Virus record (IMG/VR): IMGVR_UViG_3300027734_000034
Source of the DNA: a virus
Taxonomy: Duplodnaviria; Heunggongvirae; Uroviricota; Caudoviricetes
Strand: one strand, 5' to 3'
DNA: 60,908 nucleotides
In this document: positions 1 to 60,908 of the stretch, piece after piece
How positions within the stretch are numbered: the stretch's first letter is position 1
Layout of the letters: each line of letters begins with the position of its first letter
Translations under genes and position numbers: made by a program
The notes under the pieces: generated by a model
The model's input: the letters and a program-made list of their open reading frames with translations, nothing else
Database searches by the model: none
Told to the model about the DNA's origin: nothing

Positions 1-1378
1 TAGATCCAATCGTACCAGTTGCACCTGTTGCTCCGGTAGCACCTGTACTTCCTATTGTACCAGTTGCACCTGTTGCCCCAGTTGCTCCAGTACTACCAAT
101 CGTACCTGTTGCACCTGTTGCGCCATACGATCCTGTTACAGATGTGTCAGCCCAAAGTATACTTGTATTTGCTGGTGCTGTTGCTTGTGTCACAATACCC
201 GGTACACCTGTTGCACCAGTGGCCCCTGTTGTACCTACATATCCAGTTGCACCTGTTGTTCCTTGTGCGCCAGTTGCACCCGTTGCGCCAGTTGTACCTA
301 CATATCCAGTAGCACCAGTAGCACCTGTTGTTCCTACTACACCTGTTGCACCAGTAGCACCAGTACTACCTATATAACCAGTAGCGCCTGTTGCACCAGT
401 ACTACCTATTGTACCAGTGGCACCTGTAGCACCTGATGCTCCTGTATAGCCAGTAGCACCAGTAGCACCTTGAATACCTACTGCGCCTGCTAAGTTTACA
501 GACCAGGCAGCATATGTACCTGAACCAGTAAAAGTATTTTTAACAAATAACAATGCACCTGTGCCCGGGGTATAACTGATTACAGTTCCATATTGAATGT
601 TACTTACATTATACGCTACAATAATATCTTGTCCGGTAGTATAATCAACATTTAAATCAACTACTGTAATAGTTTGATTACCAGAATTACCTAAAGTAAA
701 TGATGTATTTGATGTAGTAGAATATTTGTCTCCATCTGCACCTGATGCACCTGTACTGCCTATAGTACCCGTAGCGCCTGTTGCACCTGTACTACCTATA
801 GTACCCGTAGCGCCTGTTGCACCTGTACTACCTATTGTACCTGTTGCTCCTGTAGCGCCAGTTGTTCCTACAACACCAGTAGCGCCTGTAGCACCTGTTG
901 TTCCAACATATCCTGTAGCGCCAGTGGCACCAGTTGTTCCTTGAAAGCCTGTAGCGCCAGTACTACCTAATCCAGTAGCACCAGTAGCACCCGTTGCGCC
1001 TGTGCTACCTCGTGTACCAGTTGCACCAGTAGCACCCGTTAGGCCTGTAGCGCCTGCTGATCCTGTAGCAGTAGTATCAACCCATAGTATGTTTGTATTT
1101 GCTGGTGCAGTTGATTGCGCTATTATACCTTGAGCACCTGTAGCACCTGTTGTTCCAATATAACCAGTAGCACCTGTTGCTCCTGTACTTCCAATATAAC
1201 CAGTACTGCCAGTGGCACCTAATCCAGTAGCACCCGTTGCCCCAGTACTACCTATTGTTCCAGTAGCACCAGTGGCACCTAATCCAGTAGCACCCGTTGC
1301 CCCAGTTGTACCTTGATTACCAAGTGATGCTGGAACCCATTGACTAGTGGTAGTGTTATAATATTTTAGTACTGACAT
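1..1378 (-). CDS. Collagen-like (Gly-X-Y, GAT-repeat) fibre protein, 3' end runs off the window (absent from ORF track)
   Basis: ATG at 1378 gives [23 protein letters not shown] followed by (GAT/GST/GYT)n. The frame is open to position 1, with non-collagen inserts such as [17 protein letters not shown]...WSVNLAG. Confidence 0.85.
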
Positions 1379-1401
1379 TTAGTTATTTCTTTATTATATA
1401 T

Positions 1402-1629
1402 TTATTGCGTAACGGTTATAGCCTTTAGTTCGTCAATGGTTGTAGCTATATCTGCTAAGTTGGTTATGTCTCGTAGTCTTTGTTTTTCAGCTACGATTGC
1501 AGAAGTGTCGGCACCTGTTTCTAACGCACGTTGAAATGCTACATCTTGTATAGTAAGCAACGGGCCACGTTCTTTTCGCAAGCGAGTTTTAGTAATTTCT
1601 TTAGCTTTATCTATATTGATAGTGATCAT
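1402..1629 (-). CDS. Putative tail fibre assembly chaperone
   Basis: MITINIDKAKEI...LRKERGPLL...D.AFQRALE...KQRLRDIT resembles phage tail-assembly chaperones. Start moved to 1629 because of the ATGA overlap with the upstream stop. Confidence 0.6.
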   Translation of the reverse strand: MITINIDKAKEITKTRLRKERGPLLTIQDVAFQRALETGADTSAIVAEKQRLRDITNLADIATTIDELKAITVTQ

Positions 1630-1877
1630 TTTTGCTCCTGTTCTAAGTGCCATGCTTCTGAACCAATCCCGTAACCATCGGGGTTAGCAAAATCTGCTTC
1701 CCAAGCATCATAAAACTCAAAATCGTTTGGTATTTGTGACCTATCAATGATGTGATAGGGAATTCCAGCTGGTACATCTTTACGTGCGATTTCTTCAATA
1801 GAAATACCACAATTAGGTGCAGGTATCACTAATGTGACACCACCTGTTTCTGATTCATGTATAATTACCTTTGACAT
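1626..1877 (-). CDS. Small protein of the type found downstream of tail fibre genes (fibre assembly-associated)
   Basis: IARKDVPAGIPYHIIDRSQIP...F.DAW motif; lies directly after the 1922-aa fibre gene. Confidence 0.55.
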   Translation of the reverse strand: MSKVIIHESETGGVTLVIPAPNCGISIEEIARKDVPAGIPYHIIDRSQIPNDFEFYDAWEADFANPDGYGIGSEAWHLEQEQK

Positions 1878-1885
1878 AATTTTCC

Positions 1886-7657
<5,772 letters not shown>

Positions 7658-7673
7658 TTATACCTTTTATTAT

Positions 7674-8954
7674 TTACCAAGGTGTCAATGCAATTCTCTG
7701 CCATATATCACTACCTACATAATATGTTGCGGTAGTAGCAGTTGAATTTGAACTGACTGCAACAGTTGTTCCGGCTACACCGTTTGTTCTTGATTGGCTA
7801 ACTGTAATGTTTGGGCTAGATACTGTCTTAATATAATAAACTGTATTTGATATTAATCCACCTATATTGCCGTTAAATATTATAGGTTCATTTACTGCAC
7901 TTGTTATACTAGACAAATTACCTGATAATGTAATGACATTACCGCTGCTAGTTGTGCTAGTAACACTAGTAACACATGCGGTAGCATTATATGAATCAGT
8001 AGCTACATATACATATGATACTGGATTAGCATACATAGTTCCAGAACCACCTGCTAAGTTTACATTTGCACCACCAATAGTTGTTGAAACAGTAAAATAT
8101 GTATTAGCAGACACATTTCTAACATAGTATGTAGTGCCTGCTGTGATATTAGCTTCAATACTAGTGCCAGTAAATATCACAGGCAAATCAGTATACAATT
8201 GAGTAGTATCACTAACACTAAAGTAATCTGCTGCGTTAGTAGTTGAAATTGTCAATTGATTAAATGATGGACCAACTGCCACATCGCCTGTTACATCACC
8301 TTGCAATCCAGTTGGTGGAACAATTCTTTGCTGTATTTGTGTGGCTGCTCTTGGTCTATTGATTGGGCTAATATATAATGTATTGCCACAATCAGTAGTA
8401 GTAATTAAGTAATTAAGTTGCGTTACCCCTGCAGGAGCAGTTACTGTAACTAATCCACCTATATTAGAGAAATTCTCAAGTGTGCTAATACCGTTGTTGT
8501 TAGCATTTGCTACTACAATATTACCGGAGAAAGTAATTACTGCTAATGAATTAGATACTGATATGTTTAATTGTACATTAGCTTGTGTTCCGGCAGGTGC
8601 CCAACTACCAAAGTTAAACGTAGTGTTTGATGCTACTGCACCATATTGAACATCACCTAAACTAGTATCAACTAACACAGTACCGGCTAATGCATTGCCC
8701 AAATTGTATGTAGTTGATCTAAAACTTCTAACACTTGCATTGCTAATAAGAGTATTAGCCATATCATTGTTTAATGTAGTTCCAGTTAACGCTTGTTTAA
8801 CTACTACTTTGTTTTGTAAATCTGTGATTTCAGTTCCAGCTGTGTTTAAGTTGGTAACGATAGATGCAAAGTTATCTCTGAACCCTTGACTGTTATTGTT
8901 AACACCAGGCACTGGATAGTTTACATTGATTGAATTTGTGTTTATGGTACTCAT
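7674..8954 (-). CDS. Virion structural protein (fibre/baseplate-associated)
   Basis: N-terminal YPVPGVNNNSQGFRDNF motif, beta-rich T/S/N composition, two G-L/I-xxxTxYYV modules, structural gene context. Confidence 0.6.
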   Translation of the reverse strand: MSTINTNSINVNYPVPGVNNNSQGFRDNFASIVTNLNTAGTEITDLQNKVVVKQALTGTTLNNDMANTLISNASVRSFRSTTYNLGNALAGTVLVDTSLGDVQYGAVASNTTFNFGSWAPAGTQANVQLNISVSNSLAVITFSGNIVVANANNNGISTLENFSNIGGLVTVTAPAGVTQLNYLITTTDCGNTLYISPINRPRAATQIQQRIVPPTGLQGDVTGDVAVGPSFNQLTISTTNAADYFSVSDTTQLYTDLPVIFTGTSIEANITAGTTYYVRNVSANTYFTVSTTIGGANVNLAGGSGTMYANPVSYVYVATDSYNATACVTSVTSTTSSGNVITLSGNLSSITSAVNEPIIFNGNIGGLISNTVYYIKTVSSPNITVSQSRTNGVAGTTVAVSSNSTATTATYYVGSDIWQRIALTPW

Positions 8955-8978
8955 TGTTTTATTCCGTTATATATATAT

Positions 8979-11537
8979 TTAGTATTGTGCATTATTCGGA
9001 AGAATAGTTTCTCTTGGGAATAACACATAAAAATCTTGACTGTTAAGAGGATTTGGTACAGGGTTAGCACTAGGTAAACCCGTCCAAGCAGGCGGATTTA
9101 AATTATTGTCCCAATCGTAGGTGATACTCTTATTAACTGAGAATCTATCAATATTAAAATTGATTTCATTTAATGAATACTTAACAAATTGTGCTTGTCC
9201 AGTTGTATAACTAGTATAACCCCAATTTTCTTCTATGTTAGCTTTAACTATATCAGCAAAACCAGGCTTTGTATAACAGATAACCCATGCTTGAGTATAA
9301 CCTAATGTTCCACCTGCTATGCCTGCTGCACGATTAGTAGGAGTATCAGGCTGTTGGCTTGTCATCCATAATGGTAATAATGTACTATTGTAAACTTGCC
9401 CTAATACATTTGCTACACGATTACGCATGTTGTATAAACTATTTGGATACAATGTTCTAGCAAATCCAGGCGTTAAACTAGTATAAAATTCTAAATTGCC
9501 AGTTAAATCGTCAGCGAAACTTGTAAAAATATCTGTTACACTAGTATACCATGGGCCTAAATTTAAGTTTATTGGTCTTGGCCAATATATACTGCTCTCA
9601 ATACTAACACCCTGTGGATTGACTAAATTATCTATTACACTACTATATACTACTTCATAAATTACATCGCCGTTTTCATCTTTTGCTACAGCAGTTTTTA
9701 ATTCACCTAATATTATATTTCTCCAATAGTGATTTCTTGTTACAGCAGCAATATATTGTTGTATGTCACTAGCATAAATCCCGTACGCATGTTCATATAT
9801 AATACTAGTTGCTTTACCAAAATAAACATCATTTGGTCTATATATTACAGCAGGTGGAATTAGTTCGTCATTATCTAATAAAGTAGCTAACAATTGTCTA
9901 TCTTGTATACTTGGTGCTGCTTCAATATAAAGTATATCAGTTGGTTGACTATATTCTTGATAAACAGTAACAGTGAACGTTTTAGTTGATTGTATTATTG
10001 AATAAATAGGAGAATATGCTTGTATAGTGAATGTAAAATCAGTACTCATTCCACCTTCTAAGAATACATCTGTTGGTTGATTAGCTACGATTCCCGTTAT
10101 TTCCCCGTTATCTAACAATATTAAGTTAGGAGGTAATGTTCCAGAGTCTACTCTATACTGTAAACTTACATCAGATTCTGCTAATACTTTTAATATACTG
10201 GGTGTACCATTGAATACAGTTCCTAAATTAGAACTAGTTACCCATGTTATATCACCTACTATATCTAATGCAAGATTAAATCCAAAGTTAAAGACGGGAG
10301 ATCCTATATTTTCTCTACCTTTTTTAACTGCTTGTGCGGTGAATCTATAAGTATTGATTCCCGGTAATGATAATATGGGTGTACCTGTTATCCAACCAGT
10401 AGTACTACTATATGTTATTCCTGGCGGCAAACCAGTGCAAATATATGAAAGGTCGTTGCTGTCAAAATCATACCCAATCAATTTAAATGCAAAATAGTTG
10501 TCACTTTGTGCAGTACCTATTTCTGCATTTTGACTAGGTGGTATAGGTGGTAACAGATAATAACCATAATATATATCAGTATCTGGAGGATTGATAACCA
10601 ATGGTCGTGTGTTCAATATAGTAGGTGGTCTAGTATTTGGTGGGTTACCTGGACCACCTTGACTTACTGATAAGTTTTGATTTATAACTGTTATTGAATA
10701 TGATTGTGTAGTATTGCCTAATCTACTAACTAATCTTAACACAAAATTGTATGACCTAATTGTAGGTGAACCAGTTGATGTTTGTGGTAATGTTACCGAC
10801 ATTGCTCCAACGTCATCTGATAATGAAAATGTACTACCATTCTGAGATACTGATATTGAAAATGCATTCAATGTAGTATCAACTTCTTTAACATAATATA
10901 CTTGACCGGGTGAAATAGTACTGATAGTATCACCAGTAAAATAAACAGGTCTTCCGGGCGTCACTCCGGATACAGTTAAACAATACACATAATCATTTGC
11001 AGCTAAGGTCGATGTTGCAAGTGTGGTAACAATTGGCAATGTTTCCTCACTCAATGGAGGATTAGGATAACCTTGAATTAATCCTTTATAATTAATTTCT
11101 AATCCAGGTGGTATTGTGCCTTCTTGCAATTCAACTACAGCAGGATTTGATGTATCTGGATCAGTGTATTCTATTTGTAATTGAGTCCAAACACTATCTA
11201 TTGTAGATAATAATATACCACTTGGAGTAGTAAACTGAGGCAATGCTGAACCTGAAATCAATATAGAAAAAGTTCTATCTCTTATGTTACCTAAATTATC
11301 AGTTGCTCTTATTGTAAATACAGTGGTAGTATCTTGTAAAACAAGTACAGGGATACCAGTTATATAACCGGTTACTGAGTTTAATGATAGATTGTCAGGT
11401 AATGTGCCTGCTAATAATATATATCCTACCGTAACAGCCGGGCTTACTGGCTCTGCTAATATTGAAAATGATATTGAATATCCGTAAGGATATGATCCTA
11501 AAGAGCCTGCTGGTGTAATCCAAGTTGGTTGTGCCAT
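8979..11537 (-). CDS. Baseplate/tail-associated protein with repeated Ig-like (GTLPxGL...G.ITG) domains
   Basis: Repeated W.TP.G.L / GTLPP.L.L...G.I.G.P / FTI.A segments characteristic of putative Ig domains; structural context. Confidence 0.6.
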   Translation of the reverse strand: MAQPTWITPAGSLGSYPYGYSISFSILAEPVSPAVTVGYILLAGTLPDNLSLNSVTGYITGIPVLVLQDTTTVFTIRATDNLGNIRDRTFSILISGSALPQFTTPSGILLSTIDSVWTQLQIEYTDPDTSNPAVVELQEGTIPPGLEINYKGLIQGYPNPPLSEETLPIVTTLATSTLAANDYVYCLTVSGVTPGRPVYFTGDTISTISPGQVYYVKEVDTTLNAFSISVSQNGSTFSLSDDVGAMSVTLPQTSTGSPTIRSYNFVLRLVSRLGNTTQSYSITVINQNLSVSQGGPGNPPNTRPPTILNTRPLVINPPDTDIYYGYYLLPPIPPSQNAEIGTAQSDNYFAFKLIGYDFDSNDLSYICTGLPPGITYSSTTGWITGTPILSLPGINTYRFTAQAVKKGRENIGSPVFNFGFNLALDIVGDITWVTSSNLGTVFNGTPSILKVLAESDVSLQYRVDSGTLPPNLILLDNGEITGIVANQPTDVFLEGGMSTDFTFTIQAYSPIYSIIQSTKTFTVTVYQEYSQPTDILYIEAAPSIQDRQLLATLLDNDELIPPAVIYRPNDVYFGKATSIIYEHAYGIYASDIQQYIAAVTRNHYWRNIILGELKTAVAKDENGDVIYEVVYSSVIDNLVNPQGVSIESSIYWPRPINLNLGPWYTSVTDIFTSFADDLTGNLEFYTSLTPGFARTLYPNSLYNMRNRVANVLGQVYNSTLLPLWMTSQQPDTPTNRAAGIAGGTLGYTQAWVICYTKPGFADIVKANIEENWGYTSYTTGQAQFVKYSLNEINFNIDRFSVNKSITYDWDNNLNPPAWTGLPSANPVPNPLNSQDFYVLFPRETILPNNAQY

Positions 11538-11538
11538 G

Positions 11539-12159
11539 TTATGTTGTTAAGTAATGCATCGCTATGTCATAGTGATGCTTCCTATCTTCTAACCCAATAG
11601 TACCACCATTGATACGTTTGGTTAGTGTCACGAAATCACCACTATCACAATATTGATTTAGTTTATTGTTATCCCAAAACCATCCTGCACTTGATACAGC
11701 ACCGTTTGGTGTTTCTAGGTAAGCTACTGTATCTTCTAAACTCATTCCTAAATCATTTGCAAATTTTGTATAGTTATCACGCCCGGTCAATTGAATCAAT
11801 CCACGGCCACAAAAACGATATCCATCACCACTTGACTCGTCACCATTCTTCATGCGATTAGCATAAACACGGTTAGCAATCTTCTCTGGTTTTTTAGCAT
11901 ATTGATTTGCTATTTCATCATTGTGGAAATATTTACCAAATGTACCACGTAAACCCTTAGAACTATAGTTTAGATTTTCTTTGATAGCAGTATAACCACC
12001 ACTCTCGTGTGCTGTCTGTGCTAAGAAGCCTGCTAGTCGTGCAGGATTATCGTTCATCTCATAATACTCTGCCACTGTGTTTAGTGGTTCTAAGTATCCC
12101 TCAAGTATACTTACTTTTGTCTTTGGACACATATGTGTTAATAAATCTAATGTTACCAT
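11539..12159 (-). CDS. Glycoside hydrolase family 19 lysozyme (endolysin or virion lysin)
   Basis: FLAQTAHESGG, GRGLIQLTGRDNY, SAGWFW and RINGGTIGLEDR motifs. Start moved to 12159 (AGGA RBS, upstream stop at 12171). Confidence 0.9.
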   Translation of the reverse strand: MVTLDLLTHMCPKTKVSILEGYLEPLNTVAEYYEMNDNPARLAGFLAQTAHESGGYTAIKENLNYSSKGLRGTFGKYFHNDEIANQYAKKPEKIANRVYANRMKNGDESSGDGYRFCGRGLIQLTGRDNYTKFANDLGMSLEDTVAYLETPNGAVSSAGWFWDNNKLNQYCDSGDFVTLTKRINGGTIGLEDRKHHYDIAMHYLTT

Positions 12160-12170
12160 ATTATTTCCTA

Positions 12171-15100
12171 TTATGCGTATGTTGCACCTATTGTATACCA
12201 TTGCGTAGTAGTAGGAGCCATGTATTGTAATGTAGCATTAGCCCCTTGCGTAAATGCTGCGTTAGCTGCTTGACTATTAATTATACCATTGGTTTGTGGA
12301 TATACTAACAAACTATTTGCACTATTATTAGTAATGTAAACTACTGTTCCTGCTACTGCTGCTGGTAATCTAACACCTGTACCAGAATTCACTGTACTTA
12401 CTATATTAATTTCTGTAGTTAATCCTGTTGCTTGTGCTTGTGTTGTTCCATTAGCAGATATACCAGTAGTAACAGCGCGTGTTATGTAAGCAGTAGCTGT
12501 TATGTTTGCTGCCTGAACAGTTCCACTCGCAGTTACATTACCTGAGAATGTGGTGGCAGATATTGTGTTGGTTGCCAAATTAAATGATATACCAGTTGGA
12601 CCAACCGCATGTGCATAATTTCCACTAGTACTACCACTGATAACTACTGGATAATATGTACCGGTTGTTTGTGCTGTAATTGCACCAAAATCACTTACAT
12701 TAGCATATGCAACATTTAAGTTTGCTACACGGGTAGTGCTTTGTACACTTAGTGGTGCAGTACTTGTTGCTACATTACTAGTGAATGTTGTGGCCGTAAC
12801 TGTTGCATTTACATTTAATCCTGTTAATGTACCAAGTGATGTAACATTAGGTTGACCATTACTTGCAGTATTGAATGTGGCTTGAACGTAATTGGCTTGT
12901 AATAAATTAGCACCTGCTAGTTGTGATGAACCACCGCTCATTGTGATATTACCATTGGCAGCAAATGTAAGACTTGTGAATGAAGTACTGACACTTGTAA
13001 TATTTGGTTGAGCGGCAGTTGTTACTGTACCGGCTGTAGTAGCACTACCTGCACTTACAGCGTATGTTGCATTGGCTACGGTTCCAGTAACATTAGCACC
13101 TACTAATGAACTTAATCCATTGCCGTTGCCAGTAAATACACCTGTGTTTGCTGTAAATGCAACCGCAGTGACTGTACCATTAACTCCCAATGATGTTAAT
13201 GTACCAACACTAGTAATATTACCCTGTGCTGCTGTTGTCACGGTACCAGCAGTAGTTGCTGCACCTGACAATGCACCAACAAATGTAGTAGCAGTAATAG
13301 AAGCATTACCTAAATTAGCACTGATACTTGTATTGATTACCGCAGATGAATTACCATTTGCTGATGAAGTAGAAAATGTTGGGTATACTGTCGTAGAAGT
13401 AGATGTATTCTGTAATAGTGCAGCAGCGTTAGTTGCGCTACCTACGGTACCAGTAACATTAGCACCGACCAACGAACTTAATCCATTGCCATTACCAGTA
13501 AATACACCTGTATTTGCAGTAAATGCTACCGCAGTTACTGTGCCGTTAACGCCAAGTGATGTTAATGTACCAACACTTGTAATATTTGGTTGAGCCGCAG
13601 TTGTTACAGTGCCTGCTGTAGTAGCACTGCCTGCTGTTGCTACACTTAGATTAGCTACTTGTGTCGTACTTGTTACAACAAATGGTGCAGTACCGCCGGC
13701 GACATTAGATATAAATTGTGGACTAGTTACATTAGCACTTGCTAATACTTGCGCCGTGCCTAAGTTACCTACATTAGCATTACCATTTGCATTTAATGTA
13801 CCAGTAATATTAGCACCAGTGCCAGTTGCTATAATTGTAGTAACCCCTGCTGCCGTAATGTTTACATTGCCATTTGATGATGGGATGCTTATATTACTGT
13901 TACCATTTGCTAGTATACCGCCTATGTTACCTGTAATATTACCAACGAATGTAGTAGCAATCAATGCCCCATTCGCTAAGTTAGCACTAATTAGTGTATT
14001 ACTTCCAAGAGCATAATTACCACTAGCACTTGCACTTACAAATACTGGATTCCATGTACCAGTAGTTTGTGTTGTTACCACGCTAAAGTCACTTACATTA
14101 GCATATGAAACATTTAAGTTTGCTACACGATTGGTACTTTGTACACTAAATGGTGCACCAGTCGCAGTTGCTATATTAGATATAAATTGAGGACTTGTTA
14201 CATTAGCACTTGCTAATACTTGTGCTGTGCCTAAATTAAGTACATTAGCATTACCGGATACATTTGCTGTACCAGTAATATTAGCACCAGTTGATGTAAC
14301 AACTAATCTGTTTGCACCTGTAACTGCAATAGCAATATTAGCATTGGCAGTTATTGATACATTGCTATTTCCGTTTTGTAGTAAACTACTGTTGATAGTA
14401 GTAATGTTACCAGTAGTAATGATAGCAGTAGCTGTACCTAAATTACCAACATTAGCATTTCCTGTCCCGGTGTTTAATGTACCGGTAATGTTGGCACCAG
14501 TGCCAGTTACTGTTACTATGCTTGCATTACCCGCTACCCCAATTGTAATATTTCCATTGATTGTACTAATATCGACATTGCTGGTTCCGTTTGCAATTGA
14601 GTTAGCTGCACCATGTAATCTACCTACAAAGTAATTGGCAATTGCACTATTACCTAAGTTAGCATTGGCAGAAGTTAAATCGCCACTAAGGTTAGCATAT
14701 GACCCGTCTACATTACCTAACCAACTTAAACCCCTAGCATTACCTAAATTATTATATGTTACTACATCACTACTAATACTTACATTACTACCAAATGCAA
14801 ATTCGCTATTGCTATTGTCCCATCCCATAAACGCAGTAACCGGAGTAGTAGTGTAATATTGTAATGCACTACCTCTATCTTTTCCGTCATTACTTGTTAA
14901 TGGTGCACCATTAACGCCGCCGCCCAATGATATAATTGGATCTTCGACATTGAATGAATCAACATTATAATATGTTGTATTACCTGCAACTATCAAATTA
15001 CCTGCCATGTAGTTATTAGCGCCACCAAAGTAAGTACTACCATTTGCAATGTACAATGAATATGGATTAGTAATTAATGTAGTTCCTGAATTTGCTGGAC

Positions 15101-16466
15101 TGTTTGCTATATAAAAAGTTGCTGCATTTGTAAATGTCACTGTTGCGTTAGTTGCTGTTAGTGTTGGCTGAGCAATTGCATGTATTGCACCATTTGTTAT
15201 GGTTGCACTTGCCAATGCTACATTATCTGTATATGTACTGGATAACGCACGAATACCTAAATTACCAGTTATAGTTGATACATTAGCATTACCTGTGGCT
15301 GCCCCTGTAATATTAAAATTATTTGCTTGTACTCTTCCATTGCCACCTGTAGTAGATATATTACCTGCTGTAACTATATCACCAGTAATATTTGCTATAC
15401 CTGAAATGTTTGCACCAGTTGAAGTAGCTGATATTGTAGCAGTTGTGTTGCCTGCAACAAAGATAGAAACTGTTGTATTTGCACCTATAGTAACATTACT
15501 ATTACCATTTTGTATTAATGGAATATTAGCACTAGTAGTAAATATACCTTGTTCAGCACCTATGTTACCGACATTAGCATTACCTGATATATTAGCAGTA
15601 CCTGTAATATTAGCACCAGTGTCACTAACTACCATTGTGCTATTGCTAATGGCAGTAAATGTAATATTTGAATTATTTGTAATAGAAATATTACTATTAC
15701 CATTTGCTAATGTGCCTATAAAATTAGCACTGATTGTATTACCCGCTACTGTTAACAATGGAGTTTGTAATAAACCGTTTGCGGTAGTAAAAGTAAATCC
15801 TGAGTTACCAGAGAATTTACCTAAATTACTTCCACTACCTTGAAATTGAACTTCGGCAGCATTACCACCGGCAACACCATTACCTGCTGTAACCGCTGAC
15901 CAAGATAAATTACCTGCACCGTCAGTAACGATAGTATATCCAGCGCCGCCGCCCGGGATATGTAAATTACTTACGCTAGATATGTATGTATTTGAACCAG
16001 TAAAATTTGCACGACCTGCAACATTCAAACTAGTTAAATTTCCAAAACTTGTTAAGTTAGCTTGATAATTTGAATTGCTTGATAAGTTACCATTAAAAAT
16101 TGATAATCCATTATTAACATCGGCAAAATAGTTAGAGTATACTTGGTCAGGATTAATATCAATTACTAATGTCTGACTAGACTGTGTAATTAATGCATTG
16201 CTTCCAGTATTACCGCCCCTACCCATTTTTAATGTGCTAGTAGAAACTTGTAAACATGCAAGATTGGCAGAAACTACAACATTGCCAGTTGGGAAATTAA
16301 CTGTAATACCTGCACCTGGTGTCCTGTTAATAGAAGTTACAGTAGTATTTGCGTTCGCACCAAAAAGTTGGTCAAAGTTGTTCTGTACTTTATTGAAGGC
16401 TGTGCGTATTGCATCTGCTGAAGGATCATCTGGAAACGTTCCAAAGTCTATGTTTTGTTGGCTCAT
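12171..16466 (-). CDS. Large fibre/baseplate structural protein (1431 aa) with ANV/NIT repeats
   Basis: N-terminal IDFGTFPDDPSADAIRTAFNKVQNNF resembles the T4 gp9/gp10-type attachment motif; internal [15 protein letters not shown] repeats. Confidence 0.7.
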   Translation of the reverse strand: MSQQNIDFGTFPDDPSADAIRTAFNKVQNNFDQLFGANANTTVTSINRTPGAGITVNFPTGNVVVSANLACLQVSTSTLKMGRGGNTGSNALITQSSQTLVIDINPDQVYSNYFADVNNGLSIFNGNLSSNSNYQANLTSFGNLTSLNVAGRANFTGSNTYISSVSNLHIPGGGAGYTIVTDGAGNLSWSAVTAGNGVAGGNAAEVQFQGSGSNLGKFSGNSGFTFTTANGLLQTPLLTVAGNTISANFIGTLANGNSNISITNNSNITFTAISNSTMVVSDTGANITGTANISGNANVGNIGAEQGIFTTSANIPLIQNGNSNVTIGANTTVSIFVAGNTTATISATSTGANISGIANITGDIVTAGNISTTGGNGRVQANNFNITGAATGNANVSTITGNLGIRALSSTYTDNVALASATITNGAIHAIAQPTLTATNATVTFTNAATFYIANSPANSGTTLITNPYSLYIANGSTYFGGANNYMAGNLIVAGNTTYYNVDSFNVEDPIISLGGGVNGAPLTSNDGKDRGSALQYYTTTPVTAFMGWDNSNSEFAFGSNVSISSDVVTYNNLGNARGLSWLGNVDGSYANLSGDLTSANANLGNSAIANYFVGRLHGAANSIANGTSNVDISTINGNITIGVAGNASIVTVTGTGANITGTLNTGTGNANVGNLGTATAIITTGNITTINSSLLQNGNSNVSITANANIAIAVTGANRLVVTSTGANITGTANVSGNANVLNLGTAQVLASANVTSPQFISNIATATGAPFSVQSTNRVANLNVSYANVSDFSVVTTQTTGTWNPVFVSASASGNYALGSNTLISANLANGALIATTFVGNITGNIGGILANGNSNISIPSSNGNVNITAAGVTTIIATGTGANITGTLNANGNANVGNLGTAQVLASANVTSPQFISNVAGGTAPFVVTSTTQVANLSVATAGSATTAGTVTTAAQPNITSVGTLTSLGVNGTVTAVAFTANTGVFTGNGNGLSSLVGANVTGTVGSATNAAALLQNTSTSTTVYPTFSTSSANGNSSAVINTSISANLGNASITATTFVGALSGAATTAGTVTTAAQGNITSVGTLTSLGVNGTVTAVAFTANTGVFTGNGNGLSSLVGANVTGTVANATYAVSAGSATTAGTVTTAAQPNITSVSTSFTSLTFAANGNITMSGGSSQLAGANLLQANYVQATFNTASNGQPNVTSLGTLTGLNVNATVTATTFTSNVATSTAPLSVQSTTRVANLNVAYANVSDFGAITAQTTGTYYPVVISGSTSGNYAHAVGPTGISFNLATNTISATTFSGNVTASGTVQAANITATAYITRAVTTGISANGTTQAQATGLTTEINIVSTVNSGTGVRLPAAVAGTVVYITNNSANSLLVYPQTNGIINSQAANAAFTQGANATLQYMAPTTTQWYTIGATYA

Positions 16467-16489
16467 GTTTGTGTTACCTATTTATAATG

Positions 16490-16497
16490 TATTTATC
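16490..16497 (-). promoter_or_regulatory. T4-type late promoter variant GATAAATA
   Basis: GATAAATA about 24 nt upstream of the 16466 start. The same octamer precedes many structural genes. Confidence 0.6.
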
Positions 16498-16519
16498 GTT
16501 TTTTAAGAAACGGTGAACC

Positions 16520-16550
16520 AAAAAAATACCCGACTATCGCCGGGCATTTT
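16520..16550 (-). terminator. Intrinsic terminator
   Basis: Minus strand TGCCCGGC-GATA-GTCGGGTA followed by T-tract, just after the 16564 stop. Confidence 0.75.
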
Positions 16551-16563
16551 AAGTACGGTTTTG

Positions 16564-19122
16564 TTATAGACCGCTTAACTTTAAATAGTCTTTTAACAAA
16601 TCAGTAGACTCTTTCATTGGGCTACCTAATCCATCAACTCCCATGCGAGATGATTGACCAGACACAACTGGAATAGTTGTTTGACCAGTAGATTTTTGTT
16701 TATTCAATCCACCACTGATAACTTTAGTCATAAAGTCAATGTCAGCTTCAAATGCTGCATCTGTGCCGTTTTTACCGGCTTCATTAGCCCATTCGTCTAG
16801 CTTCTTTTCTTTTTTGTCTTTCTTGTCATCATACTCAATGTCTTTTTTTACTTTCTTACCAGCTTCTTCTGCCTTGTCATCATCTTTACCTTTATGACCT
16901 TCGTCATATTCGATATCTTTAGCGACTTTTTTAGCGGCTCTTTCTGCTTTGTCATCTTTCTCACTAGTAGATTCTTCTGATAAGAATGCTAATTTCTTGT
17001 AAAGATTAGCAAAAGATTCTGCTACTGTTTCACATTTACAAGGACTGCAATCACATTTTTTGCAAGTGTCATTTGCATTACCTTCTGCTACGTTTTCAGT
17101 ATCATCTGCATCAGTCTCTGCTTCAGCTTCGTCATCGCCATCTTCAGATACTGGTTTTGAATATATTTGACCTTCTTCTTCATCTTCTCCTGCATCTGCG
17201 GTTGCTAATGCACTGTTAGCTGCTGCATTACCGGCAACATCAGCATTAGTATTATCAGCACCAGAATCCGGGGCATTTTCAGCAACTTCAAATTCCATTT
17301 GATCTTCTGATTCTTGTTCACCCATAACTGATTGTTGACCAGAACCACATTGATGATTCTCTTCCATCATACCGCCACATTCATTGCAAGTTTCTTCTTC
17401 ACCGTGCATGTGACCTTCTTCAGACCCTTCTTCATCTGCGTAGTCGCCACCACTTTGCATCTCACCGCCAGATAACTTCTTCATCAATGCCATCATGCCG
17501 TCATGGTCATCAACTACTTCAATTCCACCTGGTGCTTGTGTTGAGCCTTGTGGTGCGCCGTACCCATTTTGTTCATCACCACCAAATAAACCCATGCCTG
17601 CTGATTTGATGATAGATAATAATTGGTCTGCTTCACCGTCTTGCGCTGATACACTTACTGAATCAGGAGATCCTTGTTGACCTTTGCTGATTGAAACAGT
17701 CATGCCTTCTGAAACTTTTTCTTCGCTTTCAAGTAGTGCATTCAATTGCTTGTCCAATGATTCAAATGCAAATTCTTCTAAATTTGAATCATAGCGTGTT
17801 CTATCAGTAAATGTATTTCCACCTACTTTAAATTTACTACCGTGTGGTGTTTTAGCAAGACCGGCAGTGAAAGCATTGCCTTCGTCCATACCCATATCAT
17901 CAGCACCATAGCTAGCCATTGTGCCTACTTCAGATGATACTTCATCAACTGCTGTACGACCTAAGATTGGCATCTGACCATAGCACTCATCTAGTCCTTC
18001 TTTAAAGCCGTCGTGATAATGTCTTGCTTCTTCCATATCATCGTGTGTGCAATTGTATGGCATTTTTCTTAAAGCATGACTTTTGCCTTCAAGCCTTGCT
18101 GCTTGTAATCCGTGTTCCATACCTTCTTTCACTTTCTTTTTATCTTTTACGGCTTTTTTCATTGGCTCTTTTTTGTCACCGTCTTTATCCATATCTAAGA
18201 AGTCTGGTTTAGCAGCTTCTTTTACTTCTTTCTTAGCGAAAGGATTAACACCTTTCTTGCCTTCTAATACATCACGACTAGGAGTGCTTAGTGGACTTGA
18301 TTGAGCAAAGTGCTGTGGCGCATCAGCTTCATGCATCTTGCTTAATGTCTTAGCAAGTTGTGCTTGCTTTTCTGTCTTAGCCGAATAATCTTCTTTGTGT
18401 GCTAACACCTTTGCTCTAAACTGAGCAGGAGTCATATTATGTGATTTTGCTTTTGCAGTGAATGCACCTTTATTTTTGGTAGCATCTTTGATCCAATTAT
18501 CGCCTGTTTCTTTCATTGGTGCAACTTGTGAACCTGCACCTGCTGCAGGGGTAGCACCTGGAGTTTGTTGAGTAGGAGCTGCGCCCGGCTTTTGCATTGA
18601 CATTGTACCATTCTTAGCAGCTTGAACTACGGCTGGGTCTTGTGTAGTGATAGCTGGCATATTAGGATTAGCAGGATCTTTAATCATAAATGCAGGTTTT
18701 GATGCCATTTGTTGTTGTTGCTTTTGTTGTGCTGTAGCAGGCATTGGTTGTACGGCTAACCCTGCTTCATTTACTGCTTTGTCCATATTATCAAAGTATT
18801 CTTTGAGACTATGTTTAACACTAGGCTTGCCACTTGGCTTAGGTGCTTTACCCATACCCATTGCTTGGCTTAATGCTGAACTATCATATTTTTTAACTTC
18901 ACCTGATGAATCAGCGGCCTTTGGAGGACGACCTTTGCCACGCTTAACAGCAGGAGCATCACTCATCTTAGATAGACTTGCACGACCAATTGGTTTACCG
19001 TATTGATCGGTAACATCTTCTGAACCGTGTCTATTTCCATAACCGCCAGGGCCTGCTTTGTGAATAGTTGATCCGCTTTCGCTTAATTGGTCAAATGATT
19101 TTAATATATCTCTAATATCCAT
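16564..19122 (-). CDS. Acidic low-complexity head-associated protein, probable protease-processed internal/core protein
   Basis: Many (L/V/M)xE|G/A/S sites, KPDFLDMDKDGDKKEPMKKA motif, AT-hook-like KRGKGRPPK. Confidence 0.5.
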   Translation of the reverse strand: MDIRDILKSFDQLSESGSTIHKAGPGGYGNRHGSEDVTDQYGKPIGRASLSKMSDAPAVKRGKGRPPKAADSSGEVKKYDSSALSQAMGMGKAPKPSGKPSVKHSLKEYFDNMDKAVNEAGLAVQPMPATAQQKQQQQMASKPAFMIKDPANPNMPAITTQDPAVVQAAKNGTMSMQKPGAAPTQQTPGATPAAGAGSQVAPMKETGDNWIKDATKNKGAFTAKAKSHNMTPAQFRAKVLAHKEDYSAKTEKQAQLAKTLSKMHEADAPQHFAQSSPLSTPSRDVLEGKKGVNPFAKKEVKEAAKPDFLDMDKDGDKKEPMKKAVKDKKKVKEGMEHGLQAARLEGKSHALRKMPYNCTHDDMEEARHYHDGFKEGLDECYGQMPILGRTAVDEVSSEVGTMASYGADDMGMDEGNAFTAGLAKTPHGSKFKVGGNTFTDRTRYDSNLEEFAFESLDKQLNALLESEEKVSEGMTVSISKGQQGSPDSVSVSAQDGEADQLLSIIKSAGMGLFGGDEQNGYGAPQGSTQAPGGIEVVDDHDGMMALMKKLSGGEMQSGGDYADEEGSEEGHMHGEEETCNECGGMMEENHQCGSGQQSVMGEQESEDQMEFEVAENAPDSGADNTNADVAGNAAANSALATADAGEDEEEGQIYSKPVSEDGDDEAEAETDADDTENVAEGNANDTCKKCDCSPCKCETVAESFANLYKKLAFLSEESTSEKDDKAERAAKKVAKDIEYDEGHKGKDDDKAEEAGKKVKKDIEYDDKKDKKEKKLDEWANEAGKNGTDAAFEADIDFMTKVISGGLNKQKSTGQTTIPVVSGQSSRMGVDGLGSPMKESTDLLKDYLKLSGL

Positions 19123-19132
19123 TTTCTTTTCC

Positions 19133-19762
19133 TTAACGGTTATATGCTGCGCCAGTCTTTGGCTTTGGTGGCATCTTAATAGTACTCATTGGACTTTTAT
19201 CGCCCATTTTCTTATCATCTAGATATGGCTTGAACGGGTCAAACGAATCTGGTGTTTCTTTTCCTGCGTAAGGAATATCAATCATACTGTCTTTAGTTTG
19301 TTCCTTGATTGATTGTAAATATGAATCACCATATGCTTTGCTTGCTGCTTTAGCATCTGGTTGCTCACCCATTTTTTCTTGGTCAAGCAATGGGCTATTT
19401 TTCATTTCGTCCTCATATCCAGCCATTTCACTATCAACACTTTCATCATAGTCAGTAGATACCATACGCACCATGTTAACATTGTAACCACATAGTTGAG
19501 CAATCTGTTGTATCATTGGTTCTGTAGCTGGATATCTAAATTCAGCTTTAATCAATGTTACACTTTCATTCTCTAAATTAGGGAAACCATATGGAGATTT
19601 CTGTATTGGGGTACTTTTTGGTTCACTTATTTCCACTGGGTCAAACTTCTTTAGATTGAACTTAAACATATCTATAAAGTTTTTATCAATGGTGCCGGCA
19701 ATTTTGATAGTATAATTGTAAGTATGTATACTTTCCATAATATGTTGTTTAAGGCTTCGCAT
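19133..19762 (-). CDS. Hypothetical late protein, probably head-associated
   Basis: Clean ORF with RBS, preceded by GATAAATA (19782-19789); N-terminus MRSLKQHIMES resembles a capsid-targeting leader. Confidence 0.55.
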   Translation of the reverse strand: MRSLKQHIMESIHTYNYTIKIAGTIDKNFIDMFKFNLKKFDPVEISEPKSTPIQKSPYGFPNLENESVTLIKAEFRYPATEPMIQQIAQLCGYNVNMVRMVSTDYDESVDSEMAGYEDEMKNSPLLDQEKMGEQPDAKAASKAYGDSYLQSIKEQTKDSMIDIPYAGKETPDSFDPFKPYLDDKKMGDKSPMSTIKMPPKPKTGAAYNR

Positions 19763-19792
19763 GTTTTATTCCTGTATATCTTATTTATCTTT

Positions 19793-20269
19793 TTAAGTGG
19801 ATTTTGATGCCAACATCTTAAGCAACTCGTTTCTGTCAAGTTCTCTACCTTCTCCTACAGGAGTAGCTTCAATCTCTTTCTCTCTACTTGCTTCTTTTTG
19901 ATCTAATTGTGCTTTCTTTAGCTGTAAATCAATCATCTTTAGCTTCTTATTTAGTTTGGCAGTCTTTGCTGTGATTGCATGACCAAGCATAGTTCCAGCG
20001 ACATTGAATATTTCGCTAGCATATCTACTGTCAACTTGCATCCCTAAGTCCATCAAGTCTTTATAGCTATCTTGTGCTAGTGTAGCAAGACTATCCATCT
20101 CATCATCTGCGGCTTCTAATCCACGTACTTGAGGTAATGCTTGTTCTATTTTTGATAGACTATCTAATGCTTCAGTGGTGATTTCCTGTGCATTGTCTGG
20201 GGTTGGTTTTGCCAAGCTGTCAATATCGTCTTGGGGAAGTTCAAAGAGTTCTTCTAGTTTTTTGGTCAT
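19793..20269 (-). CDS. Helical hypothetical protein, possibly terminase small subunit-like
   Basis: SRYASEIFNVAGTML...KMIDLQLKK loosely resembles the RAYEVAGQL...LIDLQKK segment of T4-like gp16 proteins; weak. Confidence 0.35.
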   Translation of the reverse strand: MTKKLEELFELPQDDIDSLAKPTPDNAQEITTEALDSLSKIEQALPQVRGLEAADDEMDSLATLAQDSYKDLMDLGMQVDSRYASEIFNVAGTMLGHAITAKTAKLNKKLKMIDLQLKKAQLDQKEASREKEIEATPVGEGRELDRNELLKMLASKST

Positions 20270-20281
20270 AAAAGTATTTAG

Positions 20282-20719
20282 TTACTTTCGTGACCCGTTT
20301 CTAAAAAGGTCATCTTCTGTGATTACTCTAAAAGAAAAACCTTGCACTTTACAATATGCCATTGCCGATTGCCATTTAGCATGGTTTACTGCTACCACAG
20401 CCCTATCTCTTGCGCTTGCTACTCTGCTTTCAATCAGACTTTGTTTTTTAGGTTTAATTTCTACAACTTCTGCTAATTGTTTGCCATACTTGTTTTGATA
20501 TACAACAAAAAAATCTGGTATATAATTATGAATTTTACCATCTAATGGACTACGATATGGGATAGCCATTGATTCACTTGCCCAATGTGTCACGTTTTTA
20601 TTAGTGTCACAAAAGGTCATGAATGTTAGTTCCCACCCTGATCTATATTTAGGTTTATGCTTACCTACATACTTTTGTGGGTTTTTAGGAGTAAATATAC
20701 CTTGTGCCCAATTAGCCAT
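20282..20719 (-). CDS. gp4: Head completion nuclease, T4 gp4-like (TnsA-like endonuclease fold)
   Basis: PKNPQKYVG...YRSGWE..FM.FCD.N.NV..WASE...IPY.SP.DG..H.Y.PDF...E.KP...VN.AKW.A motif set. Confidence 0.85.
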   Translation of the reverse strand: MANWAQGIFTPKNPQKYVGKHKPKYRSGWELTFMTFCDTNKNVTHWASESMAIPYRSPLDGKIHNYIPDFFVVYQNKYGKQLAEVVEIKPKKQSLIESRVASARDRAVVAVNHAKWQSAMAYCKVQGFSFRVITEDDLFRNGSRK

Positions 20720-20721
20720 GA

Positions 20722-21087
20722 TTATTGCACAATGTTTCGTGCGACTGATTGATTTGGTCTTGGTAAAACACTAGTACCATACAGTGTAGTTTTGTTTTTA
20801 AAACTATTAAGATAGTATGCAAGTATTTGATTTATTTCCATCTTTTGTTTACCCTTAAGTTGATTTAATAAATCAAGAACTGGTATTTGAGTTTGTTGTG
20901 AAATTCTGAATAAAATAACAGTAAAATTATCAGCTATATCTACTGAATCACATATTGAAGTAAAGTATGAATGTACGATATCATACTCATTAGGATTAAC
21001 TATGAGGTTAAAAGAATAAAACGAATCAAAAATTCTGATTGTTTTATCTATTGAGTTAGATTTACGGTTGTCTATTACGCTTGCCAT
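20722..21087 (-). CDS. Hypothetical protein
   Basis: Clean ORF in the operon, preceded by GATAAATA (21092-21099). Confidence 0.6.
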   Translation of the reverse strand: MASVIDNRKSNSIDKTIRIFDSFYSFNLIVNPNEYDIVHSYFTSICDSVDIADNFTVILFRISQQTQIPVLDLLNQLKGKQKMEINQILAYYLNSFKNKTTLYGTSVLPRPNQSVARNIVQ

Positions 21088-21097
21088 ATTTTATTTA

Positions 21098-22423
21098 TCA
21101 ATCAATAATTTGATTTCTATTTTTACCATATTGTTGGAACGCATAACTAGGAACTTGATATCCAGCTGGTTTGGCTCCTAATTGTTCAGGGCCTTGTTGT
21201 GCGTTTACAGGTTGACTTGCTTTATTTTCTGTTGCAGTAGTTTCACCCGAAGCAGGGAATGTGAATGGATTATTTCTAGTATTGCTTTGTTCTACCCCAT
21301 TTGGCAATCCAGCAACGACTGGCGAAGGTGCTACATTTAATGTATTAGGATTTTTAATTGAATCATACGCAACTACACTAGGGTTATTTCTGCCACTACC
21401 ATACCCATAGCCTACTATTGCTCCTGTACTACTAGTAACTGCGCCGCCTGCACTATCTACTAAATTTTGTGGTCCGGGAACAGGACCATTTGCACCCTTA
21501 GGTGTTATAGTACTTAATCGTCTATCATAGCTTCCGTCATCACCAAATCCAGTAGGTATATTACTTGGATCCCGCCCATCGATTGCACCTTCGTTATAAA
21601 CTACTGTTTCATAATCTATGGACATTTGATTTTCCATAGTGCCTGTGTTTTGAGCATAGTCATATGTATCATGTGTAAATCTTGTTATGATAGGGTTTAT
21701 TAAAGTATAAGCAGAAAACAGATGACGGTTAAATCCAAAGATAGTGATATTCTTAAAGAAAGGAATTTTAACTCCATCTGCGTTTTGATTCTCGCCTATA
21801 TAACCCCAATCAGTGTTCCCTGTATTAGAAGGTTTATATTGTGTTCTATCATTGTATCTAGCTTCAGTTGGAATTATTATTGTGCCGCCTCCACCTTGTA
21901 CTGGGGTGCCACCGGCACCTCTGTTACCGGAAAATACTACTTCAGGAGTTGTACCATCAAAGTAATAATAATTGTAATATGCTTTCCACAATGCTCTTAT
22001 AGTTCCGCCTAGATTAGGCGTGCCCAATCCTGAACCATTGTCATCGTGAAATGTAACATCTATTGGATCGTATTTGATTTTTGTTTGTACAATTCTCTTA
22101 CGATTGTACTGATTCAGTATAGCAGTTTCAATATTAAAACTAGGAAGTTTAACTGATTTAACTAGTACGCCGTAATCATTACTAACTGCGCCCGGAAATG
22201 CTTCAGGGTTTATTTTGAAATAAACATGAAATAAGTATTTAAATTTGGGGGCGTTTCGATAATCGCCGTTTTTAAAGCCAGGGCCACCGCCTCCCCTAAA
22301 TACTTTACTTGCGTGAGTGTAATCACGCAAGGTAGCTTGCCCGGATGTGGTTTGTCCCGGACGGTTTGGCAAAACACGCTGTATATTATTAGGTAGACTA
22401 TTGTTATTAAAAGTATCAGCCAT
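21098..22423 (-). CDS. Tail tube-like paralog (gp19/gp54-type, possible tube initiator) with C-terminal low-complexity extension
   Basis: PKFKYLFHVYF...VKSVKLPSF......NQYNRKR.VQTKI.YDPI.VTFHDD parallels the adjacent tube gene. Confidence 0.6.
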   Translation of the reverse strand: MADTFNNNSLPNNIQRVLPNRPGQTTSGQATLRDYTHASKVFRGGGGPGFKNGDYRNAPKFKYLFHVYFKINPEAFPGAVSNDYGVLVKSVKLPSFNIETAILNQYNRKRIVQTKIKYDPIDVTFHDDNGSGLGTPNLGGTIRALWKAYYNYYYFDGTTPEVVFSGNRGAGGTPVQGGGGTIIIPTEARYNDRTQYKPSNTGNTDWGYIGENQNADGVKIPFFKNITIFGFNRHLFSAYTLINPIITRFTHDTYDYAQNTGTMENQMSIDYETVVYNEGAIDGRDPSNIPTGFGDDGSYDRRLSTITPKGANGPVPGPQNLVDSAGGAVTSSTGAIVGYGYGSGRNNPSVVAYDSIKNPNTLNVAPSPVVAGLPNGVEQSNTRNNPFTFPASGETTATENKASQPVNAQQGPEQLGAKPAGYQVPSYAFQQYGKNRNQIID

Positions 22424-22444
22424 ATTTAATAGCCAACTAAAATA

Positions 22445-23083
22445 TTATAGACTACCACCAATACCAGTAGCGATATCTCCAACTGTTCTCTGAATAGCTT
22501 CACCTACACCTACTAGACCGCCACCAGCTGATTGAATTGCATTATCATAGCGTAATGTTAGTGCAATAGTTACTGCTTCGTTAGTTGCATAGTTCAATGT
22601 GTTATAGTTTGCAGTTTGAATAAAGCAACCATATAATTCCCATGTTTCTAACACAACAGGACCTTGGGTTCCATTGCCGCCGTCTAGTATTTCAATATCA
22701 GTTTGAAATTTATAATCTTGACCACTAGCTGCACTTGCTTGTTCAACAAAGTCCATTTGCTTCTGTAATTGTTGTCCTACTAATGCAGACACAGTACCAG
22801 ATGCATCATCACGAATGTTAATAGCAAGTGTTTGCCATGTTGCTTTACCTGCCAAATACATAGTTGAGTTATATACTGGTATTGTTATTTCTTGAAATTG
22901 TACTTGTGGTCTAGCGCAGTCAATAACTTGCTTAGTTAAACTTACGGTATCACCAGCAGTTCCAATATTTAAAAAATTTACTCTGAACCTAAATTGTAGT
23001 TTAGGCATTAATAAGCCCTGATTGCCGCCGGCATTATCAGATGCTACTGTCATGTTGAACAATGATTGTGAGGCTGTTGCCAT
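22445..23083 (-). CDS. gp19: Tail tube protein
   Basis: PKLQFRFRV...QV....RP...F....I...N...Y.AGK..W......IRDD...W.L.GCF...L.LRYDNA; immediately downstream of the sheath gene. Confidence 0.8.
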   Translation of the reverse strand: MATASQSLFNMTVASDNAGGNQGLLMPKLQFRFRVNFLNIGTAGDTVSLTKQVIDCARPQVQFQEITIPVYNSTMYLAGKATWQTLAINIRDDASGTVSALVGQQLQKQMDFVEQASAASGQDYKFQTDIEILDGGNGTQGPVVLETWELYGCFIQTANYNTLNYATNEAVTIALTLRYDNAIQSAGGGLVGVGEAIQRTVGDIATGIGGSL

Positions 23084-23105
23084 TTTATGTTTCTCCTGTT
23101 AATAT

Positions 23106-23113
23106 TATTTATC
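23106..23113 (-). promoter_or_regulatory. Late promoter GATAAATA for tail tube
   Basis: Octamer lies between the sheath terminator and the AGGAG RBS. Confidence 0.65.
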
Positions 23114-23115
23114 TT

Positions 23116-23147
23116 AAATCAAAGATAACCCCTTTCGGGGTCATCTT
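23116..23147 (-). terminator. Intrinsic terminator after tail sheath gene
   Basis: AAGATGACCCC-GAAA-GGGGTTATCTT followed by TGATTT. Confidence 0.7.
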
Positions 23148-26100
23148 ATAATGCTTTTATCTCACCTGTGTTTAATACTCTAACTGGAATATAAATGAAT
23201 TCAGCTGCCTTGACTGGTTCGATTGCAACATCTACCCACAACTCATTCCTATCTATTCTTGCAGGAGTATTGTTTGATTGATCACAAATTACAAGATAAT
23301 CATATATGCCTCGTTTTGCAACTAAATCAATCATCAATGTTTGTATTACACCTTGAATCTGATTACGTGTTAACGCATCGTTTGGCTCAAATACAAACGG
23401 TCTTGACGCTAACTCTAGTTGCCTACGAATATAAGCAATCAATCTAGCAACATTGGTTCTATCTAATGCACTTTGACTATCGTAACTTGTCTTGTTACCA
23501 TAATTTAACAATCCAACACCAGTGAAGAATACTAATGGATTGATAAAGTTAATATATAATACATCACGAATTCCTAAGCGGGTCTTGATAGTTATAAATT
23601 CACCTGTAGTACTATCTAAATATCCAATGTTTGTAGCATTGTCAATGTTACCTCTACGTGTACCTGCTGCTGCTAACCAAGGATACGCAATTGTATCATT
23701 GCGTAAGAAAGTACGTAACATCATGTGACTTGGTGGAACTGCAACAATATTACCTGATAAGTCTGAAGTCAATCCACTTGGATAGAACAAACCTAAGTAA
23801 GTATTGCGTGTTACACAACCTTCTTCACCTGTACTTGTAGCACCAGCTGCATTAGTTGCCCATGCTTGAATTGCAGTTGCAGTTGCTGGTAATCTCATTG
23901 GAGTATCACCTAGTATGTATGCTGTCTCACCGCGATCTGCGTTCAATACAACCATGTTAGGTTGTAGTTCTGGATAGTTAGGTGTAGCCATCAAGTTAAA
24001 GAAGTTATCTTGATCACGCAAATCAGTATTAGTATCAATTGCTGAACGCAATGCTTTTACAACCATTTGACGTTGTGCTTTACGACCCATATATGGACTA
24101 CCATTTGATTGTAAACCACTTACACTTAACCATGTTGCAGTCTCTGTTGGAAGAGGACCATCTGGGTATTTTGTGCCAGTGAAATAGTTTGATTGATACT
24201 CTTTAACATTGTATCCTGAACGGCGTGTGTTGAATAATAACATACCAGTTGGATATAGTGCAGGATCGGGTGCATCTAAATCTAAGTAGTCACTAGTTAA
24301 AAGACTAGTGATTGTTGGAATAGGATCATCAACCACATTAGTGACGCCATTTGTTGCCCAACGTGCATCAGCAAACAATACACCAGTTGAACTAGTTTGG
24401 TTGCTATTATCAATCAATACCCACATATCTGTTGCACTGACAGTATCATACTGCCAACGACTGATAACTGGGTAATTTTCTAAATCGCTTGTGTCAATCC
24501 ACAAGTCACCGTAAACTAATGCAGTGTCATCACTTTGCAAAGTTGGCTCAGTAGCACTAATGATAGGACCATTTGGATCTGTTGCATTTACGCCTGTAAA
24601 TGAAGGGAAACCATTATTATCATAATTTATGTTTTTATAACCATTCCATTGACCATTGGCTTGAACCATGATATCAACTTCATCAACCACGCTATAGTAC
24701 CATGGTGTTCCGTTCGCTGGATTTGCAACTGGTGCTATTTCGTTTATCGTGTATGTTAAGTAACCCCAATTACTTATTTGTGTATTGAAAACATTATTTG
24801 CGTTTCCAGAAACAAAAGTCACCGCAGTTACTCCGCCGCTTCCATTTACTGATACAACTTCTAATACCAAATCATTTGTAGTAGTTGAACCTCCTAATAA
24901 AGCACCGCTTGTAGTTAATGTATTGCCAACTGAATAACCTGTGCCAGCTGCGGTTACTCCATTTCCAGTAATTTGATATGTATCAAAAACATTAGTAGAA
25001 ACTTGAATTGTGCAATTTGAGCCGGCTCCACCTGTTGTTGCTATTCCAGTATAAACATTTGTTTGGGCTGGCCCTATTTTTGTATAAGCTGTATTTAGAG
25101 TATAGTCTAATCCAACTTGAGTTAAAATACCAGCACTTTTACCTTGATTAGCACCTGCAGTTTGAATGTAATCATTTAATATGATTTGACCGCCCTCAGT
25201 GTGAGTTAATACAATTGCTCCGTCACTGTTGACTTCAGCACTAGTATAGTCTATACTCTGTGCAGACCAAGCTGTGACAAATTGCGTAGGAGTACAACTA
25301 TCTGGAATAGTAACTTGATATTGACTTGATAATATGTTACTGTTTGGAATACTTGTTTGTACATATAATACTGCTGAACCTAAGCTATAGTTTAAATTAA
25401 CAATAAAATTAGTTTCAGATCCTGTACAGACTGTAGGCCCAGCCGCTAGTTTTGTAAAAATGAACGTAGGAGAAGTTGACCCAATTCCTACCCCATTTAA
25501 ATTATTAAATGAATTGTATTGTCCATATATACTTCCAACCGGAACTGCTTGTCCACCAGTAGCATCTAAACTAGAATCAATATCCCAATCGTCCATTGCT
25601 AGATTGACAGTTTGTGCAGTCCATGCAGCAGTCACTGCATTATATTTTGATATAATAGGATTTAAACCAAGACCGTTTGACCCAACTTTAATCCAAACTG
25701 AACCTGTTGGGTGAGGATATTGTTGACTACTGGTCCATAGTGGCATTTCTGCTGAAGTACCATATTCAACTTTTGGTTGATAATAAATTCCTGTATCTAT
25801 ACCTAAATCATCTAATACAGTTCCTGTCCCAGTTACAATTTCAAAATATGGATTATCTGTAGTAGGTTGTGATGAATATATATTTAATTTACCTGACACA
25901 ACTGAAGCATTCACGTAACTATACCCTAAATTATTAATTGCTGTTGCAACACCGGCAACATTATTGTTAGTAGAAGCCGGAACAGTTACTGTAATATTAA
26001 ATAAATTGTTCACACTTATGATAAAAGTATCGGCTGCGGTTAATGTAGGATTAGAATTTGTTCCTTGCACGGTTGGCCAAGAGTTTGCCCAGCTTCTACT

Positions 26101-26742
26101 ACCTAATAATACCCAATTATTACCTATTGATTTATAAAAATATTGATTACCGGCTCCATAGCTTGCACTATAGTTAGGAACAACACAATAATCACCAATA
26201 TTTCCAATACTATCTGCTGGATAATTACCTGTCAGATACGCTGTATCATTAATAACTATAGGAGTCTTTACACTAAAAGTACCAGTGGTAGCATTAAATT
26301 GATAAATGCCCCAAGCACTGGTAGTAATATTTTGCCAGTATTCATTAGCAGTCGGTGCACCAGACGGACGACCAACTGTACCTACGAACGCGGCTAAATC
26401 AATATCTGCTCTCAAGCAGTATACACGATTGGTAACACCAAGTGCAGAATATGCAGCTAATAAGCCATATTCATTTAACTCGTAACCTTGAATAGGTGTG
26501 CCATTGGTTGTTGTGTAGAAGAAAGGTACCCCATAGAAATCTGCTAAGTCTTTTTGACTTGTGATTTGATATAGTTTCCCTGCGTTAGCAGCAGTAGTAC
26601 CAGCAGCTACACCAGTTCCAGAAGGATTTGATTTATTTTGTGCTGTTGCGAAAACTACTAGCGGTACTGAATTAGTTGCGGCTGGTAAATATTGACTTTG
26701 GTCAATGATTGTTACTTGTACGCCTGGAGATGTTAATGCCAT
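23146..26742 (-). CDS. gp18: Contractile tail sheath protein (1198 aa)
   Basis: MALTSPGVQVTIIDQSQY start and a C-terminal W.AAAG.RRG...NP..F...G....G.KT...RINVARL...FVFEPND.LTR...D..NNTPARIDRNEL.VD.AIEPVKA.EFIYIP sheath signature. Confidence 0.95.
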   Translation of the reverse strand: MALTSPGVQVTIIDQSQYLPAATNSVPLVVFATAQNKSNPSGTGVAAGTTAANAGKLYQITSQKDLADFYGVPFFYTTTNGTPIQGYELNEYGLLAAYSALGVTNRVYCLRADIDLAAFVGTVGRPSGAPTANEYWQNITTSAWGIYQFNATTGTFSVKTPIVINDTAYLTGNYPADSIGNIGDYCVVPNYSASYGAGNQYFYKSIGNNWVLLGSRSWANSWPTVQGTNSNPTLTAADTFIISVNNLFNITVTVPASTNNNVAGVATAINNLGYSYVNASVVSGKLNIYSSQPTTDNPYFEIVTGTGTVLDDLGIDTGIYYQPKVEYGTSAEMPLWTSSQQYPHPTGSVWIKVGSNGLGLNPIISKYNAVTAAWTAQTVNLAMDDWDIDSSLDATGGQAVPVGSIYGQYNSFNNLNGVGIGSTSPTFIFTKLAAGPTVCTGSETNFIVNLNYSLGSAVLYVQTSIPNSNILSSQYQVTIPDSCTPTQFVTAWSAQSIDYTSAEVNSDGAIVLTHTEGGQIILNDYIQTAGANQGKSAGILTQVGLDYTLNTAYTKIGPAQTNVYTGIATTGGAGSNCTIQVSTNVFDTYQITGNGVTAAGTGYSVGNTLTTSGALLGGSTTTNDLVLEVVSVNGSGGVTAVTFVSGNANNVFNTQISNWGYLTYTINEIAPVANPANGTPWYYSVVDEVDIMVQANGQWNGYKNINYDNNGFPSFTGVNATDPNGPIISATEPTLQSDDTALVYGDLWIDTSDLENYPVISRWQYDTVSATDMWVLIDNSNQTSSTGVLFADARWATNGVTNVVDDPIPTITSLLTSDYLDLDAPDPALYPTGMLLFNTRRSGYNVKEYQSNYFTGTKYPDGPLPTETATWLSVSGLQSNGSPYMGRKAQRQMVVKALRSAIDTNTDLRDQDNFFNLMATPNYPELQPNMVVLNADRGETAYILGDTPMRLPATATAIQAWATNAAGATSTGEEGCVTRNTYLGLFYPSGLTSDLSGNIVAVPPSHMMLRTFLRNDTIAYPWLAAAGTRRGNIDNATNIGYLDSTTGEFITIKTRLGIRDVLYINFINPLVFFTGVGLLNYGNKTSYDSQSALDRTNVARLIAYIRRQLELASRPFVFEPNDALTRNQIQGVIQTLMIDLVAKRGIYDYLVICDQSNNTPARIDRNELWVDVAIEPVKAAEFIYIPVRVLNTGEIKAL

Positions 26743-26859
26743 TTTATTTTTCCTTTAGTAAAATTATGAGGTTTACAACCTGATTGCATACTATTATTTA
26801 TGAATAAATTGAAAAAAGTCGGTATAATAAAACCTTCGAAGGTTAACTATAAATACATT

Positions 26860-27213
26860 ATGATACTTCAACGTCCAATCTGTAAAAAATGTAACAGGAA
26901 TCATGCGGCCGTAAACTATAAGCGCAATGAAGTCACACATTATAGAAGCATATGTGATGAATGCGGTAAGAAAAAGAAAAAGCAAAAACCACTCAAAGCT
27001 AACTGGACTAAGAGTGGTTACAAGAAAAAAGCCACATGCGATTTATGTGGCTTTAAAAGTCTATATCTATCACAGATAACTGTATTTCACATTGATGGGA
27101 ATCTAGAACACATTGAGCATACTAATCTACGCAGCATATGCTTAAACTGTGTAGAAGTAGTTAAGAAAAAAGATGTTACTTGGCGCCGGGGAGACCTTGA
27201 GATTGACTATTAA
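26860..27213 (+). CDS. Zn-finger/HNH-like protein
   Basis: CxxC pairs plus CDLCGF...VFHIDGN....NL.SIC.NC (HNH-like). Start moved to 26860, after TATAAATA at 26848-26855. Confidence 0.65.
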   Translation: MILQRPICKKCNRNHAAVNYKRNEVTHYRSICDECGKKKKKQKPLKANWTKSGYKKKATCDLCGFKSLYLSQITVFHIDGNLEHIEHTNLRSICLNCVEVVKKKDVTWRRGDLEIDY

Positions 27214-27835
27214 TTATCTCATAAATCTTATTGTGTAAATCGTCAATTGTAGTGTTATTCTCTACGATGAAATCGTAGTTTAATCCTATACTACTATACT
27301 CGCTAGCATGAATTTTTAGTCTGTCTAACTTAGTTTTACTCACTGACCAACTAGCATTGCCATTTGGTCCTTTATTATATGATACCGCAGCATCGTACCA
27401 TTTAGGATCAGGTCCGCGCTTTACTCGTAGTGCTATTCCGTTTGCATTTTTGATAGCAGCAACCTCATTATCAAACCTACAGTCTGTGATTACAATATCT
27501 TCTTTAGTATTTATTAGCTTGTGTTCTACGCTAGCAACCCAGATATCATTGTGAAAGTGATTGCGACATACGTCTGTGCCCCAATATTGTAGTACCCACC
27601 TTGGTGTGATGTCCATTCCTAGACGATTGCTCCACCACTCGTCACGCTTTTCACGCCATGTTCTACTAGCTTTTGTCGTACCTTCTAGATATTCTCGGTC
27701 CCAACCAAAGACTGCTGCTACTGCATCTTTGAGACTAGCAGCAAAGCTAACTCGTTTAAAACCATGATGTGTTGTGAGATAGTCGGCAATCGTGTCTTTA
27801 CCTGAACCAATCAAACCAGTGATGCCAATAATCAT
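27176..27835 (-). CDS. Deoxynucleoside monophosphate kinase (T4 gp1-like)
   Basis: MIIGITGLIGSGKDTIAD P-loop, SFA.SLKD, PRWVLQYWGTD, ITDCRF.NE, H.SE. Confidence 0.9.
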   Translation of the reverse strand: MIIGITGLIGSGKDTIADYLTTHHGFKRVSFAASLKDAVAAVFGWDREYLEGTTKASRTWREKRDEWWSNRLGMDITPRWVLQYWGTDVCRNHFHNDIWVASVEHKLINTKEDIVITDCRFDNEVAAIKNANGIALRVKRGPDPKWYDAAVSYNKGPNGNASWSVSKTKLDRLKIHASEYSSIGLNYDFIVENNTTIDDLHNKIYEIINSQSQGLPGAK

Positions 27836-27898
27836 AAAAGAAAACTCCTGTAACATACTTATTATATTACAGTAATGTGAAAAAGAAAAGAGTTTAGG

Positions 27899-28696
27899 TT
27901 AACCTTGTACCCATGTCAATGGCTGACTGTAATCCACATATTTCTTCAATTCTTCGATTAGTAGTTCCATCGCTGCTTTGCCCTCTGCTTTCATAGCAGT
28001 ACCGTTCAATGTCGTGCCGCCACCTGGACCGGCGATAGTGCTAAATTTCTCACGGGCTTCACCGATGATTAATTTAAGATTAGCTAAGATAAAGTCACCA
28101 ATCCAAACACCAGCCCCAGGATCCTGCAGTAATATTTCTTCTGTCTTTTGTACGTCAGCCCATATCAATACACGCTCACCGGATCCTTTTGGATCACGCA
28201 CAATACGCAATACTTTAGACACTGGGTTGAATGTGTATGTCACATAACCACCGAACATCCTTGCTGCTAACTCAACATAACCTGCATAAAAGTCATATGT
28301 TGCCATACCACCTGCATAGTTATAGTTCAACAAGTAGGTGTTTAAAATAGCACTGCTGAACGGATCAAAACTGCTACTTGATGGGCCAGTTTCTAAACCA
28401 ATCGTTCTACGGAAAATACTACGCACATTGATAAACTCAGCAGGTAGAGTGTAAGTATCTACATTCTTCTCAATGGTCATTAGAATATAAGATTCTTCTG
28501 TAGCAGCTTGTGCCCGTTGACGATAGACCTTGATAGCGTAGTTGTACGCTGCCTCGTAATGTTGAGGGTCCAATTCTAAATCAATAATACCGTCGCCTAA
28601 ACGAAATGCTATGTTTTTGAAAAGACCTTCTTTTAACTCATCTAAAGTTAGACCAGATGGGGTAGAAAGAGGACTAGCGGTTGGATATGTTGACAT
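27899..28696 (-). CDS. gp13: Neck protein, T4 gp13-like
   Basis: RLGDG.IDLEL...Y..A...A...YRQ; A.LK...GEAR.KF..I.GP.GG.TLNG..M..E; preceded by GATAAATA (28716-28723). Confidence 0.8.
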   Translation of the reverse strand: MSTYPTASPLSTPSGLTLDELKEGLFKNIAFRLGDGIIDLELDPQHYEAAYNYAIKVYRQRAQAATEESYILMTIEKNVDTYTLPAEFINVRSIFRRTIGLETGPSSSSFDPFSSAILNTYLLNYNYAGGMATYDFYAGYVELAARMFGGYVTYTFNPVSKVLRIVRDPKGSGERVLIWADVQKTEEILLQDPGAGVWIGDFILANLKLIIGEAREKFSTIAGPGGGTTLNGTAMKAEGKAAMELLIEELKKYVDYSQPLTWVQG

Positions 28697-28730
28697 AAGT
28701 GTTACCTAATAGTATTATTTATCAGGTAAC

Positions 28731-28925
28731 TTATGGATTGGGAGATTTACCCTTCATGAACCTCAAGAAAGGTATTTCAGTTTCATCTACAAGCCGTGTT
28801 CTACCATCAAGGTGAGTGTATCCGTGTTTTGATTCTTTTTCGCAAACTGGACATAACCACCTTTCACCTAAATATAAGATTAACCAGACATGGCAATCGT
28901 CACAACTAGGACGACCTAAACCCAT
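28731..28925 (-). CDS. Small Zn-ribbon protein
   Basis: CDDC...CPVC; start overlaps the mazG stop. Confidence 0.5.
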   Translation of the reverse strand: MGLGRPSCDDCHVWLILYLGERWLCPVCEKESKHGYTHLDGRTRLVDETEIPFLRFMKGKSPNP

Positions 28926-29365
28926 TACAAGTCCCCGTCTTGCCTATTCTCGCTGTAAAATGCATCAAACTGTCCACCGGGGTAACGTGATTCTAGTTTT
29001 CTTACATTCTCAGCAATCACTTCATTAGGATCTAGATTCAATGCACGACATGCATTAATCCAATACCACATAACATCGCCTAGTTCCCGTTTCATATGGT
29101 AAACAGCATCATCGGTAAGTGCTTTTCCTTGAAAAAGAATCTTCTTGGGCACTTCGATAAACTCACCACTTTCTGCTGCTAATCCGAAACAGGCTGTAAT
29201 CAGTAACGGGATGTTAACATCAGGTCCATGTTTCAATTCACCGTCAAACACTTCATAATTAGCATCTAATCGGTCGCAGGTGTCTATGAACGCAGTCAAA
29301 CTAACACTGGGGTTACTAGTGACTGCTGCTACAAACTCTTGGTATTTATTTAAATCAATCTTCAT
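28925..29365 (-). CDS. mazG: MazG-like nucleoside triphosphate pyrophosphohydrolase
   Basis: GLAAESGEF.E..KK..FQGK, RELGDVMWY, N..KLE.RYP. Confidence 0.9.
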   Translation of the reverse strand: MKIDLNKYQEFVAAVTSNPSVSLTAFIDTCDRLDANYEVFDGELKHGPDVNIPLLITACFGLAAESGEFIEVPKKILFQGKALTDDAVYHMKRELGDVMWYWINACRALNLDPNEVIAENVRKLESRYPGGQFDAFYSENRQDGDL

Positions 29366-29550
29366 ACATAATCCTTAAACATTTGTTTTCTACCTTCTTC
29401 ACCTAACGTACTGTTAAAAATTTCATCAGTACGCTGTAGCATTGCACAGGCTAGCATTAGCATTTCTTCCCTACTATCAGTCAATTCAATTGACTTGTCA
29501 ATCAAAACCATTATTTCATCCATTCGGACTTTTACATGTTGTCTATCCAT
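29362..29550 (-). CDS. Hypothetical protein
   Basis: ATGA-coupled to mazG, compact helical ORF. Confidence 0.6.
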   Translation of the reverse strand: MDRQHVKVRMDEIMVLIDKSIELTDSREEMLMLACAMLQRTDEIFNSTLGEEGRKQMFKDYV

Positions 29551-29551
29551 T

Positions 29552-30715
29552 TTAGAACGCTTTCAAAATAATCATGCTTTCGTTAAATCTTCCGTTCGGT
29601 GCTGCACCTACTGCTTTGATATCTTTGAAATACTTACGTGCAGCGGGTTTGCTTCCCATCACCTCTTTGATTTGCTCACCGGGCTTGCGTAGTGTTTTCA
29701 TCTCGCTAGTGTTCGCATCAAACCCTAGCAGGGTGTTACCTTTAACACTGAACACTTTGCTGTACTCGTCAGCAATGTAATGATGCAGTTTACGCTTACC
29801 TGTATCATACACCCACGCCTCACTTGCACCGTGAAGTTTAGTAGGATGCACACTAACTAAATCAAGTTTAGCTGCAACGTCCTTGAACAACTTTAAGTAC
29901 TTAAGTTTAGCAACAATCTTCTCAACTGGGATTGCTTTGCGTTTACGCGGAGCCTTGCTTGCTTTCTTGATGCTGATATAACTGTTCAAGTCACCTAGCA
30001 CACCGTCAATGAATTTTAAAATGTTACGAATTTGAATCTTACCTAAAAACGCATAACCTTCTTTCAATGACTCGTCACCATCACTTAGACGCTGGAATTC
30101 ATCTTGCTTACGCTTCCAGATTTCAACAATGATTGGGATATGTTGTGGCATGACATTGTATTTTGCAACAATATCAACTGTCTTTTCTGACGCTTTGCCC
30201 TTAGTGACAAAATCGTCAATCATCCCTTCCATCTCACCTGCGGCATCTCGTGCTTTTTCACGCAATACTTCTTGAATGTTGGGTCGGGTGGATACAGTTT
30301 CTTCTTTCACAATACTAGTTTGACTAGTTTTTACTTCACTAGTGGTCAGTGATTTTACCAATCTTTTAATATCATTTTGTAATGTGAGTTCTTCATGCTC
30401 AGTCAATTGTAGACCACGCATAGTCATACGTCCGACCCAGCACAATGTCATAATGAATTCGCTTTCATGCACTTTTCTAAGTAGTTTAGCATCATCTGTT
30501 CGTTTGTTGTAATCCAAATATTGGCACAACAATTCTTTTGCATCTTTTTTACTGTAGAATCGGTTGTACCATGTGAAACTTCTAGCAAGCGCCGAGAATC
30601 GTTGTTCAGTATCGGGCTGCACTGGGAAGAAGGGTTCTTCACCCATGTATTTCGTATCAGCATCACGTGGGTTGAGTGCTTTTACAAACTGGTCTTCTGT
30701 GGGTTTTCTAGCCAT
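29552..30715 (-). CDS. Hypothetical early protein (387 aa)
   Basis: Long ORF with GGAG RBS, driven by a sigma70-consensus promoter. Confidence 0.75.
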   Translation of the reverse strand: MARKPTEDQFVKALNPRDADTKYMGEEPFFPVQPDTEQRFSALARSFTWYNRFYSKKDAKELLCQYLDYNKRTDDAKLLRKVHESEFIMTLCWVGRMTMRGLQLTEHEELTLQNDIKRLVKSLTTSEVKTSQTSIVKEETVSTRPNIQEVLREKARDAAGEMEGMIDDFVTKGKASEKTVDIVAKYNVMPQHIPIIVEIWKRKQDEFQRLSDGDESLKEGYAFLGKIQIRNILKFIDGVLGDLNSYISIKKASKAPRKRKAIPVEKIVAKLKYLKLFKDVAAKLDLVSVHPTKLHGASEAWVYDTGKRKLHHYIADEYSKVFSVKGNTLLGFDANTSEMKTLRKPGEQIKEVMGSKPAARKYFKDIKAVGAAPNGRFNESMIILKAF

Positions 30716-30745
30716 ATATTACTCCAAAGTTTCAATTGAATACGT

Positions 30746-30774
30746 ATTATAACACAGGAACCATTTAATGTCAA
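30746..30774 (-). promoter_or_regulatory. Early sigma70-type promoter, isolated member of the promoter repeat family
   Basis: TTGACA-TTAAATGGTTCCTGTGT(17)-TATAAT; shares TTAAATGGTT with the 56-59 kb repeats. Confidence 0.85.
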
Positions 30775-30807
30775 CTGTTTGGGTAATACGCCCTCGTCTG
30801 TATTTAC

Positions 30808-30815
30808 GATAAATA
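30808..30815 (+). promoter_or_regulatory. Late promoter GATAAATA for neck/tail-completion operon
   Basis: Octamer about 20 nt upstream of the 30836 start. Confidence 0.6.
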
Positions 30816-30835
30816 AGTAATAAAGTGAAATAAAT

Positions 30836-32542
30836 ATGCCTAGACTATCGCTTTGGCGTCCCAATAAAACGAACGATTACAACTTTTTTGATAGAACAAT
30901 ATCAGAACAGTTCACCGCAGGTGCCACGGATTTGTATGTACATAAGTATATGGGTCCAACAAATCAAGGTCCATCTATAGATTATACGCAACCTGAATAC
31001 GATGTATTAGCCCCAACTAATATTCAAGACTTGTTATTCTTAGAAAACCGTGACAGAACATATGATCCAAACATCTATCGTTTGCGCGGCCACTATAATG
31101 TACAGAATTTAGACTTTGACTTAAGTCAATTTGGATTGTTCTTAAACAACGATATCATATTCATCACTGTTCATTATAACGACATGATTGATTTGATTGG
31201 AAGAAAATTAATGGTTGGTGATGTTATTGAGTTACCTCATCTACTTGATTACAATCCATTAAAAGAAACTATACCAACTGCATTGAAACGATTCATGCAG
31301 ATTACTGATGCTAACTATGCTAGTGAAGGATTCAGCCCAACATGGTTCCCGCACTTATGGCGTATCAAGTGTGAACCACTAGTGGATAGTGAGGAATTTA
31401 GTCAGATATTAAGTGCCCCGATAGACCAAGATACATATCTTGGAATATGGGATAAAGATAAAACATATCCAGCTGGTTATGTAATTACGTTTGGTGACAA
31501 AAACTATAAATCGTTGATTGATGTTCCAATTGGAATTACTCCACCCGATCTTACATACTGGGAATTAGATACAGCAAGTAACCTCAAAGATATTCTTGCT
31601 ACTTACAACAAGAACATTGCAATTAACAATGCAGCATTACAAGAAGCTGAAAGACTATTACCTAAGTCAGGATATAATAATAACAATCTATATATTGTTC
31701 CTACTTACGGGGAATACTCAAGTGATGGTGTTCCATCTAAAGCAATCAATAACCCTGCTCCACCCGTAGGAGTTAACACTAACTCATCAGGTGCGCCGGT
31801 TGCTACAGGCACTGTTATGATGATGCGTAATGCAAAGTATAAAAATGCTAGTCCGGTTATTAAGATTTCTAAATCTATTGTAAAAAATATCTGGGATCAA
31901 ACTGCGGATATGGAATATGAAAAATTAAATGTATTCAATACAGTTAATTTAGAAGTATTAACTCTTGCTCCAGTTAGAACAGATACTAATTCAGGACCAG
32001 TAAGCGGAGATAAAATATTAACAGTATATTCCATGGGTCAAATTACTGGACCATATGGTACCGCTGATAACACTTATGCTACTGCCGACGCTAATCCAGA
32101 ACTACCCGGCTTCACTGGCACTATCAGCACACAAATGGATTGGAGAGCAGACTGCGATCCAGCATTTCAGTTTATTGCACGTAGTAGCCCTCGCAGTTTT
32201 GGTTACACAACAGGCTACATGGATGGAAACGGAGAAGCACCAAATGGATTCCCAACTGGTGCTGGAATAAGTTTCCCACAGAATCCACAAGTTGGAGATT
32301 ATTTCTTACGTATTGATTACTTCCCTCAATTGTTATTCCGTTGGGATGGTAAACTATGGGTAAGAATATCTCAAAATATAAGAACACAATCTGGATTCAG
32401 TTTAGAAAATCAATCACAGTTGTCGGGCTTTATTAATAACGTTGGTGAAACAAGACTGACAAATGGCACATTTGTTCCACAAAAACAAGCATTGTCAACC
32501 ATATTAGGATTGACACCAGATACATTACCACCAGTCACTTAA
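30836..32542 (+). CDS. gp14: Neck/head-closure protein, T4 gp14-like, with C-terminal extension
   Basis: DLLFLENRDR.YD...Y.L.G.Y......L.QFGLF...D......H...M...GR....GD.IELP...EG....W.PHLWR.KC. Confidence 0.75.
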   Translation: MPRLSLWRPNKTNDYNFFDRTISEQFTAGATDLYVHKYMGPTNQGPSIDYTQPEYDVLAPTNIQDLLFLENRDRTYDPNIYRLRGHYNVQNLDFDLSQFGLFLNNDIIFITVHYNDMIDLIGRKLMVGDVIELPHLLDYNPLKETIPTALKRFMQITDANYASEGFSPTWFPHLWRIKCEPLVDSEEFSQILSAPIDQDTYLGIWDKDKTYPAGYVITFGDKNYKSLIDVPIGITPPDLTYWELDTASNLKDILATYNKNIAINNAALQEAERLLPKSGYNNNNLYIVPTYGEYSSDGVPSKAINNPAPPVGVNTNSSGAPVATGTVMMMRNAKYKNASPVIKISKSIVKNIWDQTADMEYEKLNVFNTVNLEVLTLAPVRTDTNSGPVSGDKILTVYSMGQITGPYGTADNTYATADANPELPGFTGTISTQMDWRADCDPAFQFIARSSPRSFGYTTGYMDGNGEAPNGFPTGAGISFPQNPQVGDYFLRIDYFPQLLFRWDGKLWVRISQNIRTQSGFSLENQSQLSGFINNVGETRLTNGTFVPQKQALSTILGLTPDTLPPVT

Positions 32543-32552
32543 AGAGTATATA

Positions 32553-33929
32553 ATGGCAGAATTTTTTTACGATAATCAGATACGCAGATTTTTAATACAG
32601 TTTGCAAAAATCTTTAGCAATTGGCAAGTTACTAAAGGCAAAGACCCGGCAGGAAATCTTATTGTAGTTAGAGTTCCTATTATGTATGGTGATAGTAGCA
32701 GACAAGCTGCCACTATCATTGCTAACAATAGTGCTAGTAATTTGCCAAGTGCTCCATTAATAACATACTATATTACTGCATTGGAATATGATCAAAAAAG
32801 AACTCAAGATCCTACCTTCGTGGACAAGGTATCAGTTAGACAAAGAGCATATAATAATGAAACACAACAATATGAAACTACACAAGGGCAAGCATTTAAT
32901 GTTGAACGCTTGATGCCTGTGCCATACACTTTAAGATTGTCTGTTGATTTTTGGACTACTAATTATAATCAAAAATTAGAATTGATTGAGCAATTAGGAA
33001 CACTATTTAATCCTGCATTAGAGATTCAAAGTACAGATAACTTTATTGATTGGACTAGTTTAAGTGTTGTATATCAAGATGGATTGACTTTTAGTAGTAG
33101 ACAGATTCCACAAGGTACAGGTAATCCAATTGATGTAATGACATGGAAATTTTATATACCTATATGGCTTAGTACTGCTGCTAAACTTAAGAAATTTGGT
33201 GTTATTGAAAAAATATTAGCAAGTATCTTTACTGCTAATGCATTATCTGATATACAGAATGATGATTTGTTAGTAGGCACAAGACAAAAAGTAACACCAT
33301 ATGGATATAAATTATTGTTGTTAGGTAATACATTACAAATATTACCACAAGCGGTTGCATTTGATCCAAGTAATTTCAATTTAGATTTACCTAATAATCC
33401 TAATACTGATATATATTGGTCTAGTGTATTAAATGTATATGGGGCAATTAAGCCAGGCATCAGTCAAATTTGGTTAGAGAATCCATTTATGGACCATGAG
33501 ATTGTGGGTAACATCGTACCTAACCCTAATGATGATAGATTATTAATCTATAACATCGATCCAGATACACTGCCACAAAATACATTAGACCCAGTAGATG
33601 GAGTAATCAATCCGCAATTAACTGGACCAAATGCAGGATTACCTGGACCAGTCAATGGTCGTAGATATCTGCTTGTTGACAATATAGGATCACCTGGAGA
33701 TAGCACGGTTGCATGGGGAGATTTAGTAGCTTTTGCAAATGACATTGTTGAGTATAGGACTAGTGATAGTTCTTGGTTTGTTAGTTTTAATAGCCTAGCT
33801 ACTACTCCAGTTACATTAGAATATGTAACTAATCTTAGTACTAATGTGCAATACCGTTTTGTTGATGGAACTTGGATGAAGAGTTTTGAAGGCTGGTATA
33901 ATGAAGGTGATTATTCTATAGTCATCTAA
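32553..33929 (+). CDS. gp15: Tail completion/sheath stabilizer, T4 gp15-like, with C-terminal extension
   Basis: FFYD.QIRRFL.QF...FS...VP..YG...LP...MPVPY.L......W......EL.EQ...LFNP. Confidence 0.75.
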   Translation: MAEFFYDNQIRRFLIQFAKIFSNWQVTKGKDPAGNLIVVRVPIMYGDSSRQAATIIANNSASNLPSAPLITYYITALEYDQKRTQDPTFVDKVSVRQRAYNNETQQYETTQGQAFNVERLMPVPYTLRLSVDFWTTNYNQKLELIEQLGTLFNPALEIQSTDNFIDWTSLSVVYQDGLTFSSRQIPQGTGNPIDVMTWKFYIPIWLSTAAKLKKFGVIEKILASIFTANALSDIQNDDLLVGTRQKVTPYGYKLLLLGNTLQILPQAVAFDPSNFNLDLPNNPNTDIYWSSVLNVYGAIKPGISQIWLENPFMDHEIVGNIVPNPNDDRLLIYNIDPDTLPQNTLDPVDGVINPQLTGPNAGLPGPVNGRRYLLVDNIGSPGDSTVAWGDLVAFANDIVEYRTSDSSWFVSFNSLATTPVTLEYVTNLSTNVQYRFVDGTWMKSFEGWYNEGDYSIVI

Positions 33930-33948
33930 TACTGTGATAAATCATAGT

Positions 33949-34365
33949 ATGAGCAATACATCCGCAGGCGTTTTCTTTTATAGTAATAAAACAAACCGTT
34001 ACCTATATCTATTGCGTACCGACAACAAGAATCCAGGTAATTGGGGTATTCCTGGTGGTAAAATAGAAGATGATGAAACTCTCTTTGAGGGCATTGCTAG
34101 AGAATGTACGGAAGAGATTGGATTGTTTCCTTCTAACGCAAAACTAGTACCTATACAGAAATTCATTAATCATACCTTCACATATCACACATTTTTTTGT
34201 GAAGTTAGTGATGAGTTTGTTCCCATACTGAATGAAGAACATTGCGGGTATGCATGGGTAGGTGACAATCAGTATCCTAAGCCATTACATCCTGGATTGT
34301 TTAGTACAGTAAACTTTGATGTGGTGCAGGATAAATTAAAGACACTTACAAAAAAAGAGACCTAA
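33949..34365 (+). CDS. Nudix hydrolase
   Basis: Nudix box GGKIEDDETLFEGIARECTEEIG. Start moved to 33949. Confidence 0.9.
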   Translation: MSNTSAGVFFYSNKTNRYLYLLRTDNKNPGNWGIPGGKIEDDETLFEGIARECTEEIGLFPSNAKLVPIQKFINHTFTYHTFFCEVSDEFVPILNEEHCGYAWVGDNQYPKPLHPGLFSTVNFDVVQDKLKTLTKKET

Positions 34366-34377
34366 GTCTCTTTTTTT
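34350..34377. terminator. Bidirectional intrinsic terminator between convergent operons
   Basis: AAAAAAAGAGAC-CTAA-GTCTCTTTTTTT. Confidence 0.85.
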
Positions 34378-34690
34378 ATTTTAGCAGTGCTGACACTGTT
34401 GGAAAACCCATAGAGCCGATTACTATACCGGCTCCCATTAGCATCCATCGCCATTTCTCAAGTGCTGATACTTTACTAGCTAATTCAGCATGTTCTTTAA
34501 CATCCTGCTCACGCATAGATTTCAACATCTTCCTAGTTTCTTCTGCATTAGCTTCAATAGCATCATGTAATGCTTTCAGATCCACTTTAAGTTCCCCGAT
34601 TTTTTCTTCGAGGCTCTTAACTTGGAACTGAAGTACCGCTATCTCAGTTTCAGGTTGCATTTTAGTAGCCTTACTTGCTGCTGTTGCCAT
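34376..34690 (-). CDS. Coiled-coil protein with C-terminal transmembrane segment (holin-like or membrane anchor; function unproven)
   Basis: Heptad-rich N-part, then LEKWRWMLMGAGIVIGSMGF. Confidence 0.55.
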   Translation of the reverse strand: MATAASKATKMQPETEIAVLQFQVKSLEEKIGELKVDLKALHDAIEANAEETRKMLKSMREQDVKEHAELASKVSALEKWRWMLMGAGIVIGSMGFPTVSALLK

Positions 34691-34692
34691 GA

Positions 34693-35967
34693 TTAAGCAC
34701 TAGCAATAGTAACTAATTCATACGGTTGACCGGCATCTGCATTAGCAACTGCTGCTGTATTGAATGTTGCAAATACTGGAGCAGCATTTTGGAACACAAT
34801 ATTACCTGTAGCAATTGGACCTGAAGTAGCAGTAAACAACTCACCAGTGTGGTCAGAAAGACTTTGAACTGTTTGAGTAGCACTATTAGCATATGTAGCA
34901 AGAATACGCATTGAGTTTGGTGTCAATGCTGTATTAGCAACATTTGCAGTAAAGCATTGTGCTGTCAAACCACTTGTTGAACCTGTTACTAGATACTTTT
35001 GTTTACCTTTTTGACGAACAATGTAACCTGCTTCATCATTTGCATAAACAAATGCTGCATTGCTTGCGATAACATTTGCATTAGCTGTTAATACAACACG
35101 ATTCATAATAGCATTTCCGGTAACACTTGCGTTAGCTGTAAGCTGAACTGGTGATCCACCTTGATCAACAGAAACTGTAAATGCAGCAGCATTAGCAATA
35201 GTTTTAACAAAATATGTTGTACCAGCAGTTAATCCACCAAAAGTTGCATCAAATGTAATTGGCATGTCTAATACAAGAGTTTGTGCATTACCTGAAGTTC
35301 CAATAACATTACCTGATACTACTGTATTAGCAACAGCAACTGTAACATTGCCTTTTGTTGCACTTGCAAAACCTAAATCAACATAATTAGTACTACCATT
35401 GATATTAGCTACAGCAACTTGAAGTGCTGCACCAGTAGTTATATTAGCTAAATCAGTACCTATTCCTCCTACTACATTGCTAGTATTAACTGCAACTGGA
35501 GTATATAATGTACCTGTTCCATTGACACCAATAGCAACTTGTGCTAATACTTGTTTACCAATGATTGCTGTATTACCACCAACTACACTGTATGTGTTAC
35601 TGTTTGTAGTAGGGAAACCTACTCCACCAAGTGGATTGTTGAAATATGCATCAACAACATTAAATGAAACACTAACTGAACCACCGGTGGTGTCTGTCAA
35701 TGTTTGTATTACTTGCGGCTGTACACTTAATTGAGTCTGTGATACATCAAATGTATCATTTGATAATATTGCATTTACATAATAAATTGTGTTAGCTGTT
35801 AAGCCACCAACTGTAGTAGCAACTATAAATGACATACCTTTAGCTACACCTACTGTAGGGCTTGTAGTTAAATTTCCACCTGACACTGTGACGATACTGC
35901 CGGATGCTGCTGTATCAGTGATTGTTAAGACTGCTTGAGCCTTTGCGATTTTAAGAGGGCGTCCCAT
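34693..35967 (-). CDS. Virion structural protein (MGRPLK...)
   Basis: Beta-rich, two GGLTA.T.Y.V modules, strong AAGGAG RBS, late promoter at 36050-36057. Confidence 0.65.
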   Translation of the reverse strand: MGRPLKIAKAQAVLTITDTAASGSIVTVSGGNLTTSPTVGVAKGMSFIVATTVGGLTANTIYYVNAILSNDTFDVSQTQLSVQPQVIQTLTDTTGGSVSVSFNVVDAYFNNPLGGVGFPTTNSNTYSVVGGNTAIIGKQVLAQVAIGVNGTGTLYTPVAVNTSNVVGGIGTDLANITTGAALQVAVANINGSTNYVDLGFASATKGNVTVAVANTVVSGNVIGTSGNAQTLVLDMPITFDATFGGLTAGTTYFVKTIANAAAFTVSVDQGGSPVQLTANASVTGNAIMNRVVLTANANVIASNAAFVYANDEAGYIVRQKGKQKYLVTGSTSGLTAQCFTANVANTALTPNSMRILATYANSATQTVQSLSDHTGELFTATSGPIATGNIVFQNAAPVFATFNTAAVANADAGQPYELVTIASA

Positions 35968-35990
35968 TTGTTTCTCCTTGAAATGTTAGT

Positions 35991-36039
35991 GAGTTCTAGT
36001 CACTACGCGGCGGGGACCGCATAAACTCGCCGAATGCGA
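35991..36039 (-). other. Candidate structured 5' leader RNA
   Basis: GC-rich island in an AT-rich intergenic region: TCGC-ATTCG-GCGA and TATGCGG-TCCCCG-CCGCGTA hairpins between promoter and RBS. Confidence 0.4.
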
Positions 36040-36071
36040 ATGTATAATATATTTATCGTAAGGAGTAAAAA

Positions 36072-36635
36072 TTAGTAGTTGGGAACGCCAGATGGTATAA
36101 TTCCAACTGGATTAACACCGGATGTGCCTGTATTTGAATGAGGCATGCCTAATTCTGTGATAGAGAATATACTATTGGCTCCTGCTACTGTCAAGTAAGA
36201 AACAATGTTTCCTTGCCCTACAATGATACTATTTTCTACAGTATTTGCAGGAATAATTTCGCTATTAGCGTTTGCTACAGTATAAGGAACACCATATGGA
36301 CTATATCTTGCAGTAGTATTTGCTATTGCTACAGAAGCATTTGCTGTTAGTGTTAAACTAGTATTATTAGCAATTGCTTTTACAATGCCAGCTGAGTTTC
36401 CGGTAGTATTACCTATCCAATGCCCAATTCCTAATTCTGTTAGAAATAACGTTCCTACTCCGGTAACGGTAGTACTATTAGTAGCACATGTTACATTTCC
36501 AGTTAATGCTACATTGGGGAAACTAGTAGTATATTGAATAGCTGAATTTGAAGTGGCTATTCTTACTTTATCCGTTGCAATGTTTGCCGAAGCTGCCGGT
36601 GTTGCAATGTTTGCTGTATATGCGTATGTTGTCAT
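36072..36635 (-). CDS. Virion structural protein
   Basis: A/N/T-rich beta protein with TTVTGVGTLF.TEL.G segment; structural context. Confidence 0.55.
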   Translation of the reverse strand: MTTYAYTANIATPAASANIATDKVRIATSNSAIQYTTSFPNVALTGNVTCATNSTTVTGVGTLFLTELGIGHWIGNTTGNSAGIVKAIANNTSLTLTANASVAIANTTARYSPYGVPYTVANANSEIIPANTVENSIIVGQGNIVSYLTVAGANSIFSITELGMPHSNTGTSGVNPVGIIPSGVPNY

Positions 36636-36662
36636 TTTGTTATTCCTATATCTTATTTATTA

Positions 36663-39071
36663 TTAAAGTCTACCAACCGCTACTTCAATAACGCCTTCGC
36701 CTTCAAAGTTTTCTAGCGATTTGCCAATTACTGTTCCTATTAATGGAATTGTTGATGGACGAGCAAATCCTCCTCCGGCACTTACTAGCATATCACCTTT
36801 ATGAATAGTTCCACGAACTTTACACGGGACTCGACCTTGCAATGCAAGTGCTACAATGTGTTCACCTTTACAAGTTGAATTCATTACATAAGCAGGGTTA
36901 GTTGATACTACCCCTGCTACTCTTGGGGTCAATGCTTCTGCTAGTGTGACTTCTTTGTCACCTCCAAACTCTAGTATAGTACCAGCTTCGTATAGTTTAT
37001 CTGCTTCATAATATTCTGCTAAGTCAGCATATGTTGCATTAAGTCTTGAGCCTGCACTTAGTGAGAAATTACCAGTAAATGTACCTACGTTTGCGTTTGA
37101 TCCAACTGATATAGTTGAATTATTAGCAAGTGTTAATCCAGTTAGTGTACCAACACTTGTGATATTTGTTTGTGATGCGGTTCCAATTGTTCCTAAAAAG
37201 GTAGTTGCAGAAAGTGAACCATTTGCTATATTTGCAGAATAAACTGTATTAGCACCTGGTGTATAATTTGCTGCTGCGGTGCCACTGACAAAAGGTATAT
37301 AATATGTACCTGTGGTTAAAGCAGAAACCGCAACATAATCACTTACATTCGCATGTGCAACATTTAAGTTAGCTACACGGGTAGTACTTGTTACTACTAA
37401 AGGAGCAGTACCACCGGCAATATTAGATATAAATTGCGGACTTGTTACATTGGCACTTGCTAATACCTGTGCTGTACCTAGATTACCAACATTAGCATTA
37501 CCAGAAACATTAGCAGTTCCGGTTATGTTGGCACCAGTACTAGTAATAACTAATGTAGAATTAGCATTGGCAGTTAGTGTTATATTTGCATCAGCCGTTA
37601 TAGTAATGTTACTATTAGCATTTTTCAATAACCCGCTGTTTATGGTAGTAATATTACCAGTAGTAGCGACTAGAGTAGTTGTACCTAAATTGCCAGTATT
37701 TGCATTGCCAGTAACATCAAACGTACCTATAACATTAGCACCTGTATTAGTAGCAGTTATCCTAGCATTAGCATTTCCATTAACATAAATTACAACATTT
37801 CCTGCTGCTGCTGGAATACTTACATTACTATTACCATTTGCAAATCGCCCAACAAAATTGCCACTAGTAGTATTACCAGTAACAGTTAAGCTAGTTAACG
37901 TACCTAAACTAGTTATATTTGGTTGAGCAGCCGTTGATAGTGTGCCTGTAAATAAAGTTGCACTTAATGCACCGGTTGCTGCATTGAATGACAAGTTTGC
38001 ATTTGCACCTTGTGCTACATTTCCTGACGTAGCATTTGCAAATATTGGATAAAATGTACCAGTGCTTTGTAAGGTAGTAACAGTAAAATCAGTTACATTT
38101 GCATATGCAACATTCAAGTTAGCTACACGGGTAGTACTAGTTACTGTCAATGGAGCAGTACCTATTGCTACATTAGAGATTAGTCTTGGTGATGTTATAG
38201 TAGAAGATGCAGTTATAGTGCCTGTTCCAACTGTACCACTTAGTACTGTTAAAGTATTTGAATTTTTGTCAAAGGTAAAGCCGGCTACACCATTTAAAAC
38301 ATTTTGATCATTGAATTGTACTGCTGTATTAGCACCGCCTACTGTTCCAGAGCCACCACTGCCGGATCCCAGTGTTGCTGTAGCAATAGCATTGGGTGAA
38401 TTTGTATAAGTTAAACTTGTTCCGTTTGAATTTGCTGTTCTACCTGAATCGGTATAAAGTTTTACGTTACCTGAGGATGCAAAATCAGTTGCTAGTGTTA
38501 AGTAAAATGTTAATCCATTAACATTTGCATTGGCAACACCGTTAACACCGGAAATAGTTATTGCTTGTCCATTGGTATACGGGGTAGTGTTTGCAACCGT
38601 CATAATAATCGGGGTCGCATTTGATAATGATATGATGTTACTGTACAGTGTTCCTTTTGGAGTCCAACTTAAATTACCTATACCATCTGTTTGTAACACA
38701 TAGCCAGCTGCACCGCCGGATACTGTTAAATTAGCTACAGGTCCTAGTTGTAATTTACTATTACCTATTTGACTACTATTTCCAGTATAGTTTTCCCATG
38801 TGTTTGTGCTAGAAACATAGGTTAATATTTGACCATTTAAAGCGGTAGTGATATTAAAGTTTCCTCCATCACTTCCGTTAATTTGATCAAAACTAATATT
38901 AGAGTATGAAGTTAATACTTCAATGTTTTGATCCGAAAAATTATTTCCGGTTCTACCAATAAATAATCTATTTTCATCGGCTGCCCAACCAAATTCGGCA
39001 TTATCTAATTGAGGTAAGTCAACTAGGTTTCCTGATCTTTGCTGGATTTTACTGATTTGTACTATGGCCAT
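36663..39071 (-). CDS. Tail fibre/spike protein with C-terminal intramolecular-chaperone (autocleavage-type) domain
   Basis: N-terminal ISKIQQRSG...LPQL...E.GW..D..RL.IG anchor; C-terminal YADLAEYY...VAGVVSTNPAY.MN...VAL.GRVPCKV.G...KGD.LV...IGKSLE. Confidence 0.75.
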   Translation of the reverse strand: MAIVQISKIQQRSGNLVDLPQLDNAEFGWAADENRLFIGRTGNNFSDQNIEVLTSYSNISFDQINGSDGGNFNITTALNGQILTYVSSTNTWENYTGNSSQIGNSKLQLGPVANLTVSGGAAGYVLQTDGIGNLSWTPKGTLYSNIISLSNATPIIMTVANTTPYTNGQAITISGVNGVANANVNGLTFYLTLATDFASSGNVKLYTDSGRTANSNGTSLTYTNSPNAIATATLGSGSGGSGTVGGANTAVQFNDQNVLNGVAGFTFDKNSNTLTVLSGTVGTGTITASSTITSPRLISNVAIGTAPLTVTSTTRVANLNVAYANVTDFTVTTLQSTGTFYPIFANATSGNVAQGANANLSFNAATGALSATLFTGTLSTAAQPNITSLGTLTSLTVTGNTTSGNFVGRFANGNSNVSIPAAAGNVVIYVNGNANARITATNTGANVIGTFDVTGNANTGNLGTTTLVATTGNITTINSGLLKNANSNITITADANITLTANANSTLVITSTGANITGTANVSGNANVGNLGTAQVLASANVTSPQFISNIAGGTAPLVVTSTTRVANLNVAHANVSDYVAVSALTTGTYYIPFVSGTAAANYTPGANTVYSANIANGSLSATTFLGTIGTASQTNITSVGTLTGLTLANNSTISVGSNANVGTFTGNFSLSAGSRLNATYADLAEYYEADKLYEAGTILEFGGDKEVTLAEALTPRVAGVVSTNPAYVMNSTCKGEHIVALALQGRVPCKVRGTIHKGDMLVSAGGGFARPSTIPLIGTVIGKSLENFEGEGVIEVAVGRL

Positions 39072-39122
39072 AAGTGTAATTCTTCACGTTTACACTTATT
39101 TATCATAATATTGTCTTAATCG

Positions 39123-39809
39123 CTATAGGAATTTCATATAGTATTGTTCTACTCGTTTGAACCACATGTCCGAATACTTGTCAAATTCAGTACCTTCAAT
39201 GATAAATTCTTGGTAAATATTGTCTTGGGTACACATAAAAATAACGCCCTTGCGTATTTTAGTGCCATGCACTTCGTTATGTGCATTAGCATATGCAGCT
39301 AATTGAACAAAATAATCATCAATCCATTCACGTTTTTTTAATTTGTTAGATTGCTTGTGGTCCATAATAGCATCACTCCCATCATGCACTCCACATAAGT
39401 CAGTAGTACCTGCATAAACTTTAGGGAAATACAAAGGAACTTCAGTGCCCCAGTATTCATTGCATTTCACTAATCCTTGTTCAATGATACTCTTAGCCAT
39501 CTTATGACTTTGAATACTGTAAGGGTTACTTCCAGATTCTGTGACTATACCTGTCTTAATATAATCCTCAAGAAACTTATGCATTCGTGTTCCACGATTT
39601 GCTGCTTCAGTTGTAATCGCTTGTGCTTTTTGAGCACCCATGCGTTTACGCCACTCGTTTAATGCTTTTTTACTTTCTTCTGATTTTGTTGCGTCTAGTA
39701 TTGTTGTAACGCTGGGAAGTTTCTCGCCATCTGGGGTAGCGTATTTGCGAGTGCCGTTTATTGTTTCACGGCTGATTGGGACATAGTTATATTTGTTTGG
39801 GTTGTACAT
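39123..39809 (-). CDS. PD-(D/E)XK exonuclease (MGME1/RecB-like)
   Basis: LPSVTTIL, RGT.MH..LE.Y, E.PLY, YAGT.D, D.KQS, QLAAYA. Confidence 0.85.
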   Translation of the reverse strand: MYNPNKYNYVPISRETINGTRKYATPDGEKLPSVTTILDATKSEESKKALNEWRKRMGAQKAQAITTEAANRGTRMHKFLEDYIKTGIVTESGSNPYSIQSHKMAKSIIEQGLVKCNEYWGTEVPLYFPKVYAGTTDLCGVHDGSDAIMDHKQSNKLKKREWIDDYFVQLAAYANAHNEVHGTKIRKGVIFMCTQDNIYQEFIIEGTEFDKYSDMWFKRVEQYYMKFL

Positions 39810-39815
39810 CAATCA

Positions 39816-39844
39816 ATTGTACACAATTAAAGTAACATTGTCAA
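39816..39844 (-). promoter_or_regulatory. sigma70-type promoter, probably yielding a leaderless mRNA
   Basis: TTGACA-N17-TACAAT with the ATG 6 nt after the -10 box and no RBS. Confidence 0.7.
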
Positions 39845-39853
39845 ACTATTCGG

Positions 39854-40180
39854 TTAGACCCTGAAACTCTCACCACATCCACATCTATCACGCTCATTTG
39901 GATTAGTGAATTCAAACCCTTCATTAAGTCCATTACGGACATAATCTATATTCAATCCAGTTAAGTAGACTAGACTTTTCTCGTCTATTAATAAGATGAA
40001 ATCTTTTTGAGCAAAATTAGTTACACCAACTTCAGGCTCATACTTATCTACATACTCAAGCACATAGGCTAATCCAGAACATCCTGTCGTTTTGACACCT
40101 ATTCTGATACCCAACCCTTTGCCTCTTTTTGCAAGAGTTTGTTTTATTTTATTAGTTGCTTTGTCTGTGATAGCTATCAT
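39854..40180 (-). CDS. iscA: Iron-sulfur cluster assembly A-type carrier (IscA/HesB family)
   Basis: GVKTTGCSGLAY, IDY...GL.EGF.F.NPN....CGCGESF. Confidence 0.95.
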   Translation of the reverse strand: MIAITDKATNKIKQTLAKRGKGLGIRIGVKTTGCSGLAYVLEYVDKYEPEVGVTNFAQKDFILLIDEKSLVYLTGLNIDYVRNGLNEGFEFTNPNERDRCGCGESFRV

Positions 40181-40512
40181 TGAGTCGGCATAGCACTTTG
40201 TGCCATCTGTCCTACTATTTCTTGATTTTGTGTTTGATCTGGATTTTTCATCTCGTCATCATGCCCTTTAAAAATTACACTATCACCTTGTATATTTTTA
40301 ATAACAGTATTCAATGGTGGATTCTGTATCATATCATACAAGTCAGTAACATCTAATACGATGCCATATTCTTGTAGATATGATAAAAATTGATCCGTTG
40401 AGTAATTGTTAGGGTCTATGTGACCGTTGTCTATATCAGACTTAAGCTGATTGATAGCAACAATTAGTTTGGCACTTAACGGATCCGGGCCATCAAGTTC
40501 AAAAAGAAACAT
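40177..40512 (-). CDS. Hypothetical protein
   Basis: Clean ORF, ATGA-coupled to iscA. Confidence 0.6.
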   Translation of the reverse strand: MFLFELDGPDPLSAKLIVAINQLKSDIDNGHIDPNNYSTDQFLSYLQEYGIVLDVTDLYDMIQNPPLNTVIKNIQGDSVIFKGHDDEMKNPDQTQNQEIVGQMAQSAMPTQ

Positions 40513-40513
40513 A

Positions 40514-41236
40514 TTATCTCTTTGCTCTACCTACGCCACCTGATGGAGGAACTTCAGGAGCTTCCGGTGCTGGAGGAGGAACATCACCCATTCCCATATC
40601 AGCTTCTTCTTCGCCTGCTGCCATACCAGCATCCATGCCTGCATCCATTCCAACGTCAGCACCCATGTCAGCACCAGCATCAAATGCTGCATCTACTGCT
40701 TGACCGGTAAGACCGTTTAATGCATTCTTCAATGCACTTGATGCTTCTTTCAATGTAGCAGATAATGAATCTAATTGTCCAGAAACTTCATCATTGTATG
40801 CTTGACTTTCGTTAACGCCAATTTCGCTTTCGATACTAGCAACTAATGCAGGTAATTCTTTAACTTGCATTTGACCTACATCTTCAAGCATTTTCTGTAC
40901 TTGGTCTACCATGTCTTGTGCTGCTAATACAACTTGTGACTTTTCAACTTCTTCATTCTCAACCATGATTCTTGGTTGAGGTTGTGAACGTAGTTCGTTA
41001 TAGTGATCAGCAAGTGCTTGCTCCATAAACACCAACTTCATATATGAAGGAGATGTTTGACTATTGTGATAGTCAGAAGATTGTCTTGATTCATTCATCA
41101 ATCCACGAACTTTTTGAAGCATGGTCCGTGTAGATGACATAGACATGTTCCCTACATTGAATGAAGTTTCATATTGTTCGTTTAATACTCTAGCAGAGTA
41201 ACTGCGGCGATTGTTGTTTAGTTCGGTTAGTTTCAT
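40514..41236 (-). CDS. Probable prohead core/scaffold-like protein
   Basis: Helical and acidic with xxE processing-like sites, QVVLAAQDMVD motif and Pro/Asp/Met-rich tail; late promoter at 41264-41271. Confidence 0.45.
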   Translation of the reverse strand: MKLTELNNNRRSYSARVLNEQYETSFNVGNMSMSSTRTMLQKVRGLMNESRQSSDYHNSQTSPSYMKLVFMEQALADHYNELRSQPQPRIMVENEEVEKSQVVLAAQDMVDQVQKMLEDVGQMQVKELPALVASIESEIGVNESQAYNDEVSGQLDSLSATLKEASSALKNALNGLTGQAVDAAFDAGADMGADVGMDAGMDAGMAAGEEEADMGMGDVPPPAPEAPEVPPSGGVGRAKR

Positions 41237-41284
41237 ATTTGTATTCCAGAGAAATATATAATATATTTATCTTTTCTTTCGTTA

Positions 41285-41761
41285 TTATGCGGATTTCATA
41301 TTGAACTGTTTAGTCTGCCAAATCTTAGAAGTCTCTACATAACCGTCTAATTCTTCTAATATTTGCTTTTTTTCTAGTTTTTCTTCCCCTAATTTAGCCA
41401 AGTAAATTAGTTTTTCTTCTAGTTTTTTAGACTTTTTTGCTAGTCGTTGATGTACTATTATAGCAGCATCTATGCTTGACAATTTATTATCCAAATCATA
41501 TATTCGTTTGGATTCGTATATGCTGTTGCGCTTGTCATAAGTACACCAAGCTACTGCATTTTTTAATACATTGAACGACTTGGTTCCTGCAATACGGTCT
41601 AGTTCTACAACATAATATCCATTATTTTTCTTAATGGAATATTTGCTGAACAGATAATATGATCCATCTGGACTTTGAATTATACTCAATTCGCTTAATT
41701 TTTTAATTTCAGCTTCAGGAATAGCTTTTGTTATTTTTCGTAATAGTTTATCACTAATCAT
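41285..41761 (-). CDS. Hypothetical protein
   Basis: Clean ORF overlapping the upstream stop. Confidence 0.6.
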   Translation of the reverse strand: MISDKLLRKITKAIPEAEIKKLSELSIIQSPDGSYYLFSKYSIKKNNGYYVVELDRIAGTKSFNVLKNAVAWCTYDKRNSIYESKRIYDLDNKLSSIDAAIIVHQRLAKKSKKLEEKLIYLAKLGEEKLEKKQILEELDGYVETSKIWQTKQFNMKSA

Positions 41762-42203
41762 TTGTTAATACTTTAAAATATATGTTTCTTAATTCATCAC
41801 TTGAATCTAAGAATAATGGAAGATGCCCCCATTCAGTTCCGCATTTAATCATTGGAACACGGTCACAATCACTATATAATGCCCCCAATTCACTTACCCC
41901 ATCATAGAAAACACTTGGGTGATGCACCATAAAATCAAAGGACCAGCATGGATAAGTCTCATCTTCAAATTGAGAAAACAAGAATCCAAACTCAGTAAAC
42001 TCATCAAATCTTATCATATTTTTTTCAGGAATACGCACGATTTCTGGTTGACTACGCAATGAAATAGCTTGTTGCACTGTGTCAAAATTACTTTGTGTAT
42101 TGCGTTTATAGCGCAATTCTTGATTCATATCAGGGCGGTGACGGTTGAGTACATTAGTCTGTGTGATATCAAATAAGGTATAACAAGTGATTGTGTAACT
42201 CAT
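41754..42203 (-). CDS. Hypothetical protein
   Basis: Clean ORF; TTAAATA late-like motif upstream. Confidence 0.6.
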   Translation of the reverse strand: MSYTITCYTLFDITQTNVLNRHRPDMNQELRYKRNTQSNFDTVQQAISLRSQPEIVRIPEKNMIRFDEFTEFGFLFSQFEDETYPCWSFDFMVHHPSVFYDGVSELGALYSDCDRVPMIKCGTEWGHLPLFLDSSDELRNIYFKVLTND

Positions 42204-42222
42204 ACTAGTATTTAACAGAGGT

Positions 42223-42252
42223 AAAAAAACCCTAGAAAATCTAGGGTTCTTT
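42223..42252 (-). terminator. Intrinsic terminator
   Basis: Minus strand AACCCTAG-ATTTT-CTAGGGTT followed by T-tract. Confidence 0.8.
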
Positions 42253-42266
42253 TATACAGATATTGA

Positions 42267-42656
42267 TTAACCTGTGAATGTAGCTGAAGCTGAAACAACT
42301 ACTGAATTTGCAGCACCGCCGGCTGTTAAGCCTGCACGAATAGCTGTTTGCAATGTTGCTGTAGTCCATGCAGCGACTGGATAAACAGCCATTGCCAATG
42401 TATCAGGACCTGCAGTTGTGAACTCATAGATGTAAACTGTAGCTAATTGCTGTGTAGCTTGAATAGCTAAAGAAACTTGAGTACCTGTCAATGCGCTTGA
42501 ACCAGATGCTGTGACTGTGAAGAAGTCTAGCTTAGGACCTTGAGGTTGAACTGTTGCCGCAGAACTAACTGCGTTTGCACCACTGTTTGTGTATGCTGGT
42601 GAGTCAAAGTTGATTACCGGTAGAAAGTCACCGTTAACTTTTGTAAATTGTGCCAT
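42267..42656 (-). CDS. Small monocistronic late protein, probable abundant virion (decoration-like) protein
   Basis: Own CATAAATA motif (42702-42709), AAGGA RBS and terminator; A/T/S/G-rich. Confidence 0.55.
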   Translation of the reverse strand: MAQFTKVNGDFLPVINFDSPAYTNSGANAVSSAATVQPQGPKLDFFTVTASGSSALTGTQVSLAIQATQQLATVYIYEFTTAGPDTLAMAVYPVAAWTTATLQTAIRAGLTAGGAANSVVVSASATFTG

Positions 42657-42737
42657 TTTGAAATTCCTTTTAATATTTTGAAGCCTACTGCCTCATACAT
42701 ATATTTATGCCAGAACCAAAAAAAACACGGATTTGGA

Positions 42738-43937
42738 TTAGCGGCCGGCTAGATTTTGACGGCTAAATCCCATTCTATCAACAAATTTTAAGCCATTTGA
42801 TACGAAACCTTCGTGTGTTTCTGTGCCGTCATCTAAATAACCTTTGACCGGGGACTCTCTTGCTGCTTTATTAAGCTGTTCTACAATAGACATTTTCAAC
42901 TTATACATCTCTACCCAGATGGTAAATGCACCTTTAATAGCTTCTGTATTTTGTTGAAGATAGCCCGGCACAAGAACTTCTTTCTTTGTAGCAGGATCTA
43001 ATGTCGTGTAGCCTAATAATTTCTTCTTCATGGGTTCAGTCATTGGTCTAGCTTTGACAAAATCCATAAACCCTTGTGCTAAATCATTCAAATTACCTTC
43101 AACAATTCGTTTGTTAATGAATACAGTAAACAATTGATTAAATGTATTTCGTGCTTGGGGCGCATTATCCATAAATTGATCTACTACTGCCCCGTATTTA
43201 CTGATGGCATTTTTAACATCTTTAGCCATAGATGTATCTAATTTAATCTTAGGAGTTATAGGCATGGCACTAGGGACAATTGCAACATTGCTATTGTTTT
43301 TAAGTTGTCCAATCGATCCATTCAATGGAGTAGCATCATCAGTTGTCATAGCATTGGGATCAAGATATTGATGAACAGCAATTCCAGCTTGTTTACCTGT
43401 CATTAATCTACCCAAATCACTATCAACAACAACTTTATAAGCAATGCCTTTAGGATTTGCTTTGAAAGTGTACATACCATTTTGTTCTTGTAGTGTTTGA
43501 CTGAACAATAAATCACCCCAATAATAACCTTTGCCACCACTGGAAGCTGATTTTAATCCTGGCCATATCTCTGCCATTAAACTGTGTAATCCAGAACGGT
43601 CAACTCCCCTAGCTTGGTCATACTGCACAAACTGCTCAGGACTGAACACTTGACGACCACTTCCATCTTTCTTATTGAACATATGCTTGTCCATTATAGA
43701 AAACTGTCCACGACTGTTGCGTCCAAATATTAATGCAGGATATCCGTCCCACTTAATAGTAACAGTTTTAGGATTTTTCACAGTAGCAATTGCCGCTTGC
43801 AATGCACGATTTGCGCCTTCGCTACCTCCTAAAAAGATTAAATCTTCCGGATGGTCTAGATGTCCTTTGTCCTCAGTAATAGCAGATATTTTGTTTACTT
43901 TATCTCTTAATACTGCTAGTGATTCAGCCAGGTTCAC
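42738..43937 (-). CDS. KxDG-motif protein, putative ligase-like nucleotidyltransferase
   Basis: HLDHPED ... TIKWDGYPALIFG ... GYYWGDLLF ... HEGFV; GTG start overlaps the upstream TGA. Confidence 0.5.
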   Translation of the reverse strand: MNLAESLAVLRDKVNKISAITEDKGHLDHPEDLIFLGGSEGANRALQAAIATVKNPKTVTIKWDGYPALIFGRNSRGQFSIMDKHMFNKKDGSGRQVFSPEQFVQYDQARGVDRSGLHSLMAEIWPGLKSASSGGKGYYWGDLLFSQTLQEQNGMYTFKANPKGIAYKVVVDSDLGRLMTGKQAGIAVHQYLDPNAMTTDDATPLNGSIGQLKNNSNVAIVPSAMPITPKIKLDTSMAKDVKNAISKYGAVVDQFMDNAPQARNTFNQLFTVFINKRIVEGNLNDLAQGFMDFVKARPMTEPMKKKLLGYTTLDPATKKEVLVPGYLQQNTEAIKGAFTIWVEMYKLKMSIVEQLNKAARESPVKGYLDDGTETHEGFVSNGLKFVDRMGFSRQNLAGR

Positions 43938-44173
43938 GGCTTTTTCCTTAAAGTTTTAGCAAATCTCTGCTGGTCTTTGCTCTTTATGGAACTTAATAAC
44001 TTACGCTCTAGTATTTGCGCTTGTTCTTCTGGGTAGTGTTTATTGATCATCTCAATTAAATTAATAGCACTGGTGATAATATTATGCGCTCTACTCTCAA
44101 TGATGTGGGTAGTGTCACGGTTAGTACCAAGTGCTTCTAATTCCTGCAAGAGGGAGCGGGTTTGTTTTTGCAT
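43934..44173 (-). CDS. Hypothetical protein
   Basis: Clean ORF with CATAAATA (44190-44197) and AGGA RBS. Confidence 0.6.
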   Translation of the reverse strand: MQKQTRSLLQELEALGTNRDTTHIIESRAHNIITSAINLIEMINKHYPEEQAQILERKLLSSIKSKDQQRFAKTLRKKP

Positions 44174-44211
44174 ATAATTATCCTACTTGTATTTATGCGA
44201 TTCCAGAATAA

Positions 44212-45654
44212 TTATTTCTTTAATGAGTTTAACAAGGACTTTAATTTAGACCCTTGTGCATCTGCGTGTACTGTCCTAGTTAACGGTTCTAATGTAATTT
44301 CACCTGTAGTTTGATCAACCGTATAATCTGTAACTGTAGCTTGTGGTTTTAGTGTACTTATAATATCATTTGCACTAGGCTTTGGAGTATAACTCTGTTC
44401 TCCGTCAATTCCCGGGTCGCTAATACGCATAGTTTCAACATCATATTCTAAATCAATCTTCATACCAACACCAGTTGAACTACGACTTTTCATACATTGA
44501 ATCTGATATTTACCGCGCTCACGCATACTGCGGCTTGTGAAAATACCAAACACATTATCTGCTGTGTTAATCTTACTGATACCACCTGCAATGTGACTAT
44601 GATCAAACTCAATTTCATCAACCGCTGTACGATTCAATTGACTTGCTGTAACTAATAATACACCAAGTTCCTTCGCTAGATTACGCAATTCTTCTGCTAC
44701 ATACTTGTCTTTAATAAACTGGTCAGTTGGATTGACTTTGATACTGACTGGCATAACTAAATCTAAGTAATCAACCATAACAAAGTCAATCTTAATCCCA
44801 GTCTGAATCTGTACCTCTTTCAAATAAGCACGGATATCATTGACATTACTCTGAGCAGGTAAATTCTTAACACGATACTTACCAGACTTCTTGCCTGCCA
44901 TTTTAACTCTAAGTTCTGTTGTATCAATGTCTTTACGAATTGCTTTTGTACCCATCATGGTTAACATTGCATCAGTACGCAAACTTGTTAATTCTTCGCT
45001 CAATTCTAATGTAATGTAAACACCACTCATGCCCATCTGTAACCAGCTTAATGCAATGTTCATCATCACCAATGATTTACCTGAACCTGAACCACCTGCA
45101 AAGATATTCAACTCACCTCTACTCATGCCACCATAGAGAATCTTATCCATCTGTGGCCAGCCTGTACTTACTTGTCCACCGCTGTTAAAGTATTTGTTGA
45201 TGCGACCTTTAGGATCAGCAAAGTAATCTGTACCCATGTCTTTCTGTAAACTAATCTGTACCGCATCTTTGATTAGTTTTTCAACTGGTTCAAACTCACC
45301 CTTCTCCAACAAGTCTGCTGCTTTAAGAATTGCTCGTTCTAATTCTTGTCGTTTAGTAAATGATTCAAATTCATCAAAGAACCATTCATAATGTCCATCG
45401 TTCAATTCTGGAATAGGATCAATGTCTATTCCAGTTGTTGCTTTGATTTGTGTTGCATCTGGCAATACTCTATATTTGTCTGTGTGTGACTTGAACAACT
45501 CAGCCACTGGTCTAATAGAACGGTCAAAGTTTTCGCTATTCATTATGTTCATTACACGGGTATACAACTCCGCGTTTGTAACCATCATCCTCAGAAAGAG
45601 TTTCTGAACATCTGTTGTATATTCTAATTGTTTTTTAGTTTCCTGCTTTGCCAA
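44212..45654 (-). CDS. gp41: Replicative DnaB-like helicase (T4 gp41-like)
   Basis: Walker A AGGSGSGKS, YITLELSE, VDYLDL, TASQLNR, KSRSS. Confidence 0.92.
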   Translation of the reverse strand: MAKQETKKQLEYTTDVQKLFLRMMVTNAELYTRVMNIMNSENFDRSIRPVAELFKSHTDKYRVLPDATQIKATTGIDIDPIPELNDGHYEWFFDEFESFTKRQELERAILKAADLLEKGEFEPVEKLIKDAVQISLQKDMGTDYFADPKGRINKYFNSGGQVSTGWPQMDKILYGGMSRGELNIFAGGSGSGKSLVMMNIALSWLQMGMSGVYITLELSEELTSLRTDAMLTMMGTKAIRKDIDTTELRVKMAGKKSGKYRVKNLPAQSNVNDIRAYLKEVQIQTGIKIDFVMVDYLDLVMPVSIKVNPTDQFIKDKYVAEELRNLAKELGVLLVTASQLNRTAVDEIEFDHSHIAGGISKINTADNVFGIFTSRSMRERGKYQIQCMKSRSSTGVGMKIDLEYDVETMRISDPGIDGEQSYTPKPSANDIISTLKPQATVTDYTVDQTTGEITLEPLTRTVHADAQGSKLKSLLNSLKK

Positions 45655-46609
45655 TTTTCTTCCTCTGCATTTCTATTTTGATTTTACTATTTGTTGCACA
45701 CTGTAGTATACTTAATAGGGTAGGTAGCTTACCATATTTAACTACTGCATCATTTACATCTTTTACATCAACATCCCAATTAGGTAAGCTGACGCTATAA
45801 CCTAATTCCAATGCTTTATCACATAGTGCTAGTCCTGTCTTATCTCTATCTGGAACTAGTATCATTTGCTTGTTCAATGTACTAAGTAGCAATGCTTGGT
45901 CGCTACTAATGTCATTGTGCATCAATGCCACCCCATCAATACTTAGTGCATCAAATATACCCTCTGTAACAATACACACTTGCCATTCAGGCTTTTGCAT
46001 ATCAATATTAAACACATACCCGGGTTGTTGTTCGTTGATGTACTTAGGGATTTTGTTATCTAAGAACCTGCTCGTATGTCCTACAATCTTGTTCTTATAT
46101 GTGTAGGGTATTATAACCCTATTACCCATCCTACCCGGTTCATTTGGAGTTATCAAGAAAGGATATTCATTACTATCTATCTTCCTACTTTGCAGATATT
46201 CTACATACACTTTGTGCAATGGATTATCACTATCTACAATCTCGCCTTCGGGTAGTTTGTGGTCATTGAATTTGATTTTTATCTTTTGTTTCTTTGGCTG
46301 AGTAAAGTCTATCAAGTCTTTTTGTTGTAAACTTTCTAAACTCCAGCGTTTAACTTGATGGTCATCAATGCCAGACCATACTAATAGATTGCGAGTTTTT
46401 GTACTGATTGACCGACCCAATACAAAGTTACACTTGAACCCACAATTGAAACAATGCATAGACCAGTTAGTGCCATCAAACTTGATACCACCCCGCATCC
46501 GTTTGTCCTGTCTGTGACCAAAGTGGGTACAGCAGATAGCGTTAAAGCTAGTCCAACCTGAACTTGTTTGTTTCTTTTTACCGGGTAATATAGACAGGAT
46601 ATCAAACAT
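45635..46609 (-). CDS. gp61: DNA primase (T4 gp61-like; Zn ribbon plus TOPRIM)
   Basis: C..H...HCFNC zinc ribbon, TEGIFDA, DRDKTG, KDVND. Confidence 0.88.
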   Translation of the reverse strand: MFDILSILPGKKKQTSSGWTSFNAICCTHFGHRQDKRMRGGIKFDGTNWSMHCFNCGFKCNFVLGRSISTKTRNLLVWSGIDDHQVKRWSLESLQQKDLIDFTQPKKQKIKIKFNDHKLPEGEIVDSDNPLHKVYVEYLQSRKIDSNEYPFLITPNEPGRMGNRVIIPYTYKNKIVGHTSRFLDNKIPKYINEQQPGYVFNIDMQKPEWQVCIVTEGIFDALSIDGVALMHNDISSDQALLLSTLNKQMILVPDRDKTGLALCDKALELGYSVSLPNWDVDVKDVNDAVVKYGKLPTLLSILQCATNSKIKIEMQRKKIGKAGN

Positions 46610-46645
46610 CTATTGATTGTAACACAATCATAATGTTAAAGCAAA

Positions 46646-47410
46646 TTATCTGGTCAATATATTTGTTACTGCGCCCGCATTGCTAGTGAATTGCATGCGG
46701 ATATAAGGATGAAATCCTTGTATAACATAACCCACTGTTTGAGTAACATTGGATACTTCTTCTGTAGTAACAATGTCATACCAATCATTGTCTACGATAC
46801 TGCTACCTTGAATTGTGGTGTTTCCATAGAATTCAATGTATTCAGTTTGGATAGTTAGTATTGGATTGTTATTTGTACTTAACACACTGGTAGTGTATGT
46901 CAAGCTGCTTCCGTTAGAGCCGTGACTGTTAGGGAATGCTTGACCAGTTGGAATAGTGATACTATATGATGGAACAAAGTTAGGTAATACACTATTAACT
47001 ATGTTCATCACCCCACGAGCACCTGCATTTTGATCTACAAATACAGGGAAATCAAATTCATTGACTGGAATTTCTAATGTGTAATAACATTTTTGAGCCT
47101 CAATATTCTCTAAGTCCGCTGCGTTTAAAAACAATGCACATATGCCAGTGGCAGCAAACTGTAAGGTCAATGCTTTTTGTACCAAAATTTCATTACCGGT
47201 ATAATTTAATATACGGCAAGTAATGCTTTTTCCAGTAATATCTATGGGTTTTTGTTCCTGATTAATGAACTGAAACTGGATTTGATTATCAACTCCCTTG
47301 TGTAAAGTTAATGGTTTTGCGTAGACTGGCATATATCTCCTCGGTGAATAGCCTGACAATAACACAACAATGTTGCGCTGGACGTAATAAAATACTGATG
47401 TTGAATACAC
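46646..47410 (-). CDS. Hypothetical protein, probably structural (BppU-like N-terminal pattern)
   Basis: LHKGVDNQIQFQFINQEQKPIDITG.SI.CRI; CTAAATA upstream; GTG start. Confidence 0.5.
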   Translation of the reverse strand: MYSTSVFYYVQRNIVVLLSGYSPRRYMPVYAKPLTLHKGVDNQIQFQFINQEQKPIDITGKSITCRILNYTGNEILVQKALTLQFAATGICALFLNAADLENIEAQKCYYTLEIPVNEFDFPVFVDQNAGARGVMNIVNSVLPNFVPSYSITIPTGQAFPNSHGSNGSSLTYTTSVLSTNNNPILTIQTEYIEFYGNTTIQGSSIVDNDWYDIVTTEEVSNVTQTVGYVIQGFHPYIRMQFTSNAGAVTNILTR

Positions 47411-47496
47411 AAATGTAGGCTCCTATCAACTATTTAGTATAATATATTAATTTAATTAACTTTGGTTACCCGATAAATAAACTGTTCACTATAATA

Positions 47497-47877
47497 ATGA
47501 TCCAAAACGAATTCTTTAACCGCCTGACTCAAAATCACCCGTTCATAACAGTGTGTTCATATGCCAACCAAGATTATGTTGGAATTGTTCAAAACCGTGA
47601 TGACATGGTTACCACTATCTATGACTATGGATCCATACTTGATAATGATGTGAAAGAGAAGTTTTTAGAACTTGGAGAAGTTTGGTGGTGGGAAAGTAAT
47701 AGATTAATCCCCATCAATTTGTTCTTAAAAAACGAATGGTCTATGTTTAGACCTTATCTCAGAACTTTCAATAACAAAAGTCTAGTAATTGTGCATGGTC
47801 CGATATGCAGCATGAACGAACTAAGTAAGCGCCGTAGTAAACGCCGTAGCATCACCCTCGTCAAAAGAATGCCCTAA
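47497..47877 (+). CDS. Hypothetical late protein
   Basis: Isolated plus-strand ORF preceded by GATAAATA (47472-47479); plausible composition. Confidence 0.65.
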   Translation: MIQNEFFNRLTQNHPFITVCSYANQDYVGIVQNRDDMVTTIYDYGSILDNDVKEKFLELGEVWWWESNRLIPINLFLKNEWSMFRPYLRTFNNKSLVIVHGPICSMNELSKRRSKRRSITLVKRMP

Positions 47878-48432
47878 TAGGTTCATGTGAACCACAACTA
47901 ATTGAGCATAAGCAATTGCATGTGCTTTTTTGAATACATATCCGTCAGTTCCCTTATCCCATACAGTTTTACTAATCTCAGACCATACTTTACCAATTAA
48001 ATGCTTCTTACCGGGACGAATAACTGCAAGAAACATAGCTAATCTTGGGATGCTATCTATGGGTTCTGGCATCTTCTCTAAGTTATAAAACTGATTATTC
48101 AGGTGAATCAGTTTCTCAACAAAACTTTTATCTTTCAGTTTACTCCAATCAGGTTCAACCATCAACTCGTTAAGATGTTGTTCATCTCTGACATTCTCAT
48201 ACACATGAACATTCAATAAGTCTAGTTTAAAATATCCACGTTTGTCTGCTATTGTATAATCAATACTTGCTATATCTAGCACTGGATCATAGGGGATAGG
48301 GGTGACATATACACCAGTGGCATGTTTACGAATAGGATTAACATTACGCATTGCCGCACTTGTATGCTTAATTAGTTCAAGCAATCTATCTCTTGAACCA
48401 AAGTCAATATCAATATCACTATCTATTCTCAT
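47821..48432 (-). CDS. dnaE: Miniature DNA polymerase III alpha-like (C-family) protein
   Basis: SDIDIDF, KHATGVYV, GYFKLDLL, LAVIRPG, YVFKKAHAIAYA: DnaE motifs in the correct order within 203 aa. Confidence 0.8.
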   Translation of the reverse strand: MRIDSDIDIDFGSRDRLLELIKHTSAAMRNVNPIRKHATGVYVTPIPYDPVLDIASIDYTIADKRGYFKLDLLNVHVYENVRDEQHLNELMVEPDWSKLKDKSFVEKLIHLNNQFYNLEKMPEPIDSIPRLAMFLAVIRPGKKHLIGKVWSEISKTVWDKGTDGYVFKKAHAIAYAQLVVVHMNLLGHSFDEGDATAFTTALT

Positions 48433-48977
48433 CTTGGTTGAATCAATCCTGCTTTAATTAATTTCATATATGCAGATTGAACAACAATAGCTTGTCGTTC
48501 AGCATCTTCTACCGCTTTGTGTGTCGTAACATGATTACCATCTTTAAGACTAACACCAGTGATATCAAATAATGTTCGGGTGTCCCTAACATTATAATAA
48601 GGCCAAGGTAGCATTTGACCAGTCTGTCTCCAAGCATGTTCTATTGCAACCACATCAAATGCTGATCCATGACTCCACGGTTTGCCATGATTTAAACAAA
48701 ATTTATACAATTGATACATTGCTTCTTTAAATGATACACGGTCTCTATCACCCATAGCTTCTTCAATAGCCTCTGGGTTTTGTTTACCCCACCATTCTAA
48801 TGTTGCTTCATTGATACTACGATTATAAATCTCTGTTTGATCCTCAATCGTAGGTCTAATCTCAATCTTGTCGATGATTCCTTGACCACGCGGATCAAAT
48901 AATACTGCACCAATTGTAAGAATCACACAATCTGGTGTTGTATCAAGTGATTCAATATCTATCATAATATCGGCCAT
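48429..48977 (-). CDS. DEDD-family 3'-5' exonuclease
   Basis: IMIDIESL, W.HG..FD, RDTRT, H.A.EDA; ATGA-coupled to mini-dnaE. Confidence 0.88.
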   Translation of the reverse strand: MADIMIDIESLDTTPDCVILTIGAVLFDPRGQGIIDKIEIRPTIEDQTEIYNRSINEATLEWWGKQNPEAIEEAMGDRDRVSFKEAMYQLYKFCLNHGKPWSHGSAFDVVAIEHAWRQTGQMLPWPYYNVRDTRTLFDITGVSLKDGNHVTTHKAVEDAERQAIVVQSAYMKLIKAGLIQPR

Positions 48978-48979
48978 AA

Positions 48980-49207
48980 CTATCCTTTTTTAGTTTTACT
49001 GTAAGCTGTTTCTACCCTTGGCATACCACATTTCGCACAATAGCATGTTGCATGGCTTACATGTCCCTTACTCCAGACTTCATCCCATATCTCCCAGTTA
49101 GTCCACTGATGCCAACCAAACCTACATTGCAGTGATTGGACCGGTTCTAGTTCCTTGAGTATTCTCCAAGTGTTTCGCTTCTCATGTTTTTCACGCTGTT
49201 CTATCAT
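48980..49207 (-). CDS. Small Cys/His (Zn-binding-like) protein
   Basis: CRFGWHQW...C.CAKCG; start 49207 from the ATGA overlap. Confidence 0.55.
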   Translation of the reverse strand: MIEQREKHEKRNTWRILKELEPVQSLQCRFGWHQWTNWEIWDEVWSKGHVSHATCYCAKCGMPRVETAYSKTKKG

Positions 49208-49479
49208 GTTTGCCACATTTCATACATTGTTATCAATCTATCATCCCATATCTCTATTGTAACACATCCTCCAGCTAAGGAGAAGTCCCAACCTTGGTGT
49301 CTTTCACCGAAATTTCTTCTCATCCATTTTACTATAACTGCTGGATCTTCTTTATGAAATAAACAATCTCTAAGATAGACTTTTTTATGTCCATCTTTGT
49401 AGTTGTTATCCCTGCATAAAGAGGTTGCGGTCTTGGGATATGTTACTGCGAATCCTTTTGTGTATGTTGTTATTGCCAT
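49204..49479 (-). CDS. Paralog array member 10 (divergent)
   Basis: IVKWMRRNFG...IEIWDDRLITMYEMW. Confidence 0.65.
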   Translation of the reverse strand: MAITTYTKGFAVTYPKTATSLCRDNNYKDGHKKVYLRDCLFHKEDPAVIVKWMRRNFGERHQGWDFSLAGGCVTIEIWDDRLITMYEMWQT

Positions 49480-49480
49480 A

Positions 49481-49711
49481 TTACCATCTCAATCTTGCTA
49501 AAATATAATCACGCTCATATCTAAATTTAATTTTAAATAACCAAACTTCATCATATACCCAAGTATACAAACAATGTCTATCTGGGTTTTGTATGTTTCT
49601 CAGTATCCAATCTACTAACTCTATCCTTTGTGGTATCGGGTCATGTTCATCAAGTTTAATAACTATTTCATGCCATCCTGGCTTGATGTTTTCCCAATCT
49701 GTATTTCTCAT
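49481..49711 (-). CDS. Paralog array member 9
   Basis: ELVDWILRNI...IKFRYERDYILARLRW. Confidence 0.7.
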   Translation of the reverse strand: MRNTDWENIKPGWHEIVIKLDEHDPIPQRIELVDWILRNIQNPDRHCLYTWVYDEVWLFKIKFRYERDYILARLRW

Positions 49712-49983
49712 TGAAACCTCAATAAGAATATCAAATACTTTTGTTCATCTACTATTTTGTAACCATCAGTAATGTTACCATTAACCATGTTCATCTTTAT
49801 ACCATACTTATTTTCAATGTAAGTTTCAAAATCATAGGCATCAAACTGTGTTTTATCTTCCATGAATTCTTTTCTAACTAATTTGAGCAGGTTCCAATAC
49901 TTCCATCTATTCTTTCTAAAATGAAGTTCAGGATCATCGTCATCATAATCTTGAAATGATTTTGTTATATTACTCACATCCAT
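49708..49983 (-). CDS. Paralog array member 8
   Basis: DFETYIENKYG...KIVDEQKYLIFLLRF. Confidence 0.65.
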   Translation of the reverse strand: MDVSNITKSFQDYDDDDPELHFRKNRWKYWNLLKLVRKEFMEDKTQFDAYDFETYIENKYGIKMNMVNGNITDGYKIVDEQKYLIFLLRFQ

Positions 49984-50180
49984 CTCAATGCAAAATAGGT
50001 GCTATATTCTTCTTTGTAGAAATTGAATATTGTATAACAATAAGCTGGTTCAGCAAATGATTCTGCTTTATGATATGCCCAATCAAAATCTACTTTATCT
50101 ACCCAACCATGTTGTTTCATCTGATGCACTATATCTATAATTTCAAGTACTGGTACGTTTGTAACAGTTATAGTTTTCAT
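49974..50180 (-). CDS. Paralog array member 7
   Basis: FNFYKEEYSTYFALRW. Confidence 0.7.
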   Translation of the reverse strand: MKTITVTNVPVLEIIDIVHQMKQHGWVDKVDFDWAYHKAESFAEPAYCYTIFNFYKEEYSTYFALRWM

Positions 50181-50422
50181 TCCCAGCGTAGTAAAAACAT
50201 AGTCAAATCTTCATCACGGGTAAGCATTATCTCGCACTGCTTAATGTTATCTACCCAACGATTACTTCCAGTTTCATCATCATAACCTGAATTGCCGTAA
50301 TTCTTTTTACACCATTTCTTGATTTCTTTGGTGTCAATATCATCTTGACCTTTCCAAGAGACTGTATGTATATTAACTTTGCTACCAAAATAGCGTTCTG
50401 TTTTGTGTGTAAATTTGCTCAT
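50177..50422 (-). CDS. Paralog array member 6
   Basis: EIKKWCKKNYG...IMLTRDEDLTMFLLRW; start 50422 from the ATGA overlap. Confidence 0.7.
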   Translation of the reverse strand: MSKFTHKTERYFGSKVNIHTVSWKGQDDIDTKEIKKWCKKNYGNSGYDDETGSNRWVDNIKQCEIMLTRDEDLTMFLLRWE

Positions 50423-50664
50423 GACCATCTCAATATAAACCATGCTGCCAATTTAGGATCTTTAACTGTGATAGTAGGAACATATCTAATAGATATGTCA
50501 CGCGGATCAAACGCTTCATGTGGTTGCGGATACATTCGCACACGCTCATAGAACCAGGCATAATTAGGGCTATCTTTAATATCAGTCATATTGCCTCTGC
50601 CCACATGTTCGTTTAACCATTCGGTACAACCTGCAGGCACCCCCTGTCTAAACTCTACTCTCAT
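50419..50664 (-). CDS. Paralog array member 5
   Basis: CTEWLNEHVG...ITVKDPKLAAWFILRW. Confidence 0.7.
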   Translation of the reverse strand: MRVEFRQGVPAGCTEWLNEHVGRGNMTDIKDSPNYAWFYERVRMYPQPHEAFDPRDISIRYVPTITVKDPKLAAWFILRWS

Positions 50665-50903
50665 GACCACACCAACGTAAAATGCGTGGCTATTTTGCCG
50701 TCATTGAAATGAAAGTCAACCTCTCCCCAGTACCACTCACGAATCCACCCTCTGTGGTAATGTTTTTCACACCAATGTGTCATATCATCTACCTTGTCAT
50801 CCCAATCATTAGTGAGCATATTTGGAGGTGCTTCAATGCTCACTGTGTATCGGTAATTGTTTTTAATATACCGTGTTGTTTTTCTACGCTGCTTACTGTT
50901 CAT
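50661..50903 (-). CDS. Paralog array member 4
   Basis: DMTHWCEKHY...FHFNDGKIATHFTLVW. Confidence 0.7.
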   Translation of the reverse strand: MNSKQRRKTTRYIKNNYRYTVSIEAPPNMLTNDWDDKVDDMTHWCEKHYHRGWIREWYWGEVDFHFNDGKIATHFTLVWS

Positions 50904-51181
50904 GACCATCTCAATATGAAAAAGGTTCTGTCTGCTGCATCACGGAACCAGTACTTACGATCACTTCCTACCCAACGACAATTAGGTATGCCCCAATGAC
51001 CGCTGCCAAATGTGTCTATCATCCAAACATTCATATCCAACCACTCTATTGCAGAGTAGTTCAATGGTTTGACCCAATAAGGATATTTAGGTTGATTGTC
51101 GGCATAACCAGTTTCAAGTCTTTTCATAGTGGTTAATTCAGATACCCATCTAGCTTCATTCATGGCGCGTTTCTTAATCAT
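50900..51181 (-). CDS. Paralog array member 3
   Basis: DMNVWMIDTFG...YWFRDAADRTFFILRW. Confidence 0.7.
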   Translation of the reverse strand: MIKKRAMNEARWVSELTTMKRLETGYADNQPKYPYWVKPLNYSAIEWLDMNVWMIDTFGSGHWGIPNCRWVGSDRKYWFRDAADRTFFILRWS

Positions 51182-51447
51182 AGCCACCTCAACAAGAACA
51201 TGGTTAGATCCTGTGGTCGTTTAAAAAACCACCTATCGTTGTAATAGCTATGTGTACCAGAACGGAAAGTATCTTCGCACCATTTAATTTGATCTTGCAT
51301 CTCACGGCTGAGAATATAAGCCGACGGGGTGCTATGAGTCAGGCGAACTTTGCGGTTACCGTAATCAATTATCAATACGGGTTCCTCTGTTGTCATGTTC
51401 CATGTTATCCCAGACCTGGGACGTTCGTACCGAATCTTGTGTGTCAT
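51178..51447 (-). CDS. Paralog array member 2
   Basis: DQIKWCEDTF...WFFKRPQDLTMFLLRW. Confidence 0.7.
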   Translation of the reverse strand: MTHKIRYERPRSGITWNMTTEEPVLIIDYGNRKVRLTHSTPSAYILSREMQDQIKWCEDTFRSGTHSYYNDRWFFKRPQDLTMFLLRWL

Positions 51448-51671
51448 AAGCAACTTAAATTAAAATGTATAGCATCACGCTCGTCATAGAAATAAAAATC
51501 CATATAATCTTCTGTGGCATGCGTGTAATATCTTTCACCGGGCAAGCCAAAGTGTTCTATCGCATAGCCACATACATCATTCCACTTATATGAAGTATCG
51601 CCTTTTACCCATGGTACGCGAACTCTAGTAGCCTGCCTCTTTGATTGTATCTTTGACTCTTTTTGTAACAT
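51444..51671 (-). CDS. Paralog array member 1 (start uncertain)
   Basis: DVCGYAIEHFG...FYFYDERDAIHFNL; the only ATG overlaps the upstream gene by 47 nt. Confidence 0.6.
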   Translation of the reverse strand: MLQKESKIQSKRQATRVRVPWVKGDTSYKWNDVCGYAIEHFGLPGERYYTHATEDYMDFYFYDERDAIHFNLSCL

Positions 51672-52326
51672 CCATATCTCGCTTAAACTTTATCGCCCAC
51701 TGTTCTGGATTTATATAATCAATAATCATTTTAACATGACCTTCATTTAATGTATCTAGAAAATGGGTACCACTGTCACTCTGATACAACAACCATGGAC
51801 TAATCTTGCCCGTTGTAATAGCATAACATAGTTTGTTTGCATTCCCATAACGCAACATATCATGTGGTTGTATGTTTGCGTCCTCAGCCAACTTGATGCA
51901 AGTCTCTACGCTACGATGTATCGCATCGAATGGATCCTCATGCCTTAGATACTCAATGAGATATTTGGTATAGACACTATCGCTACACCAATTGTCAATC
52001 TTAATCTGATTCTTTAACAACCATTCAACATATCGTGTTATGTTGATAGCATTAATGTTAAGACAATAGTTACCAAACTTAGTAAACGCAGTATAGTATG
52101 CACTACGAATGAATTCTTCATAGGTACGATGCTTGCGACTAGATGTGTTCTTTTTATAAAACTGTACCCAAGTCTGAAATCCAAACTGATTACCACGTAA
52201 ATCTTTGTCTAGCCATCTACGCTTGTTTTCACAGATGTGTTTAGCTACCGTGCTTTCTTTCAAGAATTCACGTTTGCAGAATTCACAACCATACTTGACT
52301 GGTTCAGTTACCGAGGTCTCTTTCAT
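51625..52326 (-). CDS. Hypothetical protein with N-terminal C2H2-like Zn finger
   Basis: YGCEFCKREFLKESTVAKHIC; start placed at MKETS (52326). Confidence 0.7.
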   Translation of the reverse strand: MKETSVTEPVKYGCEFCKREFLKESTVAKHICENKRRWLDKDLRGNQFGFQTWVQFYKKNTSSRKHRTYEEFIRSAYYTAFTKFGNYCLNINAINITRYVEWLLKNQIKIDNWCSDSVYTKYLIEYLRHEDPFDAIHRSVETCIKLAEDANIQPHDMLRYGNANKLCYAITTGKISPWLLYQSDSGTHFLDTLNEGHVKMIIDYINPEQWAIKFKRDMDVTKRVKDTIKEAGY

Positions 52327-52897
52327 ATTGCTTAAGTTGCTCGTCTGTGATAGTTTCATTTAGTGTCTCAATGTCTGTTATTTTCATGTTGGGGAATAGT
52401 TCTGCTAATCTAAGTTTACGCTTTTGACTATCTACAAACGCTTGACTTACCTCTGTGATATCATCTTCATGTGCTTTAGGATATATCTTCTTGTAGTATT
52501 CTCTTATATCTTTAATCTTTGCAGGCGCTTGTAGTTTACTTACTTTGGGGCTGATGTTAGGTATCCACTGATGAAATTGTTTTCCCAATGCCGGACTACT
52601 AGCACACAACATCAACCATTGTAGTTTAGGATGCTTTTGTACATTCTCATTGAATAGATATTTGTTTGCGTGATATTCTACACTCATCAAATAATATCCT
52701 TGCAAATCACCTGATGCTTTAATCGCACTCATCCATTGAATCATTGTGAATGGTACAAACTTCTTTTGTTGTTCTATTGATAACTTATCATAGAAGCCAT
52801 AGTCTTTCTTATCTAATGCAGCAAGGACCTCAAACAAGTCTAAATCTTGTTTATCAAACTTTTCATCAACCGGGATTGCTGCTTTTCTTGTTGCCAT
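52304..52897 (-). CDS. Clamp loader small subunit-like protein (T4 gp62-like)
   Basis: FVPFTMIQWMS...N...KHPKLQWL...QFH.WI resembles the gp62 pattern; replication context. Confidence 0.5.
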   Translation of the reverse strand: MATRKAAIPVDEKFDKQDLDLFEVLAALDKKDYGFYDKLSIEQQKKFVPFTMIQWMSAIKASGDLQGYYLMSVEYHANKYLFNENVQKHPKLQWLMLCASSPALGKQFHQWIPNISPKVSKLQAPAKIKDIREYYKKIYPKAHEDDITEVSQAFVDSQKRKLRLAELFPNMKITDIETLNETITDEQLKQYERDLGN

Positions 52898-53397
52898 TAA
52901 AATGCCTGACTATAATCTACTATCTCACAATTACGACTAATCTCTTTTACAAAATATATACATGCGGGTTTAGGACCATCTTCAATTGGCACACATAGAA
53001 ACTGCCCGTTCTTTAATCTAGGTGCATACCATGTTACATCGTGATAGATATCTAATATCTCAATGGGCAAGAATGTAGGACTGAAACTACTCAATGGATT
53101 AAACTCAAACGCATTAAATCCCCTATCATTGATACTTGTTAATGGTAGTGTTTCTAAGTCACCGTGTTCTTTTTCACCAATCAATATCTGCCAGTCTACT
53201 GGCATCTTAATTGTGTGTTTACCAATCTTCAATACAAGTGCAGGGGCATTAAAACTTTCTAAAAAGATTAATGGTATATAATGATAATCTACATTACTTG
53301 GGTTACTGTTATCTAGTATCGCAAATCGTAAATCATCTATCTCCTCTGGCAATGTCTCTAAGTTATAGTATTCGTTATCTAGGGTCAAAATTCTCAT
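52897..53397 (-). CDS. Hypothetical beta-rich protein, possible catalytically inactive Hint-like fold
   Basis: Clean ORF between uvsW and the gp62-like gene; pattern described in findings. Confidence 0.55.
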   Translation of the reverse strand: MRILTLDNEYYNLETLPEEIDDLRFAILDNSNPSNVDYHYIPLIFLESFNAPALVLKIGKHTIKMPVDWQILIGEKEHGDLETLPLTSINDRGFNAFEFNPLSSFSPTFLPIEILDIYHDVTWYAPRLKNGQFLCVPIEDGPKPACIYFVKEISRNCEIVDYSQAF

Positions 53398-53409
53398 AGT
53401 GTTATTATA

Positions 53410-54897
53410 TCATTTGTATGTAAGTTTTTCAACATCAAATGGATAATTAGCCTCTTTATAAAATGCTTTTCTTTGTGTAAGATGCCGTTTTGCAAACTTA
53501 CAATTACTTGTGATATCCCAAATCTGCACGAAATTTTTATCTTCTGCTTTACGGATACCACGACCAATACTTTGTATCACCCGAACAAAACTCTTACCCG
53601 GTTCAATAAGAACAAGATTAAAGATTCGGGGAATGTTAATACCAACTGCTGCTACACCATAGGTAGCGATAATGATTTTGTTAGTTGCTGTTGCAACTTC
53701 ATCATATTGTTCTTTGCGTTCATCCATACCAGTATTGCCTGATACAAACACCACATCATATTCTGTTTTAAAATTACGCAATAGTTCGGCTAATTTGTTA
53801 TGTAATTCTTTACCGGCTGCCACCCTATCAACAAGTATCAATGTATTACCACTGTTCTTAATTGTATCAACCAATTGAGTAATTTTATTTAATCGTTTAT
53901 CATCTTCAAGTAAGTATTTCAACTCACTCTGGTAGTTACTAAACTCGACACCATCTTGTAATTGAACAATGTTAACATGGCATTGTGATAATACACCTCT
54001 ATCTTGCAATTCACTAGCAGATAGTTTGTTAATAACATTACCTAGACTGATAAAGATAGCTTGACTTGCGAATTTTTCTTTAGGAATAGTACCAGTCAGT
54101 CCCCAACGAATTGGAATCGTACTCATTATTCCAGTCAACAGTTCTTTTAGTGCATCTGCTTTGGCCATGTGAACCTCGTCTACCATGACACAAACTACAC
54201 CTTCAAGGAAGTCACCAATCTCAACTTCTGCTTCACCTGCTTTTGTTTTCTTAAGCATGTTGTTAAGACTCTGCCAAGTACAGATCGTATGTGTCTTGTT
54301 GTATTCTTTTCTATCACCAAAGTATACACCAACATCTAATCCTAGATTAATGTAATCGGCTTCGGTTTGTGTTACAAGACTTTTGTTTGGAACGATAACA
54401 ATACTGCGCCCGTAACTTTCAATAGACCAGCTTAGTGCTGCTGTGATTAATGTCTTGCCAGCGCCTGTAGCAATCTCTTGTAATGATTGTGGGTTCTTTA
54501 GAAACTCATTAATGATTGATATCTGATAGTCACGCAATACTACAGGTTGTCCTGCGATTGGATGACCTTCGGGCCAATTCTTATGTTTGAATGTCTCTTC
54601 GGACACTTCAGCAAAATTGAAAGTTGTACCGTATGTTCGCAAATCCTCTAGTTCAATATCATAGTCCCTGCTATCAATAAAGGGTAGTATTTCGGGTAGT
54701 AGATTGACATAGCTACTACCAGCAAGACTAAAGAAACTTACCTTACCATTCCATCTACCTAACCGTACCGCAGGAAGATACCTTGCACCGGGCACTTCAT
54801 ACTCAAACATCTTTACCAATGCTTTTCGTTCACTTAATTCTAAGCCTTCGATTTTTACATTGACCTCATCCTTGACAATTATTTTGCATTGTTTCAT
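53410..54897 (-). CDS. uvsW: UvsW-like superfamily 2 DNA helicase
   Basis: LRDYQ, ATGAGKT, VDEVH, GLTGT, TYGVAAVGINIP, QSIGRGIR. Confidence 0.92.
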   Translation of the reverse strand: MKQCKIIVKDEVNVKIEGLELSERKALVKMFEYEVPGARYLPAVRLGRWNGKVSFFSLAGSSYVNLLPEILPFIDSRDYDIELEDLRTYGTTFNFAEVSEETFKHKNWPEGHPIAGQPVVLRDYQISIINEFLKNPQSLQEIATGAGKTLITAALSWSIESYGRSIVIVPNKSLVTQTEADYINLGLDVGVYFGDRKEYNKTHTICTWQSLNNMLKKTKAGEAEVEIGDFLEGVVCVMVDEVHMAKADALKELLTGIMSTIPIRWGLTGTIPKEKFASQAIFISLGNVINKLSASELQDRGVLSQCHVNIVQLQDGVEFSNYQSELKYLLEDDKRLNKITQLVDTIKNSGNTLILVDRVAAGKELHNKLAELLRNFKTEYDVVFVSGNTGMDERKEQYDEVATATNKIIIATYGVAAVGINIPRIFNLVLIEPGKSFVRVIQSIGRGIRKAEDKNFVQIWDITSNCKFAKRHLTQRKAFYKEANYPFDVEKLTYK

Positions 54898-54947
54898 ATT
54901 AGTACTTAGTATAACATAAAGTAATTAGTAAATGCAAACATAAAGGT

Positions 54948-54972
54948 AAAAAAAGGGGAACCTAAGTTCCCC
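54948..54972 (-). terminator. Intrinsic terminator closing the early cassette region
   Basis: GGGGAAC-TTAG-GTTCCCC followed by T7. Confidence 0.85.
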
Positions 54973-54995
54973 TGAAAATCAGTAAGTAAATCTAC

Positions 54996-56027
54996 TCAAA
55001 GATTCTTCATGCAAGTTGACTTCGCAAGTTCATGCCAGTTGCCAGGGTTGATCTTTACCAAGTCAGCAATCTTCAACACCATACGCAGGCTGATCTCACG
55101 CAATTGATTGCAGTTGGCCCACATGTATTCCATGACACTTTCTTCCTGCTCTTTAGTAAAAGCATAGTCAACAAACAAGCCGGGGTCAGCATCACGATGC
55201 ACCTGCTTGATACGCATCATTTTATCACGTTCGGTGTTGATAGTCAAATCCAGAAAGTGACAACGACTTTGCAATGCATCCAAATGAGGTTGCATTTTAC
55301 CTGATTTTTTAGAATCAAACGATTTGTTTGTGATGAAGATGATAGAGCCGTGAAAGTTGAAAGTATTGGGCACTCCCTCTTCGCGTAGAATACGTGAATC
55401 TTTGTTGTAAGAGATACGCCGTGTCTTGCTAGAATCCAATGCACCTTTCAGGATGTTGACCGCATCTTGATCGTCCCAGATATCACAGTCATCAAACACC
55501 AACACGTTTTTAGCGTCAGAATATTTGTACAGTAATACGAACAAGCCGATAGCAGACATCGCGCCTTTGACAGTCTCAAAACGGATCTTGCGATCTGCAA
55601 TATGATCAAACATGCTAGCTTTTTCCATCTGCAATGTCACGCCGTGACTCTTGCCGACACCGGGAGGGCCTGTCACAATCATAGCACGGATATCACCGTT
55701 GATACATGCTTTTGACATCTCATCCAATACTGCAAAACGACCTGCGATACGGTCCATCGCTTCCTTATCAGTCTCGGTAGACACTTCTGCCTTTGCCTTG
55801 AATTCTACTGTATTGCCTACCACCGTTTCTCCATTCATGAATTGAATATCTTCAATGCTTCCGACATTGACACGGACCTGAGGTCCACCCACTGCAAACT
55901 GACCATCATTCTTAACAGTAACAAATCCACCCTTCTTACCAACTTGATAACCTTTGACTAGGGTGAACACTTCACCAGATACAGGGTTATTGCGATAAGA
56001 ACCAGAGAGAATGCGAATTGTTGACAT
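54996..56027 (-). CDS. AAA+ ATPase (SRC motif, clamp-loader-clade-like)
   Basis: GPPGVGKS, LVFDDCD, IIFITN, ALQSRC, ISLR. Confidence 0.85.
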   Translation of the reverse strand: MSTIRILSGSYRNNPVSGEVFTLVKGYQVGKKGGFVTVKNDGQFAVGGPQVRVNVGSIEDIQFMNGETVVGNTVEFKAKAEVSTETDKEAMDRIAGRFAVLDEMSKACINGDIRAMIVTGPPGVGKSHGVTLQMEKASMFDHIADRKIRFETVKGAMSAIGLFVLLYKYSDAKNVLVFDDCDIWDDQDAVNILKGALDSSKTRRISYNKDSRILREEGVPNTFNFHGSIIFITNKSFDSKKSGKMQPHLDALQSRCHFLDLTINTERDKMMRIKQVHRDADPGLFVDYAFTKEQEESVMEYMWANCNQLREISLRMVLKIADLVKINPGNWHELAKSTCMKNL

Positions 56028-56060
56028 AGATAAAATCCTTTATTAACTGATTAAGTAAGC

Positions 56061-56089
56061 ATTATACACTAATGCCCATTTGTTGTCAA
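56061..56089 (-). promoter_or_regulatory. Early promoter repeat (diverged spacer)
   Basis: TTGACA-ACAAATGGGCATTAGTG-TATAAT; the -35 box contains the stop of ORF 56086. Confidence 0.85.
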
Positions 56090-56304
56090 GCCTTGAGTAT
56101 GTCCACGATACGCTGATGTATCAGGTCCATTTCAGCCTGCTCAACATAGAAGTCGGTCTTGGGGTCATAGTACTGACCTTGGGCAGTATCGTAGTACAGG
56201 ACATGACCGGAGAAATTGAAGGGACCTTCTAGACCCTTGCGAGGACCATACTTGGTACGCATCTCATCCATTTGCGTCTTGTCTGCGATAACTTTGTAAC
56301 CCAT
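56086..56304 (-). CDS. Small early protein
   Basis: MGYKVIADK...YYDPKTDFY; true start at 56304 after the AAGGAG RBS. The track extension crosses a promoter. Confidence 0.75.
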   Translation of the reverse strand: MGYKVIADKTQMDEMRTKYGPRKGLEGPFNFSGHVLYYDTAQGQYYDPKTDFYVEQAEMDLIHQRIVDILKA

Positions 56305-56334
56305 CAGAAACTCCTTTTGACTGAATAAGACTCT

Positions 56335-56363
56335 ATTATATACCCAAAACCATTTAATGTCAA
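56335..56363 (-). promoter_or_regulatory. Early promoter repeat (exact 29-mer)
   Basis: TTGACATTAAATGGTTTTGGGTATATAAT. Confidence 0.92.
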
Positions 56364-56554
56364 CTAAAATCACAAGCCTTATAGACTGCTTCCTGTACTG
56401 CGGTATCAGTAACTTCCTCAAAACGCTCGTCCTGAGCCAAGGCCTTGAGCAATCCTCGAACAACAGACCAACTCAAGTTTTGACTGATTGCCAACTTTAC
56501 TATGGATCCAACTGCATCATTACCAGCGTCTGTAAACATTGCGAAATTTGTCAT
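56360..56554 (-). CDS. Small early protein
   Basis: MFTDAGNDAV...; own promoter and AAGGA RBS. Confidence 0.75.
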   Translation of the reverse strand: MTNFAMFTDAGNDAVGSIVKLAISQNLSWSVVRGLLKALAQDERFEEVTDTAVQEAVYKACDFS

Positions 56555-56588
56555 TTTCTAAGTCCTTTAATTAACTGTCTAAGTATGT

Positions 56589-56617
56589 ATTATATACCCA
56601 AAACCATTTAATGTCAA
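56589..56617 (-). promoter_or_regulatory. Early promoter repeat (exact 29-mer)
   Basis: TTGACATTAAATGGTTTTGGGTATATAAT. Confidence 0.92.
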
Positions 56618-56802
56618 GCCGGTAGAACAACTTCAGTTGGAATTTGAGACTCACGCCAGGCATTCATATAGGCTTCACGCTCGGCCCGAACCTTGAGGAT
56701 GCTCCGACTAAAGCGGCGGTCATAGTAGGCCCACGCACCGCTATCTACCCAGGTTTGGCGGCTGCATCGGACTTTGTTTACCTTGTGTTTTCTCATTTTC
56801 AT
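56614..56802 (-). CDS. Small basic early protein
   Basis: Third gene of the cassette; stop lies within the next -35 box. Confidence 0.55.
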   Translation of the reverse strand: MKMRKHKVNKVRCSRQTWVDSGAWAYYDRRFSRSILKVRAEREAYMNAWRESQIPTEVVLPA

Positions 56803-56805
56803 ATA

Positions 56806-57072
56806 TTAAGCCCGGTAAGTAGAATAATTACGGATTTTGCTTTGTTTATTAGCATGGCTTTCGTTGAATTTAATCTCATAACCACGCTGACGTAGTGCAT
56901 TGATCAGTACTGACAGGTCGCAGTCTTCTTCCAAGAAAGCATTGGTACCGTTCTGGTAGCTGTAAGTACTAATCTTATCAGCGATACCAAGTGCTACCAA
57001 CTTTGCTTTGGGGAAGCGGGCCCATGCATGACCCGGGTCTGCGAACACTTTGATAGAGATTTTTTTAGTCAT
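56806..57072 (-). CDS. Small early protein
   Basis: DPGHAW...LG...IS.YSY.....LEEDCD motif; AAGGA RBS. Confidence 0.75.
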   Translation of the reverse strand: MTKKISIKVFADPGHAWARFPKAKLVALGIADKISTYSYQNGTNAFLEEDCDLSVLINALRQRGYEIKFNESHANKQSKIRNYSTYRA

Positions 57073-57083
57073 TTTGAGGTCCT

Positions 57084-57338
57084 TTACAATACTTGAGAAA
57101 CTGAATAGTTATTCACTTTTGTGATATTTTCAACATGCCAATCAATTATAGACTGTTCAGTATTGAGCGGCAATTCTCTAAAGTAAAGAGTTTTGCCTAG
57201 CATTACTTTATCTTTTGCGTTTAGCTTAGTGTAGTCACTAGCAGCAATCAGCAAACAAATTTCTTCGTTGCTGTAGGGCCGCTTTTTGACAGACACTTTA
57301 AAATACAAAGTACTGATTGCATTTGCTTTGAATTTCAT
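57084..57338 (-). CDS. Small early protein
   Basis: AAAGGT RBS after the promoter repeat. Confidence 0.7.
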   Translation of the reverse strand: MKFKANAISTLYFKVSVKKRPYSNEEICLLIAASDYTKLNAKDKVMLGKTLYFRELPLNTEQSIIDWHVENITKVNNYSVSQVL

Positions 57339-57365
57339 AGAGACCTTTCAACTGAATAAGACTCT

Positions 57366-57394
57366 ATTATATACCCAAAACCATTTAATGTCAA
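57366..57394 (-). promoter_or_regulatory. Early promoter repeat (exact 29-mer)
   Basis: TTGACATTAAATGGTTTTGGGTATATAAT. Confidence 0.92.
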
Positions 57395-57609
57395 CCAAGG
57401 ACCTCAGTCACAGTATAATTATACCGTGTATAACCAACGTCAGTGGATCCACCATAACCAGCAAAACTCTTATTGTTCATTGCCAACTTAGCAGTACCCT
57501 TCCGAGCCATTTTTTGTGCCTCGTTGTACCAATAAGCGCCTTCAGTTATCCGTGTATGTCCACTAGCGGTTTCACGCCGTACTACATCAAAATTAAAACT
57601 GCGTACCAT
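57391..57609 (-). CDS. Small early protein
   Basis: MVRSFNFDVV...; start moved to 57609 (GGAG RBS). Confidence 0.65.
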   Translation of the reverse strand: MVRSFNFDVVRRETASGHTRITEGAYWYNEAQKMARKGTAKLAMNNKSFAGYGGSTDVGYTRYNYTVTEVLG

Positions 57610-57610
57610 T

Positions 57611-57742
57611 TTATTGCTCCATCGGGTCACCAAGTGTATACTCGGTGATCCATTCAATTGTAAAATCTTCACCTCTATGTTCTGCAACATAGATGCAAAG
57701 TGCTTCCAGCGTACGGAAAATCAAATCGCCAATTCTATACAT
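57611..57742 (-). CDS. 43-aa protein not in the ORF track
   Basis: MYRIGDLIFRTLEALCIYVAEHRGEDFTIEWITEYTLGDPMEQ; TAATG-coupled to the upstream gene. Confidence 0.6.
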   Translation of the reverse strand: MYRIGDLIFRTLEALCIYVAEHRGEDFTIEWITEYTLGDPMEQ

Positions 57743-58116
57743 TATGCCACCTTCCGAAAATATTGATAGGGCAAGCCCAGATCATAGCACAGATATTCCC
57801 AGTCGCCATTAGCGTTGCTAGCGTCCATGATCCAGCGCAATGCAGTCTCACGGTCACGCGCGCCCATGCAGATAGTGTTGGTGACATGCTGCTCAAACTT
57901 ATCCACAGCTTCCTTCTCAGCAACCTTACGCTGGGCTTCCTCACGCACGATCACAGCTTCCAAACTTGCAAACTCCAGTTGGAAGTCTTGCAGCGTCCAA
58001 GTGCTGGTGTCGATACCACGAGGGCGAACACCATGTGCGTCCTTGTACATATCCCAGTAGATGCACTGGGCTTGTTCCAAGTCAGACATTTGTTCCCAAG
58101 TAGTGAATTCAGACAT
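57742..58116 (-). CDS. Small early protein
   Basis: YWDMYKDAHGVRPR motif; start 58116 after the AAGGA RBS. Confidence 0.8.
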   Translation of the reverse strand: MSEFTTWEQMSDLEQAQCIYWDMYKDAHGVRPRGIDTSTWTLQDFQLEFASLEAVIVREEAQRKVAEKEAVDKFEQHVTNTICMGARDRETALRWIMDASNANGDWEYLCYDLGLPYQYFRKVA

Positions 58117-58145
58117 ATTTGTTCCTTTAATCAATCTAAGCCTCT

Positions 58146-58174
58146 ATTATAGACCCAAAACCATTTAATGTCAA
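58146..58174 (-). promoter_or_regulatory. Early promoter repeat (1 mismatch)
   Basis: TTGACATTAAATGGTTTTGGGTCTATAAT. Confidence 0.92.
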
Positions 58175-58368
58175 CCGAAAACAAATTCCCTGACCCACTC
58201 AAAACGGGTAGTAGAAGGGACCCACTTGAAGTGTTCCCGCTTGCGGCTTATCTTCTCAAAATCCATGCAGACCATGACCCAACCCTTCTCAGGGCTGAAG
58301 CCAACTGTTTCTGCAACACGGACTACTTCGACCATGCTGCCGTCTGTCATCTTTGCTACAGTAGTCAT
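58171..58368 (-). CDS. Small early protein
   Basis: AAGGAG RBS; stop lies within the next -35 box. Confidence 0.7.
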   Translation of the reverse strand: MTTVAKMTDGSMVEVVRVAETVGFSPEKGWVMVCMDFEKISRKREHFKWVPSTTRFEWVREFVFG

Positions 58369-58378
58369 TTTCTACTCC

Positions 58379-58540
58379 TTACGCAAACGATCCACGCACT
58401 TCTTTAGCGCCGGGGATTTCTTCACATTCACATACCCAGTCAGAGAATGATTCGTAGTATCCCACGAAATACTCCGGACGCATTTCAGTCTTGCAGTATG
58501 GGCACACTGGCATCACAATTGGTTCTATTTTTTCAGACAT
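58379..58540 (-). CDS. 53-aa Zn-ribbon-like protein not in the ORF track
   Basis: MSEKIEPIVMPVCPYCKTEM...WVCECEEIPGAKEVRGSFA; AAGGAG RBS after the promoter. Confidence 0.75.
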   Translation of the reverse strand: MSEKIEPIVMPVCPYCKTEMRPEYFVGYYESFSDWVCECEEIPGAKEVRGSFA

Positions 58541-58570
58541 AATGTTCTCCTTTAATCAATCTAAGAGTAC

Positions 58571-58599
58571 ATTATATACCCAAAACCATTTAATGTCAA
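58571..58599 (-). promoter_or_regulatory. Early promoter repeat (exact 29-mer)
   Basis: TTGACATTAAATGGTTTTGGGTATATAAT. Confidence 0.92.
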
Positions 58600-58672
58600 G
58601 TTTGGGTAACCTTATTTACCGCAGATTCAGCATCTTTTTTTCCTGTAGGACCGAAAAAGTGCCATGGATATC

Positions 58673-58719
58673 CGTGTACTACGGCTACCCACCCGGGGGT
58701 TTTCCTGCCGTAGTACACG
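58673..58719. repeat. Perfect 13-bp inverted repeat (hairpin) with 21-nt loop
   Basis: CGTGTACTACGGC (58673-58685) and GCCGTAGTACACG (58707-58719). Confidence 0.9.
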
Positions 58720-58723
58720 CTTG

Positions 58724-58752
58724 CTTTTACCAAAAAAGCCATTTAATGTCAA
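58724..58752 (-). promoter_or_regulatory. Early promoter repeat (degenerate -10)
   Basis: TTGACA-TTAAATGGCTTTTTTGG-TAAAAG. Confidence 0.65.
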
Positions 58753-59024
58753 TCCTTTTTCATAACATATTCAAACAGGATCCACTTGGCACGATTGAGA
58801 CATTGACGGGCATCTTCGGCCCGCATGAAGTCAACTTCACCGTACTCGGTGCTGACCATTTCTTGGGCGTCACTCATCAGGCTAGCAGCCATCATAGCAG
58901 GACCGGAGAATTTGAAAGTGAAACTAGATTCCACAGACTCACGCATACCTGCTTCGGTCACGCCATACATGCGGACTTCACGCTTTTGTTTCTCGGTCAG
59001 TAGATCATACACGGTTGCAGTCAT
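58749..59024 (-). CDS. Small early protein
   Basis: AAGGAG RBS after the promoter; stop lies within the next -35 box. Confidence 0.75.
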   Translation of the reverse strand: MTATVYDLLTEKQKREVRMYGVTEAGMRESVESSFTFKFSGPAMMAASLMSDAQEMVSTEYGEVDFMRAEDARQCLNRAKWILFEYVMKKD

Positions 59025-59057
59025 AAAAAGCTCCTTTAGTTAACTGTCTATAAGAGC

Positions 59058-59086
59058 ATTATATACCCAAAACCATTTAATGTCAA
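59058..59086 (-). promoter_or_regulatory. Early promoter repeat (exact 29-mer)
   Basis: TTGACATTAAATGGTTTTGGGTATATAAT. Confidence 0.92.
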
Positions 59087-59958
59087 GTTTTGGTAAAGTC
59101 TATTTCCCAGTTTTTTAGATGAAAATAACTAATTCCGTCCCGTTCCATATGCTTATAAAGCCCTTCTAGGGGAACAGAATCTTGCTCAAAAAAGTGTTCC
59201 CAAAGATGATTCAATTTGTTGTCAAGTGGAATTTCAATTTTGCAAAGTTTGTTGTCATCATCTTTCAACCAGTATTCTGAAAATTTATTTGTTTTATGTT
59301 TAACAACAAACTTTTTAATAGGCTTTAAAGTTTTTGTACCTGACCAGGCTGTAGTGTGTACGGGGAATTCAAACCTTGTATTCAATTCTCTAACCATTTC
59401 ATCAAATTCAATATCATATTCATAGAATTCAGGTAGACGATAAATTATCGGCATCAATTCTTCTCTGACTACTTTACTATCACCGTGGATAAATGTACTT
59501 AAATCTTTTCTAAATTTAGTTAACCTTTGTTCACGCAAGGTCAACACCACGAGTTTCTTGCTGTAATAATCACGGATGACATTAGCCTTATCTCTATCTT
59601 CCTGAATCATTTCTCTGAACAAGATACTATCAGTAAGTTTAGTCGGTCTATCATTGGGATTAGCTAAAATATCAATTTTGTGACTGAGCAGTGTTCGCAA
59701 TCTATGCCAAGTAACACTCAATGCTAATACATCTTCTGTAGTCTCATACACTTCATATTTTTTTACATACGAACTATCTTGATACAAGTCATCCCAAGAT
59801 GTAGTACCATTCAATCCTGCAAGAGTATGAATATTGAGTGGTGAGGGGTTTTGTGTAGTAGCCCCGATGCTACCTTTAGTGATAGCATTACCATATATTG
59901 CAAGTTGTTTCTGTACTGCAAGTTGTTTCTGTAGTATGTTTATGCTTGAATTAGCCAA
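59083..59958 (-). CDS. Hypothetical early protein (291 aa, TTG start)
   Basis: Long ORF after TTGACA-N17-TAAAAT; stop lies within the next -35 box. Confidence 0.75.
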   Translation of the reverse strand: MANSSINILQKQLAVQKQLAIYGNAITKGSIGATTQNPSPLNIHTLAGLNGTTSWDDLYQDSSYVKKYEVYETTEDVLALSVTWHRLRTLLSHKIDILANPNDRPTKLTDSILFREMIQEDRDKANVIRDYYSKKLVVLTLREQRLTKFRKDLSTFIHGDSKVVREELMPIIYRLPEFYEYDIEFDEMVRELNTRFEFPVHTTAWSGTKTLKPIKKFVVKHKTNKFSEYWLKDDDNKLCKIEIPLDNKLNHLWEHFFEQDSVPLEGLYKHMERDGISYFHLKNWEIDFTKT

Positions 59959-59984
59959 TTGTATATTCCATGTTAATATGAGTT

Positions 59985-60013
59985 ATTTTACTATAGAAAA
60001 TAAAGAATGTCAA
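59985..60013 (-). promoter_or_regulatory. sigma70-type early promoter
   Basis: TTGACA-TTCTTTATTTTCTATAG-TAAAAT. Confidence 0.75.
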
Positions 60014-60084
60014 TATTTTTTTGCCCTATTACGCCTGCGGGTTGCTTCTTCTTCCCCAAATATTTCTTCCCAAGTTTTTCCTTT
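60010..60084 (-). pseudogene. Startless remnant of a homing-endonuclease-type DNA-binding repeat
   Basis: KGKTWEEIFGEEEATRRRNRAKKY*, preceded in frame by TGA TAA. Confidence 0.45.
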
Positions 60085-60095
60085 TTATCAAAATA

Positions 60096-60557
60096 TTACG
60101 ATATTGATATATCTTCCATGCCGGCCGCTCTTAAACGTACAATGTGACCTAGCATGAAATTTTTTGATTCAAATGCTTTGATTATACCAAGCCAACGATT
60201 CCTTAATAATGCTACTTCGTTAATCAATATTTCATATTCAATAACTTCATCTTCACCCTCAACATACTTGTCAGCATCACGGCTTGTCAATGCTCTATTA
60301 TATGCTTCTAAATATTTTTGAAAATGTGTTCGGCGAATTTTCCGTAACTGAATATTCAAGTAGTTAAGTACCGCTTCCACTTCTTGTAACTGATTGAATC
60401 TATGTTCGGTAATGCCGGGTAAAGCGGCAATGTTCTTTTCAACATTGCCGTATATCTTTACCTCTTTCTTAGCATTATCTAATTCAGTTTCAAAGTGTTG
60501 AATAAAATCAGGTATCACAGCCAGATTGACTGTTATCCTTGTGTACCAATTTGACAT
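60096..60557 (-). CDS. uvsY: UvsY-like recombination mediator
   Basis: YLEAYNRALTSRDA.KY.EGE...LLRN.WLGI.KA.E.K.FMLG.I..LR.AGMED. Confidence 0.8.
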   Translation of the reverse strand: MSNWYTRITVNLAVIPDFIQHFETELDNAKKEVKIYGNVEKNIAALPGITEHRFNQLQEVEAVLNYLNIQLRKIRRTHFQKYLEAYNRALTSRDADKYVEGEDEVIEYEILINEVALLRNRWLGIIKAFESKNFMLGHIVRLRAAGMEDISIS

Positions 60558-60800
60558 TTAATCCCATTCGTCTAAGTCATCTTCTTCAAAATCTTCATCT
60601 TCCTCTGGAAAATGCTCGTCTGCATAACCCTTCAATGCTTTAGTGATATCTTTGTCCTTGAAGGCATCTTTGATATCTTCAATCTCATAATTGTTATCAA
60701 TTAAAAAATTAACAAGAGTATCTGCCGCATCATCACGCTCACTTAAATCAATATGTTCACGCAATGCATCCCAAACTTCAGCGATTATATCTAAACTCAT
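60558..60800 (-). CDS. Small acidic hypothetical protein
   Basis: GGAGG RBS, ATGA overlap, D/E-rich tail. Confidence 0.7.
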   Translation of the reverse strand: MSLDIIAEVWDALREHIDLSERDDAADTLVNFLIDNNYEIEDIKDAFKDKDITKALKGYADEHFPEEDEDFEEDDLDEWD

Positions 60801-60908
60801 TCTGTAACTTCCTCCTTAGATGTTACATTACTTATCACACTTTTAGTTTTTCCTGTATATTCAAGCATTACTTTATCTAGTATGCCGTCTTTGTTAGCTT
60901 CCCAACCT
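60797..60908 (-). CDS. 3' end of a gene entering from the right edge (possibly RecA/UvsX-like by context)
   Basis: Open frame GWEANKDGILDKVMLEY...EEVTE* overlapping the next ATG; identity inferred only from proximity to uvsY. Confidence 0.35.
   Translation of the reverse strand, partial: GWEANKDGILDKVMLEYTGKTKSVISNVTSKEEVTE

Follow-up and report, generated by a model that had tools for sequence, protein, structure and literature searches.

Gene content of the locus

The window analyzed here, a stretch of 60,908 nucleotides, is part of a 171-kb virus contig (G000; CheckV completeness, 49%) from an uncultured giant phage. Pfam and PHROG matches on this contig reveal a T4-like group 2 context, with genes for UvsW, UvsX, SSB, DnaB, DnaG, and the tail sheath. 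The original prediction described a small C-family polymerase ORF joined to an exonuclease ORF, and we confirmed both reading frames (203 and 182 amino acids [aa]) together with their 4-nt ATGA overlap. The genes of the region are arranged as follows:

44212..45654 (-): DnaB-like replicative helicase, in the conserved block
45635..46609 (-): DnaG-type (Toprim) primase, in the conserved block
46646..47410 (-): conserved gene, 254 aa; RaK2 and Atu_ph07 have a gene annotated "virion structural protein" at this position
47497..47877 (+): conserved convergent gene, phrog_11637, 126 aa
47821..48432 (-): C-terminal half (C-half) of a split minimal Pol III alpha, phrog_11778, 203 aa
48429..48977 (-): DexA/Rv2179c-like DEDDh 3'-5' exonuclease, PF16473, phrog_255, 182 aa
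51625..54897 (-): upstream conserved block, comprising a UvsW-type helicase (495 aa) and genes of 166, 197, and 244 aa

The conserved proximity of primase and helicase genes is a weak indicator of what the C-half does, because the same block includes a gene annotated as a virion protein. In distant relatives the UvsW block directly precedes the C-half, and the exonuclease is missing there. In the window, the minus strand at 48980-51671 holds about 10 small ORFs (68 to 95 aa), many with an F-x-L-R-W-like motif at the end, and these resemble a set of tandem paralogs that was inserted between the exonuclease and the 244-aa gene. Upstream of uvsW is a 343-aa AAA-type ATPase (54996-56027, minus strand; phrog_1250) that is weakly similar to clamp loaders. 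A 108-aa ORF at 39854-40180 (minus strand) with GCSG and CGCGESF motifs matches the unannotated phrog_17776, and we take it to resemble IscA/HesB iron-sulfur assembly proteins.

The most constant neighbor of the C-half is the 126-aa phrog_11637 gene, whose 3' end overlaps that of the C-half by 57 nt. The two genes lie tail to tail at 69 of 74 close, 65 of 76 distant, and all 3 cultured loci. The 126-aa gene has a dN/dS of 0.049 and is without a match in Pfam or Atlas. Promoter and terminator scans gave signals at the level of shuffled sequence. Four contigs of 151 to 227 nt from relatives in one freshwater metatranscriptome fall on 47527-48722, short fragments from which neither strand nor transcription can be read.

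A conserved and intact gene for part of a C-family polymerase core

The DnaE motifs predicted in the 203-aa ORF are all present in order and map onto Escherichia coli DnaE: D6/D8/D10 correspond to D401/D403/D405, H37-A-T-G to H511-A-G-G, K69/D71 to K553/D555, R139-P-G to R639-P-G, and F167..H171..Y175 to F756..H760..Y764. Only 29 residues separate D8 from H37, compared to 108 in E. coli DnaE (the thumb is gone), and 28 separate R139 from F167, compared to 117 (most of the index finger is gone). Among 84 diverse homologs from a library clustered at 50% identity, every one keeps K69 and D71, with D6 and D8 in 83, H171 in 80, and Y165 in 58, a near-invariance of key residues which indicates that the motif match is not due to chance. 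Two family-specific lysines are also conserved (Lys142 in 76 and Lys168 in 77 of the 84). These homologs range from 177 to 233 aa, near-length homologs number at least 7,952, and the median pairwise dN/dS of the C-half against 57 close loci is 0.078. The ORF at 47821-48432 is therefore a real, selected gene encoding an intact protein. The claim that it is not a simple truncation holds, given its near-invariant aspartates, conserved length, and purifying selection; there is no sign of the aspartate decay or neutral evolution that would have spoken against it.

The predicted structure agrees with this assignment. In the proposed comparison with DnaE, an AF2 model of the C-half (pLDDT 93.5) gave a C-family fold, with PolC/DnaE structures as the top seven matches (Z 6.6 to 9.9) and the next, unrelated match at Z 3.6. 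The best match was PolC 3F2B (Z 9.9, rmsd 3.6, 196 residues aligned), and the matched region corresponds to E. coli DnaE 397-791. Foldseek returned only E values above 0.001, though its top rows were all Pol III, and single-sequence searches of Pfam and PDB sequences gave no matches. The C-half matches phrog_11778 (E 5e-55), which PHROGs annotates as DNA polymerase, and 96 cultured-phage records match the C-half, with RaK2, GAP32, PA5oct, Atu_ph07, and relatives among the matches listed. A Pol-beta-like palm with equivalents of D401/D403/D555 is present; the full replicase architecture, with PHP, thumb, clamp-binding, and OB regions in one chain, is absent from the 203-aa protein.

A distant gene probably encodes the missing part of the palm

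The 203-aa ORF is the C-half of a split minimal Pol III alpha and is missing that half of the palm which binds the nucleotide and bears the GRGS motif. The original prediction was right that the thumb, PHP, clamp-binding, and OB regions are gone but overlooked the loss of this N-terminal palm segment; its suggestion of a split enzyme, or one subunit of a multigene Pol III, was borne out, the partner being a distant N-half gene. The N-half (phrog_11127, about 170 aa, 92 phage records) aligns to DnaE 320-393 (probability, 95%), immediately before the region covered by the C-half, carries an invariant GVGRGSS motif, and has a dN/dS of 0.069. Stand-alone N-half genes lie 42 to 53 kb downstream of the C-half in the close relatives G001, G002, and G004, and N-half, C-half, and a family B polymerase (PolB) occur together in 3 of 3 cultured genomes and in both of the ≥90%-complete IMG/VR genomes tested.

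A search of the genome for complementary DnaE pieces or a family B polymerase, as had been suggested, recovered the PolB but not the N-half, which was not found on the 49%-complete contig with a GRGS scan, PF07733, phrog_11127, or the N-terminal part of a natural fusion as queries; PF07733 itself had no match there. The contig breaks off within a phoH-like gene, which in G001 and G002 is separated from the N-half by about 2.3 kb. Since 12 of 13 related contigs that reach at least 2.9 kb beyond the equivalent of the contig end carry the N-half, 2.3 to 4.7 kb on, its absence is best explained by an assembly break, and the N-half gene of this genome is probably located shortly beyond that break. 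Gene order differs in another stretch: in G001, G002, and G004 the homolog of a 426-aa gene (window 7674-8954) runs directly into the N-half block, while here (window 1886-8954; G000 1-37790) this gene is followed by long fiber-like genes and then by other sequence of about 37 kb, reflecting a rearrangement, a large insertion, or an assembly join.

The two halves are predicted to form a heterodimer. When the C-half of the window was modeled together with the N-half of G001, the complex scored 0.92, compared to 0.04 for the best control; of 80 solved complexes 58 attained the mark used, as did 2 of 110 mismatched pairs. Model runs share at least 92% of contacts, the partner has a pLDDT of at least 90, and the GRGS strand packs against C-half residues 9-11 and 168-181. 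Because Mg and ATP were included in the model, and because the two parts of a split gene can score well by resembling solved DnaE, this result supports binding rather than demonstrating it. In P0165 (375 aa; L090 1066-2193), phrog_11127 and phrog_11778 are naturally fused in the order of DnaE, with a linker 3 residues longer than that of E. coli DnaE; the fusion comes from a single 2.4-kb contig and might be the product of chimeric assembly, but if real it offers a handy single-chain construct. A single-sequence fold of P0165 reached a pLDDT of 36 and gave no usable model.

Active site and predicted role of the split enzyme

Residue roles were taken from an E. coli Pol III ternary cryo-EM structure (10.64898/2026.06.29.735100) and from PMC8485763. 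In the E. coli enzyme K553 contacts the primer phosphate, R639-P640 contact the templating base, and Y754 stacks on the dNTP, while the R362A substitution kills activity and R390A lowers efficiency 27-fold (10.64898/2026.06.29.735100); H760 is the ribonucleotide gate (10.64898/2026.06.29.735100; PMC8485763). The split pair retains the R362-G-S motif, the three aspartates, K553, R639-P640, Y754 (Y165), and H760 (H171), which argues for templated DNA synthesis. The lack of thumb, clamp-binding, PHP, and OB regions argues for a distributive enzyme without editing. The triphosphate site differs in other respects: 115 of 119 N-halves have Glu at the position of Arg390, the R396 position falls at the split point, and the R709/R710/K714/K715 stretch is deleted. 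We found no earlier report of this Arg390-to-Glu change. Lys142 and Lys168 may compensate for the lost basic residues near the dNTP.

The genome also encodes a full PolB (901 aa, with its own 3'-5' exonuclease domain; G000 146203-148908), and the split mini Pol III is therefore an accessory enzyme and not the replicase, contrary to the notion of a minimal replicase. Beside the PolB gene, beyond the window (G000 136797-145035; L250), are genes for GTP cyclohydrolase I (FolE), a PTPS/QueD-like protein, two radical-SAM proteins, and a glycosyltransferase-like protein, together with a 531-aa gene that has no Pfam match; this cluster is a possible 7-deazaguanine DNA-modification pathway.

We infer the catalytic activity and biological role of the split mini Pol III from these features; no biochemical or experimental study of it was found in the literature searched. 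The enzyme is probably an accessory distributive DNA polymerase, with about equal weight on primer extension after primase and on synthesis at gaps or D-loops during recombination and repair. The C-half would bind the N-half encoded tens of kilobases away, and the pair would rebuild a Pol-beta-fold active site, with the N-half supplying the R-G-S nucleotide-binding motif and the C-half supplying the three metal-binding aspartates, the primer-binding lysine, the template-contacting RPG, the base-stacking Tyr165, and the His171 steric gate. Such an enzyme would incorporate a few templated deoxynucleotides each time it binds, with no proofreading, and would help the family B replicase. Most likely it would do so either by extending short primase primers before handoff or, in recombination and repair of the UvsX/UvsW type, by gap filling and extension of invaded 3' ends.

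The changes at the triphosphate site leave some room for a second reading, to which we give a minor share of the probability, in which the Pol III fold is kept for another nucleotidyl transfer (end-tailing, incorporation of modified nucleotides, or production of a nucleotide signal). The presence of a PolB replicase would free the split enzyme for a new role, genes for FolE, QueD-like, and radical-SAM proteins are found in the genome, and a site that has exchanged R390 for Glu, lost R396 and the R709/R710 finger, gained the family-specific Lys142 and Lys168, and dispensed with the thumb would conceivably, though not probably, mark repurposing beyond ordinary DNA synthesis, toward modified nucleotides, end-tailing, or priming. 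Retention of the equivalents of K553, R639-P640, Y754, H760, and R362-G-S weighs against it, these being the residues of templated synthesis.

The upstream exonuclease

The 182-aa neighbor was predicted to be a DEDD exonuclease of the proofreading type. It does possess DEDDh residues (D7-x-E9, D108, H154..D159) and the ATGA overlap, but its affinities are DexA/Rv2179c-like rather than DnaQ-like: the sole Pfam match is PF16473, the PHROG match is phrog_255, and the best solved relative is 8KEL (E 6e-5), which we take from its sequence to be T4 DexA. DexA is a host-DNA-scavenging nuclease that aids intron homing (PMC12153337). Neither a DnaQ-family sequence nor a constant polymerase partnership was found, with PF16473 as the only Pfam match and linkage that is lineage specific. 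The ATGA overlap is itself a common arrangement here, since 25 of the 145 codirectional neighbor junctions of the genome have 4-nt overlaps.

These observations make it quite unlikely that the exonuclease is a dedicated proofreading subunit of a three-part mini Pol III, even within the freshwater lineage. At loci of ≥79% identity the two genes keep close company (abutting in 45 of 55 and 305 to 389 bp apart in the other 10, hence within 400 bp in all), and the exonuclease is under purifying selection (dN/dS, 0.13). However, it is missing from all 74 more distant and all 3 cultured loci, has no match in Paride or Atu_ph07, and lies about 48 kb from the C-half in G007 and G008. Its divergence tracks that of the C-half poorly (Spearman 0.13, compared to 0.55 to 0.69 for three other neighbors, a descriptive comparison of nonindependent pairs), and the thumb and PHP, which engage epsilon in E. 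coli, are missing from the split pair. There is thus no support for a coupled proofreading exonuclease as a feature of the family, and a search for longer proteins, which spanned 406 to 2,000 aa, gave a weak indication in the same direction by returning no exonuclease fusion. This lineage-specific neighbor is most likely an inserted accessory nuclease; the 126-aa phrog_11637 protein is a better candidate partner for the C-half. Across L003-L082 the identity of the exonuclease to that of the window falls into two groups (about 63 to 71% and 79 to 99%), independent of C-half identity, which suggests allele exchange by recombination.

Although the three catalytic aspartates share one chain and primase and helicase genes are nearby, there is very little probability that the 203-aa ORF encodes a minimal replicase able to work alone, or that it is a dnaE in decay or cut short, given the missing GRGS motif (R362A abolishes E. 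coli activity), the PolB, the homolog lengths of 177 to 233 aa, the dN/dS of 0.078, and a search for proteins of 406 to 2,000 aa that gave only distant DnaE-family proteins.

Significance

The split mini Pol III was already described from sequence in 2021, and the gene itself is no news. Its interest lies in a thumb-less, two-chain C-family core of about 370 aa that is under strong selection alongside a full PolB, and cultured phages (Paride, RaK2, and PBECO4) make it testable. If active, it would set the minimum size of a functioning Pol III core and would show a reason for the presence of two polymerase families in group 2.2 phages.

Comparison with known systems

The 182-aa exonuclease resembles the T4 DexA/Rv2179c DEDDh exonucleases (PF16473, phrog_255, 8KEL) in keeping the DEDDh residues, but it is distant from T4 DexA (E 6e-5) and shorter (182 versus 227 aa). 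The split pair shares with DnaE/PolC (E. coli Pol III alpha and Geobacillus kaustophilus PolC 3F2B) the fold, the three aspartates, K553, RPG, and the Y754/F756/H760/Y764 finger motif. Unlike these enzymes it consists of two chains totaling about 370 aa, compared to 1160, is without PHP, thumb, clamp-binding, OB, and tau-binding parts, has Glu in place of R390, and is missing R396 and the R709/R710 finger.

The closest counterpart is the system described by Iyer et al. in 2021, who reported a minimal Pol III alpha split over two distant genes in group 2.2 jumbo phages like RaK2, PA5oct, and Atu_ph07, with an N-terminal protein that binds NTP, a C-terminal protein that binds Mg and template, and an accompanying family B polymerase, and who suggested that the enzyme acts on one strand or in repair (PMC7824862). 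Its members include RaK2 gp411, Paride_0017, and Atu_ph07 gp074 (PHROG 11778 for the C-half and 11127 for the N-half). The locus studied here agrees with that system in protein family, size, split point, PolB co-occurrence, and the block running from uvsW through the C-half and the convergent gene to primase and helicase, and it differs in the DexA-like exonuclease and the roughly 10 small ORFs inserted upstream.

Follow-up and report, generated by a model that had tools for sequence, protein, structure and literature searches.

Translational coupling through an ATGA stop/start overlap, with the Shine-Dalgarno (SD) sequence placed inside the upstream coding region, is known from gene pairs such as trpB-trpA of Escherichia coli. 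In the T4-type phages, ORFan cassettes of the hyperplastic regions are shuffled via PeSL (promoter-early stem-loop) motifs (Arbiol et al. 2010, PMC2839356; Comeau et al. 2014, PMC4122927). Bacterial sensors have been found to read short motifs of phage capsids, as in the triggering of the Lit protease by the Gol segment of T4 gp23 and in capsid sensing by CapRel (PMC8829019; bioRxiv 10.64898/2026.01.04.697583). The phage locus described here is compared with each of these systems.

The window, i.e. the whole stretch of DNA that was analysed, comprises 60,908 nt of a viral record (IMGVR_UViG_3300027734_000034) that is itself a 171-kb fragment, about 49% complete, of a Rak2/PA5oct/Phosso-type phage. 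It carries an array of ten small, overlapping, head-to-tail genes on the minus strand (49204-51671), designated m1 (first) to m10 (last). A previous sequence-only reading had reported ten consecutive ORFs at this site, inside a replication operon. All ten are present, the C-terminal tails quoted for m2 to m9 are correct (Table 1), and Pfam and PHROG matches of the neighbours confirmed a surrounding block of replication genes (UvsW-like helicase, exonuclease, DnaE-like fragment, primase and DnaB-like helicase). The upstream zinc-finger-like gene, which the start of m1 overlaps by 47 nt, is conserved in Rak2/PA5oct/Phosso-type phages, with tblastn matches in 93 phage records, in one of which it is named a C2H2-type domain protein; 430 related loci were fetched using this anchor gene as bait. 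The Cys/His-rich gene 3' of the array had no match to the family profile and is found in some relatives only. The putative promoter and operon structure come solely from pattern scans. A transcript from the candidate promoter would take in the array, and between the array genes the scans gave no minus-strand terminator-like site and a count of promoter-like sites equal to the shuffled expectation.

Table 1. Coordinates of the array members and neighbouring features in the window. Member lengths follow the first-start rule; profile E-values are from the leave-cluster-out profile.
Feature	Coordinates	Strand	Evidence
Candidate sigma-70-type promoter (TTGAAA, 17 nt, TG-TATAAT)	53404..53432	-	Pattern scan only; 11/12 matches, extended -10
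Upstream anchor gene, 244 aa, zinc-finger-like	51625..52359	-	phrog_11058, E 3e-58
m1, 75 aa, first member, tail degenerated to FNLSCL	51444..51671	-	Profile E 4.7e-8
m2, 91 aa, tail FLLRW	51178..51453	-	Profile E 6.1e-10
m3, 95 aa, tail FILRW	50900..51187	-	Profile E 9.3e-10
Example junction TTGAGATGGTCATGA: Leu-Arg-Trp-Ser codons, TGA stop overlapping next ATG, SD-like GAGRTGG	50900..50914	-	
m4, 82 aa, tail FTLVW	50661..50909	-	Profile E 2.9e-11
m5, 83 aa, tail FILRW	50419..50670	-	Profile E 1.4e-6; hhalign 86% to m3
m6, 88 aa (81 aa with the start used in relatives), tail FLLRW	50177..50443	-	Profile E 2.8e-14
m7, 68 aa, tail FALRW, short domain form	49974..50180	-	Profile E 0.02; hhalign 91% to m1 cluster
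m8, 91 aa, tail FLLRF, acidic DYDDDDP N-terminus	49708..49983	-	Profile E 0.2
m9, 76 aa, tail ARLRW then stop directly	49481..49711	-	Profile E 7.7e-5; hhalign 94-95% to m1, m3
m10, 91 aa, last member, tail MYEMWQT	49204..49479	-	Profile E 0.07; hhalign 90% to m6 cluster
78-aa Cys/His-rich gene, 3' of array	48980..49216	-	ORF; outside family
Weaker terminator-like match, within exonuclease gene	48601-48620	-	Pattern scan only
Rv2179c-like 3'-5' exonuclease, downstream anchor	48429..48977	-	Pfam PF16473, E 8e-33
DnaE-like polymerase fragment, 203 aa, downstream anchor	47821..48432	-	phrog_11778, E 4.9e-55; DnaE-like in Phosso annotation
Terminator-like hairpin, 3' of DnaE-like gene	47738..47753	-	Pattern scan only

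Identity of the other members to m1 was 12-21% in a ten-sequence alignment, and direct phmmer searches connected m2, m3 and m6 only. A leave-cluster-out profile, built from relatives in 86 other phage loci with each member's own ortholog cluster omitted, recovered m1-m6 and m9 (E-values of 7.7e-5 to 2.8e-14; 899 genome ORFs searched), with weak scores for m7, m10 and m8. Cluster-versus-cluster hhalign comparisons linked all members but m8 at a probability of at least 86%, with m3 acting as the family hub (95-97% to m1, m2, m4, m6 and m9); the best value for m8 was 14%, and against the whole family it reached 64% across 18 C-terminal columns only. The array was previously described as an old family of low pairwise identity, and this holds for nine profile-linked members, seven of them through significant profile matches and m7 and m10 through profile-profile comparison. 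For m8, which may be an unrelated protein sharing only the junction module, family membership is uncertain.

In the nine members similarity reaches about 60 residues upstream of the tail. The core motifs follow a fixed order in the alignments: a W-helix ending F/Y-G, a W-bearing strand (RW), F-x-F, and D-x-x-x-F-x-L-[RK]-[WF] at the extreme C-terminus, with degenerate tails in m1 and m10 and Tyr in place of the helix Trp in m1 and m8. Conserved alignment columns hold W, G, W, F, D, F, L and W. Family genes encode soluble proteins of 65-95 aa in which a variable N-terminal part precedes a compact core of ∼50-60 aa.

The ten members had no match near any cut-off in Pfam, PHROG, NCBIfam or PADLOC and no sequence-level match among PDB chains, in agreement with the earlier statement that no named family could be recognised. 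Across 72 diverse relatives, the sole match over a family cut-off was the Gp23 piece in the fused forms discussed below. The 171-kb record contains no family copy beyond the array; 86 related loci yielded 607 family ORFs and the family profile matched 4,617 clusters (50% identity) among 1.84 billion metagenomic representatives, nearly all of them <150 aa. Viral content was 93-100% for the three family clusters that came closest when the Atlas was searched by fold, and 97-100% for those from the feature search; all BFVD matches were uncharacterised phage proteins. On these searches, the LRW-tail proteins appear to form an unnamed, very large family so far known almost only from viruses.

The array members are real genes under selection. 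Orthologs of each of the ten paralogs evolve under purifying selection, with a median dN/dS of 0.15-0.42 as compared to 0.08-0.15 for the flanking core genes; thus nothing points to positive selection acting across whole genes, and the suggestion that the family is diversifying did not stand in that sense. The most constrained member is m6 (ortholog identity of 62-96%; dN/dS 0.15, falling to 0.09 over the C-terminal 50 aa), and the orthologs of m8 are also strongly conserved (0.16). Values for other members were 0.24 (m2), 0.29 (m7), 0.34 (m1, with 73 orthologs in related loci, many with an F-S-LRW end), 0.36 (m10) and 0.42 (m4). The C-terminal 50 aa were tighter (0.09-0.33) than the N-terminal part (0.23-0.76) in nine of ten groups, including m10 (0.23 in the C-terminal 50 aa), where a highly conserved C-terminal half follows a variable N-terminus; the m10 cluster comprises 46 sequences, m10 itself counted. 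The exception was m2 (C-terminal 0.22 vs. N-terminal 0.10, from 7 pairs only).

Consecutive genes are joined by a recurrent seam, in which a purine-rich SD-like word sits 5 nt upstream of the next ATG, within the preceding gene, and the two genes overlap by four bases. The ATGA overlap was present in 299 of 448 unique family genes, and members would be slightly shorter than listed if the true start is the ATG within it. The TTGAGATGGTCATGA word recurs at 50419-50433 and 51178-51192, a variant of it lies at 49974-49988, and the junction word TTGAGRTGGNNATGA was found four times in the window, all within the array, vs. 0.18 expected. Leu-Arg-Trp is spelled TTG-AGR-TGG, so that the same codons serve as the ribosome-binding site of the next gene. 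TTG made up 67% of motif Leu codons vs. 20% elsewhere, and AGG 43% of motif Arg codons vs. 8%. The motif Arg was retained to the same extent whether a coupled gene followed (81%) or not (82%), whereas the share of AGR among its codons was 86% with and 50% without such a gene (Fisher p = 3e-5). By these frequencies, the LRW motif is kept as protein and codon choice, not the amino acid, is tuned to the ribosome-binding role; the extreme C-terminal motif is partly shaped by this second job.

We read the locus as an array of translationally chained cassettes from an unnamed small-protein family, and tentatively favour intracellular binders for host takeover or counter-defence as the most likely role of its members. 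The binder role is inferred from exclusion and analogy. No enzyme or defence family was matched in Pfam, PHROG, NCBIfam, PADLOC or PDB sequences, and the conserved positions are core-forming aromatic and hydrophobic residues only, with no catalytic-looking set, so the domain is probably a non-enzymatic scaffold. Through its variable surface and N-terminal part, the scaffold would attach to different proteins of host or phage within infected cells, and the array would supply a panel of modulators, for host takeover or counter-defence, that are produced along with the replication genes. The PA5oct relatives carry no virion mass-spectrometry note in a neighbourhood where such notes are present. 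Counting against the binder role, dN/dS values below 1 do not show the arms-race signature that many anti-defence genes would be expected to carry. The fold matches in PDB and BFVD included no characterised anti-defence inhibitor, which falls short of an exclusion.

Array composition is highly plastic. Among about 50 complete slots of related phages, 34 different array orders were observed in the same slot, with whole cassettes gained, lost and reordered; the array position of m9 differs among related phages. Such turnover, together with the exact repeats of the junction word within the array and the existence of rare cassettes such as m2 and m5 (clusters of n=6 and n=8, respectively, including the members themselves), could reflect cassettes that are selfish and propagate themselves: their common junction (LRW codons, SD, ATGA) would let any cassette join any array and be translated at once, and persistence would stem from mobility, not phage benefit. 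We consider this unlikely given the purifying protein-level selection in all ten ortholog groups and the near-universal occurrence of m1, m3, m8 and m10 in the clade at stable positions. Furthermore, Pfam and PHROG matches of the neighbours revealed no nuclease, integrase or other mobility function in or next to the array.

The genomic setting itself could indicate that the proteins assist the phage replisome, or DNA and nucleotide metabolism, as accessory factors placed in the block where they act. The array lies between replication genes, the PA5oct relatives are surrounded by genes for ribonucleotide reductase, thymidylate synthase, Pol III-like and MazG proteins, and one relative, P0163, adjoins gp47/gp46-like genes. 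However, cassette number and identity vary in close relatives while the replication genes remain unchanged; PA5oct has nothing in the corresponding slot, where Phosso has three other small genes; in a complete relative a second array lies at another site (200-205 kb); and in Sinorhizobium phage Phosso the 30 six-frame profile matches (best E 1e-11) fall at many sites. The array proteins are also of mixed charge (pI 5.1 to 9.5), and we regard a replisome role as quite unlikely.

A conserved subfamily of relatives carries a major capsid protein N-arm fused in front of the LRW domain. The Gp23 model (PF07068) or capsid N-arm profile was matched in P0163 (40.7 bits) and P0141 (29.1 bits) as well as in a 135-aa ORF (G001) and a 138-aa ORF (L068), and one capsid-fused gene occupies the same slot in a related phage. 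The fused piece aligns to T4 gp23 residues 67-135, a span that contains the Gol region (∼93-122), and is less conserved than the linker and domain. These fusions are a hint of a protein-motif-centred function. By sequence alone, the likeness to the Gol/Lit and CapRel systems extends to the fused relatives, which carry the capsid N-arm copy, and not to the ten. Conceivably, the LRW domain serves as a scaffold for the display or docking of short protein motifs, its N-terminal graft or variable surface mimicking or masking such motifs as are read by bacterial abortive-infection sensors, the clearest case being the capsid N-arm (T4 Gol-equivalent); the array would then be a decoy or mask panel that blinds several protein-sensing defences at once, with the chained junction letting phages swap panel members freely. 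We give this idea little credence. None of the ten members matched the capsid N-arm profile with E below 1, and with no detectable capsid fragment in them the capsid lead may not apply to the array.

Two members, m3 and m8, were folded with AlphaFold2. The m3 model was confident (pLDDT 88.6, pTM 0.73) and forms a beta-beta-alpha-beta-beta-alpha sandwich; that of m8 (pLDDT 76) has two N-terminal helices followed by alpha-beta-beta-alpha. The predicted core consists of the Trp-bearing helix ending Phe-Gly, two strands (RW and F-x-F) and a last helix, D-A-x-x-F-x-L-R-W, and in longer members an N-terminal beta-hairpin would complete the sandwich. The sequence-only reading had proposed a ferredoxin/RRM-like half fold, of which the alpha/beta end was recovered; the prediction is a full sandwich with no specific PDB relative, as matches were generic and at chance level (Foldseek E of 0.69 or worse, Z of 6.2 or less). 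Small RNA- or DNA-binding regulators of RRM- or ferredoxin-like fold, an option raised in that reading, would fit a two-layer alpha/beta sandwich whose weak neighbours include KH, RRM, SUI1/YciH, ACT and ribosomal protein S6 folds. Nevertheless, the beta-alpha-beta-beta-alpha-beta order of that fold is absent from the prediction, RRM and ACT chains reached only Z 4.6-5.4, the alignment has no conserved basic or exposed aromatic patch, and half of the family is acidic, which makes such regulators very unlikely.

Lastly, it is scarcely credible, and on sequence grounds already refuted for nine members, that the ten ORFs are unrelated small genes with a junction module imposed on their 3' ends by recombination or coupling convergence: the match of m8 in its last residues and the clear tuning of tail codons for the SD would fit, but the other nine are similar far beyond the tail, the Arg is retained irrespective of coupling, and PA5oct and Phosso relatives hold the domain without an LRW tail.

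With thousands of virus-dominated clusters and a copy number that reaches about 30 in a genome, the family is among the larger blocks of unannotated phage coding capacity, and two phages that carry members are in culture on tractable hosts (Sinorhizobium meliloti for Phosso, Pseudomonas aeruginosa for PA5oct). If the proteins are binders, as we favour, learning the partner of one member would make a very large metagenomic gene set annotatable and modular small-binder panels of large phages against host defences testable, and would explain the merger of a protein motif and a ribosome-binding site into a portable seam.

Among solved structures, DCoH (pterin-4a-carbinolamine dehydratase) is a two-layer alpha/beta sandwich with the same beta-beta-alpha-beta-beta-alpha order as the m3 model; the BMC shell domain, the ACT domain and the GyrA tower, also two-layer sandwiches, are among the nearest folds. 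In VIA-align, 4olp_A scored Z 6.2 and 1uso_B Z 5.7 (rmsd 2.8 Å over 63 residues). Compared by fold alone, DCoH chains gave Z 5.3-5.7 and rmsd 2.5-2.8 Å over 63-64 residues at 3-10% identity, values in the range that VIA-align itself terms a common arrangement, and we do not claim DCoH membership. The closest described proteins are those of Phosso (e.g. XYS97326.1, XYS97328.1, XYS97330.1) and Pseudomonas phage PA5oct (3 profile matches, best E 9.3e-8: gp247 QCG76128.1, gp274 and gp275), which share the domain and come from the wider phage group to which the window also belongs. Each is annotated as a hypothetical protein and thus contributes no function, and they differ from the array in being dispersed or in short runs, with L-x-[WF] tails that lack the Arg and no chained junction.

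As in the PeSL systems, small accessory genes of unassigned role occupy a variable slot between conserved core genes, and close relatives differ by the gain, loss or replacement of whole genes at a short repeat, which drives expression as well. PeSL-type flanking by an early promoter and a stem-loop terminator was rejected, the array genes overlapping by at least four bases with no such sites above chance. The seam is instead coding (last codons, SD and ATGA overlap), and the cassettes are paralogs of one family, not unrelated ORFans. With trpB-trpA-type coupling the array shares the four-base overlap and the SD-like word in the preceding gene; here, however, a conserved protein motif of the family supplies the SD, so that every member brings the adaptor for the next one.

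The array consists of ten consecutive ORFs, each overlapping or abutting the next, referred to here as m1 (the upstream-most) to m10 and measuring 75, 91, 95, 82, 83, 88, 68, 91, 76 and 91 aa in that order. The window corresponds to bases 30120–91027 of one 171,004-bp virus record (38.7% G+C; CheckV-style completeness 49%). The C-terminal tails quoted in the sequence-only reading were correct when checked on the ORFs; degenerate tails are found in m1 (FNLSCL) and m10 (YEMWQT), and m1 is 12–21% identical to the other members in the ten-sequence alignment. Upstream neighbours are a UvsW-type helicase and three conserved unknowns (phrog_11279, phrog_11758 and the zinc-finger-like phrog_11058), while downstream lie a 78-aa Cys/His-rich protein, an Rv2179c-like exonuclease, a 203-aa DnaE-like fragment, a primase and a DnaB-like helicase. 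The exonuclease and DnaE-like pair, conserved in all relatives, forms the downstream anchor of the slot that the array occupies; the 78-aa protein falls outside the family and is found in only some relatives. The overlap of m1 with the zinc-finger-like gene appears to be conserved. Several antisense ORFs across the array were treated as by-products of the minus-strand genes, whose orthologs are under purifying selection (Table).

Based on protein similarity, the phage groups with Rak2/121Q, PA5oct, Atu_ph07 and Phosso; the array and its surrounding 20 kb had no nucleotide match in 50,697 phage records (blastn, megablast). Because related metagenomic contigs are as long as 264 and 364 kb, the record is a fragment of a jumbo-type phage.

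Table. Coordinates of the array, its surroundings and related features (window positions unless a locus, L###, or accession is named)
Feature	Position	Strand	Remarks
Array, m1–m10	49204-51671	minus	
m1 start within 3' end of zinc-finger-like gene	51625-51671		47 nt
Overlap of the same kind in a relative	L003:4522-4574		53 nt
Trp- and Cys/His-rich protein	48980-49216	minus	78 aa; right after array, ATGA-coupled to m10
Gene resembling the 78-aa protein	L104:3801-3995		64 aa; inside second LRW array of complete relative
DnaE-like polymerase fragment (phrog_11778) and exonuclease	47821-48977	minus	ATGA-coupled to each other
Antisense ORFs	49184-51593	plus	42-105 aa; e.g. 50682-50999, 105 aa
Candidate promoter, near-consensus sigma-70-type	53432-53404	minus	pattern scan
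Weak terminator-like site	48620-48601	minus	inside exonuclease gene; pattern scan
Weak terminator-like site	47753-47738	minus	after DnaE-like gene; pattern scan
Two perfect sigma-70 consensus promoters (12/12 matches)	56335-56363, 56061-56089	minus	upstream of 343-aa clamp-loader-like gene
Strong hairpin-plus-T-run terminator	54954-54973	minus	just before helicase gene
PA5oct gp247	MK797984.1 165381-165596		
PA5oct gp274	MK797984.1 181548-181805		
PA5oct gp275	MK797984.1 181966-182187		
135-aa capsid-fragment protein, complete relative (G001)	L104:1351-1758	minus	G001 about 200.9-201.3 kb
138-aa equivalent	L068:10868-11284		
Phosso gp170	PV764938.1 113923-114303		
Phosso unannotated ORF	about 182,280-182,546		

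In direct searches only m2, m3 and m6 detected one another. With each member tested against a profile of the remaining nine, m2, m3, m4 and m6 were recovered clearly and m1, m5 and m7 marginally, with m8–m10 not recovered. Using the upstream zinc-finger-like gene as bait, 80 of 430 matching IMG/VR loci were fetched, and their downstream ORFs provided 500, later 607, family matches in 33–47 sequence clusters, nearly all with a C-terminal F-x-L-R-W; we refer to this unnamed family as LRW after its Leu-Arg-Trp tail. When profiles lacking each member's own ortholog cluster were run against 899 genome ORFs, m1–m6 and m9 scored E values of 7.7e-5 to 2.8e-14, followed by m7 (0.02), m10 (0.07) and m8 (0.2). 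Comparison of cluster against cluster with hhalign gave 86–97% probability for every member but m8 (best 14%), which matched the family as a whole at 64% over its last 18 residues only. Based on these profile and hhalign results, homology is demonstrated for nine of the ten genes; the proposed family of ten paralogs thus holds for nine members, each at 86% or above, and is in doubt for m8, whose alignment is confined to those 18 C-terminal residues. The alternative that the genes are unrelated and have only their seam in common is viable for m8 alone. The 171-kb record contained no further family copy outside the array.

When 1.84 billion representatives were searched with a family profile, 4,617 clusters scored E 0.001 or better; almost all are proteins of 56–150 aa in which the domain is C-terminal, and a small number have two or three tandem domains. 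Metagenomic relatives with two or three LRW domains per ORF include P0133, P0137, P0147, P0253 and P0258; the P0137 seam reads ...LRWS-CEAV-M..., as if the junction stop codon had been lost. A word-index search, which is weak evidence, found no longer fusions among proteins of 449–2000 aa, and a full HMMER scan returned tandem two- and three-domain forms only, plus two long, probably spurious matches. The nearest ESM-Atlas clusters were 93–100% viral, and all BFVD matches were uncharacterised proteins from uncultured phages. Among named phages, Phosso had 30 six-frame family matches and PA5oct three (gp247, gp274 and gp275), Atu_ph07 and HTVC008M had weak matches only, and T4, 121Q and P-SSM2 had none. 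The PA5oct proteins are distant, single-copy representatives of the family, from a Pseudomonas phage that has been cultured and transcriptome-profiled. They retain both the W-helix and the core F-x-F...D-A...F, have LYFS..., LQFGL or LIHK at the end in place of LRW, and are without a virion mass-spectrometry note. The earlier impression that no named family applies was borne out, as searches of Pfam, PHROGs, NCBIfam and PADLOC gave no significant match for the ten genes and the family profile had zero PDB sequence matches. Furthermore, 72 diverse relatives had no Pfam or PHROGs match except capsid pieces, a fold search of AFDB clusters returned unnamed small proteins only, and the jumbo-phage comparative-genomics literature, as far as searchable, does not mention the family.

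Median dN/dS (pairwise Nei-Gojobori) ranged from 0.15 to 0.42 across the ten ortholog groups, compared with 0.08–0.15 for flanking core genes. The last 50 residues were tighter (0.09–0.33) than the N-terminal part (0.23–0.76) in 9 of 10 groups, the exception being m2, with 7 pairs only. The paralogs are therefore old, as had been suggested, and each is maintained individually; their constraint is looser than that of core genes, without gene-wide positive selection, and in this respect the description of the family as diversifying did not hold. The slot itself is in flux, with 34 distinct cassette orders among ∼50 loci spanning it entirely: m1 is mostly first, m10 mostly last and m9 mobile; few loci carry m2 or m5. 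In PA5oct the two anchor genes lie side by side, with the polymerase fragment coming directly after the zinc-finger-like gene; in Phosso the slot is filled by three other small genes. A second array is present at 200–205 kb in the complete 364-kb relative. A rival to the binder or counter-defence reading considered below is that the array genes are selfish cassettes.

Most junctions read TTG AGR TGG NNA TGA, in which the stop codon shares bases with the following ATG, 5 nt upstream of which is GAGRTGG. Within the window the junction word was confined to the array (4 matches vs 0.18 expected), and an ATGA ending was present in 299 of 448 unique family genes. The motif Leu is encoded by TTG in 67% of cases, vs 20% elsewhere in the same genes, and the motif Arg by AGG in 43% vs 8%. 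Retention of the Arg was the same with or without a coupled downstream gene (81% and 82%), but its codon was AGR in 86% of coupled vs 50% of uncoupled genes (odds ratio 6.2, p = 3e-5); the tail is therefore a protein motif whose spelling is tuned as a ribosome-binding site. Since a candidate promoter lies upstream and pattern scanning detected no minus-strand terminator-like site inside the array, the layout of promoter and terminators would give one transcript with replication genes. Further upstream, two perfect promoters and a strong terminator point to a division of the "replication operon" into separate transcription units (Table). A second rival reading is that the products are replisome accessories.

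An AlphaFold2 model of m3 built from a 64-sequence family alignment (mean pLDDT 88.6, pTM 0.73) has an ill-defined N-terminal helix followed by beta-beta-alpha-beta-beta-alpha, and a small alpha/beta sandwich is predicted with confidence. Foldseek against the PDB returned no match at E 0.001 or better. VIA-align against 48,161 chains had best Z-scores of 6.2 (BMC shell protein) and 5.7 (DCoH), a range that VIA-align itself grades as a common arrangement. ACT, KH, RRM and GyrA-tower domains ranked just below 5.7, and the model's element order does not agree with the ferredoxin/RRM-like half fold put forward in the sequence-only reading. That the proteins are nucleic-acid binders is a third rival. 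The m8 model, built from its own orthologs (pLDDT 76), has two additional N-terminal helices and then alpha-beta-beta-alpha; its BFVD matches were its own orthologs, with family members at chance-level scores only. Columns conserved family-wide (Trp, Gly, Trp, Phe, Asp, Phe, Leu, Trp) look, from the alignment, like a hydrophobic core and not an active site. All ten proteins are soluble, and their pI values span 5.1–9.5.

Four of the 72 diverse relatives matched Pfam Gp23, two of them over the cut-off (P0163, 40.7 bits; P0141, 29.1), and these matches cover model positions 3–38 only. Within an LRW array of the complete relative, residues 5–68 of a 135-aa protein align with T4 gp23 residues 67–135, the start of the mature capsid protein, and in a related phage (locus L068) a 138-aa equivalent occupies the very slot of the studied array. 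These N-arm fusions make up a conserved subfamily, 63 clusters at the 90% identity level that span 37–94% identity; conservation is higher in its linker KYKFSRAKWY and domain than in the capsid-like piece. The fusion proteins include P0163, P0141 and P0271–P0333. In Phosso, an LRW domain is fused to a C-terminal capsid piece in gp170, and an unannotated ORF carries an N-arm piece without the domain. The Gol segment of T4 gp23, the trigger of the Lit protease, lies at about residues 93–122. According to reviews, both Lit and CapRel recognise short motifs in the capsid (PMC8829019; bioRxiv 10.64898/2026.01.04.697583). None of the ten window genes has a capsid piece; the fusions bear on the LRW family and not directly on the array. 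The search gave no support for the idea that the m3 N-terminus derives from a decayed capsid N-arm. To look for grafts, 307 N-terminal parts of family proteins were compared with ORFs outside the family, from this genome and from the loci fetched; only trivial paralog matches resulted.

The descriptive part of our reading is very likely correct: an array with nine secure members of a huge, unnamed family so far known almost exclusively from viruses, under purifying selection, in a plastic slot, its genes chained through dual-use codons at the joins. A binder or counter-defence role is more tentative, somewhat below even odds, and description and role taken together come just under them. In such a role the proteins would act as non-enzymatic intracellular binders whose variable parts would address differing host or phage proteins, with takeover or counter-defence the most plausible outcomes. 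With respect to known systems, the element order of DCoH is identical to that of the m3 model, at a Z-score (5.7) within the common-arrangement range. The LRW family is not described in public databases; translationally coupled small accessory cassettes that occupy a hyperplastic slot are of a kind already known.

Follow-up and report, generated by a model that had tools for sequence, protein, structure and literature searches.

Promoter cassettes and overlapping signals in related systems

Promoter-early stem-loop (PeSL) cassettes are present in the T4-type phages RB49/phi1, PST/T4, and nt-1/KVP40 (Arbiol et al. 2010, PMC2839356; Comeau et al. 2014, PMC4122927). The window analysed here, a whole stretch of 60,908 nucleotides, comes from an uncultured freshwater jumbo myovirus with a full record of 171 kb. 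It harbours a gene array that appears to fit these known cassettes, as a tighter variant in a new jumbo-phage lineage, and the likeness to mobile early-promoter cassettes of T4-type phages proposed in the initial annotation proved apt. In both systems, near-perfect sigma70 promoters lead into a Shine-Dalgarno site and an ATG and recur ahead of small ORFans in hyperplastic regions, with the upstream stop codon very near the -35 box. Degraded half-elements occur in both, and in both the repeats bound indels and replacements between relatives. In one PeSL subclass the stem-loop overlaps the -35 box, similar to the window copies at 59086 and 58599.

Nonetheless, the array differs from PeSL in several respects. 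Stop codons inside the -35 hexamer reach 40-46% in the phage group of the window, against 1 of 31 sites in RB49. The AT-rich spacer of PeSL is absent, most copies carry no hairpin, and the 17-nt promoter spacer is conserved along its whole length across >100 contigs, whereas RB49 shares only the G/C hairpin. The phage itself lies outside the Straboviridae, as a jumbo myovirus whose nearest relatives are PA5oct and Atu_ph07.

The Pseudomonas jumbo phage PA5oct possesses TTGAC/TATAATA promoters and relies for transcription on the RNA polymerase of its host (Lood et al. 2020, PMC7318152). PA5oct is the nearest cultured relative, with 44% amino acid identity in the tail sheath over about 60% of the protein and 38% in the P-loop protein that flanks the array. 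In contrast to the window, all spacers differ in PA5oct and no repeated module is present; upstream stops are mostly 20-100 nt away, and of 29 candidate sites only 2 have a stop within the -35 box.

Integrons possess a single Pc and no promoter for each cassette, and need the tyrosine recombinase IntI and attC hairpins. They share with the window small promiscuous genes in arrays and a repeated boundary site that abuts the stop codon. The integron analogy drawn earlier is not supported, since here a promoter stands before every cassette, and the 171-kb record yielded no tyrosine recombinase of the integrase type. In compact phage genomes, translationally coupled genes overlap their stop and start signals (ATGA, TAATG), and such overlaps are also present within the window, at 57742 and 57610. 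As in the -35 TGA, one sequence then serves two signals and the intergenic space is removed; the second signal is a start codon in ATGA and TAATG, but a transcription signal, the -35 box, in the array.

We estimate a probability of about 0.7 that the locus is a hyperplastic early-gene region with modules of the PeSL kind, in which the stop overlap arose by compaction and cassettes are exchanged at the repeats.

Promoter copies and regulatory modules

Nine sigma70-type promoters, all on the minus strand, were present within 56061-60013. Sequence match and consensus scoring confirmed the earlier count of five identical 29-mers, one copy with a mismatch, and three diverged copies. The 29-mer TTGACATTAAATGGTTTTGGGTATATAAT is exact at 56335, 56589, 57366, 58571, and 59058, and has one mismatch at 58146; the number of matches expected by chance was 0 (100 shuffles), and the exact 29-mer occurs in >107 IMG/VR contigs. 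Three of the exact copies span 57366..57394, 56589..56617, and 56335..56363, and the copy with one mismatch spans 58146..58174. All 12 consensus positions with a 17-nt spacer are found in the five exact copies, in the 58146 copy, and in the promoter 56061..56089, which has a diverged spacer, precedes the conserved right-flank gene, and is predicted to drive it. The diverged promoter 59985..60013 (TTGACA-17-TAAAAT) scores 11/12, with a spacer unrelated to the repeat. The third diverged copy (58724..58752) retains TTGACA and AAATGG, but its -10 box is ruined (TAAAAG). This copy is homologous to a normal one in relatives lacking gene family 39, and is probably dead.

Two exact copies are extended by an upstream arm, ACCAAAAC in 59058..59094, which pairs with GGTTTTGG in the spacer, and ACCCAAAC in 58571..58607. 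Both fold into an 8-bp hairpin whose loop holds the -35 box (at 59086 and 58599). The 81-nt junction 59020-59100 folds with -18.3 kcal/mol (z -3.1), and the 77-nt junction 58536-58612 with -18.8 kcal/mol (z -2.7). Hairpins around the -35 box are found in a subset of copies, with compensatory variants among them; in the window, this PeSL-defining feature is present in 2 of 9 copies. With the -35 boxes at 59086 and 58599 enclosed in this way, the initial description of cassettes free of terminators was inaccurate.

Downstream of the promoters the semi-conserved leader described earlier was also found (CTTA, then AGTT, then AAAGGA). In the array, one to three small ORFan genes at a time follow a regulatory module of about 75 nt. 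The module is nearly invariant and comprises a short A-rich tract, a perfect -35/-10 pair, the conserved 17-nt spacer, the leader, and a Shine-Dalgarno site.

From consensus and position, we infer that these elements act as promoters early in infection. That the repeat is instead a different kind of element, serving for example recombination, protein binding, or termination, is very improbable. The hexamers are perfect and exactly 17 nt apart, persist where the spacer has diverged, always have the orientation of the genes, and stand at a constant 25-35 nt ahead of a Shine-Dalgarno site and ATG; moreover, where the -10 box is broken, the leader is gone and the sequence is now coding. A different element would fit the hairpins seen in some copies, and also the conservation of the spacer, far beyond the need of sigma70. 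Spacer identity is 0.88-0.99 versus 0.74-0.87 for the adjoining coding sequence, a comparison that carries some selection bias. Such conservation hints at an additional function beyond compaction, for example in binding a regulator, in forming a hairpin, or in recombination.

Stop codons in the -35 box

The initial annotation placed the stop of the upstream frame at the TGA of TTGACA in all nine promoters. This stands for eight of them, where the TGA ends a genuine ORF of 48-291 aa (stops at 56086, 56360, 56614, 57391, 58171, 58596, 58749, and 59083). The ninth frame, with its stop at 60010, lacks a start codon and consists of 24 sense codons; 60096 is the end of the live gene upstream.

Among 249 unique upstream contexts, the ORF stops at the -35 TGA in 100 and at -4 to -12 in about 60, and reads through in 7; related contigs do not make independent events of these copies, a problem that counting by family reduces and does not remove. 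The -35 TGA is the commonest state in 38 of the 83 upstream gene families, and read-through in 2, where random frames would give one third each. On these counts, the coincidence of stop and -35 box is not due to chance. It is also present in the homologous arrays of relatives, contrary to the outcome that would have refuted the initial annotation. About one quarter of the copies stand behind genes with their own TAA just upstream, and both stop classes share a conserved AAA(G/A)(G/C) at positions -5 to -1. TGA is an ordinary stop codon in the genome of the phage, and an in-frame TAA follows two codons past the -35 TGA.

Gene content of the array

All genes of the array and its flanks are encoded on the minus strand. 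The conserved left-flank gene (family 4, 60096..60557) encodes 153 aa of no known family and is found in nearly all related loci, in the family order 14-10-7-5-4-3. Its own TAA lies 82 nt ahead of the first promoter, and this 82-nt spacer before the promoter at 60013 contradicts the earlier statement that spacers are absent between cassettes. The startless frame of 24 codons (60010..60084) is a C-terminal relic of a GIY-YIG/NUMOD3 homing endonuclease gene and ends in the -35 TGA.

Family 3 (59083..59958, up to 291 aa, ORFan) ends at the TGA of the next -35 box, an ending shared by 19 related copies; in other relatives the C-terminus of the family is different, and a terminator hairpin comes after it. 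Family 2 (58749..59024, 91 aa, ORFan) stops at the TGA of the degenerate -35 box, and its last three codons differ among relatives (KKD, KQD, KRD, PKT, SPKD). Family 39 (58596..58742, 48 aa), one of the short calls of the initial annotation, begins at the ATG in the spacer of the degenerate promoter copy and ends at the next -35 TGA. Indel-free conservation in eight distinct homologues suggests that it is probably a real microgene. It also contains a 13-bp hairpin, with one compensatory stem change in locus L018.

The following genes are family 129 (58379..58540, 53 aa, cysteine pairs), with its own stop, and family 61 (58171..58368, 65 aa), which ends at a -35 TGA. Family 6 (57742..58116, 124 aa) corresponds to phrog_21968, of unknown function, and its stop overlaps by one base a 43-aa ORF (57611..57742). 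This ORF has 91-95% DNA identity to a stretch of L030 and L076 called family 53, which is followed there by a promoter. Family 31 (57391..57609, 72 aa) ends at a -35 TGA. Family 16 (57084..57338, 84 aa) has its own TAA, and the promoter present after it in relatives was deleted in the window between two TAAA repeats. Family 8 (56806..57072, 88 aa) ends with TAA here and at the -35 TGA in most relatives. Family 106 (56614..56802, 62 aa) is inserted between family 8 and its promoter; similar to family 54 (56360..56554, 64 aa) and family 0 (56086..56304, 72 aa from the ATG), it ends at a -35 TGA. Family 0 is very large and has no name, with 2057 homologues at E <= 0.001. The conserved right-flank gene (54996..56027) encodes a P-loop protein of 343 aa (phrog_1250).

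Origin of the stop overlap

Several families possess intermediates between an own stop and the -35 TGA. The C-terminus of family 18 is EFA in both states, either with TAA and a 9-nt spacer or as GCT-TGA, and the states differ by a 13-nt deletion. In family 171, a change of TAA to AAA adds two residues, and the ORF then stops at the -35 TGA. The last residues of family 8 are identical with TAA (window) or with the -35 TGA (relatives). Since the C-terminus is the same with an own TAA or with the -35 TGA, the overlap would arise by compaction of a gene already established at its site. Extreme compaction, in which the TGA serves as a fail-safe stop, thus seems a better description than a device for capture.

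Packing is so tight that the upstream reading frame terminates within the module, either at the TGA of TTGACA or at an A-tract TAA 4-8 nt before it. The -35 TGA is the last stop usable by the ribosome before it enters the next promoter and leader; therefore, small deletions or point changes that remove the own stop and spacer of a gene would be tolerated only in the frame that reaches the TGA. We infer selection for such compaction.

The initial annotation favoured capture, in which a crossover at the repeat cuts the incoming ORF and provides its stop together with the promoter of the next gene. The -35 TGA would then be a functional 3' boundary, and many cassette genes would be truncated or newly made ORFs. 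We regard this as possible but rather unlikely, since families 18, 171, and 8 keep the same protein end with either stop, and the quarter of the copies behind genes with a nearby TAA also argues against it. No clearly longer homologue of any cassette gene was found, and the homologues of family 0 differ by only 0-3 C-terminal residues. In favour of capture, the conserved positions -5 to -1 fix the last one or two codons ahead of the TGA, and in families 2 and 0 variation is confined to the final 2-5 residues of an otherwise conserved protein. Moreover, the family 2 tail PKT equals the hairpin arm found behind unrelated genes, and the start of family 39 within a probably dead promoter copy would also fit. 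The observation of the initial annotation holds, and its interpretation is partly supported.

Cassette turnover among relatives

Comparative maps of 53 related loci revealed conserved flanks and variable content. The end points of homology fall within promoter modules in 46% of 355 cases, while modules make up 9.6% of the span. As anticipated earlier, cassettes are gained, lost, and replaced among relatives with breaks at the repeats, and content is not fixed; the expected reordering was not observed, as gene order within the array is colinear. Given this order, differential loss could account for a large part of the differences.

Colinearity would also agree with purely vertical descent, with ordinary conserved regulatory sites, independent deletions in the relatives, and a stop overlap that is a neutral side effect unrelated to mobility, and deletions at short repeats do occur (the promoter between families 16 and 8, and the 13 nt in family 18). 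This account is improbable, as unrelated cassettes occupy the same slot: families 129-61, 185, 41, or 165 follow family 2, and family 0 takes the slot of family 8 in another array (L073). Identity along the array is also mosaic, with 94%, 76%, and 92% in L100 and 95%, 84%, and 91% in L097 over three successive segments of array and left flank. Moreover, a second array also contains the family 8 cassette (279 nt). Its identity between the arrays is 88.5%, above that of the flanks, which in the loci concerned match another array of this genome at 80-81%.

Turnover might instead be driven by Seg-like GIY-YIG homing endonucleases, with repair co-converting the flanking cassettes and the promoters as passive border marks. 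In T4, the Seg and Mob enzymes cause such local co-conversion (PMC4122927). A 220-aa GIY-YIG/NUMOD3 gene is intact at the head of the array in L065 (1764-2426), where its C-terminal residues and -35 TGA stop match the relic in the window, and a second member of this family (186) is present elsewhere, in L114. Nonetheless, only one such gene was found among the 53 maps of the array, and break points lie at many promoter copies over 4 kb, not around a single cut site. Transfer of the 279-nt cassette, bounded exactly by module sequences, also fits exchange at the repeats, and turnover driven by homing is improbable.

For compaction with exchange at the repeats, the modules would act as portable patches of homology, and recombination between them would delete, insert, and swap cassettes within and between arrays. 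A stop codon inside or adjoining the repeat would leave each cassette a complete ORF after any exchange. The agent would presumably be homologous recombination of the UvsX/UvsW type. Genes of both kinds flank the array. About 0.8 kb upstream is the end (60797) of a UvsX-like recombinase gene, which was overlooked when the initial annotation reported no adjacent recombinase, and a UvsW-like helicase gene is located at 53410-54897.

Promoter copies and stop codons in the array

The window corresponds to G000:C1:30120-91027, part of a 171-kb IMG/VR virus record with an estimated completeness of about 49% and a GC content of 38.7%. The array is located entirely on the minus strand. The window contains five exact copies of the 29-mer TTGACATTAAATGGTTTTGGGTATATAAT and one copy with a single mismatch, where none would be expected by chance. 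Together with the site at 56061-56089, these six copies match the consensus TTGACA-17-TATAAT at 12 of 12 positions (seven sites), and the site at 59985-60013 matches at 11 of 12. The site at 58724-58752 is degenerate: it retains the -35 box and carries TAAAAG as -10 box. The spacer is 17 nt long at all nine sites. All live copies continue into a leader with CTTA, AGTT and AAAGGA(G), followed by an ATG 25-35 nt past the -10 box. Consensus scoring thus predicts seven or eight live promoters in 4 kb.

The motif AAATGG (29-mer positions 9-14) is retained even where the remaining spacer has diverged. Because the spacing is fixed, its ATG and the -10 box TAA fall in one frame, which results in a mini-ORF of five codons. 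The small-gene part of the array (56000-59000) has a GC content of 42-53%, compared with 32-36% for the AT-rich family 3 gene and left flank (59000-60900).

Minus-strand ORFs end exactly at the TGA inside TTGACA (the -35 TGA) at 56086, 56360, 56614, 57391, 58171, 58596, 58749 and 59083, so that the stop lies within the -35 hexamer in eight of the nine cases in the window. This confirms the coincidence of promoter and stop reported in the initial annotation, which had counted nine such frames. Live genes account for eight of them. The frame ending at 60010 is a relic, because it comprises 24 sense codons without a start codon and matches the end of an endonuclease gene. This frame (60010-60084) corresponds to the C-terminal end of a GIY-YIG/NUMOD3 homing endonuclease of 220 aa, whose gene is intact in a related IMG/VR locus (L065:1764-2426) and has the same -35 TGA as its stop. 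The short call of 48 aa ending at 58596 (family 39) is probably a real gene, being conserved free of indels in eight distinct relatives. The Seg-like GIY-YIG/NUMOD3 relic stands at the head of the array, and a further member of its family is encoded elsewhere in the related locus L114.

Frequency and bias of the overlap

The exact 29-mer was found in more than 107 IMG/VR contigs, which is a lower bound. A survey of the contigs listed and of the window's own genome, allowing up to three mismatches, yielded 376 copies with 249 unique upstream contexts. Within this set, the longest upstream ORF stops at the -35 TGA in 100 of the 249 contexts and 4-12 nt ahead of the hexamer in about 60, and it reads on into the promoter in just 7. 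Counting by family reduces the effect of shared ancestry; among the 83 families found upstream of a copy in these contigs, the -35 TGA is the commonest stop in 38 and read-through in 2. As random frames would give one third each, the stop bias is very strong.

Recoding of TGA was rejected, since this genome uses TGA as a normal stop (72 of the 216 ORFs with 60 aa or more end in it) and the -35 TGA is followed two codons later by an in-frame TAA. In phage RB49, the type phage for the promoter-early stem-loop (PeSL) cassettes of T4-type phages, a stop overlaps the -35 box at one of 31 sites, and the stops are mainly TAA, located 6-24 nt upstream in an A-rich tract. In phage PA5oct, the overlap occurs at two of 29 candidate sites, with spacers that have nothing in common. 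Compared with these two phages, the overlap is typical of this clade only. A literature search returned no match for a stop codon overlapping the -35 box in phage early promoters.

Origin of the overlap

Positions -5 to -1 relative to the hexamer are conserved as AAA(G/A)(G/C), both where the -35 TGA is the stop and where a TAA lies upstream. The module, a unit of about 75 nt with A tract, promoter, leader and Shine-Dalgarno site, therefore overlaps the end of the upstream gene by a few bases and determines the final one or two codons of that gene. The A tract itself is conserved over 3 nt only (-5 to -3), and about a quarter of the related copies carry TAA in that tract.

Several gene families occur in two states. 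In four loci, the C-terminus of family 18 is EFA, followed by the gene's own TAA and a spacer of 9 nt, and in five other loci a 13-nt deletion leaves the end GCT-TGA. A single-base change from TAA to AAA in family 171 adds two residues ahead of the TGA. The last residues of family 8 are identical whether the gene ends in TAA, as in the window, or in the -35 TGA, as in most relatives. These two-state families point to an overlap that probably arose by compaction, with TGA as the last usable stop, and not by truncation upon capture. The proposal that crossover at the repeat supplies captured genes with a stop is thus unsupported, as the intermediates keep their protein end with either their own TAA or the TGA. 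The initial annotation had also asked whether homologues of the cassette genes have longer C-termini. This is not the case for family 0, for which 2057 homologues (E <= 0.001) were detected in a large metagenome protein collection, with C-termini that differ by at most a few residues. Family 0 (56086-56304) is present as several paralogues per genome. One of its homologues is encoded on a contig of 348,810 bp, which may be a complete genome of this type of phage.

Family 2 varies in its three final codons, and the remaining gene is conserved. At this junction, positions -9 to -1 have an identity of 0.51, compared with 0.87 for the sequence upstream and 0.99 for the 29-mer. The tail variant PKT of family 2 corresponds to CCCAAAAC, a sequence that was also found ahead of promoter copies that stand behind unrelated genes. 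This is evidence that the junction itself probably turns over.

Gene turnover among relatives

The ORFs of all loci were clustered into families and then mapped. Conserved flanks, with families 14-10-7-5-4-3 on one side and 9-15-17-25-51 on the other, enclose a variable content. With P for a promoter copy, the variable stretch of the window reads 2, 39, P, 129, 61, P, 6, 31, P, 16, 8, 106, P, 54, P, 0. The stretch of L114 reads 2, P, 185, P, 41, P, 6, 53, 31, P, 8, 106, P, 54, P, 0, and that of L067 only 0, P, P, 11. Empty pairs of promoters in these maps are an artefact of the ORF filter; the closest copies are 195 nt apart, with a small ORF between them. In this array, the family order is colinear across relatives. 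Of the predicted gain, loss and reordering of cassettes, gain and loss were therefore found, together with replacement, and reordering was not.

Promoter modules contain 46% of the 355 internal homology end points against the window and make up 9.6% of the span. The remaining end points are located mainly at gene borders that have a promoter in the relative and none in the window. Over three successive segments of the array and left flank, identity is mosaic, with 94%, 76% and 92% in L100; the corresponding values in L097 are 95%, 84% and 91%.

The best example of turnover is cassette 8 (56808-57086; 279 nt from ribosome site to -35 TGA), which is 88.5% identical in six loci (L019, L026, L036, L073, L079 and L089), where the homology ends at both cassette borders. 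In these loci it sits in another array, whose flanks match G000 (the window's own record) at 106-114 kb with 80-81% identity. The same slot is occupied by a family 0 gene in L073 and by families 18, 0 and 120 in the window's own genome.

Promoter copies are gained and lost as well. In the window, L076 and L091, families 16 and 8 lack the whole promoter with its leader (about 66 nt) that separates them elsewhere. Compared with L030, L096 and L109, this deletion (window 57073-57086) falls between two TAAA repeats and spares the ribosome site. Family 106 is an insertion that separates family 8 from its promoter, 3 nt past the TAA (56802-56808); GGCT precedes the stop at both gene ends, which suggests that a short repeat was the insertion site. 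As is characteristic of PeSLs, the elements delimit the indels and replacements seen between relatives.

Outside the window, the record G000 carries this promoter family in two more arrays. At 12861-14292 (plus strand), three of four copies supply the upstream stop, and at 114031-116632 (minus strand) the stops lie 4-8 nt upstream.

Hairpins at the -35 box

Some copies can form a hairpin with the left arm CCCAAAAC and the right arm GTTTTGGG in the conserved spacer, which places the -35 box in the loop. In the window, an 8-bp hairpin of this kind was found at the copies at 59086 (z -3.1) and 58599 (z -2.7); folding of five other window copies revealed no difference from shuffled sequences. Among the contigs listed, stems of at least 8 bp occur in 40 of 242 related contexts, compared with 13 in the shuffled control. 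Compensatory stem variants are also present, in which CACCCAATAC pairs with GTATTGGGTG and ACCCAAAG with CTTTGGGT. Arbiol et al. (PMC2839356) distinguish five subclasses of PeSLs, in one of which the stem-loop overlaps the -35 box.

In L108, L053 and L092, family 3 has a different C-terminus, and a G+C hairpin with a T run stands between this end and the promoter. Judged by its predicted structure, this 3' end is a classic terminator-promoter unit.

Comparison with known systems

Similar to PeSLs, the element has sigma70-like boxes set about 17 nt apart (PMC2839356, PMC4122927), and every live window copy has a Shine-Dalgarno site and ATG at its 3' end. It is likewise located in a hyperplastic region of small genes of unknown function, with variable content between conserved flanks, and its indels are bounded by repeats. 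However, the stop lies inside the -35 box here and in an AT-rich tract in PeSLs, the whole spacer is invariant, the majority of window copies lack a hairpin, and the phage lineage is not that of the known PeSLs. The definition of PeSLs further includes mini-circles produced when neighbouring elements recombine, and measured promoter and terminator activity. By its predicted features, the element thus shares most of the properties that define PeSLs, and the PeSL-type reading of the initial annotation is supported by the sigma70 promoter, the ribosome site with ATG, the hyperplastic location and the repeat-bounded indels.

Integron cassettes had been named as another likeness. Integron cassettes are promoterless and depend on one common promoter, whereas seven or eight live promoters are predicted here, and integrons use the tyrosine recombinase IntI. 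The tyrosine integrase domain PF00589 had no match in the 171-kb record (about 49% complete, as estimated) and was matched in 14 of 14 control genomes. An integron-like system was therefore rejected.

These results extend promoter-cassette shuffling from a few cultured T4-type phages to an abundant, uncultured lineage of freshwater jumbo phages, for which more than 100 natural contigs offer a ready comparative data set. The array is a clean, countable case in which one hexamer is both transcription signal and stop codon, and its intermediates show the evolution of this overlap. The compact layout, which fits promoter, stop and ribosome site into about 75 nt without a spacer, may be of interest to builders of expression arrays.

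Genome context and cassette proteins

The phage is a jumbo myovirus. Its nearest cultured relatives are PA5oct, Atu_ph07 and Phosso, with 44% amino acid identity over about 60% of the length of the sheath protein, and it is not a member of Straboviridae. PA5oct depends on the host polymerase and has TTGAC/TATAATA promoters (PMC7318152). The array is bracketed by a UvsX-like gene ending at 60797 and a UvsW-like helicase gene at 53410-54897. The earlier statement that no recombinase is adjacent was wrong, since the UvsX-like gene ends at 60797; recombinase adjacency in itself proves nothing.

Pfam analysis of the cassette proteins gave no match except a sub-threshold OCRE domain for family 0, and the only match in a PHROG scan was a PHROG of unknown function for family 6. 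Megablast of 55000-60908 returned no matches among cultured phage records.

The module as a possible cassette boundary and the family 39 microgene

The module could be more than a crowded promoter, namely a purpose-built cassette boundary, with a spacer that also serves as recombination or regulator site; we consider this unlikely, with a probability of roughly 20%. The fixed unit would consist of the A tract, the -35 TGA with the tandem in-frame TAA, an optional -35 hairpin, the conserved spacer and the leader. Any DNA placed between two copies would then be expressed as RNA and protein and would end in a clean stop. If such a boundary exists, these phages would be able to pass genes from array to array and from genome to genome through homologous exchange, and even to form new genes, with family 39 as an example.

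Family 39 (58596-58752; 48 aa) starts at the ATG of AAATGG in the promoter copy with the destroyed -10 box. Located 10 nt upstream, in the last codons of family 2, an AAGGA resembles a ribosome site. The gene may have been born from, or fused to, a dead promoter. A 13-bp hairpin was also identified within the family 39 ORF, with a compensatory change in the related locus L018.
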